NCBI RefSeq assembly: GCF_000317145.1
Contig: NC_019697.1
Location: 5,785,889-5,817,888, forward strand
DNA length: 32,000 nt
DNA from: Chamaesiphon minutus PCC 6605
Lineage (GTDB): Bacteria > Cyanobacteriota > Cyanobacteriia > Cyanobacteriales > Chamaesiphonaceae
Reading direction: 5' to 3'
Part shown: positions 1-32,000 of the stretch, piece by piece
Layout of the letters: every line of letters starts with the position of its first letter
Position numbering within the stretch: position 1 is the first letter of the stretch
Notes under the pieces: model-generated
What the model saw: only the letters and a program-made list of their open reading frames with translations
What the model was told of the DNA's origin: nothing
Database searches by the model: none
Made by a program: the position numbers and the translations under genes

Positions 1-272
1 ATGCCGATATATTCACCCGCCTTGAGCGTTTGACCGATATCCACTTCGATATTGGAAGGCGAAATCATCTTCATCTGCCGCACTTGGCGATCGATAATCT
101 CTGGTGGTAAGTCAAATTCACTCACCATGCATAGAGGTATCGCTCCACCACAAGGCTTGGCGTTATCTAATTTGCGTTCAAATAAATAAGTTTCAATTCC
201 AGCTTTAGCTAACACTTCAGCGGCGCAAGAACCCGCTGGCCCAGAACCGACAACAGCAACCCGTAGTACCAC
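1..272 (-). CDS. chlP: Geranylgeranyl reductase ChlP, N-terminal part; the gene runs off the window start
   Basis: Reverse-strand translation from GTG at 272-270 gives MVLRVAVVGSGPAGSCAAEVLAKAGIETYLFERKLDNAKPCGGAIPLCMVSEFDLPPEIIDRQVRQMKMISPSNIEVDIGQTLKAGEYIG. It has a GxGxxG FAD-binding fold and closely matches the cyanobacterial ChlP N-terminus as I recall it. It is absent from the ORF track because there is no stop codon inside the window. Confidence 0.85.
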   Translation of the reverse strand, partial: MVLRVAVVGSGPAGSCAAEVLAKAGIETYLFERKLDNAKPCGGAIPLCMVSEFDLPPEIIDRQVRQMKMISPSNIEVDIGQTLKAGEYIG

Positions 273-615
273 AGCTATACTCTCTTCATGACTTGTGCTT
301 ACAATGATGGATGTTAGCACGGACTCTCAGCCCGATCGCCGCCAACCCCATCCAGTCTGTCAGAATTGAAATATTCCTTTATATAAAGACATACTCTGAC
401 AAGATAGGTAATGGTTAGATGAGTGGATGGGTAGATATGCCGATCGCCTAATCCTGTCAATCCTTAAATCCCGATGTAGGAGGCTGTTTTCGCACAATGT
501 TAGTATCGATCTTATTCGATTGGTGGTTCGAGGATGTCGCCAATTTCAGCCATAGCGAACAAAAAGCATAGGTTTAAATCCGTGCTGTAACTACCACTTA
601 CGACTCAAGTACTAA

Positions 616-1287
616 ATGACCTGTGAATTCGACCATTTATTTATTTGTACCGATCTGGGGGCTAGTGTTGCCGCTCGATTGGTCGCATTGGGATTGGTGG
701 AAGGATCGGCAAATACCCATCCAGGGCAAGGGACAGCCAATCGACGATTCTTTTTTGACAATGCCATGTTGGAATTGTTGTGGGTGGACAATGAGGCGGC
801 GGCGTATTCTCCACCAATTGCGCGGACTCGGCTGTGGGAGCGATGGCTGAACCGAACCAATGGTGCGTGCCCATTTGGTATTTGTCTGCGTCCAGTGCCA
901 AGTGAGGAGGGTTCGGTCGCATTTTCGAGTTGGGCATATCATCCACCTTATTTACCTACAACTGTGGCGATTGCGGTAGGGACAAACAGCGAGAACTTAA
1001 CCGAACCGATGCTGTTCCAAATTTCCTTCGGGCAACGTCCAGATGGCTACATAGCGCAAAAGGCACAGCCGTTGAATCATCCCCTGGGCATCCGCGAAAT
1101 TACACGAGTAGAATTAGTCACTCCCTATGCAGATCGTCTTTCCCCAGAATTACAAACACTCGTCGAGACCGATCGAATCGAGCTACGATCGGGTACGGAA
1201 TATATCATCGAGCTGGGATTTGATGGTGAAGGGAAGGGACAACAGCTAGATCTACGATCGGAATTGCCACTGATTTTGAGTTGGTAG
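616..1287 (+). CDS. VOC superfamily / glyoxalase-like domain protein
   Basis: 223-aa ORF. The N-terminus FDHLFICTDLG..LGLVEGSANTHPGQGTANRRFFFDNAMLELLWV fits the glyoxalase-like domain pattern (DH..v....lGf.....H.g.GT.N....f.n.yLEl). The overlapping antisense and off-frame ORFs are low-complexity shadows. Confidence 0.6.
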   Translation: MTCEFDHLFICTDLGASVAARLVALGLVEGSANTHPGQGTANRRFFFDNAMLELLWVDNEAAAYSPPIARTRLWERWLNRTNGACPFGICLRPVPSEEGSVAFSSWAYHPPYLPTTVAIAVGTNSENLTEPMLFQISFGQRPDGYIAQKAQPLNHPLGIREITRVELVTPYADRLSPELQTLVETDRIELRSGTEYIIELGFDGEGKGQQLDLRSELPLILSW

Positions 1288-1317
1288 TCTCAGAGCTTGT
1301 CTCAAAACAGAGTTACT

Positions 1318-1366
1318 AGTGAATAGTGGATAGTGGATAGTGGATAGTGGATAGTGAATAGTGATT
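1318..1366. repeat. STRR-like tandem heptamer array (AGTGRAT, about 7 units)
   Basis: Read directly: agtgaat agtggat agtggat agtggat agtgaat agtgatt, in the spacer between the VOC gene and dus. Confidence 0.9.
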
Positions 1367-1496
1367 CTAAGCTGTTTTTAGATACTGCTGCAAGGTGTAA
1401 GTAGTTAGATAATGAACGATCTGGTGGATAATTAAATCTCTGCCATCGAGCGTTTCGATAATATTTAGATTGTGGAACGATAATCCGTCCGTTGAT

Positions 1497-2522
1497 ATGA
1501 AAGCCCCCCTGGAATCGACAGCTCCATTGACAGCATTAGCACCGATGCAGGATGTGACAGATGTCTGCTTTATGAATGCGATCGCTGCCTATGGCTGTCC
1601 CGACTACTTTTTTACCGAATATTTTCGGGTACATCCCGACTCTAGCGTCGATAAATATATTCTCAGATCGATTACCGAAAATACCACAGGTCGTCCGGTA
1701 TTCGCGCAGATACTTGGCGAACATATTCCCGATCTCGTCAGGATCGCGCGGTTGCTGATGCAGTACCCAATTGCTGGGATCGATCTCAATATGGGTTGTC
1801 CCGCACCGCGAGTTTATCGCAAGAATGTTGGCGGCGGACTGCTTAAAGATCCCGATAAGATCGATCGAATATTAGGCGAATTGCGCGCGGCTGTAGATGG
1901 CAAATTAACCGTCAAAATGCGGATTGGCTTTGAAGATACCAGCCAATTCGATCGAGTACTAGATTTAATCGATCGACACGATATCGACCTCCTGAGTTTG
2001 CACGGTCGGACAGTCAAACAAATGTATCATGGCAGTGTCGATTACGATCTCATCGCCCATGCGGTGAAACGATTGCGTTGTCCGGTATTTGCTAATGGGA
2101 ATGTCAGTTCGGCAGCGTCCGCAATGGCGGTGCTGTCTCAAACCCAAGCAGCAGGAGTAACGATCGGACGCGCCGCGATCCGCAATCCCTGGATTTTTAG
2201 ACAGATTCGTGAGGCGGTGGCGGGAAAGGAGATTTCGATCGTCACACTAGCTCAGGTACGAGAGTATATCGATCGATTGCATCAGATGCAACTCGATAAA
2301 TCTGTACCCGAAAAATCGCGCGTCAGCCATCTCAAAATGTATCTCAATTTCATCGGGCAAAGCGTCGATGCGGCAGGTGTCTTCCTTAGAGATATGCGGA
2401 AAGCGCAGACAGAAGCCGAACTATTCGGTGTCTGCGATCGAGAATTACTCGATCGAGCTGGTGGTATATTTGCGCCAGAACCGTATGTAGGATTAATCGC
2501 TCGTCCTAGTTGCGAAGCTTAG
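1497..2522 (+). CDS. tRNA-dihydrouridine synthase (Dus family)
   Basis: Motifs LAPMQDVTD, GIDLNMGCPAPRVYRKNVGGGLLKDP, LTVKMRIGF and LSLHGRT are typical of the Dus TIM-barrel flavoenzymes. The ORF track starts at TTG 1470. I prefer ATG 1497 (MKAPLE...), and either start is possible. Confidence 0.85.
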   Translation: MKAPLESTAPLTALAPMQDVTDVCFMNAIAAYGCPDYFFTEYFRVHPDSSVDKYILRSITENTTGRPVFAQILGEHIPDLVRIARLLMQYPIAGIDLNMGCPAPRVYRKNVGGGLLKDPDKIDRILGELRAAVDGKLTVKMRIGFEDTSQFDRVLDLIDRHDIDLLSLHGRTVKQMYHGSVDYDLIAHAVKRLRCPVFANGNVSSAASAMAVLSQTQAAGVTIGRAAIRNPWIFRQIREAVAGKEISIVTLAQVREYIDRLHQMQLDKSVPEKSRVSHLKMYLNFIGQSVDAAGVFLRDMRKAQTEAELFGVCDRELLDRAGGIFAPEPYVGLIARPSCEA

Positions 2523-2523
2523 A

Positions 2524-2547
2524 TTAATTGATAATTGATAATTGATT
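2524..2547. repeat. Short tandem heptamer array (TTGATAA, about 3 units)
   Basis: ttaattg ataattg ataattg atttg, immediately after the dus stop codon. Confidence 0.7.
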
Positions 2548-2673
2548 TGTTATGGTAAGCTGTCCGATATCTATTTGGTGAGACGCTATTCACGATGAAA
2601 CCGTCTATCGACACGTCTTTTCTTCGAGCGTCTACAACGCAATTTTATCGACTAAATCACATATTCAATTCTA

Positions 2674-2714
2674 CTTCTACCTTCTGCCCTCTGCCCTCTG
2701 CCTTCTGCCTTCTA
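2674..2714. repeat. STRR-like tandem heptamer array (CYTCTGC, about 6 units)
   Basis: cttctac cttctgc cctctgc cctctgc cttctgc cttcta. The array ends 8 nt before the ATG of the macro-domain gene. Confidence 0.9.
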
Positions 2715-2722
2715 TTAACTAG

Positions 2723-3358
2723 ATGAAATTAATCTTGACTGCTGTAGACGAATCATTAGCCGAAGCTTGGACTAAATTTTGCGGCGATCTGGATTTTGTG
2801 ACTGTCCATCATGGCTCGATTCTTGATGTTGATTGCGATGCGGTGGTCAGTCCAGCTAATAGTTATGGCTTCATGGATGGGGGCATCGATGGAGTGTATA
2901 TGTGGCACTTTGGCGACGATATTCAAATCCGCGTCCGTCGCCAAATTTTCGATCGTCATCATGGCGAAATTTTAGTCGGACAAGCAGACGTTGTGGCTAC
3001 TGAAAATGTCAGAATTCCTTATCTAATTTTTGCACCGACGATGCGCGTACCGATGAATCTTCAAGATACCGTCAATCCTTATTTGGCAGCGCGGGCAATT
3101 TTTTTGTTAGTCAAAGATGGTGTATTTAAATCGGGCGAATATACAGGCCAAAAAATCTCATCACGGATTGAAACGATCGCTCTACCAGGATTAGGTACCG
3201 GAGTTGGCAACGTGTGTTTCGAGACTTGCGCGCGTCAAGTGCGATCGGCGATCGATGACATTATTTTAGAAGGATATCGGATGCCAAAATCGTGGGCAGA
3301 AGCATCGGAACGACACCAACTTTTGTATACCAAAGATCCTACCAGACTTCAGTATTAA
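2723..3358 (+). CDS. Stand-alone macro-domain protein (ADP-ribose binding/hydrolase family)
   Basis: 211 aa. DAVVSPANSYGFMDGGIDGVY, then GEILVGQADVV and YLIFAPTMRVP, then ALPGLGTGVG, match the macro-domain nucleotide-binding loops. Confidence 0.8.
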   Translation: MKLILTAVDESLAEAWTKFCGDLDFVTVHHGSILDVDCDAVVSPANSYGFMDGGIDGVYMWHFGDDIQIRVRRQIFDRHHGEILVGQADVVATENVRIPYLIFAPTMRVPMNLQDTVNPYLAARAIFLLVKDGVFKSGEYTGQKISSRIETIALPGLGTGVGNVCFETCARQVRSAIDDIILEGYRMPKSWAEASERHQLLYTKDPTRLQY

Positions 3359-3367
3359 TCGAATCAA

Positions 3368-3517
3368 ATGAGTCATGAATTATTATTGCTCGATTATATT
3401 AAAGCTCACTGGCGACAGCATCAACCCGCACAACTCGATCGAGGCGTTTGGATCGCACTTGATGAGGAATTGACAGCAGAAACCGATGATGCCGATATAC
3501 CAGTAGTTAAAGCTTAG
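3368..3517 (+). CDS. Possible small acidic protein (49 aa), hypothetical
   Basis: ATG 3368 lies 9 nt after the macro-domain stop. Translation: MSHELLLLDYIKAHWRQHQPAQLDRGVWIALDEELTAETDDADIPVVKA. It is below the ORF-track size cutoff and I recognise no family. Support comes only from spacing and an open frame. Confidence 0.2.
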   Translation: MSHELLLLDYIKAHWRQHQPAQLDRGVWIALDEELTAETDDADIPVVKA

Positions 3518-3754
3518 TTTATGACCGATCTTTCGATCGTTCGATGCGCTTTGATTTCATTCAAAATATTTGCCGAAAATAGACTTCGAGTTGGGGCTAT
3601 GTCTTCATCGACTGCGCAGTTGCTATAATTACGGAATTTAAGAGCGACCCTTTGTAGTTAATTAGATCGAAGTAGAGATCGCTAACACAAATATTGTGAA
3701 ATGCCGAACGACGATCGATGGTTTTTTGTTTGATTTTAACTCAAGCTCATACCA

Positions 3755-4618
3755 ATGAAAAATTTAAATTCGATCGCGATCGCGATTATAGTTATCATCT
3801 TACTTTCAGCTTGCCAAACAAATGCAGATCGAAATCGATCGACACCTACAACTTTTCTAGAATGGTGCGAACGCAAAAATGAATTCTCTGCTGACATTCA
3901 ACGAACGCTCGAATCAGTCATAATTGACGTTCGGAATAGAAATTGGTTTCGGATATCCAGTGACTGTAAAATTGTCAGCGATAAACTGGCATCACAAAAG
4001 AAACTCAGTATCGATGGTCGTAAAATCTCCGATCTCAGACCATTAGCTAGCCTCACCAATCTCACTAGTTTATCGCTCAGATTCAATGACGAACTTGCCG
4101 ATCTTCAGCCATTGTCAAGTCTGAAGAATCTTGAAGAGCTTTATTTAGATGACAATAAAATCGTCGATGTTCGGCCATTAGCCAACCTTCCTAAATTGAA
4201 GAATCTCAGCCTGACTAAGGGTGTTTATAGCAAAGAAGTTATCGATATTCGACCGCTGGCTAATCTTGTCAATCTGAGAAATTTGAATTTATACAATAAC
4301 CAAATGACCAGTCTCCAAGATCTCAGCAATCTAGTAAACTTGCAAACTCTCGGCGTGTCGGCTAGCAAAGTCTCTGACTTGACTCCATTATCAAAACTTA
4401 GAAACCTCCAAGTGCTCGTTTTACCAGGCAATAAAATTAGGGACATCACACCATTAGCCAAGCTCACCAAGCTTAAAAAAATCGATCTACTCAACAATCA
4501 AGTTACTAATATCCAGAGCCTATCCAAGCTCAAATCGCTAACTTCCCTCCGTTTATACGGAAATCCTTTAACCGATCGTCGTTGTCCGCTAGCCAAAGCG
4601 GATATGTGTGAAATTTAA
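3755..4618 (+). CDS. Leucine-rich-repeat (internalin-like) lipoprotein
   Basis: Signal peptide with lipobox MKNLNSIAIAIIVIILLSAC. About nine 22-residue LRR units follow, of the form L.pLa.L.nL..L.L..N.i.D(i/l). Confidence 0.8.
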   Translation: MKNLNSIAIAIIVIILLSACQTNADRNRSTPTTFLEWCERKNEFSADIQRTLESVIIDVRNRNWFRISSDCKIVSDKLASQKKLSIDGRKISDLRPLASLTNLTSLSLRFNDELADLQPLSSLKNLEELYLDDNKIVDVRPLANLPKLKNLSLTKGVYSKEVIDIRPLANLVNLRNLNLYNNQMTSLQDLSNLVNLQTLGVSASKVSDLTPLSKLRNLQVLVLPGNKIRDITPLAKLTKLKKIDLLNNQVTNIQSLSKLKSLTSLRLYGNPLTDRRCPLAKADMCEI

Positions 4619-4675
4619 AAGACTTAGAGCAACTAGGTGGAATTAGAGATCGTTACCTTGTAGTTTATATAGGTT

Positions 4676-4712
4676 AAAAACAGTGTGCGAGTGCCACTCC
4701 TAAACTGTTTTT
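4676..4712 (+). terminator. Candidate hairpin terminator after the LRR gene
   Basis: AAAAACAGT (4676-4684) pairs with ACTGTTTTT (4704-4712). The stem is 9 bp and A/T-rich with a 19-nt loop, so the call is weak. Confidence 0.3.
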
Positions 4713-4856
4713 AATATCTATGTACAATTGTCTCATCACTTAGGGAACCCTAACAATAGAGATCGATAATAGTACCGATCGTCGCAATTCCTCCATTAAT
4801 TCACATCTCGTTGGCGCAGCCTCGACCTTGGAGAATCGGGCTGCCAGGAACTAGTC

Positions 4857-5615
4857 ATGACCAAACAAGAAGATGAACCCAGAGATCTACAACCACGGAA
4901 AATTAACCGGAATGTAGTTTACATAAGTTTAGCGATCGCTGCCTTTTTCGCACTTCCAGTTGCCATTTTCATCGCCGCTAATGGAGATATGACGGAGGAA
5001 GAAGCTAACGAACCGATCGATCTCGTGTTCTACCAAACCACCGAACAGTGCGAAGCTGACACTAAAAAGCAGCAAGATGAATATGCAGCGTCGCTCAAAA
5101 AATATCAAGCTGAAAAAGATCGACCCGGACAAATAACGCCGCCGCCCACCGCGCCGATGCTCCAGACCAAAGACTGCGCCGCCCAAATGCAAGCAGCCCA
5201 AGAAGCGCACAACAAGACTGCGCCTGTTTATGCTTCGCTTGCCGATTGCCAAGCCGAAGGCGTCAAATGCGAAACGACTCCCGCTGGCGCGCCGACTGCT
5301 GGATATCAACCCAGCTATGGCGGTACCTATATCGACCCTTACAGCTCTAATTATACTGTCATCAATACTGGTAACACTCACCATCGAGTCTACGAAACTC
5401 ATACTGTTTATCAGAGTAATACTCCCGGTCGGCTTGTCACCTCTTACGGTCGCGAGATCGCCCAAACAGCTACAGGTAGGGTCACAGCTCCCCGACACAC
5501 TAGCTTTACCGCGCCCACCCGTCCGGCTGGAGTATCTGGTGCTGGTACGATTAGAGGGCGCAGTTCTCAAGGCTTTGGTTCCTCATTCAAGAGTACGGGT
5601 AGAGGAGGCAAGTAA
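4857..5615 (+). CDS. DUF1190 (YgiB-like) membrane-anchored protein
   Basis: N-terminal TM segment VVYISLAIAAFFALPVAIFIAA. The Cys-containing segments YQTTEQCEAD and TKDCAAQMQAAQEAHNKTAPVYASLADCQAEGVKCE and the Gly/Ser/Arg tail RGRSSQGFGSSFKSTGRGG resemble E. coli YgiB as I recall it. The gene sits directly upstream of a YgiC-like gene, as in the ygiBC pair. Confidence 0.65.
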   Translation: MTKQEDEPRDLQPRKINRNVVYISLAIAAFFALPVAIFIAANGDMTEEEANEPIDLVFYQTTEQCEADTKKQQDEYAASLKKYQAEKDRPGQITPPPTAPMLQTKDCAAQMQAAQEAHNKTAPVYASLADCQAEGVKCETTPAGAPTAGYQPSYGGTYIDPYSSNYTVINTGNTHHRVYETHTVYQSNTPGRLVTSYGREIAQTATGRVTAPRHTSFTAPTRPAGVSGAGTIRGRSSQGFGSSFKSTGRGGK

Positions 5616-5621
5616 ATCTAA

Positions 5622-6965
5622 ATGAGAGCGATAAAAATAGTGCGTCGTCCTAATTGGCAGCAGCATATCCAAGAGAATGCCTACCAAGTTGATGCTTTAA
5701 GCGATGTCCATCAAAAATACTGGGTTGAAGCTCTCCCCCAACCCTTCGCCATCGAATTCGATTGTCAGGAGGAAACGGCAATCGCTGAAGCCACTGAGCT
5801 TCTGTGGGCAATGTGTGTCGAATTTCTCGATTGGTTTTTTACCGAGCTAAATGCAGGTGATGTCGATCGACGCTTGACGGCACTCCAGATTCGACCGGAA
5901 TATTGGCAAGCCATTAAAAATAGCTGGGAGCGCACCGAGCCAGTCGAGGACTTATCGCTCGGCGCGCGCTTCGATCTGGCTGTCACTACCGATGGACAGA
6001 TTAAACTCCTCGAAATCAATGGCGAAACCCCGCTCCTCGGTGCGGAAACAGTCTACCAATGGAACTGGTTTGTGGACTACATGCACAACTACCAGCGGGG
6101 GAAATACCCATTGCCGAGCGATGCCAGCCAGTTTAACGAATTTTGGGAGGCGATCGCGGGTCAATGGCGGCGAATTGTCGCAGGCTACAATCTCAAACAG
6201 TATGGGATCTCCTTTCTAGTCGATGAAAATCTCGAAGAAGATTTAGAAATGGCGATGCAGTTAATTCAAATTCTGCAAGATGAAGTCGATCCGAATATTT
6301 ATACCCAAATCGTCTATCTACGCGGTCTCAAAGACGAGCGCGGCCAAGAGATCCAGCGCGGATTGGGAATCGATGATGACGGCTACTTTGTAGACCATAT
6401 CAACGATCGCATTCCCATACTCTGGAAGATGTATGATTGGTCGGATCTCCAAAATGACATGGCCAAGGTTGGTACGACTCAAGCTCTCACCGCGCGATTG
6501 GAAACAGGCGAAGTTAAGATTCTCGAACCTTTGTGGAAGCAAGTTCTGTCTAATAAAGGCGCGCTAGCGATGATGTGGGAGCGGTTTAAAGATACCGACT
6601 ATCGTCAATATCTGTTGGCAACCTATCTCGATACCGATAACTCTTATGAATCCACACAATTGCTGTTAGGAATGCACGTCAGAAAGCCCATGTTGGGGCT
6701 AGAAGGCGTTGCAGTCTCGATCGAAAGTGGATTTGGTTCCCTAGAGCAAAAAGAGTCGTTTGGCTATGGATCAGAGGGGTTTATCATCCAGGAGTATATC
6801 GAACTACCCCAAGCCTTTGGCTATTATTATGCGATTGGCAGTTGGTCGATCGATGGCGAAGCCGCAGGGATAATTATTCGGGGCGACACTTCCAAAATTA
6901 CCGGACGACACTGTTTAATTATTCCCCACATCGTCTCTGACAATGGTTTATACATTCCAGAGTGA
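5622..6965 (+). CDS. Glutathionylspermidine-synthase-family ATP-grasp protein (YgiC/YjfC-like)
   Basis: 447 aa. LLEINGETPLLGAETVYQWNW, KPMLGLEGVAVSI and GFIIQEYIELPQ match the GSP-synthase pre-ATP-grasp and ATP-grasp pattern. The start lies 6 nt after the DUF1190 stop. Confidence 0.8.
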   Translation: MRAIKIVRRPNWQQHIQENAYQVDALSDVHQKYWVEALPQPFAIEFDCQEETAIAEATELLWAMCVEFLDWFFTELNAGDVDRRLTALQIRPEYWQAIKNSWERTEPVEDLSLGARFDLAVTTDGQIKLLEINGETPLLGAETVYQWNWFVDYMHNYQRGKYPLPSDASQFNEFWEAIAGQWRRIVAGYNLKQYGISFLVDENLEEDLEMAMQLIQILQDEVDPNIYTQIVYLRGLKDERGQEIQRGLGIDDDGYFVDHINDRIPILWKMYDWSDLQNDMAKVGTTQALTARLETGEVKILEPLWKQVLSNKGALAMMWERFKDTDYRQYLLATYLDTDNSYESTQLLLGMHVRKPMLGLEGVAVSIESGFGSLEQKESFGYGSEGFIIQEYIELPQAFGYYYAIGSWSIDGEAAGIIIRGDTSKITGRHCLIIPHIVSDNGLYIPE

Positions 6966-7837
6966 GTCAATATATGCTGGGAATTAAACAGATAGATCGA
7001 TCGACTAGCCTCTCTATTAAAGCATCGAGAATAAAACGAAATATTTGGGATCTAGATACCGTTCTTCCCCTCAGTTATATCCTTGCACCCCAATACATCG
7101 AACTAGCACCCTACACAGTTCATACCAATTTCTGCCATCTGCTCAGCCGCGATGTCTACTCCGAAGGCGACGCGCGATCGCTATATGACTACATCCAGTC
7201 GCGAGGTAATGAAATGTCTCCAGAATTCCTCGCCATGTTAGATTTCTGGCTGGCAGACGAACTCAAGCACTACGAAGCCTTGCGGCGAACCTATCATTGT
7301 ATTGCTGGCGTAGACTTTGCCGAAATGAATCGCCACTTTGCCGCTAGAGTCCACGAAATCGAACCGATCGAGATGGTATTAACAGATGAATTTACCATCT
7401 TGGTAACGATGATGTTCGACGAGATCGGTTCTGTCTATTCTTACCGCCGCGATCTCTGGGAATATTATCGACATTTTGGAACGGCAATTCAAAAAATCGG
7501 CCATCATTTGGTTAGAGATGAAGGAATGCACTTCAATAATGCAGCAGAGTTACTGTTAATAAAACATCCCGATCGATTAGGTGAGGTACCAGAATTACTG
7601 GAGCAGATTTCTGCTTTAGAAAAGAGTTTACGAAAGTACCATAAAACCTTTTTTTTAGATCACACACAGGAACAGTATCGATTTCCACCACATTTTAATT
7701 CGGTATTGATTCGATTTATTTTGGCACGATTGGGGTTGGGAATACAGCCAGATCGATCGGAGTTACAGGAGCTATGGCAATGGGTTCCCGCTGGATATCA
7801 GTTAGTTCCCATTTTTACAGGCGATGGCGATCGTTAA
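6962..7837 (+). CDS. Ferritin-like / di-iron carboxylate protein (putative oxygenase), hypothetical
   Basis: There are two E-x-x-H motifs, ADELKHYEAL and VRDEGMHFNN, with an intervening acidic helix MMFDEIGSVY. This spacing is typical of four-helix di-iron proteins. GTG 6962 overlaps the upstream TGA (GTGA); the alternative start is ATG 6974. Confidence 0.5.
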   Translation: MSQYMLGIKQIDRSTSLSIKASRIKRNIWDLDTVLPLSYILAPQYIELAPYTVHTNFCHLLSRDVYSEGDARSLYDYIQSRGNEMSPEFLAMLDFWLADELKHYEALRRTYHCIAGVDFAEMNRHFAARVHEIEPIEMVLTDEFTILVTMMFDEIGSVYSYRRDLWEYYRHFGTAIQKIGHHLVRDEGMHFNNAAELLLIKHPDRLGEVPELLEQISALEKSLRKYHKTFFLDHTQEQYRFPPHFNSVLIRFILARLGLGIQPDRSELQELWQWVPAGYQLVPIFTGDGDR

Positions 7838-8329
7838 TTATGACTAATTTCAAACTTAGCACTCAAACACTAGCTGTTGTAGCCAAGTTCATTACCATTG
7901 AAGAAGCTTGGATTTTTCTCACTGATTTTGAGATAAATTTATCATTTGCCACGATTTGTAGCCAAAATTTAGATATCTTTGAATTAGTTTCCTACCCGAT
8001 CGATTTTTTCCATTTTTAACTATTCTCTCACTTTCACAATATACACAGTTCGTTTCACTCTGGTTCCTACGATGACTCCATTGTAGTAGTCACCCTGTTC
8101 CTGTACAGTGACTATATTTGGGTTGAGCTATGATTGATATTGTCGTAATTGTAGTTAGAAAATTGAATAGCATCGAGATCCTATTTTAGTGGCTTTCGTT
8201 GGCGTAGCCTATCGGATGTAATCGAATTTTAATGCGTTCACCCTGATTTAGAGATGCCCCTTATGGGTACCCTTAGATTTACAATAAAACTAGCGTCTAC
8301 GTGTGATGAAAAATGCCAGCCGATCGAGA

Positions 8330-9562
8330 TTAACCATGAGAACGTTGTGAAGTATCGACATTAAATGCTTGTGCTAACACCGTTAACTCTTTAGCTCGAA
8401 GCACATAAGGTTCGAGTTGACTTGTTTCCCATCCGGTTAATACTTGCATGGCTTCGATCGACAATCCTCTGATTAGCATCTCTACACACCAAGTCGCTTG
8501 AGCTTGTTGGATCGTTGGTGGTTCGCCTGTGGGTGCTAATAGTTCGCTGTTGGATTGTTGCCACAGTTGGTGCAAATCTGCTTCAGTTAAGGCGTTTCCA
8601 TCTGAATTGATGAATAGAGATGGATGACTATCTTTACGGCTTCTGAGCCATTGTGTGAGGGGATTTTTGAGATACGAGCCATAGCGTTTGCCCAGAATCC
8701 ATTGATTGACAGGGACTTGACGCGCTGCACCGTGAGTTATTTGCAATAATTGGCGATCGCTACTACTGAGATGATTCGATCGAGTTAAGGAGATAATCTC
8801 GTTTGCGCTCAACCCCGCGCCAAATAATACATAAACCAGTGCGTAAGTTTGCAGACTATGTTTTTTGGCTTGCTGAAGGATTTGATGGACAATTGATTCG
8901 GGTAAATCTTGCTGAATTATCCGATTTTCGGGCACATTAGTTGCAGTTAATTGACGGCTATTTTCAGCCACTGCACCAGTGACAAATAATGCTACCACTC
9001 GATCGAGAAAATCGGATCGATCGCGCCACAAGCCATGAAATTCACTAGTTAATTCGATCGTGGCATAGCCGAACAATAATGTATGCAATAAGCTGGTTAA
9101 TTGCTCGATCGGTAGTTGCAACTCGGATTGAGATTCGCCGATATTGGTTTTTAAATACTTAGCGACGCGACGATTGGCGCGATCGAAACTGCGTCCCAAT
9201 CCTTGACGATTTTCGGTGGAATATTGCCCCGACTCACCCACGAGCGATCGAATTACAGCGGGAGTTTGTTCTAATGCTTGGAGGCAGGTAGTGGCATAGG
9301 CTCTAAGCATTTCTGCCAAACTACTCGCTGGCGGCAATTCGGTTGTCAAACTTTGTCCCAATTGCGCGAACACATCGGCATCTTCAATTACGGCGAGCAA
9401 TAGCCCATGTTTATTCCCAAATTGGCGAAATAAGGTGACTTCATTCACCTGTGCTAGTTCGGCAATCTGCTTAGTAGTCGTCTCATTTACCCCCTGGCTG
9501 GCAAATAATTCGATCGCTGCCTGGATAATTTTTTGACGGGTCAGATTGCGGGAAGATGGCAT
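8330..9562 (-). CDS. TetR/AcrR-family regulator fused to a degenerate tyrosine-recombinase-like C-terminal domain
   Basis: N-terminal HTH: RQKIIQAAIELFASQGVNETTTKQIAELAQVNEVTLFRQFGNKHGLL. The C-terminal ~190 aa follow the integrase catalytic-domain layout (GAGLSANEIISL, GAARQVPVNQ, SLFINSDGNALTEADL, CVEMLIRGLSIEAMQVLTGWETSQLEPY), but the catalytic Arg and His positions are substituted. Confidence 0.8.
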   Translation of the reverse strand: MPSSRNLTRQKIIQAAIELFASQGVNETTTKQIAELAQVNEVTLFRQFGNKHGLLLAVIEDADVFAQLGQSLTTELPPASSLAEMLRAYATTCLQALEQTPAVIRSLVGESGQYSTENRQGLGRSFDRANRRVAKYLKTNIGESQSELQLPIEQLTSLLHTLLFGYATIELTSEFHGLWRDRSDFLDRVVALFVTGAVAENSRQLTATNVPENRIIQQDLPESIVHQILQQAKKHSLQTYALVYVLFGAGLSANEIISLTRSNHLSSSDRQLLQITHGAARQVPVNQWILGKRYGSYLKNPLTQWLRSRKDSHPSLFINSDGNALTEADLHQLWQQSNSELLAPTGEPPTIQQAQATWCVEMLIRGLSIEAMQVLTGWETSQLEPYVLRAKELTVLAQAFNVDTSQRSHG

Positions 9563-9619
9563 GAAGTGTGGGATTGCAGATTGCGAACTGGGGATTGCGG
9601 ACTGAAACTCGGCTCAAAA

Positions 9620-9636
9620 TGCAAGTGATACTTGCA
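9620..9636. promoter_or_regulatory. Candidate operator 1: perfect palindrome TGCAAGT-gat-ACTTGCA
   Basis: Read directly. Two 7-bp arms with a 3-nt spacer, in the divergent spacer between the TetR fusion and desC. Confidence 0.45.
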
Positions 9637-9665
9637 CGATTTCTAAAAGCTTGTTAGGATGTAAA

Positions 9666-9682
9666 TGCAAGCGTTACTTGCA
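9666..9682. promoter_or_regulatory. Candidate operator 2: TGCAAGC-gtt-ACTTGCA
   Basis: Near-identical second copy (6 of 7 arm positions pair), 46 bp downstream of the first. Confidence 0.45.
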
Positions 9683-9710
9683 ACGCCTCTTTCTACTATA
9701 CCTAGAATCA

Positions 9711-9740
9711 GGCATTAGGTATTAGGTATTAGTTATTAGG
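9711..9740. repeat. Tandem heptamer array (GGTATTA, about 4 units)
   Basis: ggcatta ggtatta ggtatta gttatta. Confidence 0.85.
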
Positions 9741-9767
9741 GGAAATATTCTCAGTCGGGAATTCAGA

Positions 9768-9857
9768 CCTAAAGCCCAAAGCCTAAAACCTCAAAACCAA
9801 AGCCTAAAGCCTAAAGCCTAAAGCCTAAAACCTAAAACCTAAAACCTGAAACCTAAA
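9768..9857. repeat. STRR-like heptamer array (CCTAAAG / CCTAAAA, about 13 units)
   Basis: cctaaag cccaaag cctaaaa cctcaaa accaaag cctaaag cctaaag cctaaag cctaaaa cctaaaa cctaaaa cctgaaa cctaaa. The array ends 2 nt before the desC ATG. The unit is the reverse complement of the GGCTTTA arrays at 20221 and 30334. Confidence 0.95.
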
Positions 9858-9859
9858 TT

Positions 9860-10711
9860 ATGACTGCTAATTTGTTAGAGAAGCGCGAACATAGCTCGCA
9901 GCAGCAGGAAACGGCACCATTAAGTTGGACGAACGTCTTCTTTTTTGGCTCTTTTCATCTAATTGCCCTAGCCGCACCGTGGTATTTTAATTGGTCGGCA
10001 CTAGGAACGGCAATCTTGCTGCATTGGCTGTTCGGATCGATCGGGATTTGTTTGGGCTTTCACCGTTTGCTTACGCATCGCAGCTTCCAGGTACCCAAAC
10101 CGCTCGAATATGTCTTTGCCACCCTCGGTGCCTTAGCACTTCAAGGCGGCCCGATTTTCTGGGTAGCTGGACATCGCCAGCACCATTTGTACACCGAAGA
10201 CTGGGACAAAGATCCCTACTCGGCAAAACGAGGCTTCTGGTGGAGTCACATGCTGTGGATTTTCTACCCCAAATCCAACTTCTTCAACCTTGATGAGTAC
10301 AAAAAAGCGGCACCAGATTTAGCTAAAGATGCTTACTACCGTTGGCTGGATAAATATTTCTTGTTCTTACAAATTCCTGTTGCGCTGCTATTGTATGCGA
10401 TCGGCGGTTGGTCATTTGTAATTTACGGCGTGTTCGTGCGGGCTGTGATTCTGTGGCACAGCACTTGGCTGATCAATTCTGCCAGTCACATCACTGGCTA
10501 TCGCAGCCACGAATCGGATGACAACTCGCGCAATCTCTGGTGGGCGGCTCTGCTCACTTATGGCGAAGGCTGGCACAACAATCACCATGCTTATCCCAAT
10601 GTCGCTAAAGGTGGTTGGCAGTGGTGGGAAATCGACATGACTTGGTGGTCGATTCAATTATTACAGAAGCTCGGTTTGGCAAAACGCGTAATTTTACCAC
10701 CGACTAATTAG
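9860..10711 (+). CDS. desC: Acyl-lipid Delta-9 fatty acid desaturase
   Basis: Three His boxes: HRLLTHRS, HRQHHLYTED and HNNHHAYP. Hydrophobic membrane segments are present and the length (283 aa) is typical of cyanobacterial DesC. Confidence 0.9.
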   Translation: MTANLLEKREHSSQQQETAPLSWTNVFFFGSFHLIALAAPWYFNWSALGTAILLHWLFGSIGICLGFHRLLTHRSFQVPKPLEYVFATLGALALQGGPIFWVAGHRQHHLYTEDWDKDPYSAKRGFWWSHMLWIFYPKSNFFNLDEYKKAAPDLAKDAYYRWLDKYFLFLQIPVALLLYAIGGWSFVIYGVFVRAVILWHSTWLINSASHITGYRSHESDDNSRNLWWAALLTYGEGWHNNHHAYPNVAKGGWQWWEIDMTWWSIQLLQKLGLAKRVILPPTN

Positions 10712-10764
10712 TCTTTGATTTCAGCTAGTCTGCCACCTGTGCGGACTTTAATATAAAGATCGAA

Positions 10765-10798
10765 GGGAGGGGCAATTGATGAATTGTCCCTCCCTTTT
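10765..10798 (+). terminator. Rho-independent terminator between convergent desC and a TetR gene
   Basis: GGGAGGGGCAATT (10765-10777) pairs with AATTGTCCCTCCC (10782-10794) at 12 of 13 positions, with loop GATG, followed by TTTT. It overlaps the stop codon of the minus-strand gene and so may serve both genes. Confidence 0.6.
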
Positions 10799-11393
10799 AT
10801 CTCATCGTGGCTAAACTGTTGATGTATTGATGTAAATGCTCGATCGCTCGATCGAGATACAGATCGGTGCCGTATAATTTGCTCATCATAATGGCACCCT
10901 CGATCGTGACCAGAATAATTGTCGAAACTTGTTCGCGATCGATAGTATCGAGGATTTCATTTTGGCGAATGCCTAGCTCGACAATGCTATCGATCGTCGC
11001 GCGAATCTCATTGACAGCTCCTTGGACGTGCAGTCGCAATCGGGGATTGGTATCGTCGCTTTCGACAGCAGTATTCAAAATCGGACATCCACCCACCGCG
11101 ATTGGCTCTGTGGTGAAGCCGCGAAAAGTATCGATAAAAGCATTCAATCGATCGATCGCCGTATTGGCCGCGCCTACTTTGGCCATAACAGCTTCTAGAA
11201 TCAATCCCAGCGTATAGTCAAATGCGGCAACTGCGATCTCTTCTTTACTTTTAAAGTGATGATAAAAACCACTTTTTCGCAATCCACTCAGCTTCATAAT
11301 TTCGCTAATGGAAGAGCCTGCGTAACCATTTTGGTTGAAACTAATTGCAGCTTTTTCGATAATTATTTGCTTTGTCTGTTTGGCTTTCGACAC
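10797..11393 (-). CDS. TetR/AcrR-family transcriptional regulator
   Basis: 198 aa. The N-terminal HTH is KQIIIEKAAISFNQNGYAGSSISEIMKLSGLRKSGFYHHFKSKEEI. Confidence 0.85.
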   Translation of the reverse strand: MSKAKQTKQIIIEKAAISFNQNGYAGSSISEIMKLSGLRKSGFYHHFKSKEEIAVAAFDYTLGLILEAVMAKVGAANTAIDRLNAFIDTFRGFTTEPIAVGGCPILNTAVESDDTNPRLRLHVQGAVNEIRATIDSIVELGIRQNEILDTIDREQVSTIILVTIEGAIMMSKLYGTDLYLDRAIEHLHQYINSLATMR

Positions 11394-11413
11394 TGCAATT
11401 AAACTGACTTTTG

Positions 11414-11431
11414 AAATATTAGTTAATATTT
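11414..11431. promoter_or_regulatory. Candidate auto-operator palindrome AAATATTA-gt-TAATATTT
   Basis: Two 8-bp arms, about 20 nt upstream of the TetR start at 11393. The site is very AT-rich, so a chance occurrence is plausible. Confidence 0.25.
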
Positions 11432-11513
11432 TACTGCGATCTAAATAGTCATGTCAATCTCGCTAGCTAGTTTTCAGGAGATTAGTCATAGCAGAGAGAC
11501 CCCCAGCTAAAAC

Positions 11514-12158
11514 TCAAGTTATCTCTAGTTGCACTCGACAGAATCGACAGATCTCTTGCCAAATCTGCTCGCTAAGGTCGGTAAGCTGATGGTCGCTATC
11601 CCACTCTAACAGCTCTACCCACTCCCGTCCTTTAGCAAAATCGTGGCTAGCAGAAATCGGAATTACATCATCATGAATGCCATGAATAATTAGAGTGGGC
11701 AGGACACGATCGATCGCAGAAAGAGGATATTTACGAGTGTCAACAAGGAAATCGTAATGTAGGGGTAATAGACTTTTGACAGCATGATGATAAATGGGCA
11801 GATAGCCAGTAGATTGCCACGAATTTAACGCTTTTTCGCCAATTTTCGGTAGCCAATGATACGGAAAATCAAACGCAGGTGCAAGTAATATCAATTTTTC
11901 AACATGCACATAATCTTGCGCGATAATTGTTGAGATCCAGCCGCCTAAACTCGAACCAATTAGGGTAATTGGTGAGCCATCTGTGGGAAACAGATCGACA
12001 ACTTGAGCGATTTGTCGAGAAATGGTCAAATGAGTAAAGTCATCCCGATTGAGATCGGGGACTTGTAACTCAATCCCAATGCTGGCAAACCGTTCGCGAA
12101 TATATCTAGCTTTGGTGGAACCAGGGCCAGATGCAAAACCGTGTAAGTAGATATACAT
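11514..12158 (-). CDS. YqiA/YcfP-like alpha/beta-fold esterase
   Basis: MYIYLHGFASGPGSTKA at the N-terminus, the nucleophile elbow IGSSLGGW, and late Asp/His residues (HGIHDDVIP, SDHQL). Confidence 0.7.
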   Translation of the reverse strand: MYIYLHGFASGPGSTKARYIRERFASIGIELQVPDLNRDDFTHLTISRQIAQVVDLFPTDGSPITLIGSSLGGWISTIIAQDYVHVEKLILLAPAFDFPYHWLPKIGEKALNSWQSTGYLPIYHHAVKSLLPLHYDFLVDTRKYPLSAIDRVLPTLIIHGIHDDVIPISASHDFAKGREWVELLEWDSDHQLTDLSEQIWQEICRFCRVQLEIT

Positions 12159-12250
12159 TTGCTATGGGAGTAAAAACGGAAATAATTTACCCCGTTTTTG
12201 TCCATAACAGACGAACGAGATAAATAACTCAAGTATCTACTATCCACTAT

Positions 12251-12718
12251 TTAGCGACCGTTACTCCGATTTTGACGGCGTTGTTGGATTAACTGCTGCC
12301 ATTTGACACGCTGTTCGGGAGTGAGAATCTCTCGAATTGCCAGCGTATTCTCAAAGTTGGCATCGGCAATCTCGCGCTGCAACGTTTGCACCTGTTGGCG
12401 TTTTTGACGCACCAAATCGGCACTCGCATTGCTCTGAAGCAGTTGGTTGAGTTCCTGTCTGGCTGCTTGCAACGCTTGACGGCGTGCTTGGGTTTTACCC
12501 CGAGCATTTTTCTGGATTTGTTGGAGCCGCCGGATCTGATCGGGTGAGAGGTTGAGTTCTTTTACTAGATTACCCACTCCACCTGCGGGAATCTTAAGTT
12601 CGTTATTAGTCGATCGATTATTATTCTGAGACAGTAGTAGCTCGGCGCGTGTGGGCGAAATGGTTGTAGCGAGCGTGAATAAAATTGGCAAGAACGTCAG
12701 CAGCCGAAAGCGAGACAT
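12251..12718 (-). CDS. Spy/CpxP-family periplasmic protein (LTxxQ motif)
   Basis: Signal peptide MSRFRLLTFLPILFTLATTISPTRA. Two LTxxQ-type motifs (LSPDQIRRLQQI and LTPEQRVKWQQL) sit in an Arg/Gln-rich helical protein. Confidence 0.7.
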   Translation of the reverse strand: MSRFRLLTFLPILFTLATTISPTRAELLLSQNNNRSTNNELKIPAGGVGNLVKELNLSPDQIRRLQQIQKNARGKTQARRQALQAARQELNQLLQSNASADLVRQKRQQVQTLQREIADANFENTLAIREILTPEQRVKWQQLIQQRRQNRSNGR

Positions 12719-13085
12719 AGGAATTCGATCGAGGTTGATAATATGATTAGACTGAGGCAGAATCTAAAAAGTTCACTCTGGTAGTCTACAGCGTAAATTT
12801 AGTACTATTTAGCGGGGAGCGGGGGAAAGAAATAGTTGGTTGATTTCTGCCGCTTAATACTAGTGATTATCGATCGGGTGTAAGATTTTGACGGTAAATA
12901 AGAGCGAACATCGATACTCGCGCCCAAATGCTACGCCACTGATTCGTCACTCCCCACTCCAGCTATCCGTGCAAAATCCTGGGTAAAATAGATCCAGTAC
13001 CGCATCGATCGAAGCCCGATTTGGCACAGCCGACGCTTCGCGATCGCATATTACTGTCAGAAATATAGAATTTCCGGGGATACCC

Positions 13086-14894
13086 ATGTCTAACGCCGAA
13101 CAGCCAGAGAAAATCCATCTACCCAAAACCAGCGAATCGGAAACCCTCAAAAAAATTAGACACACCACCTCCCATATCATGGCGATGGCGGTACAGAAGC
13201 TGTTTCCCAAGGCTCTGGTGACGATCGGCCCCTGGATCGAAAATGGGTTCTACTACGATTTTGATAGCCCTGATGCCTTTACAGACAAGGATCTGAAGAC
13301 AATTCAGAAAGAGATGATTAAAATCGTCAATCAGAAATTGCCAGTCGTGCGGGAAGAAGTCTCTAGAGCCGAAGCCGAGACTCGAATTTCCGCACTCAAC
13401 GAACCCTACAAATTAGAAATCCTCGCCGGATTACAAGAACCGATTACCCTCTATCACCTCGGCGATAAGTGGTGGGACTTGTGCGCGGGGCCGCATCTAG
13501 AAAATACTGGCGATCTCAATCCCAAAGCCTTTAAACTCGAAGCAGTAGCAGGTGCTTACTGGCGTGGTGATGAAACCAAGGCGCAATTGCAGCGCATTTA
13601 CGGTACTGCATGGGAAACTCCCGAACAGCTTGCCGAATACGAACGCCGCAAGGAAGAAGCAATCCGCCGCGATCACCGCAAACTCGGTAAAGAACTCGGT
13701 TTATTTATCTTCTCCGATCTCGTCGGCCCTGGGCTGCCATTATGGACGCCCAGAGGCACATTATTGCGGAGTATCCTCGAAGACTTCCTTAAAAAAGAGC
13801 AGACTAAACGTGGATATTTACCTGTCGTTACGCCGCATATTGCCAAAACCGATTTATTTATGAAGTCGGGACACAGGCAGAAATATAAGGAAGATATGTT
13901 CCCCATTATGGCGGACAATCTCGAAGATATCGCTGCCGACAATGGCTTTGTGATGAAGCCGATGAATTGTCCGTTCCACATTCAAATATATCAAAGTGAA
14001 TTGCGTTCCTATCGGGATTTACCGATTCGATACGCGGAATTTGGCACGGTTTATCGGTACGAACAATCCGGCGAACTCGGCGGATTAACTCGCGTGCGCG
14101 GCTTTACAGTCGATGATTCGCACCTATTTGTAACTCCCGAACAATTAGATGCAGAGTTTCTCAGCGTTGTCGATCTGATCCTGTCGGTATTTGAGAAACT
14201 GCGCCTAAAAAACTTTAAAGCACGGTTGAGTTTTCGCGATCCAGATTCTGATAAATATATCGGTACGGATGATACTTGGAACAAAGCCGAAAACGCGATT
14301 CAACGTGCTGTTGAAAAGTTGGGAATGCCACATTTTATCGGTATTGGCGAAGCAGCTTTTTATGGCCCCAAACTCGATTTTATCTTTAGCGATGCACTCG
14401 ATCGCGAGTGGCAATTGGGTACAGTTCAGGTAGATTATATTCTCCCCGAACGATTCGAGCTAGAATACATCGACGAACACAGCAGCCGTCAACGTCCGGT
14501 AATGATTCACCGCGCGCCATTCGGTTCGCTCGAACGGTTGATCGGGATTCTAATCGAAGAGTATGCTGGTGATTTCCCACTATGGATGGCTCCAGTCCAA
14601 ATGCGTTTGGTTGCAGTAGCTCAAGATTTCTTGCCCTTTGCTAAAGATGTTTGTGCGAAGTTAGTTGCCCTCGGCGTGCGCGCTGAAGTAGATACTAGTA
14701 ACGAACGCTTGGGTAAGATGATCCGCAATGCAGAGAAGGCCAAAATTCCCGTTGTGGGCATCGTCGGTGGTAAAGAGGTAGAAGACAACACGATTAGCAT
14801 TCGCACTCGGATTGGGGGCGAATTAGGAGCGATTGGCGTTGATGAAGTAGTGAAGAGAATTGTGGATTCGATCGGGAATTTTAGCGATTTCTAA
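13086..14894 (+). CDS. thrS: Threonine--tRNA ligase
   Basis: 602 aa. Editing-domain motif IRHTTSHIMAMAV, GPWIENGFYYDFD, class II catalytic motifs (FRDP, RVRGFTVDDSHLF, HRAPFGSLERLIGILIE) and a C-terminal anticodon-binding domain. The protein starts directly at the editing domain with no TGS domain. Confidence 0.95.
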   Translation: MSNAEQPEKIHLPKTSESETLKKIRHTTSHIMAMAVQKLFPKALVTIGPWIENGFYYDFDSPDAFTDKDLKTIQKEMIKIVNQKLPVVREEVSRAEAETRISALNEPYKLEILAGLQEPITLYHLGDKWWDLCAGPHLENTGDLNPKAFKLEAVAGAYWRGDETKAQLQRIYGTAWETPEQLAEYERRKEEAIRRDHRKLGKELGLFIFSDLVGPGLPLWTPRGTLLRSILEDFLKKEQTKRGYLPVVTPHIAKTDLFMKSGHRQKYKEDMFPIMADNLEDIAADNGFVMKPMNCPFHIQIYQSELRSYRDLPIRYAEFGTVYRYEQSGELGGLTRVRGFTVDDSHLFVTPEQLDAEFLSVVDLILSVFEKLRLKNFKARLSFRDPDSDKYIGTDDTWNKAENAIQRAVEKLGMPHFIGIGEAAFYGPKLDFIFSDALDREWQLGTVQVDYILPERFELEYIDEHSSRQRPVMIHRAPFGSLERLIGILIEEYAGDFPLWMAPVQMRLVAVAQDFLPFAKDVCAKLVALGVRAEVDTSNERLGKMIRNAEKAKIPVVGIVGGKEVEDNTISIRTRIGGELGAIGVDEVVKRIVDSIGNFSDF

Positions 14895-14904
14895 AGATCG
14901 ATTC

Positions 14905-14935
14905 GGAGTGAGGCGAATTTAATGCACCTCACTCC
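14905..14935 (+). terminator. Candidate thrS terminator hairpin
   Basis: GGAGTGAGG (14905-14913) pairs with CCTCACTCC (14927-14935): a perfect 9-bp stem with a 13-nt loop. No clear T-tract follows. Confidence 0.4.
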
Positions 14936-14975
14936 AGAATATAATTTCTGTAGTAGGATAATCACCAGATAATAA

Positions 14976-15322
14976 CAGCCTACAGAGATCGCCTTTTATC
15001 AATTTTTTGATACCTTGACCATCAATATTTTCAACAGCCTCTACCACTACACTACCGAATACGGCCTGCTCGCTATTATAGAAAGTGGAGTGCTTCGGCC
15101 TTCGTTAACTAAGCCAAATGGGAGAGATGTCTTGTTAGGTGAAGGTCAGTATTTTACAAGTATTGCGCCAGAAACGATCGCTAAGAACTAGGTGGAATGG
15201 GTTTGTGCGATCGGCAACTAACAGAATCAGACATACAAATAGCCGCTGTCATCGATCTGAATGAATTTGAATCAGTCTGGAAATTGTCTAGTCAAGATCG
15301 GTACTCAAGTGCTAAATTTTAA
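14976..15322 (+). pseudogene. Probable decayed gene: HYD1-type ADP-ribosyltransferase-like toxin-domain remnant
   Basis: An open frame from 14976 to stop 15189-15191, with no ATG and only TTG at 15015, reads ..FFDTLTINIFNSLYHYTTEYGLLAIIESGVLRPSLTKPNGRDVLLGEGQYFTSIAPETIAKN*. A second piece in another frame (ATG 15197 to TAA 15320-15322) reads MGLCDRQLTESDIQIAAVIDLNEFESVWKLSSQDRYSSAKF. Together they look like one gene split by a frame change. Confidence 0.3.
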
Positions 15323-15328
15323 ATTTTT

Positions 15329-16306
15329 ATGACCGAAACAACCGCGAATAAATTGCCTTCACCCGTAGTAATTGACTTACTTAGTAATGATGGTGCCAAT
15401 GCACTAGCAGGAGATCGCGAACAAAATCTCAAAACGATCGCGCGTCAAACGGGAGCGAAACTGGTATTGCGCGGACAGGAATTAATTATCGATGGCATGG
15501 CGGCAGAAATCGATCGGGCGAGCCAGTTAATCGAGCTACTACAGCCCTTGTGGCAAGTGGGTAAGGCAATTTCATCTGTAGATGTTCGGGCAGCCTTACA
15601 AGCCTCAGCAACGGGCGGAGAAACGCAACTAAAATCGATGCAAACTGAGGTACTGGCGACTACTCGCAAGGGCGATCGCATTCGACCGAAAACGGCGGCT
15701 CAGTGGCAATATATTCAAACCATCCGCCAGCACGAGCTGACATTTTGTATCGGCCCTGCGGGGACAGGTAAGACATATCTAGCGGCAGTTCTAGCCGTTC
15801 AAGCTTTATTAAATGGCGAATGCGAACGCTTGATTCTGACGCGTCCCGCCGTCGAAGCTGGCGAGAAATTAGGCTTTTTGCCAGGAGATCTCCAGCAAAA
15901 GGTCGATCCATTTTTACGCCCGTTATACGATGCTTTGCATGAATTTATCGATGCCGATAAAATTCCGTTGTTAATCGAGAAAGGCACGATCGAAATCGCC
16001 CCTTTAGCATACATGCGCGGACGCACTTTGAGTAATGCGTTTGTAATTGTAGATGAAGCGCAAAATACCACTCCCGCACAGATGAAAATGCTGCTAACGC
16101 GGATTGGCTTTCGATCGAGAATGGTCGTCACTGGCGATGTTACCCAAACCGATTTACCCTCTTTTCAAACATCGGGATTAGTCGTCGCTCAACGCATTTT
16201 ACAAAATATCGAGGGGATTGGTTTTTGTTACTTTAATAAAAGCGATGTCGTCCGTCATGCCTTGGTAGAGCGGATCGTCGCTGCTTACGAGCAGGCAGAG
16301 GGTTAG
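15329..16306 (+). CDS. phoH: PhoH-family ATPase
   Basis: Walker A GPAGTGKTYLA, Walker B FVIVDEAQN, and VVTGDVTQTDLP. At 325 aa the length is typical of PhoH-like proteins. Confidence 0.9.
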   Translation: MTETTANKLPSPVVIDLLSNDGANALAGDREQNLKTIARQTGAKLVLRGQELIIDGMAAEIDRASQLIELLQPLWQVGKAISSVDVRAALQASATGGETQLKSMQTEVLATTRKGDRIRPKTAAQWQYIQTIRQHELTFCIGPAGTGKTYLAAVLAVQALLNGECERLILTRPAVEAGEKLGFLPGDLQQKVDPFLRPLYDALHEFIDADKIPLLIEKGTIEIAPLAYMRGRTLSNAFVIVDEAQNTTPAQMKMLLTRIGFRSRMVVTGDVTQTDLPSFQTSGLVVAQRILQNIEGIGFCYFNKSDVVRHALVERIVAAYEQAEG

Positions 16307-16309
16307 GGT

Positions 16310-16918
16310 TTAGGCTTTTTTAGTTGCTAGTCCATCTAATAAAAAACCGACAAATACCGATGCAACCCCGTCATCGATCGAGGTGTTTTCTGGTAACAAC
16401 ATATTGGTTTGATAAGCGATCGAAATTACCGCGACTCCATGCACCATCGCCCAGATCGATTTCGTCATTTGGTGCGGATCGCCAGCAATTAAGGTGTGAT
16501 TTTCTTGCCCAGATTTAACCAGCTCGAATAAGCAGTTGAGGGCTACTTGCGAGGCTGCTAGCAAGCTCGGATATTTCTCGACTTCATAGGGACGAAACAT
16601 CACTTGCAAGTGGTTGGGACGATCGAGTGCAAAGCGGATATAGGCATTGCTGGCGGCAATTAATCGTCCATAAGTACTAGTATCTGCTGTCGCGATCGCC
16701 GACTCGATTTCCATTGCTAGTAGCCTAAAGCCTTCTTCGGCAATCTCTGCTAGCACGGCTTCTTTGTCGGCAAAATGCATATATGGTGCATTGTGGCTCA
16801 CCCCAGCTCTTTGCGCCATTTTCCGCAAACTGAGCGCGTGGGTACCTTCCTCTGCTAACAGTTCGGTGGCGACTTTTATTAACGTGTTGCGTAAATTTCC
16901 ATGATGATATTTAGCCAT
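16310..16918 (-). CDS. TetR/AcrR-family transcriptional regulator
   Basis: N-terminal HTH: HGNLRNTLIKVATELLAEEGTHALSLRKMAQRAGVSHNAPYMHFADKEAV. Confidence 0.85.
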   Translation of the reverse strand: MAKYHHGNLRNTLIKVATELLAEEGTHALSLRKMAQRAGVSHNAPYMHFADKEAVLAEIAEEGFRLLAMEIESAIATADTSTYGRLIAASNAYIRFALDRPNHLQVMFRPYEVEKYPSLLAASQVALNCLFELVKSGQENHTLIAGDPHQMTKSIWAMVHGVAVISIAYQTNMLLPENTSIDDGVASVFVGFLLDGLATKKA

Positions 16919-16930
16919 TTGCCGCTCCTT

Positions 16931-16974
16931 ATATTGACAGTGCCAATATGCAAGCGTTATATTGACACTGTCAA
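16931..16974. promoter_or_regulatory. Candidate operator/promoter element between the TetR and SRPBCC genes
   Basis: ATATTGACAGTG (16931-16942) and ATATTGACACTG (16959-16970) form a direct repeat. TTGACAGTG (16934-16942) and CACTGTCAA (16966-16974) form an inverted repeat. Each copy contains a TTGACA -35-like hexamer. Confidence 0.45.
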
Positions 16975-17052
16975 CTTAACATGTCTTTGTCGCCCGTGTT
17001 TGACGACAACGATCGCCACTAAGTTGGTTAGTGCCACACTGGAGGTAATGTC

Positions 17053-17463
17053 ATGAAGTTTAGTCACACGCTGAAAACGGCTGCTACACCAGAACGGATT
17101 TGGGCAATCTGGATCGATGTCGAAAATTGGTCGCAATGGGACACCGAATTAGTTGATGCCGATCTGGATGGTGCCTTTGTGCTGGGTGCGATCGGGAGAT
17201 TGAAGCCAAAAACAGGGCGAGTTAGTAAGTTCGAGATCTCGCAATTTAATCCCGGTAAGAGCTATACCTTTACGATCGGACTACCATTATGTAGTTTACA
17301 GGTGCATCGCTATTTGAGCGATCGAGTAGATGGGACATACTTCACCCACGAAGTATCATTTCAAGGGTTGCTCGGCTGGTTATTTGGCTTATTATTAGGC
17401 CGCAAGTTTCAATCGGTATTGCCCAGCGTGATGGCAAATGTAGCGCGAATTGCCGAAAGTTAG
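17053..17463 (+). CDS. SRPBCC (START/polyketide-cyclase-like) family protein
   Basis: 136 aa. PERIWAIWIDVENWSQWD near the N-terminus is the usual SRPBCC signature. The gene is divergent from a TetR gene. Confidence 0.7.
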   Translation: MKFSHTLKTAATPERIWAIWIDVENWSQWDTELVDADLDGAFVLGAIGRLKPKTGRVSKFEISQFNPGKSYTFTIGLPLCSLQVHRYLSDRVDGTYFTHEVSFQGLLGWLFGLLLGRKFQSVLPSVMANVARIAES

Positions 17464-17535
17464 CGTCGGCTCGATCGCCGTGGAGATGAATCCAGATGCG
17501 GTATACTTATTGGGGTTGACAAGTTTTAAAAAGTT

Positions 17536-18177
17536 TTGGGAATCGACCTGCGTAGTTACGTTTTTATCGATCGGTTGCAACGCCAACATGCTGCATATTT
17601 GGGGACTGAAGCCCAAGGTTTTTTGCCATTGCCAGCAGATTCCTCATTGTGGATCGAAGTTTCGCCTGGGGTCGAAATCAACCAAATGATGGACATCGCC
17701 CTCAAATCTGCCCAAGTCAGACCAGGAGTGCAGATCATCGAGCGGTTGTATGGATTGATGGAAATTCATGCTAGCAGTCAGGGTGACGTTCATGCCGCCG
17801 GACAGGCGATTTTGGCATATTTGGGAGTACGCCAGTCTGATTGTCTCAAGCCGCGCGTCATTTCGAGTCGGATCATTCGCAATATTACCGCCCATCATAC
17901 TCAGATGATCAACCGCAGTCGGCGGGGAAATATGATTCTGGCGGGACAAACGCTATATGTGTTGGAAGTAGAGCCTGCGGCATATGCGGCAATTGCAGCC
18001 AATGAAGCCGAAAAATCTGCATCGATTAATATCCTCCAAATTTCGGCTGTCGGTGTATTCGGGCGGCTATATTTGGGTGGTGAAGAACGGGATATTAAGG
18101 CGGCGGAGGCGGGAATTTTGGCATCGTTAGAGAGCTTACCGGGGCGTCCGTTTCCAGACAATGCGAAGCAGGAGTAG
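17536..18177 (+). CDS. ccmP: Beta-carboxysome shell protein CcmP (tandem BMC domain)
   Basis: 213 aa from TTG 17536. [23 protein letters not shown]...[18 protein letters not shown]...[18 protein letters not shown]...[48 protein letters not shown] closely tracks the CcmP sequence as I recall it, including the same length. Confidence 0.85.
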
Positions 18178-18180
18178 GAA

Positions 18181-19050
18181 ATGGGTGTGAGTGCAGAAGA
18201 CATGTTGCGGCGTGGTGCGGTGGCATGGTTGAAGTGGCGACAGCAGCAGCTAGAAGTGCCAGATTTGAGCGATGCTAGCTTAATGGATTTGAATTTGCGC
18301 GGAGCAGATCTCCACGATGTCAATCTCCGCCGTGCGGATTTGAGTGGTGCTAAGTTGGTAGCGGCCAACTTGAGGGGGGCAAATCTCAGTAATGCGATCC
18401 TCGATCGAGCGGATCTGGTCGATGCTAATTTACAATCGATCGAGACGATCGCGGGTAGTGCCAAAGGTGCCGATTTACGGCGCGCGAATCTGAGTGGGGC
18501 GAATTTGATGGGCAGTAACTTTAGCTACACCGATTTGCGCGATGCCCATCTTGCAGCAGTAAATGCGATCGCGATCGATCTTACTGCTGCCAAGTTACGT
18601 GGCGCGGATCTCGATGGGATTAATTTACATCGTGCCACGCTCAGTTATGCCAATTTAGTCCAAACTAATTTAGCTAATGCCGATCTGACTCGATCGATAT
18701 TAGCGGAAACAGAACTCGGTTCGGCACATTTATATCGTGCTAATTTGACCGAAGCGCGGCTGAGTCGCGCGCATTTAGTCAGTGTTTATGCCGTATGCGC
18801 CAATTTCGATCGAGCCATGCTGGCTAATGCCGATCTCTCGTGGGCGCAATTGAACAAAACTATCTTTACAGGCGCGCAGCTTCAGCAGACAAAATTGCGA
18901 GGTGCCAATTTAGCTGGTGCCGATTTAACTGGTGCCGATTTAACTGGTGCCGATTTAACTAGTGCCAATCTCAGTTATACCAATCTCCAGCAGACGATCT
19001 TGGCAGATGCCGATTTGACTGAAACGGTGTTTACGGGAGCGATTCGATAG
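18181..19050 (+). CDS. Pentapeptide-repeat protein
   Basis: A(D/N)LxG/A pentads run through almost the whole 289 aa (ADLSGAKLVAANLRGANLSNAILDRADL...). The start is 3 nt after the ccmP stop, with AGGAG upstream. Confidence 0.9.
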   Translation: MGVSAEDMLRRGAVAWLKWRQQQLEVPDLSDASLMDLNLRGADLHDVNLRRADLSGAKLVAANLRGANLSNAILDRADLVDANLQSIETIAGSAKGADLRRANLSGANLMGSNFSYTDLRDAHLAAVNAIAIDLTAAKLRGADLDGINLHRATLSYANLVQTNLANADLTRSILAETELGSAHLYRANLTEARLSRAHLVSVYAVCANFDRAMLANADLSWAQLNKTIFTGAQLQQTKLRGANLAGADLTGADLTGADLTSANLSYTNLQQTILADADLTETVFTGAIR

Positions 19051-19130
19051 AGATTAGGGGGACGCTTGCCTCCAAGAATTCTCGATCCTCTGACTTCTCA
19101 AGCTGTCAGTCATTTAATTTATTTGTCTTC

Positions 19131-19151
19131 TCCCCGCTCCCCGCTCCCCGC
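19131..19151. repeat. Tandem heptamer (TCCCCGC x3)
   Basis: tccccgc tccccgc tccccgc. The complement gcggggagcggggga also occurs near 12811-12826. Confidence 0.8.
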
Positions 19152-19258
19152 ATTCAAGAGATCGAAAGGCAAGGGCAGCTCATCCACCAGATTTTACCGG
19201 ATTTACCACTCGACAGAGTGAAGTTATGAATTAGAGCACCCAATATCTCGATCTAATC

Positions 19259-20221
19259 ATGAACAAAGCTGTTATCGCTAGTATCGTCGCAGGCGGAATG
19301 TGGGGAAATATCGTGGCTCCGTCAGTGCCACCAGCAATGGCTCAAAGCCTTCCTAGCGTCCAACCAACAGCAACAACCCCAAATCCGATCGGGATCGAGT
19401 TATTAGATGCTGGAGCCGAACCTCGGCGAGAATTGAAATTTACACCAGCAATTAATAGTAAACAGACGATGACGATGACCATGGACATGTCGATGGAGAT
19501 GACCATCGGTGAAACACCGATTCCCAAGACACCGCTTCCCAAAATGGTCTTGAATGTGGATTCTACCGTCAAGCGTGTCGATCCTTCGGGCGATATTCAT
19601 TGTCAGTTTGCCTATAGCGATCTCCAAGCTATCGGTAATCCCGATACCGCACCAGAATTGTTGGCAGCCATTCAAAAGAGCCTCAAAAGTCTAGTCGGCA
19701 TCAAGCTAGACATGGTAATTGGCGGGAACGGACAGGTTAAGTCTAAAAAACTAATTATCCCCAAAACTGTCGATCCAAAACTGAAAAATCTTCTCGAACA
19801 ATTCGATCGATCGATGTCCGATCTGTCTACCCAACTACCGACAGAACGGGTTGGATTGGGTGCTAAATGGCGGATAAATAACTCGATAAAGATCTCTGGC
19901 ATCAATTTAGTGCAGTCGGCAACCTCTGAAATTGTCGAAATCGACAACATGGGAGTGAAAATTAAAACGCAGATGACCCAATCCGCGCCCCCACAAGACT
20001 TGAACATTCCAGGCACCACCCCAGACGTCAAAAGTCGGTTAACTTCGATGGCATCTAGCGGTGAAGGTAGCTATCTGCTACGCTTCAACTCGCTCTTACC
20101 CGTCACAGGCAAGTTCGCCGCCAAGACTGATAGCAAACTGTCCGTCCAATCTGGCTCCAAGGAACCACCCACCGATATGTCTACCAAAATCTCGATCGAT
20201 CTGGATTTTGATAGTAAGTAG
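19259..20221 (+). CDS. Exported hypothetical protein
   Basis: 320-aa ORF with an N-terminal signal-like segment MNKAVIASIVAGGMWGNIVAPSVPPAMAQ and a Met-rich patch MTMTMDMSMEMT. I recognise no family. A strong terminator follows the gene. Confidence 0.6.
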   Translation: MNKAVIASIVAGGMWGNIVAPSVPPAMAQSLPSVQPTATTPNPIGIELLDAGAEPRRELKFTPAINSKQTMTMTMDMSMEMTIGETPIPKTPLPKMVLNVDSTVKRVDPSGDIHCQFAYSDLQAIGNPDTAPELLAAIQKSLKSLVGIKLDMVIGGNGQVKSKKLIIPKTVDPKLKNLLEQFDRSMSDLSTQLPTERVGLGAKWRINNSIKISGINLVQSATSEIVEIDNMGVKIKTQMTQSAPPQDLNIPGTTPDVKSRLTSMASSGEGSYLLRFNSLLPVTGKFAAKTDSKLSVQSGSKEPPTDMSTKISIDLDFDSK

Positions 20222-20307
20222 GCTTTAGGCTTTAGGCTTTAGGCTTTAGGCTTTAGGCTTTAGGCTTTAGGCTTTAGGCTTTAGGCTTTAGGCTTTAGGC
20301 TTTAGGC
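20221..20307. repeat. STRR-like heptamer array (GGCTTTA, about 12 units)
   Basis: A perfect ggcttta tandem array starting at the last base of the stop codon of the preceding gene. The small palindrome GGCAGCG-t-CGCTGCC follows at 20305-20319. Confidence 0.95.
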
Positions 20308-20383
20308 AGCGTCGCTGCCGTGTTGGCAAGCAGATAACGAGCGTAATCTTACCCATTACCCATCCACCCATCTACTATTTTTT

Positions 20384-20414
20384 CAAGCAAATCCCGATTT
20401 GCTTGTTTTTTTTT
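20384..20414 (+). terminator. Rho-independent terminator
   Basis: CAAGCAAA (20384-20391) pairs with TTTGCTTG (20398-20405) around loop TCCCGA, followed by nine T residues (20406-20414). Confidence 0.7.
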
Positions 20415-20730
20415 GACTAGTTCTGGGAACAATAGTGATGTATGGATCGGGAACAGCTAAAATTTAGCTCTCGATCGGAGCTGAGTTTGTCGGAATAAGA
20501 TGTGGTGGATTGCGCTGCATTGAATACCTTTGACGATCTCGATCGCACCTATTTTATCGATCTCTATCTATAATAATTACCAAGTATTTACATCAGATTC
20601 TCGCCAAATTTAATTCACCTTAAGCTGCGGACACGCATCGATCGGCTATCGATTTTAAATATTTAATATATGAACGATTGCATGTAACTAACTAAATGAA
20701 TATCTTGAATAGAGTGATGGTGAACAGATA

Positions 20731-22023
20731 ATGTTGCAAGGTAGTGAAAAATCAGTCGAGCTTAGCTTTAAAGATCTAATTCTAGAACTAAAAAAGATTA
20801 AAACACAGTCTTTGAGTGGTAACTTGACTGTAAAAGTAGAAACCCACCCCAATTGGATGTTCTCATTTCGATTGGGACGTTTGGGCTGGGTCGATGGTGG
20901 CATTGAGCCAATTAGTTGTTGGCAAAGAAATTTAACTTTGGCCCAACTCGATTTACCTCCAGAGAAGCTAGCAGAAATTAATAATCCTAATAAGACTTCT
21001 TTAGATTCGCACGTTTTAGCAGAATTATTAGTTGAAGAACTAATCGATCGCGATAAGTGTGCTAATTTAGTTGCCAGAATGACTATCGAAAGTTTATTCG
21101 ATATCATTCAGTTCAGTCAGCATAGCGGCAATCGCTTATCTTATCAATTTAGTCAGATTGGAGCTAGTAATAGTCAGCTAAATCTAATTTTACCACTACT
21201 TGAAATCGAACCGATTCTGACTAAATCGATTCAAACATGGCAAGAATGGTCGAATGTAGGATTGGCAGCCTACGCGCCTAGTTTATTTGCCATTGTCTCT
21301 AAATCACTCGATGTTACTCAATTAGCAAACAACCCCGATTTGCATCATACCGTATTGTCGATCGATGGCAATCGTTCGCTTCGTAGTTTGGCAGCCAACA
21401 GTCGCCAATCGGTAATTAATTTCACGAGTACGCTGCTGCCTTTACTGCGTGCGGGTTTTATTAATTTATCGAGCCAATCTAAATCGAGAGTAACTAGAAT
21501 TAGTAGCTCAGATCTTACTACTAGCCAATTAAGCGGTCACCTCAGCAACCAACTGAGCAACCAACTAAGTAACCAACTAAGCAATCAAGTCGGCGATCGA
21601 TCTGGTATTCCCCAAAATCCACCCTTAGCAGCAATCCCATCAGAAAAACAGAGTCCATTAATTGCTTGTATTGACGATAGTATCTTGATTTATCAATCTC
21701 TCGAACGGATTTTGACAGAGCATGGCTATCGTTCGTATGGAGTGCAAGATCCGCTCAAAATTATGCCTAGCTTGATTAGAAACAAACCAGATTTTATTTT
21801 CTTGGATTTGTTGATGCCCATAACCAATGGGTATGAAGTCTGCGAACAAATTAGAAAAACGCCCAGTCTCAAACATATTCCCGTCATTATCTTGACTGGT
21901 AAAGATGGGTTGATCGATCGAATGAGATCGAAAATGGTTGGCGCGACTGGCTTTCTAGGTAAGCCAGTAGATGCAGATTCAGTTTTAAAAATGATCGATA
22001 AATATCTTGTTATAGGTAAATAA
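20731..22023 (+). CDS. PatA-type response regulator (N-terminal PATAN/DUF4388 domain plus C-terminal REC), PixG/PilG-like
   Basis: 430 aa. The C-terminal REC has PLIACIDDS, the phospho-acceptor context DFIFLDLLMP, IPVIILTGK and GFLGKP. The N-terminal ~250 aa have the layout of PatA-family regulators. It is the first gene of a tax-type cluster. Confidence 0.85.
   Translation: MLQGSEKSVELSFKDLILELKKIKTQSLSGNLTVKVETHPNWMFSFRLGRLGWVDGGIEPISCWQRNLTLAQLDLPPEKLAEINNPNKTSLDSHVLAELLVEELIDRDKCANLVARMTIESLFDIIQFSQHSGNRLSYQFSQIGASNSQLNLILPLLEIEPILTKSIQTWQEWSNVGLAAYAPSLFAIVSKSLDVTQLANNPDLHHTVLSIDGNRSLRSLAANSRQSVINFTSTLLPLLRAGFINLSSQSKSRVTRISSSDLTTSQLSGHLSNQLSNQLSNQLSNQVGDRSGIPQNPPLAAIPSEKQSPLIACIDDSILIYQSLERILTEHGYRSYGVQDPLKIMPSLIRNKPDFIFLDLLMPITNGYEVCEQIRKTPSLKHIPVIILTGKDGLIDRMRSKMVGATGFLGKPVDADSVLKMIDKYLVIGK
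21541..21588 (+). repeat. Intragenic 12-nt tandem repeat encoding (LSNQ)x4 in the PatA-type regulator linker
   Basis: ctcagcaaccaa ctgagcaaccaa ctaagtaaccaa ctaagcaatcaa. Confidence 0.85.
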
Positions 22024-22025
22024 TT

Positions 22026-22388
22026 ATGAGTCAGATTTTAATCGTTGAAGATAGTAAGTTAGAAGCAGATAAACTTAAGAAATGTTTGGAAGGACAAGGG
22101 TTTTCTATTCTTGTAGTTACAAGTGGTGAAGAAGCCGAAATTAGGCTTAAAACATTTAAGCCTAATTTAATCGTACTAGATGTGATTTTACCTGGTGAAA
22201 GTGGCTTCGAGCTATGTCGAAAACTCAAAACCGAACCCGCTACTCAAAGTATCCCGATCGTGATTTATTCGACTAAAGATAAGCAAATCGATCGCACTTG
22301 GGGAGATATGAGCGGTGCTGATGCTTATCTGAGTAAAACTGTCGATGAGCCAACTCTATTACAAACAGTCAATCGCTTATTGGGTTGA
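22026..22388 (+). CDS. CheY-like single-domain response regulator (PixH/PilH-like)
   Basis: 120 aa. QILIVEDS, LIVLDVILPG, IPIVIYSTK and ADAYLSKT are the canonical REC residues. Confidence 0.9.
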   Translation: MSQILIVEDSKLEADKLKKCLEGQGFSILVVTSGEEAEIRLKTFKPNLIVLDVILPGESGFELCRKLKTEPATQSIPIVIYSTKDKQIDRTWGDMSGADAYLSKTVDEPTLLQTVNRLLG

Positions 22389-22418
22389 AATAAGATTCAG
22401 ATTTATGAGTGATAAATT

Positions 22419-22943
22419 ATGAGTAAAATTATCGATCGAGCGTCACCATCTTCGAGCAGCCAACAACTGTTGGCTCGTCAATCTGAATCTGATGCCCAGG
22501 AGCGGTTTCTCGGTTTTACGATCGGCGATGATTTAAATGCTTTGATTCCGTTAATCGATCTTCAGGCGACTATCAAAATTTTATTGTCAGAAATTTTGCC
22601 AGTACCACAAATGCACGAATCATTACTGGGCATTATTAATTATGGTGGTAAAGCTACTTGGGTACTAGATTTAGCACATCTGATGGGTGGCAATGGTTAC
22701 CTCAAGACCCCAGAGTTGACAACTGGAATGGGGATGTTATTTCAGATCCACAATGAAACGGTCGCCATGTTAATCGATCGAGTCGGGACGATCGAAACAT
22801 ACAATTTCCAACAATGCTTGCCGATTGGTGAAACCATGTTTACCGAGCAAATGCGGCTATTTTTAGCTGGCTATTTTATCGATGAGAAACAACAGTCGCG
22901 AGTAGTTATCGATCTTCAGCAGGTAATTCGCGCCATTATTTAG
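22419..22943 (+). CDS. CheW-like coupling protein (PixI/PilI-like)
   Basis: 174 aa. RFLGFTIGDDLNALIPLIDLQATI, LLGIINYGGKATWVLDLAHLMG and AMLIDRVGTIE fit the CheW fold pattern. Confidence 0.85.
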   Translation: MSKIIDRASPSSSSQQLLARQSESDAQERFLGFTIGDDLNALIPLIDLQATIKILLSEILPVPQMHESLLGIINYGGKATWVLDLAHLMGGNGYLKTPELTTGMGMLFQIHNETVAMLIDRVGTIETYNFQQCLPIGETMFTEQMRLFLAGYFIDEKQQSRVVIDLQQVIRAII

Positions 22944-23028
22944 ATTGAAATAGTTACATCGAAAGAATACCTAAACCTATCACGATTCGGTAGATAAAAA
23001 CTAGTAGTTATTACATAAAAATATTGCC

Positions 23029-26000
23029 ATGTTAAAAAATATCTTTAGTTCGGCAGACGATCGCTCCGACAAAGCTACCGATCCTCTCAATCCTGTCACT
23101 CTACCTTCACAACAACCGATGTCTAATCCAGATCGCGCTGCCATGACTAGCACTAATACCAAGCAACAATTATTATCGCTACTTCAAGAGACTCAGGCTA
23201 AGCTTGAAACCGCCAATAGTCCCAACTCCGAATCACTGCGCCAAAACATTCGCAAAGCCAGAGAATTAGCCGGATTTTTGACCGTACCGGGTACCAATCC
23301 GCAGCCGCAGAGCGCGCCTGCATCTGCGGGAATCGACCCCGAAAAAATTTATCAAATCGCAACTAGAATCAGACAGGCTACATTACCGCTAGCGGCATTC
23401 AATAGTGCGGTTGCTGATATCAAAGCATTGCTCAATGCCGATCGCGTCCTGATTTACCAGTTGACTGGAGCTGGCATGGGTCGGTCGATCGCTGAAGCCG
23501 TCCAAACAGGCTTGACACCCACCCTCAATACCGAAATCCCCCAAATTGGCTTTGGCTTCGAGCAACTTACCGACGAGCGCACCCAACGGACGATCGCGTT
23601 AATTAATAGCGAAACCAGCCCTTACCAAAAGCAAATTTTGGAACAGTACCAGGTGCAGGCGACAATTGCCGTACCGATTTTAATTAACGGTTACTCGGCA
23701 GCTACCGATAGCTATAGCTTGGGTAGAGTCTGGGGTTTATTAGTCGTCCATCAATGCGATCGCCCGCGCATGTGGTCGGAAGCGGAAACCACTTGCCTAT
23801 CGCAATTATCTCTAGAACTGACGCTGGCAGTCCAGCCCAATCAACCCCTGCTGCAATTATCCCAACGCCGCGACCTGTTAGCTGCGATCGAGATCGAAGC
23901 ACAGGAATTGATGCAGACTACCCTCGACAATATCCGCCACAACCTCCAAGCCGATCGGGCGATGGTTGTCGCTTACAATCCAGACTGGAGCAGTACTGTT
24001 ATTGCCGAATCTGTCGGCGTCAACTGGGCCAAAGCGGGCACCTCACTAGATTTAGATTACTCGATTAATAACGAGAATTACAAGCCTTATTACGTCGTCA
24101 ACGACATTCAAGCCAAAGGATTCGATCGCTGCTTATTAGAATCCCTCGAACCGCTGCAAATGAAAGCGTACATCGTGGTTCCAGTCTTGAAAAACAACCA
24201 ATTGGTCGGCATGTTGGGCATCTACCAAAACTCTGGCGCGCGCAACTGGCAAGAGTCCGAACTCAATGCTATGCTCGAATATGCCAAAACATTTAGCTTC
24301 CCGATCCAGCAAACCACCAGCCGCCGTCTCGCCCAGTTTCAGACCAAAAAAATGGAGCAGCGGCTGCAACGGGAACGGGGACTCTCCAAACTCCAAGAGC
24401 GGCTCCGCAGTGCTAAAGATGAGAAAACTGTCTTTCAAGTCGCCACTCAAGATGGACGCAAATTGCTCGAAACCGATCGATTAGCGATCTATCAGTTCGA
24501 TCCCGATTGGGGCGGTCGCTTTATCGCCGAATCCGCCGCACCGGGATGGGTAGACTTGATCGAAACCGTCCATATCGTCCAAGATACCTTTCTTCAACGC
24601 ACCCAAGGCGGTCGGTACAAAGATGGCGAATGTTTTGCCGTCGATGATATCTACACCGTCGGTCACCAAACTTGTCACGTCCAACTATTAGAACAGTTTG
24701 AAGCTCGCTCTTATATGCTCGCGCCGATCTTTGGTGCCGATCGCAAACTGTGGGGACTAATTGCGGCTTATCAAAATGCCCACGTCCGTAAATGGCAAGA
24801 AGAAGAAGTCGAAACCCTGCGTCAAATGGGTCTGCAAGTCGGGATTGCCATCGAGCAGATCGATTATATCAAGCAACTCCAAAAACGTGCCGATCAAGAG
24901 CAAACCATCAACCGGATTACCGAGCGCATCCGCCAATCGCTAGTCGTCGATGATGTCTTCGCTAGTGTCGTTCAAGAAATCCGCCAAGCCTCCAAAGCCG
25001 ATCGCGCGGTTGTCTATCAGTTTAATGAAGATTGGAGCGGTCAAGTTATCGCCGAATCTGTCGGGAGTGGCTGGGTATCGCTGTTAGTCGAGCAAGCTAA
25101 AGATGAAGTCTTAGCAGGCAACCGAGCGACTAACGATCGCTGCATCCTCCGCAAATGGGCGCAAAAAGATATCACCGAAGAAGATACTTACCTCCAAAGT
25201 ACCAAAGGCGGTAAATATGCCCAAGGTTCCAAATCGACCGCAGTTGATGATATTTATGCCAAAAACTTCCCCGATTGCTACATTCAGTCGCTCGAAAAAT
25301 ATCAAGCCAAAGCTTATATCCTCGCACCGATTTTCAAAGGTGGTAACCTCTGGGGTCTGCTCGGTGTTTACCAAAATGATGCACCGCGCATCTGGGATGA
25401 CTCCGAGCGTTCGGTCATCGAACAAGTCGCCCTCCAAATTGGCGTTGCGCTGCAATTAGCTGAATACCTCGAACGCGTTCGTACTCAAGAACAGGAACTC
25501 TCCCAAATTGTCGATCGAGAGCGCGCTAACCGCCAAGAATTGGAACAAGAGGCTCTGCGAGTCCTCAAAGCGATCGGACCCTCCTTCCGAGGCGATTTAA
25601 CCGTCCGTGCGCCGCTATCTGAAACCGAGATCGGCACGATCGCCGATGGTTACAATACCACCATCCAAAGTCTGCGCGAACTAGTGCGCCAAGTTCAGAC
25701 CGCCGCGATTAGCGTGAGTGAGACTTCGAGCGAAAACAACCTGTTGGTTAACAATCTCTCGGCTCAAGCACAACAAGAACTCGAACAACTCGATCGCGCC
25801 TTGGTGCAAGTAGATCTGATGGCCGCTTCTAGTAAAGAAGTTGCCGAATTTGCCCAAAAAGTCGAACAAGTCGTCCAATCGGCCAACCGCACCGTTCAAA
25901 ACGGTGACACGTTGATGGAAAGCACAGTGGAAGAGATTCTGGAAATCCGCTCCACCGTATCGACAACTGCTAAGAAAATCAAACGTCTGGGTGAAACCTT

Positions 26001-26526
26001 CCAGAAGATTTCTAAAGTTGTCAACCTGATCGAAAACTTCGCCACCCAAACCAACCTACTCGCACTAAATGCTTCGATCGAAGCCACCCGTGCGGGTCAA
26101 TACGGTAAAGGTTTCGCAGTGGTCGCCGATGAAGTTCGCTCCCTGGCTTACCAATCTGCCAATGCAACCACCGAAATCGAACGCTTAGTAGATGAAATCC
26201 GGATCGACACCAACGACGTTACCGAAGCCATGGAAATCGGGATCGCTCAAGTCGTCCAAGGCACCAACTTAGTCAACGAAACCAGACAGAGCCTCAGCGA
26301 GATCGTAGTTGCCACTGGCCAGATCAGCGAACTCGTCAAAGCCATCAGTCAATCTGCGGGTACTCAAACCAAACAGTCCCAAAAACTGAGCGAAGCAATG
26401 ATCGACGTCGCCACGATCGCCAATCTCAGCTCCGACAGCGCACTCCAAATCTCCGAATCTTGTCAACAGCTCATTGCCACTTCGCAAGTGTTGGAGACTA
26501 GCGTGAGCCGATTTAAGGTGGACTAG
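23029..26526 (+). CDS. Soluble methyl-accepting chemotaxis protein with four GAF domains (PixJ/PtxD-like putative cyanobacteriochrome photoreceptor)
   Basis: 1165 aa with no hydrophobic TM segment. GAF-like blocks lie at about nt 23431-23833, 23944-24300, 24466-24858 and 24994-25455. A HAMP-like linker follows ([28 protein letters not shown]). The C-terminal MCP signalling domain contains [40 protein letters not shown]. Confidence 0.9.
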
Positions 26527-26568
26527 GGAATAGGGAATAGGGAATAGGGGATAGGGAATAGGGATTAG
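26524..26568. repeat. Tandem heptamer array (TAGGGAA, about 6 units)
   Basis: tagggaa tagggaa tagggaa tagggga tagggaa tagggat. The array begins with the TAG stop codon of the MCP gene. Confidence 0.95.
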
Positions 26569-26660
26569 ACAAATAGGACGGACGCTAGCGTCCTAAACCT
26601 AAAGACTCAAACCTAAAATCCTATCCTCTATCCCCTAAGTATCCCTAACCTCTAACCCTT

Positions 26661-26695
26661 CCCCTATCCCCTATCCCCTATCCCCTATCCCCTAA
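26661..26695. repeat. Tandem heptamer array (CCCCTAT x5), inverted relative to the 26524 array
   Basis: cccctat x4 then cccctaa, ending on the base before the CheA ATG at 26696. More degenerate copies extend upstream to about 26618. Confidence 0.95.
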
Positions 26696-29600
26696 ATGAC
26701 CACCGACGATCTAGATTTTCAAGAGTCACTCGATCGATACTTTGAGATCGAAGCGGCGGAATTATTACAAACGATCGAACAAACACTCCTGAGTCTGGTT
26801 CAAGAAAAAACGATCGAGCGCGTCCATACTCTCATGCGTGCAGCGCATACGATTAAGGGTAGTGCGGCCAATTGTGGTTTCAAAACGATCGAAACGATCG
26901 CCCATCACCTCGAAGATGTCTTCCAGGCACTATATCCACCCGAATTAGAGATCGATCCCGAACTGGGACTGCTCTTAATGGAAGGTTACGATTGTCTGTA
27001 CGATCCTTTGAGCGCGTTGTTGGCGGGAGTTCCCTACGACGAAGCCGCGACCCTCGAGCGAACGGCAGCATTATTTGCGAGGTTACAAACTCATTTAGGC
27101 GACTTTTTTGGGCGAGAGACACCATTACCGACCGCCGCCGAACTCGGTTTTGATGTAATCGGCTCGATTTTTACCGATAGCATCCCACAAGATCTCGAAG
27201 ATCTCTCGATCGCGATCGCCAGTCAAAATGTGGGTAGGGTAAAAGAGAGTCTCAACTCGTTAGCCGAATTTTTATTGGAGTTGGGTGGCTCTTATAGTCT
27301 CCCTGGTATTGCGGCGATCGCCAAGACGACGCTAGCCGCTGTAGAGCGTCATCCAGGCAGAGTGCTAGAGCTAGCACCGATTGCCTTGGCCAATTTTCAA
27401 CAAGCCCAAATCGCGATCGTCGGTGGCGATCGATCGGTTGGTGGTGAAGTATCATTTGAATTAGCAGCTTGGGGTGACTCTCAGACCCTGACAACAGCTC
27501 CAGCCACAGATGAATCTAGTTCCGCCGAATGGTTATCGTTAGTCGATAACGACACTACCACCGCCAAAGCCCCGACTGCCGAATCAAATGCTTCAGAATG
27601 GCTCTCCTTAGTCGATAACGATACTACCACAGCAGCCACAACTACGAGCGATGCGGCTGCTTCGGAATGGTTATCGTTAGTCGATAACGACACTACTACC
27701 GCCGAAACCACGACTGCCGAATCAAATGCTTCGGAATGGCTCTCCTTAGTCGATAACGATACTACCACCGTAGCCACAACTACGAGCGATGCGGCTGCTT
27801 CGGAATGGTTATCGTTAGTCGATCGTGACACCACTCCCGCCGAAACCACGACTGTCGAATCAAATGCTTCGGAATGGTTATCGTTAGTCGATAATGACAT
27901 TACTCCGGCTGAAACTACAACTACGAGCGATGTGGCTGCTTCGGAATGGTTATCGTTAGTCGATAACGACACTACTCCCGAAATTTACGACGAACCGCAA
28001 GAGCACGCTCGATTGCATCAGATCGTCGATGCCGATTTAGAGATTGTTGAGATTGGAGCGTTCGAGCCAGATCGGACAGAATATCTCATCGAAGCAACCG
28101 ATAGCTCGCAATTGGCGCATATCTCTACACCCAACTCCCAGCTAGCTCTGACTACTCAATCGGGAATCGATCGCATTTTCCAATCGATTTGGCTCGGACA
28201 GCTAGAAGCCACTGCCGAAGACCTCAATCCGCCAGCACCAGAGCGGATGGTACCAGAGCGCGAAGCAGCACCCGATGCGCTAGTAAGCGTGCGCGTAGCC
28301 ACAGTCCAACTCGAACGGCTCAGTCATGCCATCGGCGAACTGACGATCGACGATAACCAACAATTCCTCCGCGCCGAGCAATTACAAAGACTCGCCCAAT
28401 CTACCGTCGAACAATACCGTCGCTGCGAGCAAAAGCTGCGTCTAGTCAGCGATTGGGCCGATAAAAATGCCGCGATCGACGAACGCCAAAAACTGGCATC
28501 GCGGCGCAAACAATCTACCAAAAATAAAACTAAAAAAGGCAAAAAAGCAGCCAATGAGATCGTCGCTCATTTCGATAGTCTCGAATTAGATGTCTATAGC
28601 GACTTGAGCATCTCGATCCAAAATCTCACCGACGAGCTGGCCGAACTCGGCCTCAAGGTAGGGAATTTGGCAGAAATGACCCAGAGAGCGCGGATGACCT
28701 TGGGCAAACGCAAGCAAATCCTCGCTGATGCCCAGTCGGAACTATTTGAAGCCAGAATGGTGGAAATTGCTGGCGTCCTCAATCGCTTCCCGCGCTTGCT
28801 CCAGCAAATGGTCGCCTCTCATCGCAAACCCGCCCAATTACAACTGATCGGTAGCGAAGTTTCGATCGATAAAATTATCGCCGAAAAACTCTACGATCCT
28901 TTACTCCACCTAGTTAGGAACGCCTACGACCACGGCATCGAATCGCCAGAAATTCGTGCCAGCCAAGGTAAAGCCCCGATCGGACAATTGACGATCCAAG
29001 TCTATCACCAAGGCAACCGCACCAAAATCGAAGTCAGCGATGACGGCCAAGGTTTGAACTGGGATAAAATTCGCCAGCGCGCGATCGATATGCACCTACT
29101 GCAAGCCAGTCACGCGGCAACCGAAGCCGAGTTGGCCGAAATTATGTTTGCTCCCGGATTTTCGACCGCTGACAAAGTTAACGATCTTTCCGGTCGCGGC
29201 ATTGGTTTAGACGTCGTCCGCGACCGAATTGGAGCCTTACAGGGCACGATCGACGTGCGCTCTGTCGCAGGTCAAGGCACCACCTTTGTGATGCAATTCC
29301 CCCTCAATCTCACCACCACTCGGTTGATGATTTGTGAGTCCCAAGGCTTCGTCCATGCCCTGCGAGCGGATGCCATTTCGCAAGTATTACTGCCCTCACC
29401 CGATCGAATCGTCTCCCAGTCCTTGCTTTCAGACAAAGATTCTTCCACATTTTTACGCTGGGGCGAAGGAGCCGAACAGAAATTAATTCCTATTTATGCA
29501 GTCAATAGTCTCCTCGACTATCGGTGCCAAATCGTCGCTGGCGATCTTAGTGCCAGCACGCTGTTCCCCATCCAATCCAAACACAGCACCAACGCCTTAC

Positions 29601-30334
29601 TGTTACTAGAAATCAACGACGATCGCATCTGTCTCGAAGTCAGCCGCATCTTGATGGAGCAAGAACTAGTTGTCAAATCGCTCGGTCAAACCTTTGAATT
29701 GCCTAATTATATTCAAGGTTATAGCGTCCTGGGCGATGGCAGTCTGACACTCGCCCTCGATCCTGTAGAACTCATCGCTCGCGTTAAAGCCAGTAACAAC
29801 CCTGTTACTCAGTCTATCCCCGCGAAATTGCCTACCCTACCAGCAACCACCCAACCCGCATTAGCTCCAGCCAGCGATGTACCCTTGCCCGAAGAAGTAG
29901 CATCAACCCTCGGCGATCTCAACAGCCACAATGCCGCTTCCACTGGGCGACAGCTACAAGTCTTAGTCGTCGATGACTCCCTGGTTCAACGCCAAAGCTT
30001 GGCTCGCTCCCTCACTAAAGCTGGCTGTCAAGTTATCCAAGCCAGCCACGGACGCGAAGGCATCCTCCGACTCCAAGAACATCCCCGCATTCGCCTGGTA
30101 GTTTGCGATATCGAAATGCCCCAAATGAATGGATTCGAGTTTCTCAGCTATTGTCGCCAAGATCCCAAATTCTCTCAAATTCCGATCGTCATGCTCACCA
30201 CGCGCGGCGGTCAAAAACACCGCGATCTCGCTATGACTTTAGGAGCTAAAGACTACCTTACCAAGCCCCAATCCGATCGAGATTTATTAGACATCATCGC
30301 GACACTAGCACAGCCTAGTGAAGTAGGAGTCTAG
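26696..30334 (+). CDS. Hybrid CheA-type histidine kinase (Hpt, repeat linker, dimerisation, HATPase, CheW-like, REC), PixL/PilL-like
   Basis: 1212 aa. Hpt AAHTIKGSAANCG (His51), P3-like VRVATVQLERLSHAIGELTI, N-box LLHLVRNAYDHGIE, G1 DDGQGL, G2 GRGIGLDVV, an internal CheW-like domain, and a C-terminal REC (VLVVDDS, VVCDIEMPQMNGFEF, DYLTKP). Confidence 0.9.
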   Translation: MTTDDLDFQESLDRYFEIEAAELLQTIEQTLLSLVQEKTIERVHTLMRAAHTIKGSAANCGFKTIETIAHHLEDVFQALYPPELEIDPELGLLLMEGYDCLYDPLSALLAGVPYDEAATLERTAALFARLQTHLGDFFGRETPLPTAAELGFDVIGSIFTDSIPQDLEDLSIAIASQNVGRVKESLNSLAEFLLELGGSYSLPGIAAIAKTTLAAVERHPGRVLELAPIALANFQQAQIAIVGGDRSVGGEVSFELAAWGDSQTLTTAPATDESSSAEWLSLVDNDTTTAKAPTAESNASEWLSLVDNDTTTAATTTSDAAASEWLSLVDNDTTTAETTTAESNASEWLSLVDNDTTTVATTTSDAAASEWLSLVDRDTTPAETTTVESNASEWLSLVDNDITPAETTTTSDVAASEWLSLVDNDTTPEIYDEPQEHARLHQIVDADLEIVEIGAFEPDRTEYLIEATDSSQLAHISTPNSQLALTTQSGIDRIFQSIWLGQLEATAEDLNPPAPERMVPEREAAPDALVSVRVATVQLERLSHAIGELTIDDNQQFLRAEQLQRLAQSTVEQYRRCEQKLRLVSDWADKNAAIDERQKLASRRKQSTKNKTKKGKKAANEIVAHFDSLELDVYSDLSISIQNLTDELAELGLKVGNLAEMTQRARMTLGKRKQILADAQSELFEARMVEIAGVLNRFPRLLQQMVASHRKPAQLQLIGSEVSIDKIIAEKLYDPLLHLVRNAYDHGIESPEIRASQGKAPIGQLTIQVYHQGNRTKIEVSDDGQGLNWDKIRQRAIDMHLLQASHAATEAELAEIMFAPGFSTADKVNDLSGRGIGLDVVRDRIGALQGTIDVRSVAGQGTTFVMQFPLNLTTTRLMICESQGFVHALRADAISQVLLPSPDRIVSQSLLSDKDSSTFLRWGEGAEQKLIPIYAVNSLLDYRCQIVAGDLSASTLFPIQSKHSTNALLLLEINDDRICLEVSRILMEQELVVKSLGQTFELPNYIQGYSVLGDGSLTLALDPVELIARVKASNNPVTQSIPAKLPTLPATTQPALAPASDVPLPEEVASTLGDLNSHNAASTGRQLQVLVVDDSLVQRQSLARSLTKAGCQVIQASHGREGILRLQEHPRIRLVVCDIEMPQMNGFEFLSYCRQDPKFSQIPIVMLTTRGGQKHRDLAMTLGAKDYLTKPQSDRDLLDIIATLAQPSEVGV
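27515..27980 (+). repeat. Intragenic tandem repeat: seven 69-nt units (one of 72 nt) encoding SEWLSLVDNDTT... within the CheA linker
   Basis: GAATGG starts at 27527, 27596, 27665, 27734, 27803, 27872 and 27944. Two unit subtypes alternate through the first four copies, giving a 138-nt super-repeat. Confidence 0.95.
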
Positions 30335-30461
30335 GATTTAGGCTTTAGGCTTTAGGCTTTAGGCTTTAGGCTTTAGGTTTTAGGCTTTAGGCTTTAGGCT
30401 TTAGGCTTTAGGCTTTAGGCTTTAGGCTTTAGGCTTTAGGCTTTAGGCTTTAGGCTTTAGG
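30334..30461. repeat. STRR-like heptamer array (GGCTTTA, about 18 units)
   Basis: ggattta ggcttta ... with one ggtttta variant. The array starts on the last base of the CheA stop codon. It has the same unit and orientation as the 20221-20307 array. Confidence 0.95.
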
Positions 30462-30486
30462 AACTGCGTTCTCTAAATTCATTACT

Positions 30487-30521
30487 TCCCCCTCTCCCCC
30501 TCTCCCCCTCTCCCCCTCCCC
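30487..30521. repeat. Tandem octamer array (TCCCCCTC x4)
   Basis: tccccctc x4 followed by ccc, ending 4 nt before ATG 30526. Confidence 0.9.
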
Positions 30522-30525
30522 TAGA

Positions 30526-31062
30526 ATGACTTCCTCCCTCCTATCCCAACGGTTAGCTAGTAATAACGAAGATGGCAATACGATCGACGCGATCGTGTTT
30601 GCCCTAGCCGATATCGAACAGACACCAATGGCCAACTACCTGTTTGCGATGCCTGTAGCAGCCGTGGAAAAAGCGATCGTCTATCCATCAGAGCGAGCAG
30701 TGCTCAGAGATGGGATTGGCATCATGAATTTGGGTGCAGAAACTTTGACAATTGTCGATTTACGCCAAAAATTCGCCTCGATCGATCCGCTCCAGGATTC
30801 TTCCAAATTTCTGATCTTATTTCATACCCACGCTGGCGAATTGTGCGCTCTTCCCATCAAAGATGCACCAGTATTAATGGACATCGATCCCGCCATGATT
30901 CGATCTCTTCCGCTAGCTTATCGCGAAGTCAATCAGCTTAGTTTTATCTCCCAAATGGCGATCGTCCCGCAAGAAGGTAACCTAGCACCATTACAGATTC
31001 TACTCATTGGCTTCGACCCGATCGATCCAAACAGATCGAACAGATCCAGTCACTTGAATTAA
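30526..31062 (+). CDS. Second CheW-like domain protein
   Basis: 178 aa. YLFAMPVAAVEKAIVYP, GIGIMNLGAETLTIVDLRQKF and ELCALPIKDAPVLMDID fit a divergent CheW-like domain. The gene lies directly after the CheA gene. Confidence 0.65.
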   Translation: MTSSLLSQRLASNNEDGNTIDAIVFALADIEQTPMANYLFAMPVAAVEKAIVYPSERAVLRDGIGIMNLGAETLTIVDLRQKFASIDPLQDSSKFLILFHTHAGELCALPIKDAPVLMDIDPAMIRSLPLAYREVNQLSFISQMAIVPQEGNLAPLQILLIGFDPIDPNRSNRSSHLN

Positions 31063-31327
31063 GTAGGAATTTAGGCGTCGCTGTCTCGCTTCCATGGTCG
31101 GGAGCGACGCATCGAACGGGATGTATTTGTCGAATTCGCTGTAGCCGTTGATGATGCCGAAGGTGGGCACTGCCCACAGAACATGTCGAGTCGTAGCAAA
31201 AAGAATTTAAACTGCTTTTATCGATCGCAATCTCTTCACGAATCGATCGTACCCAAATTCTATGAAACGCTGGAATTTTCTGTCGATCGCATTCATTATA
31301 TGCCGCCTTTCAAAGTTAATTGAATGC

Positions 31328-31374
31328 GATCGATCTTGGGATAGTGGGCATTGCCCACTATCCCAAGATCGATC
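31328..31374. repeat. 47-bp perfect palindrome; probable terminator or structured element 3' of the minus-strand gene
   Basis: GATCGATCTTGGGATAGTGGGCA-t-TGCCCACTATCCCAAGATCGATC, with 23-nt perfect arms. The core GTGGGCA-N-TGCCCAC recurs at 31163-31177. Confidence 0.8.
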
Positions 31375-31401
31375 TATCTAAAATTTATCGATCGTCAAAA
31401 T

Positions 31402-31869
31402 TTACCCTTCAACCTGCTCGAATGCCTTTTGCACCTCTGCGGTGACTTCCGCCGCTTCCTCATCATCGATATCCAATACCGATTGTAATTCTTTCAAAAA
31501 TACTAGTGCATTTGCCGGAATCTCGCCCGTATCCATATTCATCTTCGCCAACATCGCCGCCGCATAAGCATCCGGTACTAGATCGTCAGGAATCGCTTCA
31601 TCTGCGGCATTAAATAAAGCACCGAGTCCTTTGTCGGCAGCAATTGCGGTCAAACTATCGACCATCGATAAGAGATCCTCATCAGAATATTCCGCATATA
31701 AGTCAAAATCTGCCAGAATATCTAAAAATAAATCTGGTGCCACCAAGTCTTGCGGATTATCTGCTAAAGCAGCGATCAGCACAATCGATGCCAAGCCTTC
31801 AGCTTCATTTAATGGCTCATCGGTATACTCTTCAGCATTGAAGATACTATCGTATTTTGGCATGTTCAT
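31402..31869 (-). CDS. Acidic hypothetical protein, possibly TerB-like
   Basis: 155-aa ORF, strongly acidic. The layout LNEAEGLASIVLIAALAD...LGALFNAADEAIPDDL...FLKELQSVLDIDDEEAAEV resembles small cyanobacterial TerB-family proteins as I recall them. The functional call is weak; the coding call is reasonable. Confidence 0.5.
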   Translation of the reverse strand: MNMPKYDSIFNAEEYTDEPLNEAEGLASIVLIAALADNPQDLVAPDLFLDILADFDLYAEYSDEDLLSMVDSLTAIAADKGLGALFNAADEAIPDDLVPDAYAAAMLAKMNMDTGEIPANALVFLKELQSVLDIDDEEAAEVTAEVQKAFEQVEG

Positions 31870-31956
31870 ACTTTGTTCGATCGACTACCTCTGGCCTAGT
31901 CATACCAGATGCTGCGGGCAAATGGAAGCGATAGAGATGTTCTGTAACAAAAACTA

Positions 31957-31990
31957 GGCTTTTGGCTTTTGGCTTTTGGCTTTAGATTTA
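31957..31990. repeat. Tandem heptamer array (GGCTTTT, about 4 units)
   Basis: ggctttt ggctttt ggctttt ggcttta gattta, near the window end. Confidence 0.85.
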
Positions 31991-32000
31991 CGGTGTTAGG

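Follow-up and report, generated by a model that had tools for sequence, protein, structure and literature searches.

In the insert-Cys family of cyanobacteriochromes (CBCRs), a CXXR/K motif holds a second Cys (PMC5240096). NpF2164g3 (VO1), the third GAF of PtxD (NpF2164) of Nostoc punctiforme, is its violet/orange prototype, and Mbr3854g4 (UG1) and Mbl3738g2 (UG2) of Microcoleus IPPAS B353 are near-UV/green members. In Supplementary Table S2 of PMC5240096, each of the four characterised insert-Cys CBCRs is entered as 'DTYL/CY'; the main text of the same paper speaks loosely of a 'CH motif'. Mutants of the insert-Cys lose the UV band (UG1 C713A, 620 nm; UG2 C569A, 592 nm), and the Asp and Tyr of DTYL are needed for efficient photoconversion in both UG1 and UG2. 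In work on UG1 and UG2, beta2 Val shifts the states to about 400/590 nm, and the engineered variant UG1 F684V, which combines beta2 Val with a helix Tyr, yields a species at 413 nm for which photoconversion was not detectable (PMC5240096).

Two other groups of CBCRs serve for comparison. In DXCF two-Cys CBCRs such as TePixJ (4GLQ/3VV4), the second Cys lies inside the Asp motif and adds reversibly to bilin C10, giving a short-wavelength dark state. AnPixJg2 and NpR6012g4 (3W2Z, 5ZOH, 6BHN) are canonical red/green CBCRs with a single-Cys photocycle. In this study, we analysed a stretch of 32,000 nucleotides from Chamaesiphon minutus PCC 6605 (the window), which encodes an MCP with four GAF domains. 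With a probability of about 0.82, the fourth of these (GAF4) is a functional insert-Cys CBCR domain of the lineage termed expanded red/green (XRG) and the last sensor ahead of the signalling module in a PixJ/PtxD-type receptor. GAF4 adds a normal member to the insert-Cys family already published. Although real, the finding is an ordinary one, and it matters little beyond annotation.

GAF4 belongs to a PixJ/PtxD-type receptor

The receptor gene lies among genes for chemotaxis-type signalling proteins, as listed below.

20731..22023, + strand: response regulator with a long N-terminal extension, in PatA/PixG-like operon position (Pfam Response_reg at 311-422 of 430 aa)
22026..22388, + strand: CheY-like single-domain response regulator (Pfam Response_reg)
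22419..22943, + strand: CheW-like coupling protein (Pfam CheW)
23029..26526, + strand: PixJ/PtxD-like MCP of 1165 aa, four GAF domains and then an MCP signalling domain (ORF translation)
26696..30334, + strand: hybrid CheA-type histidine kinase with Hpt, HATPase_c, CheW-like and receiver domains (Pfam)

Pfam detected GAF in four stretches of the MCP (E 5e-65 for the whole protein) and MCPsignal at residues 948-1129 (E 8e-41). By Pfam and by gene order from 20731 to 31062, the multi-GAF MCP is accompanied by PatA-type, CheY-type, CheW and hybrid CheA proteins, which is the set of a PixJ/PtxD-type system. From this context we infer that the receptor operon is a pixGHIJL-type phototaxis pathway.

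Standard chromophore motifs are missing from GAF1, where the attachment position lacks a Cys, and from GAF2, which reads Cys-Leu and is without a DTYL-type segment. GAF3, which adjoins GAF4, is of the red/green type. A minus-strand ORF at 25111-25455 (114 aa, TTG start) runs antisense inside the conserved GAF4 coding region and was regarded as mechanical.

GAF4 carries the insert-Cys motifs on a red/green-type GAF core

The features of GAF4 are given below; the tuning positions were mapped by an alignment that reproduces the published Val/Val/Phe/Tyr of NpF2164g3.

24892..25488, + strand: GAF4 together with the helices at its N- and C-terminus, residues 622-820 (AF2 GAF fold, CBCR sequence matches)
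24994..25455, + strand: GAF4 core, residues 656-809, the segment of the preliminary description (translated in frame with the 1165-aa ORF)
25009..25011, + strand: Val661, beta1-notch tuning position
25045..25047, + strand: Val673, beta2 'Phe' tuning position, also Val in violet/orange NpF2164g3
25090..25179, + strand: 30-residue insertion loop, residues 688-717 (unaligned against AnPixJg2/NpR6012g4, gap-free against the NpF2164g3 insertion)
25141..25152, + strand: Cys705-Ile-Leu-Arg708, CXXR/K motif with the insert-Cys, which presumably forms the second thioether, to bilin C10 (located by script; motif per PMC5240096)
25183..25194, + strand: Asp719-Thr-Tyr721-Leu722, DTYL motif in place of DXCF (located by script; Table S2 of PMC5240096)
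25276..25281, + strand: Cys750-Tyr751, canonical bilin-attachment Cys and Tyr (aligned with Cys-His of AnPixJg2/NpR6012g4 and Cys-Tyr of NpF2164g3)
25300..25302, + strand: Tyr758, helix 'Phe' tuning position (canonical Cys + 8)

The preliminary description had recognised a CBCR-type domain at 24994-25455, with an insertion of about 30 residues carrying Cys705 before the DTYL segment and with Cys-Tyr in place of Cys-His. The translation agrees with the motifs that it quoted and is in frame with the ORF at 23029-26526, the insertion, re-derived by script, reads as quoted, and Cys750-Tyr751 is present. Its comparison with insert-Cys two-cysteine CBCRs was also well founded, given the CXXR motif and the 14 residues from Cys705 to the DTYL Asp, a spacing equal to that of NpF2164g3 and Mbl3738g2 (Cys569/Asp583).

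Membership in the insert-Cys subfamily was judged by its published description (Rockwell 2011; Cho 2017, PMC5240096). GAF4 has the loop insertion before the Asp motif, the Cys in CXXR/K and the DTYL/CY pair. Assignment to the DXCF CBCRs was rejected, as the Asp motif reads Asp-Thr-Tyr-Leu, with Tyr where those proteins hold their second Cys; in GAF4 the second Cys is in the insertion. Similarity to DXCF CBCRs such as TePixJ was also much lower, with E of about 1e-10.

Among solved structures, both the sequence and the fold of GAF4 are closest to AnPixJg2/NpR6012g4-type GAFs, as expected for the XRG lineage. A phmmer search of the PDB split its matches to AnPixJg2 (5zoh/3w2z) and NpR6012g4 (6bhn) into query 1-32 and query 62-153, and query 33-61 faced only about 6 residues of the solved red/green chains. 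The E-values, 1e-34 for AnPixJg2_BV4 and 1e-34 to 8e-33 across this type, led us to reject a chance resemblance to CBCRs. An apo AF2 model of GAF4, computed from a 60-sequence domain alignment, predicted the GAF fold with confidence (pTM 0.74), and Foldseek returned AnPixJg2 3W2Z as its best PDB fold match (E 3.5e-18, TM 0.78/0.87). GAF4 shares lineage, GAF core and the helix of the canonical Cys with AnPixJg2 and NpR6012g4. Unlike GAF4, however, these two have neither the insertion nor a second Cys, carry Cys-His instead of Cys-Tyr, and have Phe at the beta2 and helix positions.

NpF2164g3 was the closest described relative examined. It corresponds to residues 497-650 of the N. punctiforme protein P0136, which we identified as NpF2164 because its Leu962, within E-I-L-E-K-I-Q-A-K-A-Y, matches the L962Y primers (PMC7504144); its sixth GAF lies inside the published 1038-1206 range, which supports the identity. 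GAF4 and NpF2164g3 are 49% identical over 154 residues without a gap, and the insert-Cys, the DTYL motif and Cys-Tyr are all in register. The two share the insertion length of 30 residues, the CXXR/K insert-Cys, DTYL, Cys-Tyr, beta1 Val, beta2 Val and beta6 Tyr, and each resides in a multi-GAF MCP, although the host of GAF4 has four GAF domains and that of NpF2164g3 seven. They differ at the helix tuning position (Tyr758 in GAF4, Phe in VO1) and in the core of the insertion (DRCILRKW in GAF4, ERCN[IV]KDY in VO1).

UG1 and UG2 share DTYL/CY with GAF4. By published residue numbers, UG2 has the same Cys-to-Asp spacing of 14 and the same beta2-to-Cys spacing of 32, whereas the Cys-to-Asp spacing of UG1 is 26. 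The tuning residues are Leu/Tyr/Leu in UG2 and Cys/Phe/Tyr in UG1, compared with Val/Val/Tyr in GAF4. Published primers give C-T-K-R-L-D as the insertion context of UG2 and S-Q-C-D-N as that of UG1, and both are unlike DRCILRKW.

Cys-Tyr is the family residue pair

We surveyed a non-redundant set of 255 GAF domains that carry the insertion, taken from PixJ-like homologues. The canonical Cys was present in 248 of these, and the position after it held Tyr in 253. The insert-Cys column held Cys in 245 domains, with R or K at +3 in 226, and the Asp and Tyr of DTYL were kept in 250 and 230, respectively. In the redundant set, Cys-Tyr was present in 249 domains that have both the insertion and the canonical Cys, and Cys-His in none of this kind; among insertion-less domains, 55 had Cys-Tyr and 232 had Cys-His (Fisher p of about 1e-98, not corrected for relatedness). 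Cys-Tyr was found in both NpF2164g2 and NpF2164g3, and also in NpF2164g5 (Cys957-Tyr958), which lacks the insertion and binds bilin.

These counts, together with Table S2 of PMC5240096 and the NpF2164 domains, demonstrate that the insertion and Cys-Tyr form one known package. At position 751, Tyr rather than His is what the subfamily ordinarily has, and it is no loss of function. The preliminary description had called both features unusual, but each is the norm in this subfamily; the tempting reading of a lost His is corrected here to that of a family signature.

Predicted photocycle of GAF4

A mechanism can be proposed by homology to NpF2164g3, Mbr3854g4 and Mbl3738g2. Cys750 would form a covalent bond to ring A of phycocyanobilin. 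In the 15Z dark state, Cys705 of the loop (CILR) would add to bilin C10 and split the conjugated system, and this state is predicted to absorb in the near-UV/violet, at roughly 380-410 nm. Short-wavelength light would then isomerise the 15,16 double bond and release the second thioether, giving a 15E photoproduct that may absorb from green to orange. By way of the MCP signalling domain, the photostate could be relayed to the operon's CheW, CheA and CheY/PatA-type proteins. The receptor would have a near-UV/violet input beside the red/green-type GAF3, an arrangement also found in N. punctiforme PtxD.

The tuning set of GAF4 is beta1 Val, beta2 Val, helix Tyr and beta6 Tyr. Since this is closest to that of NpF2164g3, violet/orange is the most likely colour pair as judged from sequence. 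UG1 F684V makes the colour prediction uncertain, and GAF4 may be poorly photoactive.

In the apo AF2 model the insertion has pLDDT <50 and is unplaced, so the proximity of Cys705 to C10 is drawn from homology. The low pLDDT agrees with the random coil described for the dark-state loop of NpF2164g3 in a report as cited in PMC5240096. Sequence and fold searches of our PDB copy returned no structure of an insert-Cys CBCR.

The preliminary description had suggested, from the Cys insertion and the missing His, an uncharacterised photocycle or tuning mechanism, which would set GAF4 apart from known CBCR families. Such a view could appeal to the Cys-His of red/green and DXCF CBCRs of known structure, to the wording 'CH motif' in PMC5240096, and to the position of GAF4 in a subclade for which we found no characterised member in the literature. 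However, Cys-Tyr is published for all four characterised insert-Cys CBCRs and recurs in NpF2164g2, NpF2164g3 and nearly the whole insertion class, and we consider a new mechanism very improbable. That GAF4 is a decayed, non-chromophorylated GAF acting as a structural spacer is harder still to credit. GAF1 and GAF2 of the same protein offer a precedent, but in GAF4 all of the family's conserved pocket residues are kept, and its orthologues in many Chamaesiphon genomes are intact and 75-92% identical to it, almost all of them with both Cys residues.

A bilin-binding insert-Cys domain that does not switch deserves somewhat more weight, although it too is unlikely. Its second thioether might be stable in both states, as is the second linkage of UB1 NpR1597g2 (PMC5240096), or it might be photo-inactive and serve as a fixed absorber of violet light, as a partner in energy transfer or as an element sensitive to thiols or redox state beside GAF3. 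UG1 F684V, which has the beta2 Val and helix Tyr of GAF4, gave no photoproduct, and the Cys-Tyr domain NpF2164g5 is photo-inactive and fluorescent. As evidence, however, one point mutant in another background carries little weight. The Val and Tyr pair is the norm in a large, conserved natural subclade (beta2 Val in 65/76 domains, helix Tyr in 73/76), which argues for a selected, working photosensor, and GAF4 keeps the Asp and Tyr of DTYL on which efficient photoconversion of UG1 and UG2 depends.

GAF4 falls in a conserved DRCILRKW subclade

A FastTree analysis, run on a set without the UG1, UG2 and NpR1597g2 sequences, placed GAF4, NpF2164g2 and NpF2164g3 in a clade of 229 domains (support 0.915) with zero insertion-less domains. 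Within it, GAF4 belongs to a subclade of 76 domains (support 0.975), as recovered among the PixJ-like homologues searched, that includes neither NpF2164g2 nor NpF2164g3. The loop of the insert-Cys family has elsewhere been described as 'poorly conserved'. In this subclade it is strongly conserved, with a DRCILRKW core whose Trp is present in 96%.

Our literature search found no characterised member of the subclade, with the domains of Rockwell et al. 2017 outside the comparison, and nothing relevant on CBCRs of Chamaesiphon. Given this loop and a Val/Val/Tyr tuning set whose beta2 Val and helix Tyr recur in the non-photoconverting UG1 F684V, there is a small chance that the subclade differs from the five characterised members in photocycle, loop structure or partner interaction. 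Large, well conserved and apparently uncharacterised, it is the sole forward-looking value of this work. Because the loop is unusually conserved and our PDB searches yielded no insert-Cys CBCR structure, a DRCILRKW member could be a reasonable target for spectroscopy or crystallography.

A second insert-Cys domain was looked for in the same genome and none was found; just one other GAF there, of the DXCIP type, matched over the insertion region, at 28% identity. Among the named genomes that hold close relatives are Chamaesiphon, Pleurocapsales/Xenococcaceae, Spirulinaceae and Cyanothece/Rippkaea, and the domains often occur in 2-4 tandem copies per receptor.

Sequence Features of GAF4 and Its Receptor

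The receptor is a 1165-aa protein in which Pfam recognises GAF in four stretches and, at the C terminus, an MCP signalling domain. GAF4, the last sensor ahead of the signalling module, was read at 24994-25455 (+), in frame with the ORF (residues 656-809 by translation). Its motif coordinates were re-derived by script, and all motifs quoted in the preliminary description were found in the translation.

Features of the receptor gene and GAF4
23029-26526, +, 1165-aa ORF, MCP (ORF and translation)
25090-25179, +, 30-residue insertion of GAF4, residues 688-717 (script)
25141-25152, +, Cys705-Ile-Leu-Arg708 (script)
25183-25194, +, Asp719-Thr-Tyr-Leu722 (script)
25276-25281, +, Cys750-Tyr751 (script)

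An antisense 114-aa TTG-start ORF inside the GAF4 coding sequence, 25111-25455 (-), is probably a mechanical ORF. The MCP gene is neighboured by genes for a response regulator bearing a long extension at the N terminus, CheY, CheW, a hybrid CheA and one more CheW, and this order is the layout of a cyanobacterial phototaxis locus.

Against solved structures, GAF4 matched AnPixJg2_BV4 (E 1e-34), AnPixJg2 and NpR6012g4 (E 8e-33 each). Each match was split (query 1-32 and 62-153), with about 29 query residues opposite about six of the solved chain. The insertion is therefore real, and the sequence features given in the preliminary description are confirmed. Cys750 lay opposite the Cys of Cys-His in these structures. 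Residues 622-820 were modelled with AlphaFold2 from an alignment of 60 domain sequences; the model had a pTM of 0.74 and a GAF core mostly at pLDDT 70-90, and its top PDB fold match was AnPixJg2 3W2Z (E 3.5e-18, TM 0.78/0.87). Residues 690-720 were below 50, so the model does not give the placement of Cys705. The disordered loop of this apo model agrees with a report, cited in PMC5240096, on NpF2164g3, the violet/orange insert-Cys prototype, whose loop forms a random coil in darkness and a helix in the photoproduct. Sequence and fold searches of the PDB copy returned no insert-Cys cyanobacteriochrome (CBCR) structure.

Assignment of GAF4 to the Insert-Cys Subfamily

Insert-Cys CBCRs are defined in the literature by an insertion loop whose CXXR/K motif, itself only weakly conserved, holds a second Cys that links to bilin C10 through a second thioether (PMC5240096; PMC7332365). 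Cys705 lies within C-I-L-R. In Table S2 of PMC5240096, the 'DXCF/CH-motif' reads 'DTYL/CY' in all four characterised members, Mbr3854g4 (UG1), Mbl3738g2 (UG2), NpR1597g2 and NpF2164g3. GAF4 has the same pair, whereas AnPixJg2 ('DXXL/CH') and TePixJ ('DXCF/CH') differ. Cys-Tyr is thus the subfamily's own signature and not a lost His.

Family-wide counts pointed the same way. We cut 731 GAF4-like GAF domains from the 120 homologues listed. Where the insertion had 20 or more residues and the canonical Cys was present, Cys-Tyr occurred 249 times and Cys-His 0 times; insertion-less domains with the canonical Cys had Cys-His (232), Cys-Tyr (55) or Cys-Leu (23). Fisher p for insertion versus Cys-Tyr/Cys-His was ~1e-98, a value that ignores the relatedness of the domains. 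Once duplicates were dropped, 255 insertion-class domains were left.

Conservation in the 255 insertion-class domains
Canonical Cys, 248
Tyr after canonical Cys, 253
Insert-Cys, 245
Lys or Arg at +3, 226
DTYL Asp, 250
DTYL Tyr, 230

These results indicate, from sequence, that GAF4 is a further member of the already known insert-Cys subfamily. The preliminary description was right about this kinship; its view of Cys-Tyr as an unusual loss of His was wrong, and the uncharacterised mechanism it drew from the missing His is unsupported.

The 55 insertion-less Cys-Tyr GAFs place His-to-Tyr outside the insert-Cys group as well. At its attachment position, GAF2 of the same MCP (23944-24300) reads Cys-Leu, and it has no DTYL-type segment; as this class recurs in 23 GAFs of PixJ-like homologues, it is a recurrent domain type and not one-off decay.

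Comparison with NpF2164

Homologues recovered with the GAF4 region as query included, in the P0030 cluster, the protein P0136 from Nostoc punctiforme (ACC80768.1 / WP_012408769.1 / UniProt B2J668), which is 1745 aa long and has seven GAFs. We identified it as NpF2164 (PtxD), which reportedly acts in hormogonium phototaxis (PMC7332365), because its Leu962 lies in E-I-L-E-K-I-Q-A-K-A-Y, as encoded by the NpF2164g5 L962Y primers (PMC7504144), and its sixth GAF (1070-1199) falls inside the published NpF2164g6 construct 1038-1206. All 154 residues of GAF4 aligned to NpF2164g3 (P0136 497-650) with 0 gaps and 49% identity, and insert-Cys, DTYL and Cys-Tyr were all in register. NpF2164g2 (near-UV/blue) also has Cys-Tyr. 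NpF2164g5 (887-1016), which lacks the insertion, has Cys957-Tyr958 and is known to bind bilin, so Tyr at this position is compatible with chromophore attachment.

Subclade and Distribution of GAF4

A tree computed with FastTree from the insertion class and three insertion-less outgroups, 258 domains in all without redundancy, gave a 229-domain clade (support 0.915) holding GAF4, NpF2164g2 and NpF2164g3 and 0 insertion-less domains. Within it, GAF4 fell in a 76-domain subclade (0.975) with NpF2164g2 and NpF2164g3 outside; all five characterised insert-Cys members appear to lie outside it. The subclade insertion is well conserved (consensus E-Q[26 protein letters not shown]; Trp 96%, Arg preceding Cys 91%, Cys 89%). 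The contexts read from published mutagenic primers, S-Q-C-D-N in UG1 and C-T-K-R-L-D in UG2 (PMC5240096), are unlike its core. The small residual interest lies in this conserved, apparently unstudied subclade.

Ser replaced the insert-Cys in 5/76 subclade domains (e.g., D-R-S-I-L; homologues P0042 (297-450) and locus L074 among others), with insertion and Cys-Tyr kept; such single-Cys derivatives of a two-Cys sensor occur naturally. Many PixJ-like receptors (P0006, P0068, P0003-P0005) have 3-4 tandem DRCILRKW-type insert-Cys domains with 60-65% identity to GAF4; the window's receptor has only one.

When one genome per species was scanned, 118 stretches proved to code for relatives. The closest were in Chamaesiphon (75-92% identity), which makes this the probable genus of the window, and more distant ones were in Xenococcaceae/Pleurocapsales, Spirulinaceae, Cyanothece, Halothece, Jaaginema, Symploca and Prochloraceae. 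Cys-Tyr was present in 69/69 readable domains (72 were cut out, and the motif search returned nothing for three). In its own 6.76-Mb genome, GAF4 was the only insert-Cys domain. Another GAF of this genome, outside the window (locus L088, G000:C1:4636046-4636483 (-), in a 1160-aa open frame), has Asp-Ala-Cys-Ile-Pro (DXCIP) but lacks a Cys where the helix canonically carries it; its appearance is that of a DXCIP-lineage CBCR without the canonical Cys.

Proposed Photocycle and Colours

By homology, Cys750 would attach phycocyanobilin, and in the 15Z dark state Cys705 would add to C10, giving a near-UV/violet absorber. Light would isomerise C15=C16 and release the second linkage, yielding a photoproduct with green-to-orange absorption. 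This scheme is most likely how GAF4 works. Replacing the insert-Cys shifted absorption to 620 nm in UG1 and 592 nm in UG2 (PMC5240096).

The tuning-position mapping returned the published Val/Val/Phe/Tyr for NpF2164g3 (dark state 398 nm), so the column assignment is valid. GAF4, with Val/Val/Tyr/Tyr, is nearest to this set, which favours violet/orange as our best guess for its colour pair. UG1 and UG2 with beta2 Val have states at ~400 and ~590 nm (PMC5240096). However, UG1 F684V, which like GAF4 combines beta2 Val with helix Tyr, gave a 413-nm species and no photoproduct (PMC5240096), a caveat for this prediction. The pair is near-universal in the natural subclade (beta2 Val 65/76, helix Tyr 73/76), which argues that it is functional in its native background.

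Follow-up and report, generated by a model that had tools for sequence, protein, structure and literature searches.

The PixL-type kinase of Chamaesiphon minutus PCC 6605 carries seven copies of the heptapeptide EWLSLVD in the acidic linker between its phosphotransfer module and its kinase core, and related kinases retain this peptide while the sequences around it and the number of copies change. The evidence comes from a window of 32,000 nucleotides, the whole stretch of DNA that was analysed, and from comparison of its phototaxis locus with those of relatives. The reading to which we give slightly better than even weight is that the repeats form a multivalent short-linear-motif docking array on a disordered, P2-less linker, where they would bind a putative partner.

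Exact copies of EWLSLVD begin at residues 278, 301, 324, 347, 370, 393 and 417 of the 1212-aa open reading frame (nucleotides 27527, 27596, 27665, 27734, 27803, 27872 and 27944), spaced by 23 residues in five cases and by 24 in one; from first to last, the motifs cover residues 278-423 (nucleotides 27527-27964). The degenerate DNA pattern GAATGGYTNTCNTTAGTCGAT matches seven times, against zero matches expected from 100 shuffles. Five copies use the codons TTA TCG and two (units 2 and 4) use CTC TCC, and the spacers fall into the types ..TAESNAS and ..TTSDAAAS. The seven invariant copies, the two codings with purely synonymous differences inside the motif and the two spacer types of the original prediction are all borne out. 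Its 69-nt period was also recovered by TRF (72% matches, score 389), but a period of 138 nt scores higher (89% matches, score 699). Units 1, 3 and 5 (type A) are 83-91% identical to each other and units 2 and 4 (type B) 96%, compared with 64-72% between A and B; unit 6 combines an A-type motif with a B-type spacer. The array is organised as (AB)(AB)(AB')A, a 138-nt higher-order (A-B)x3+A repeat, and thus the two codon versions represent one old A/B split that was copied later. Taken alone, the C. minutus array yields essentially one independent A/B comparison. The earlier argument from codon usage within the window is weak for this reason, because one A/B divergence was propagated by 138-nt duplications; the selection on the peptide that it was meant to reveal is supported by the codon diversity and the pN of orthologues.

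Table 1. Features of the array, its host kinase and the surrounding locus (positions within the window)
Feature	Position	Strand	Basis or remark
PatA-type response regulator (PixG-like), candidate partner or substrate	20731..22023	+	REC aa 311-422; synteny conserved
CheY-like PixH, candidate partner or substrate	22026..22388	+	Pfam REC; homologues annotated PixH
CheW (PixI-like)	22419..22943	+	Pfam
MCP with four GAF domains (PixJ-like photoreceptor)	23029..26526	+	Pfam
PixL-type CheA-REC hybrid histidine kinase, 1212 aa, array host	26696..30334	+	Pfam domains; homologues annotated PixL
N-terminal module, aa 1-261: Hpt (His51) and conserved helical extension	26696..27478	+	One-unit match in relatives
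Disordered linker, acidic, Thr/Ser/Ala-rich, aa 262-505	27479..28210	+	Composition, charge, AF2
Array of seven (S/A)EWLSLVD motifs; units at 27524, 27593, 27662, 27731, 27800, 27869, 27941	27524..27964	+	TRF, unit alignment, DNA pattern
Conserved element after array, DLEIVEIGAFEP	28034..28069	+	Kept in Chamaesiphon orthologues
Conserved element after array, TEYLIEA	28076..28096	+	Kept in Chamaesiphon orthologues
Single-copy linker motif SGIDRIFQSIW	28160..28192	+	Kept even in distant array-less PixL-type kinases
Second CheW-like protein, downstream of kinase	30526..31062	+	Pfam; also beside array-less PixL genes

By its domains and operon context, the host protein is a PixL or Tfp-class CheA-REC hybrid kinase. 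Pfam finds an Hpt domain (residues 15-87, E 1e-13), a P4 HATPase_c domain (735-871), a CheW-like P5 domain (963-1029) and a C-terminal receiver (Response_reg, 1089-1201). The phospho-accepting His51, correctly assigned to the Hpt domain beforehand, sits in HTIKG. Solved CheA P1 structures match residues 8-120 only. A conserved extension, some 140-170 residues long, comes after the Hpt domain, and residues 1-261 match as a single unit at E<1e-30 in 290 cluster representatives. Across hundreds of relatives this stretch of about 260 residues is one module, and some proteins contain it two to five times.

What stands in the place of the P2 domain? As predicted, a search of the whole kinase with Pfam gave no match to P2 (PF07194) at E≤0.01, but the placement of the array at the P2 position needs refinement: it follows both the Hpt domain and the conserved extension, and therefore lies after the N-terminal module and before the dimerisation region. 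Between residues 262 and 440 the linker carries a net charge of -33 and hardly any basic residues, and T, S, A, D, E, N and P make up 77% of it. AF2 models the array as coil (pLDDT 30-36 throughout), with no autonomous alpha/beta fold, and the linker after the array at pLDDT 39-51; the adjacent PixH reaches 90-96. The linker had been proposed to be disordered, and composition, charge and model agree with this.

The motif [E/D/Q]-W-L-S-L-[V/I]-[D/E] was found wherever the sequence of a Chamaesiphon orthologue spans the linker, at 20 of 20 genome loci (3-8 copies) and on 5 of 5 metagenome contigs (2-5 copies), by a regex-based harvest that under-counts strongly degenerate units; EWLALSD (L005), EWGSLVD (P0004) and EWLAFAE (P0001) are degenerate units seen by eye. 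Conservation in orthologous kinases, which the original prediction had put forward as a check, thus extends over 2-8 copies. In the 100 distinct units of the same harvest, Trp is present in all, the following Leu, Ser and Leu in 99 each, V/I in 92 and D/E in 94, and residue -1 of the core is E, D or Q in 97. The Leu positions use five and six different Leu codons and the Ser position four, and variation in the motif falls mainly on the third positions of + frame codons. Flanking positions carry information of only ~1-1.6 bits. Between genomes, the motif has a pS of 0.78 and a pN of 0.086, compared with 0.71-0.72 and 0.58-0.62 in the flanks, pS being saturated in both. Spacers vary in sequence and length, units range from 20 to 32 aa even within single proteins, and WLSL is kept in units with completely different spacers (for example in L020, L004 and P0001). 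Judged from these comparisons, strong purifying selection demonstrably acts on the peptide and not on the DNA, and the alignments likewise establish that spacers and copy number turn over fast through in-frame duplication and loss of units. The 7-residue core with its near-invariant W-L-S-L forms a conserved island among non-conserved flanks, as short linear motifs do. No further motif occurs in six-frame translations of the C. minutus window and 21 loci (~260 kb), and a DNA pattern of two motifs hit five metagenome sequences, all of them PixL orthologues.

How might such an array function? Multivalent recruitment of a partner is plausible. Seven equivalent motifs with the core [E/D]-W-L-S-L-[V/I]-[D/E] stand about 23 residues apart on an acidic, disordered tether, which joins the phosphotransfer module (Hpt and extension) to the dimerisation/ATPase core. 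Each motif would be a putative docking site, probably folding into a short amphipathic segment once bound. Acting together, the sites could gather several molecules of a single partner, or bind a multimeric one with avidity. The bound partner would be kept close to both the receptor-kinase array and the Hpt domain, and the motifs may replace, or add to, the role of the folded P2 in classical CheA. Valency would be tuned as units are gained or lost.

Which protein(s) might dock on the motifs? The kinase belongs to a phototaxis locus with the order PatA / CheY / CheW / GAF-MCP / CheA / CheW. The gene order around PixL is identical in L022, JGI annotates homologues as PixL and PixH, and a PatA_N domain is found in the L022 orthologue of the PixG-like gene. 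If the array is for docking, the REC-domain substrates PixG and PixH are the leading candidates, although tentative ones; the kinase's own domains rank second, ahead of a component of the pilus motor or a polar scaffold whose gene lies outside the locus. Synechocystis PixL phosphorylates PixG as well as PixH (PMC11181946). In an AF2 chimera of PixH and the linker, all seven units remained low-confidence coil, with no helix, no rise in confidence and none docked; this was a monomer model of unphosphorylated PixH, with alignment depth for PixH and none for the linker. A single-sequence chimera of PixH and two units gave an uninformative pLDDT of 43. Comparison with array-less PixL loci identified no array-specific partner gene that co-occurs in the locus, and the extra CheW was rejected in this role, since it also adjoins array-less PixL genes.

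PixH is 85-98% identical across Chamaesiphon. Its clade-specific substitutions I6, K19, E70, Y81, D94 and S103 co-occur with the motif; this distribution is confounded by phylogeny and is a lead only.

Could the kinase itself be the only target? In an intramolecular regulatory tether, the motifs would bind PixL's own Hpt module, P4, P5 or C-terminal REC and restrain or position the phosphotransfer module, as an auto-inhibitory element or pseudo-partner, and no other protein would be recruited. In favour of such a tether, the motifs sit on the stretch that directly connects the Hpt module with the kinase core, and the locus is without an array-specific partner gene. In addition, the linker motif PSLEDVFG of other family members closely resembles a helix of the Hpt domain, HxLEDVF(K/Q)A, a hint that an internal interface is mimicked. 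We nevertheless regard a tether as unlikely: seven equivalent sites exceed the need of one intramolecular site, and nothing resembling EWLSLVD was found in the rest of PixL or in the other Pix proteins. Mimicry of a segment of another Pix protein was rejected on the latter ground.

Less probable still is self-association of the stickers-and-spacers type, with WLSLV stickers on acidic spacers that cluster or condense PixL at receptor patches and engage no defined folded partner. The regular multivalent layout, the flexible low-complexity spacers and the variable valency would suit such a role. However, the charge of the linker and its near lack of basic residues disfavour homotypic contact, and four consecutive near-invariant residues, Ser among them, are more tightly conserved than generic stickers require.

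To what extent can the number of copies be trusted? The 138-nt higher-order repeat might have been collapsed or expanded in assembly, in which case the motif would still be real and seven would be an artefact. Short-read MAG contigs (P0003, P0004, P0006, L011, L014, L016 and L021) break inside the array, the B units are nearly identical, and near-identical metagenome PixL genes carry 2, 3 and 5 copies. Against this, the C. minutus units differ from each other by 3-12 nt of 69, so that a path through the array is resolvable, and intact arrays on long contigs of relatives have 8 copies (L018, 4.75 Mb) and 5 copies (L012, 206 kb), which places seven within the natural range. An erroneous count is thus improbable. 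The number also differs between close pairs whose flanks are 89-97% identical: 5 and 8 copies in L012 and L018, 7 and 8 in C. minutus and L001, and 5 and 3 in L013 and L015.

Expansion and contraction by whole units, with neighbouring units often near-identical within a genome, could also be produced by neutral replication slippage in a tolerant linker, the motif being functionless. A neutral, microsatellite-like array would be equally constrained everywhere and explained by recent duplication alone. Here, synonymous change is saturated while the peptide is fixed and the spacers are free (pN 0.09 vs 0.6), the motif persists between unrelated spacers, and the codon diversity of orthologues excludes recent horizontal copying of one sequence; we give neutral slippage very little credence. 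Least credible of all is a signal other than the + strand peptide (a folded domain of the beta-solenoid type, the 163-aa antisense ORF at 27481-27972 that overlaps the array, or an RNA or DNA element): one antisense frame is stop-free in 14 of 20 orthologues but interrupted by stops in the other six, its Pfam matches are sub-threshold repeat noise, so that it was rejected as coding, variation gathers at third positions of the + frame, and the irregular unit length and predicted coil are unlike a regular solenoid.

The proposed docking array can be compared with several known systems. The P2 domain of classical CheA (PF07194) is a single folded alpha/beta domain that binds CheY. Like the array, it is flexibly linked between Hpt/P1 and the dimerisation domain, and the role proposed for the array, to raise the local concentration of kinase partners, is similar. 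In contrast to P2, the array consists of seven 7-residue motifs in predicted coil, matches no P2 profile, and its binding of response regulators is putative. The CheY-binding peptides of FliM (N-terminal, LSQAEIDALL) and CheZ (C-terminal, DDLLDSLGF) are short, acidic and amphipathic, and fold on the alpha4-beta5-alpha5 face of REC. The E-Phi-x-small-L-Phi pattern of EIDALL resembles EWLSLV, and the CheZ peptide is resembled by DLLDLFD and SLDDLFG, array motifs of other lineages; both likenesses serve as leads only. Whereas these peptides are terminal, present in single copy and located on the motor or the phosphatase, the EWLSLVD array is on the kinase, and whereas they dock on REC, the array motif did not dock on PixH in the weak monomer AF2 model.

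The NWETF-type pentapeptide at the C-terminus of chemoreceptors tethers CheR and CheB. Like EWLSLVD, it has an acidic x-W-x-x-Phi arrangement and is carried on a flexible tether by a component of the chemosensory array; enzymes of the pathway are recruited through it. NWETF has Phe at position 5 and is found once, at the extreme C-terminus of the receptor, whereas EWLSLVD is internal to the kinase, has Leu and is found seven times. The analogy with CheR/CheB tethering was rejected, as the motif is internal with Leu and the 32-kb window contains no CheR or CheB. Multivalent short linear motifs of eukaryotes include the W-acidic motifs that are ligands of kinesin light-chain TPRs and the LIR/AIM motifs, [DE]x[WFY]xx[LIV]. 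They resemble the array in their acidic context, Trp-x-x-Leu core, location in disordered regions and frequent occurrence in several copies, and they also evolve as conserved islands in fast-evolving linkers. The proteins and receptors involved are unrelated to PixL, and the analogy is one of mechanism only.

A further comparison is with other Tfp-class kinases. Multiplied folded Hpt domains are found in members such as Pseudomonas aeruginosa ChpA (Berry et al. 2023, PMC10782961; Han et al. 2024, PMC11181946). ChpA and the cyanobacterial Tfp CheAs are of the same class as the host kinase. Kinases of this class lack P2, carry a REC domain at the C-terminus, have an extended dimerisation region and control type IV pili, and multiplied N-terminal elements are a common theme among them. 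It is the folded Hpt domain that is multiplied in the kinases of those two reports, whereas the C. minutus kinase has an array of short motifs in the linker. Published PixL work has left the N-terminal region and linker unexplored (PMC11181946). Full-text literature searches returned neither EWLSLVD nor the array motifs of other lineages, consistent with the earlier statement that no description was known, and linker repeats are not mentioned in the PixL and CheA-architecture papers searched.

Is EWLSLVD the only motif repeated in this linker? Other lineages of the kinase family have different acidic-hydrophobic arrays at the same linker position: DLLDLFD in 5-6 copies (P0048), PSLSWSLFDD in 5 (P0047), ELLNIVDD in 2 (P0011) and PSLEDVFG in 5-8 (P0040-44). 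A repeated hydrophobic 6-mer occurs in at least two copies in 33 of 101 complete linkers and in at least three copies in 18 of 101. In some two-thirds of the family no obvious repeat of a motif is seen, and thus the array is an accessory feature and not a core requirement. The fact that motifs of differing sequence conform to an acid-PhiPhi-x-PhiPhi-acid type suggests a shared groove-binding mode. It is possible, although we doubt it, that lineage-specific, copy-variable acidic-hydrophobic arrays replace the folded P2 throughout cyanobacterial Tfp-class CheA and let each kinase recruit several molecules of a response regulator or of the pilus motor, gain and loss of units being an evolutionary dial for the stoichiometry of phototaxis signalling.

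A docking array would bear on how P2-less CheA kinases find and hold response regulators, and on where phototaxis kinases are placed with respect to the pilus motor. Given the analogous arrays elsewhere, recruitment of this kind may be general in the kinase class, and the array is a possible example of valency evolving through in-frame repeat turnover. As a strictly conserved, easily mutable peptide in multiple copies, it also offers a direct experimental handle.

Three further conserved segments follow the array (Table 1). In the AF2 model, DLEIVEIGAFEP forms a weak beta-hairpin (pLDDT 39-49), and the SGIDRIFQSIW segment forms a helix (pLDDT ~50). SPIDRILQSIW and like forms of the latter are seen in P0010, P0013, P0051 and others.

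The kinase that carries the EWLSLVD array has all the tested features of a PixL/Tfp-class CheA-REC kinase. Pfam identifies four domains (see the table), with His51 lying within the Hpt signature HTIKG, and finds no P2 domain in the whole 1212-aa protein. By the same method, a PatA-type regulator, a 120-aa CheY, a CheW and an MCP with four GAF domains are encoded upstream, and a second CheW downstream. Homologues carry PixL and PixH annotations, and the genomes closest to the locus are without exception Chamaesiphon; this is a Pix/Tax1-type phototaxis locus. Synechocystis PixL is described with two Hpt domains, and Pfam calls a single one here. The Hpt domain and an extension of ~140-170 aa form one conserved ~260-aa module, with matches in 290 cluster representatives (E<1e-30) and two to five copies within some kinases (e.g., among the homologues P0040-P0046). 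Only the Hpt part of this module resembles any solved structure; the extension has no match. The original prediction put the array in place of P2. The missing P2 profile agrees with this, but the array follows the ~260-aa module and not the Hpt domain directly. It precedes the long dimerisation region noted for cyanobacterial Tfp-class CheAs (Berry et al., PMC10782961).

Coordinates of features in the window and in the proteins that it encodes
Feature	Window position	Protein position (aa)
PixL-type kinase ORF (+)	26696-30334	1-1212
Hpt plus extension module	26696-27478	1-261
Hpt domain		15-87
Hpt helix HHLEDVFQA		70-78
Acidic low-complexity segment		262-440
EWLSLVD motif starts		278, 301, 324, 347, 370, 393, 417
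DLEIVEIGAFEP and TEYLIEA	28034-28096	447-467
SGIDRIFQSIW	28160-28192	489-499
HATPase_c domain		735-871
CheW-like P5 domain		963-1029
Receiver domain		1089-1201
PixH	22026-22388	
(LSNQ)x4 of PixG-like protein	21544-21588	~272-286
MCP-kinase (pixJ-pixL) intergenic region	26505-26700	
GGGAATA x7	26520-26568	
CCCTATC x10.6	26620-26694	
ORF upstream of first TAGGCTT array	19259-20221	
TAGGCTT x12.7	20219-20307	
TAGGCTT x18.6	30332-30461	
Further heptamer arrays	1317-1363, 2669-2714, 9768-9857, 31957-31983	
TetR_N/phage-integrase ORF (-)	8330-9562	410 aa

The array itself was described accurately in the original prediction, down to its seven exact copies, their spacing (23 aa five times, 24 aa once), the codons, the two spacer types at the protein level and His51. 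A degenerate DNA pattern for EWLSLVD matches seven times in the window, against none expected from 100 shuffles. Five copies are encoded by GAATGG TTA TCG TTA GTC GAT (type A) and units 2 and 4 by GAATGG CTC TCC TTA GTC GAT (type B); all nucleotide differences within the motif are synonymous. Tandem Repeats Finder prefers a 138-nt period (89% matches, score 699) to a 69-nt period (72%, score 389). Units 1, 3 and 5 are mutually 83-91% identical and units 2 and 4 reach 96% identity, whereas identity between A and B units is no more than 64-72%; in unit 6, A-type motif codons are followed by a B-type spacer. The array is therefore organised as (AB)(AB)(AB')A, and the two motif encodings reflect one old A/B divergence that was copied later. 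Without orthologues, the window makes a weak case for selection acting on the peptide.

Is the motif conserved in orthologous kinases? EWLSLVD-like repeats occur in 20/20 linker-containing loci of Chamaesiphon genomes, in three to eight copies 20-32 aa apart; the single apparent gap of 54 aa holds a degenerate unit, EWLALSD. Scanning metagenomes with a two-motif DNA pattern brought up five contigs, each a PixL orthologue with two to five copies. Distinct units (100) were harvested by a permissive regex, which under-counts strongly degenerate ones such as EWGSLVD and EWLAFAE, seen by eye. Among them, W is invariant (100/100) and L, S and L are each kept in 99. WLSL is followed by V (82) or I (10) and then D (73) or E (21), and W is preceded by E (61), D (29) or Q (7); positions outside the motif carry ~1-1.6 bits. 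Five and six different Leu codons appear at the two Leu positions, and all four TCN codons at Ser. Between genomes, the six core codons have Nei-Gojobori proportions of pS 0.78 and pN 0.086 (this pN being slightly inflated by path averaging at TTA<->CTC), against pS 0.71-0.72 and pN 0.58-0.62 for the flanks. WLSL is retained even in units with wholly unrelated spacers (loci L020 and L004, protein P0001). Six-frame translations of the window and 21 loci contain no further instance of the motif, and the other Pix proteins have no related segment. The array is real and strongly selected. Conservation, codon diversity and the pN contrast place the peptide, for which selection had been predicted, under strong purifying selection inside a rapidly evolving, in-frame tandem array, and this comparison across orthologues is the decisive part of the case.

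Close relatives have flanks that are 89-97% identical, yet their copy numbers are unequal: seven in the window and eight in C. polymorphus (L001), five and eight in the relatives L012 and L018, as a result of one internal unit being repeated four-fold, and five and three in L013 and L015. Terminal units tend to keep their position while internal units turn over. Short-read metagenome-assembled Chamaesiphon contigs often break inside the array (L011, L014, L016, L021; P0003, P0004, P0006), hence the annotation 'partial Hpt domain-containing protein'. Three metagenome PixL sequences (L025, L027, L028) carry SEWLSLVDDE x2, x5 and x3, with the first 55 residues shown identical; the differences are either population-level polymorphism or assembly collapse.

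The proposed disorder of the linker is supported by composition (net charge -33; 77% T/S/A/D/E/N/P over the acidic segment) and by AlphaFold2. In a chimera of PixH aa 1-120 and PixL 262-520, modelled with an alignment of 109 PixH homologues, PixH is folded (pLDDT 90-96) and the entire array is predicted as coil (pLDDT 30-36). Downstream, modelled structure is limited to a weak hairpin at DLEIVEIGAFEP..TEYLIEA (pLDDT 39-49), elements conserved in Chamaesiphon orthologues, and a helix over GIDRIFQSIW (~50). The latter belongs to a single-copy motif, (S/P)IDRI(L/F)QSIW, which is kept far beyond Chamaesiphon, array-less kinases included (SPIDRILQSIW, SAIDQILHSIS and similar), and may be a docking element universal to kinases of this class.

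The W-motif is confined, in a set of 146 cluster representatives of the N-terminal module, to the Chamaesiphon-clade P0043 (seven copies). Other lineages have different short acidic-hydrophobic repeats at the equivalent position: SDLLDLFDV/SEFLDFL (x5-6, P0048), PSLSWSLFDD (x5, P0047), EELLNIVDD (x2, P0011/P0021, Crocosphaera), EELLTTVDSF (x2, P0019), DSAFVSLDD (P0080), GFFEDIPEE (x6, P0165) and PSLEDVFG/PSLDDVFG (x5-8, the multi-module kinases P0040-44, P0056 and P0061). The pattern acid-PhiPhi-x-PhiPhi-acid is common to EWLSLVDD, DLLDLFD and ELLNIVDD. A hydrophobic 6-mer is repeated at least twice in 33/101 complete linkers and at least three times in 18/101; about two-thirds have none. Linker arrays are thus a recurrent yet accessory feature of the class. 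Searching full texts with the motif strings gave no relevant result, and the EWLSLVD array is apparently undescribed.

To which known class does the array belong? It is not a P2 domain, because it has neither a profile match nor a predicted fold, nor an NWETF-type receptor pentapeptide, because location, fifth residue and copy number differ. Apart from a known partner, it has everything that operationally defines a SLiM, and the best classification is a multivalent SLiM array in a signalling-kinase linker. Its mode of action may resemble that of P2 or of CheY-binding peptides, membership in either group being unsupported.

A conserved seven-residue peptide is repeated two to eight times, with variable valency, along a disordered, acidic stretch that tethers the phosphotransfer module to the kinase core. 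Slightly favoured overall is a docking array, in which the units would be equivalent sites, each binding a groove on a partner, and would hold several partner copies, or one multimer by avidity, beside the Hpt domain and the receptor array. REC-domain substrates, in a P2-like role, are the leading though tentative partner candidate, since this kinase is without P2 and has two regulators to serve in trans, and since the motif class resembles the CheY-binding peptides FliM-N and CheZ-C, a resemblance taken only as a lead. The chimera showed no docking of the array on PixH and gave this candidate no support; it is a weak test (monomer model, no linker alignment depth, unphosphorylated PixH). The extra CheW, also suggested as a recruited partner, was rejected as array-specific because it also flanks array-less PixL genes. 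The 32,000-nt window encodes neither CheR nor CheB, nor any obvious scaffold for peptide binding. Of the original interpretation, the parts on selection and disorder are supported, and the one on P2 needs qualifying. Specialists would find a tunable array of peptides in a kinase that lacks P2 noteworthy and immediately testable, though its mechanism is inferred.

It is unlikely that the motifs instead bind PixL's own domains intramolecularly, although the PSLEDVFG arrays of other lineages are nearly the same string as the Hpt helix HxLEDVF(K/Q)A and may mimic it. Sticker-type self-association is improbable, being disfavoured by the extreme negative charge, and there is a similarly small chance that copy number was mis-assembled, which would affect the number seven only. 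Neutral slippage, contradicted by residue conservation and codon diversity in the 100 units and by the core-versus-flank pN, is very improbable. Least likely is a non-peptide, antisense or folded-repeat explanation, given stops in the antisense frame of 6/20 orthologues, irregular unit lengths and the predicted coil.

Several smaller features were also observed. Chamaesiphon-clade PixH differs from the 109 homologues at six clade-specific residues (I6, K19, E70, Y81, D94, S103), which co-occur with the WLSL motif, a pairing confounded by phylogeny; positions 81, 94 and 103 map, by our own offset to E. coli CheY numbering, to beta4/alpha4/beta5, the peptide-binding region of REC domains. The PATAN-REC linker of the PixG-like protein has a small tandem repeat with a 12-nt period. 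Between pixJ and pixL, two opposed heptamer arrays pair into one long hairpin (MFE -76.1 kcal/mol vs -52.2 +/- 4.1 in shuffles, z = -5.8), possibly an element for transcript processing, attenuation or stability. The two TAGGCTT arrays, perfect or near-perfect and STRR-like, both start exactly at the TAG stop of the upstream ORF, which for the second is the kinase. A further ORF joins an N-terminal TetR_N DNA-binding domain to a C-terminal phage-integrase (tyrosine recombinase) domain.
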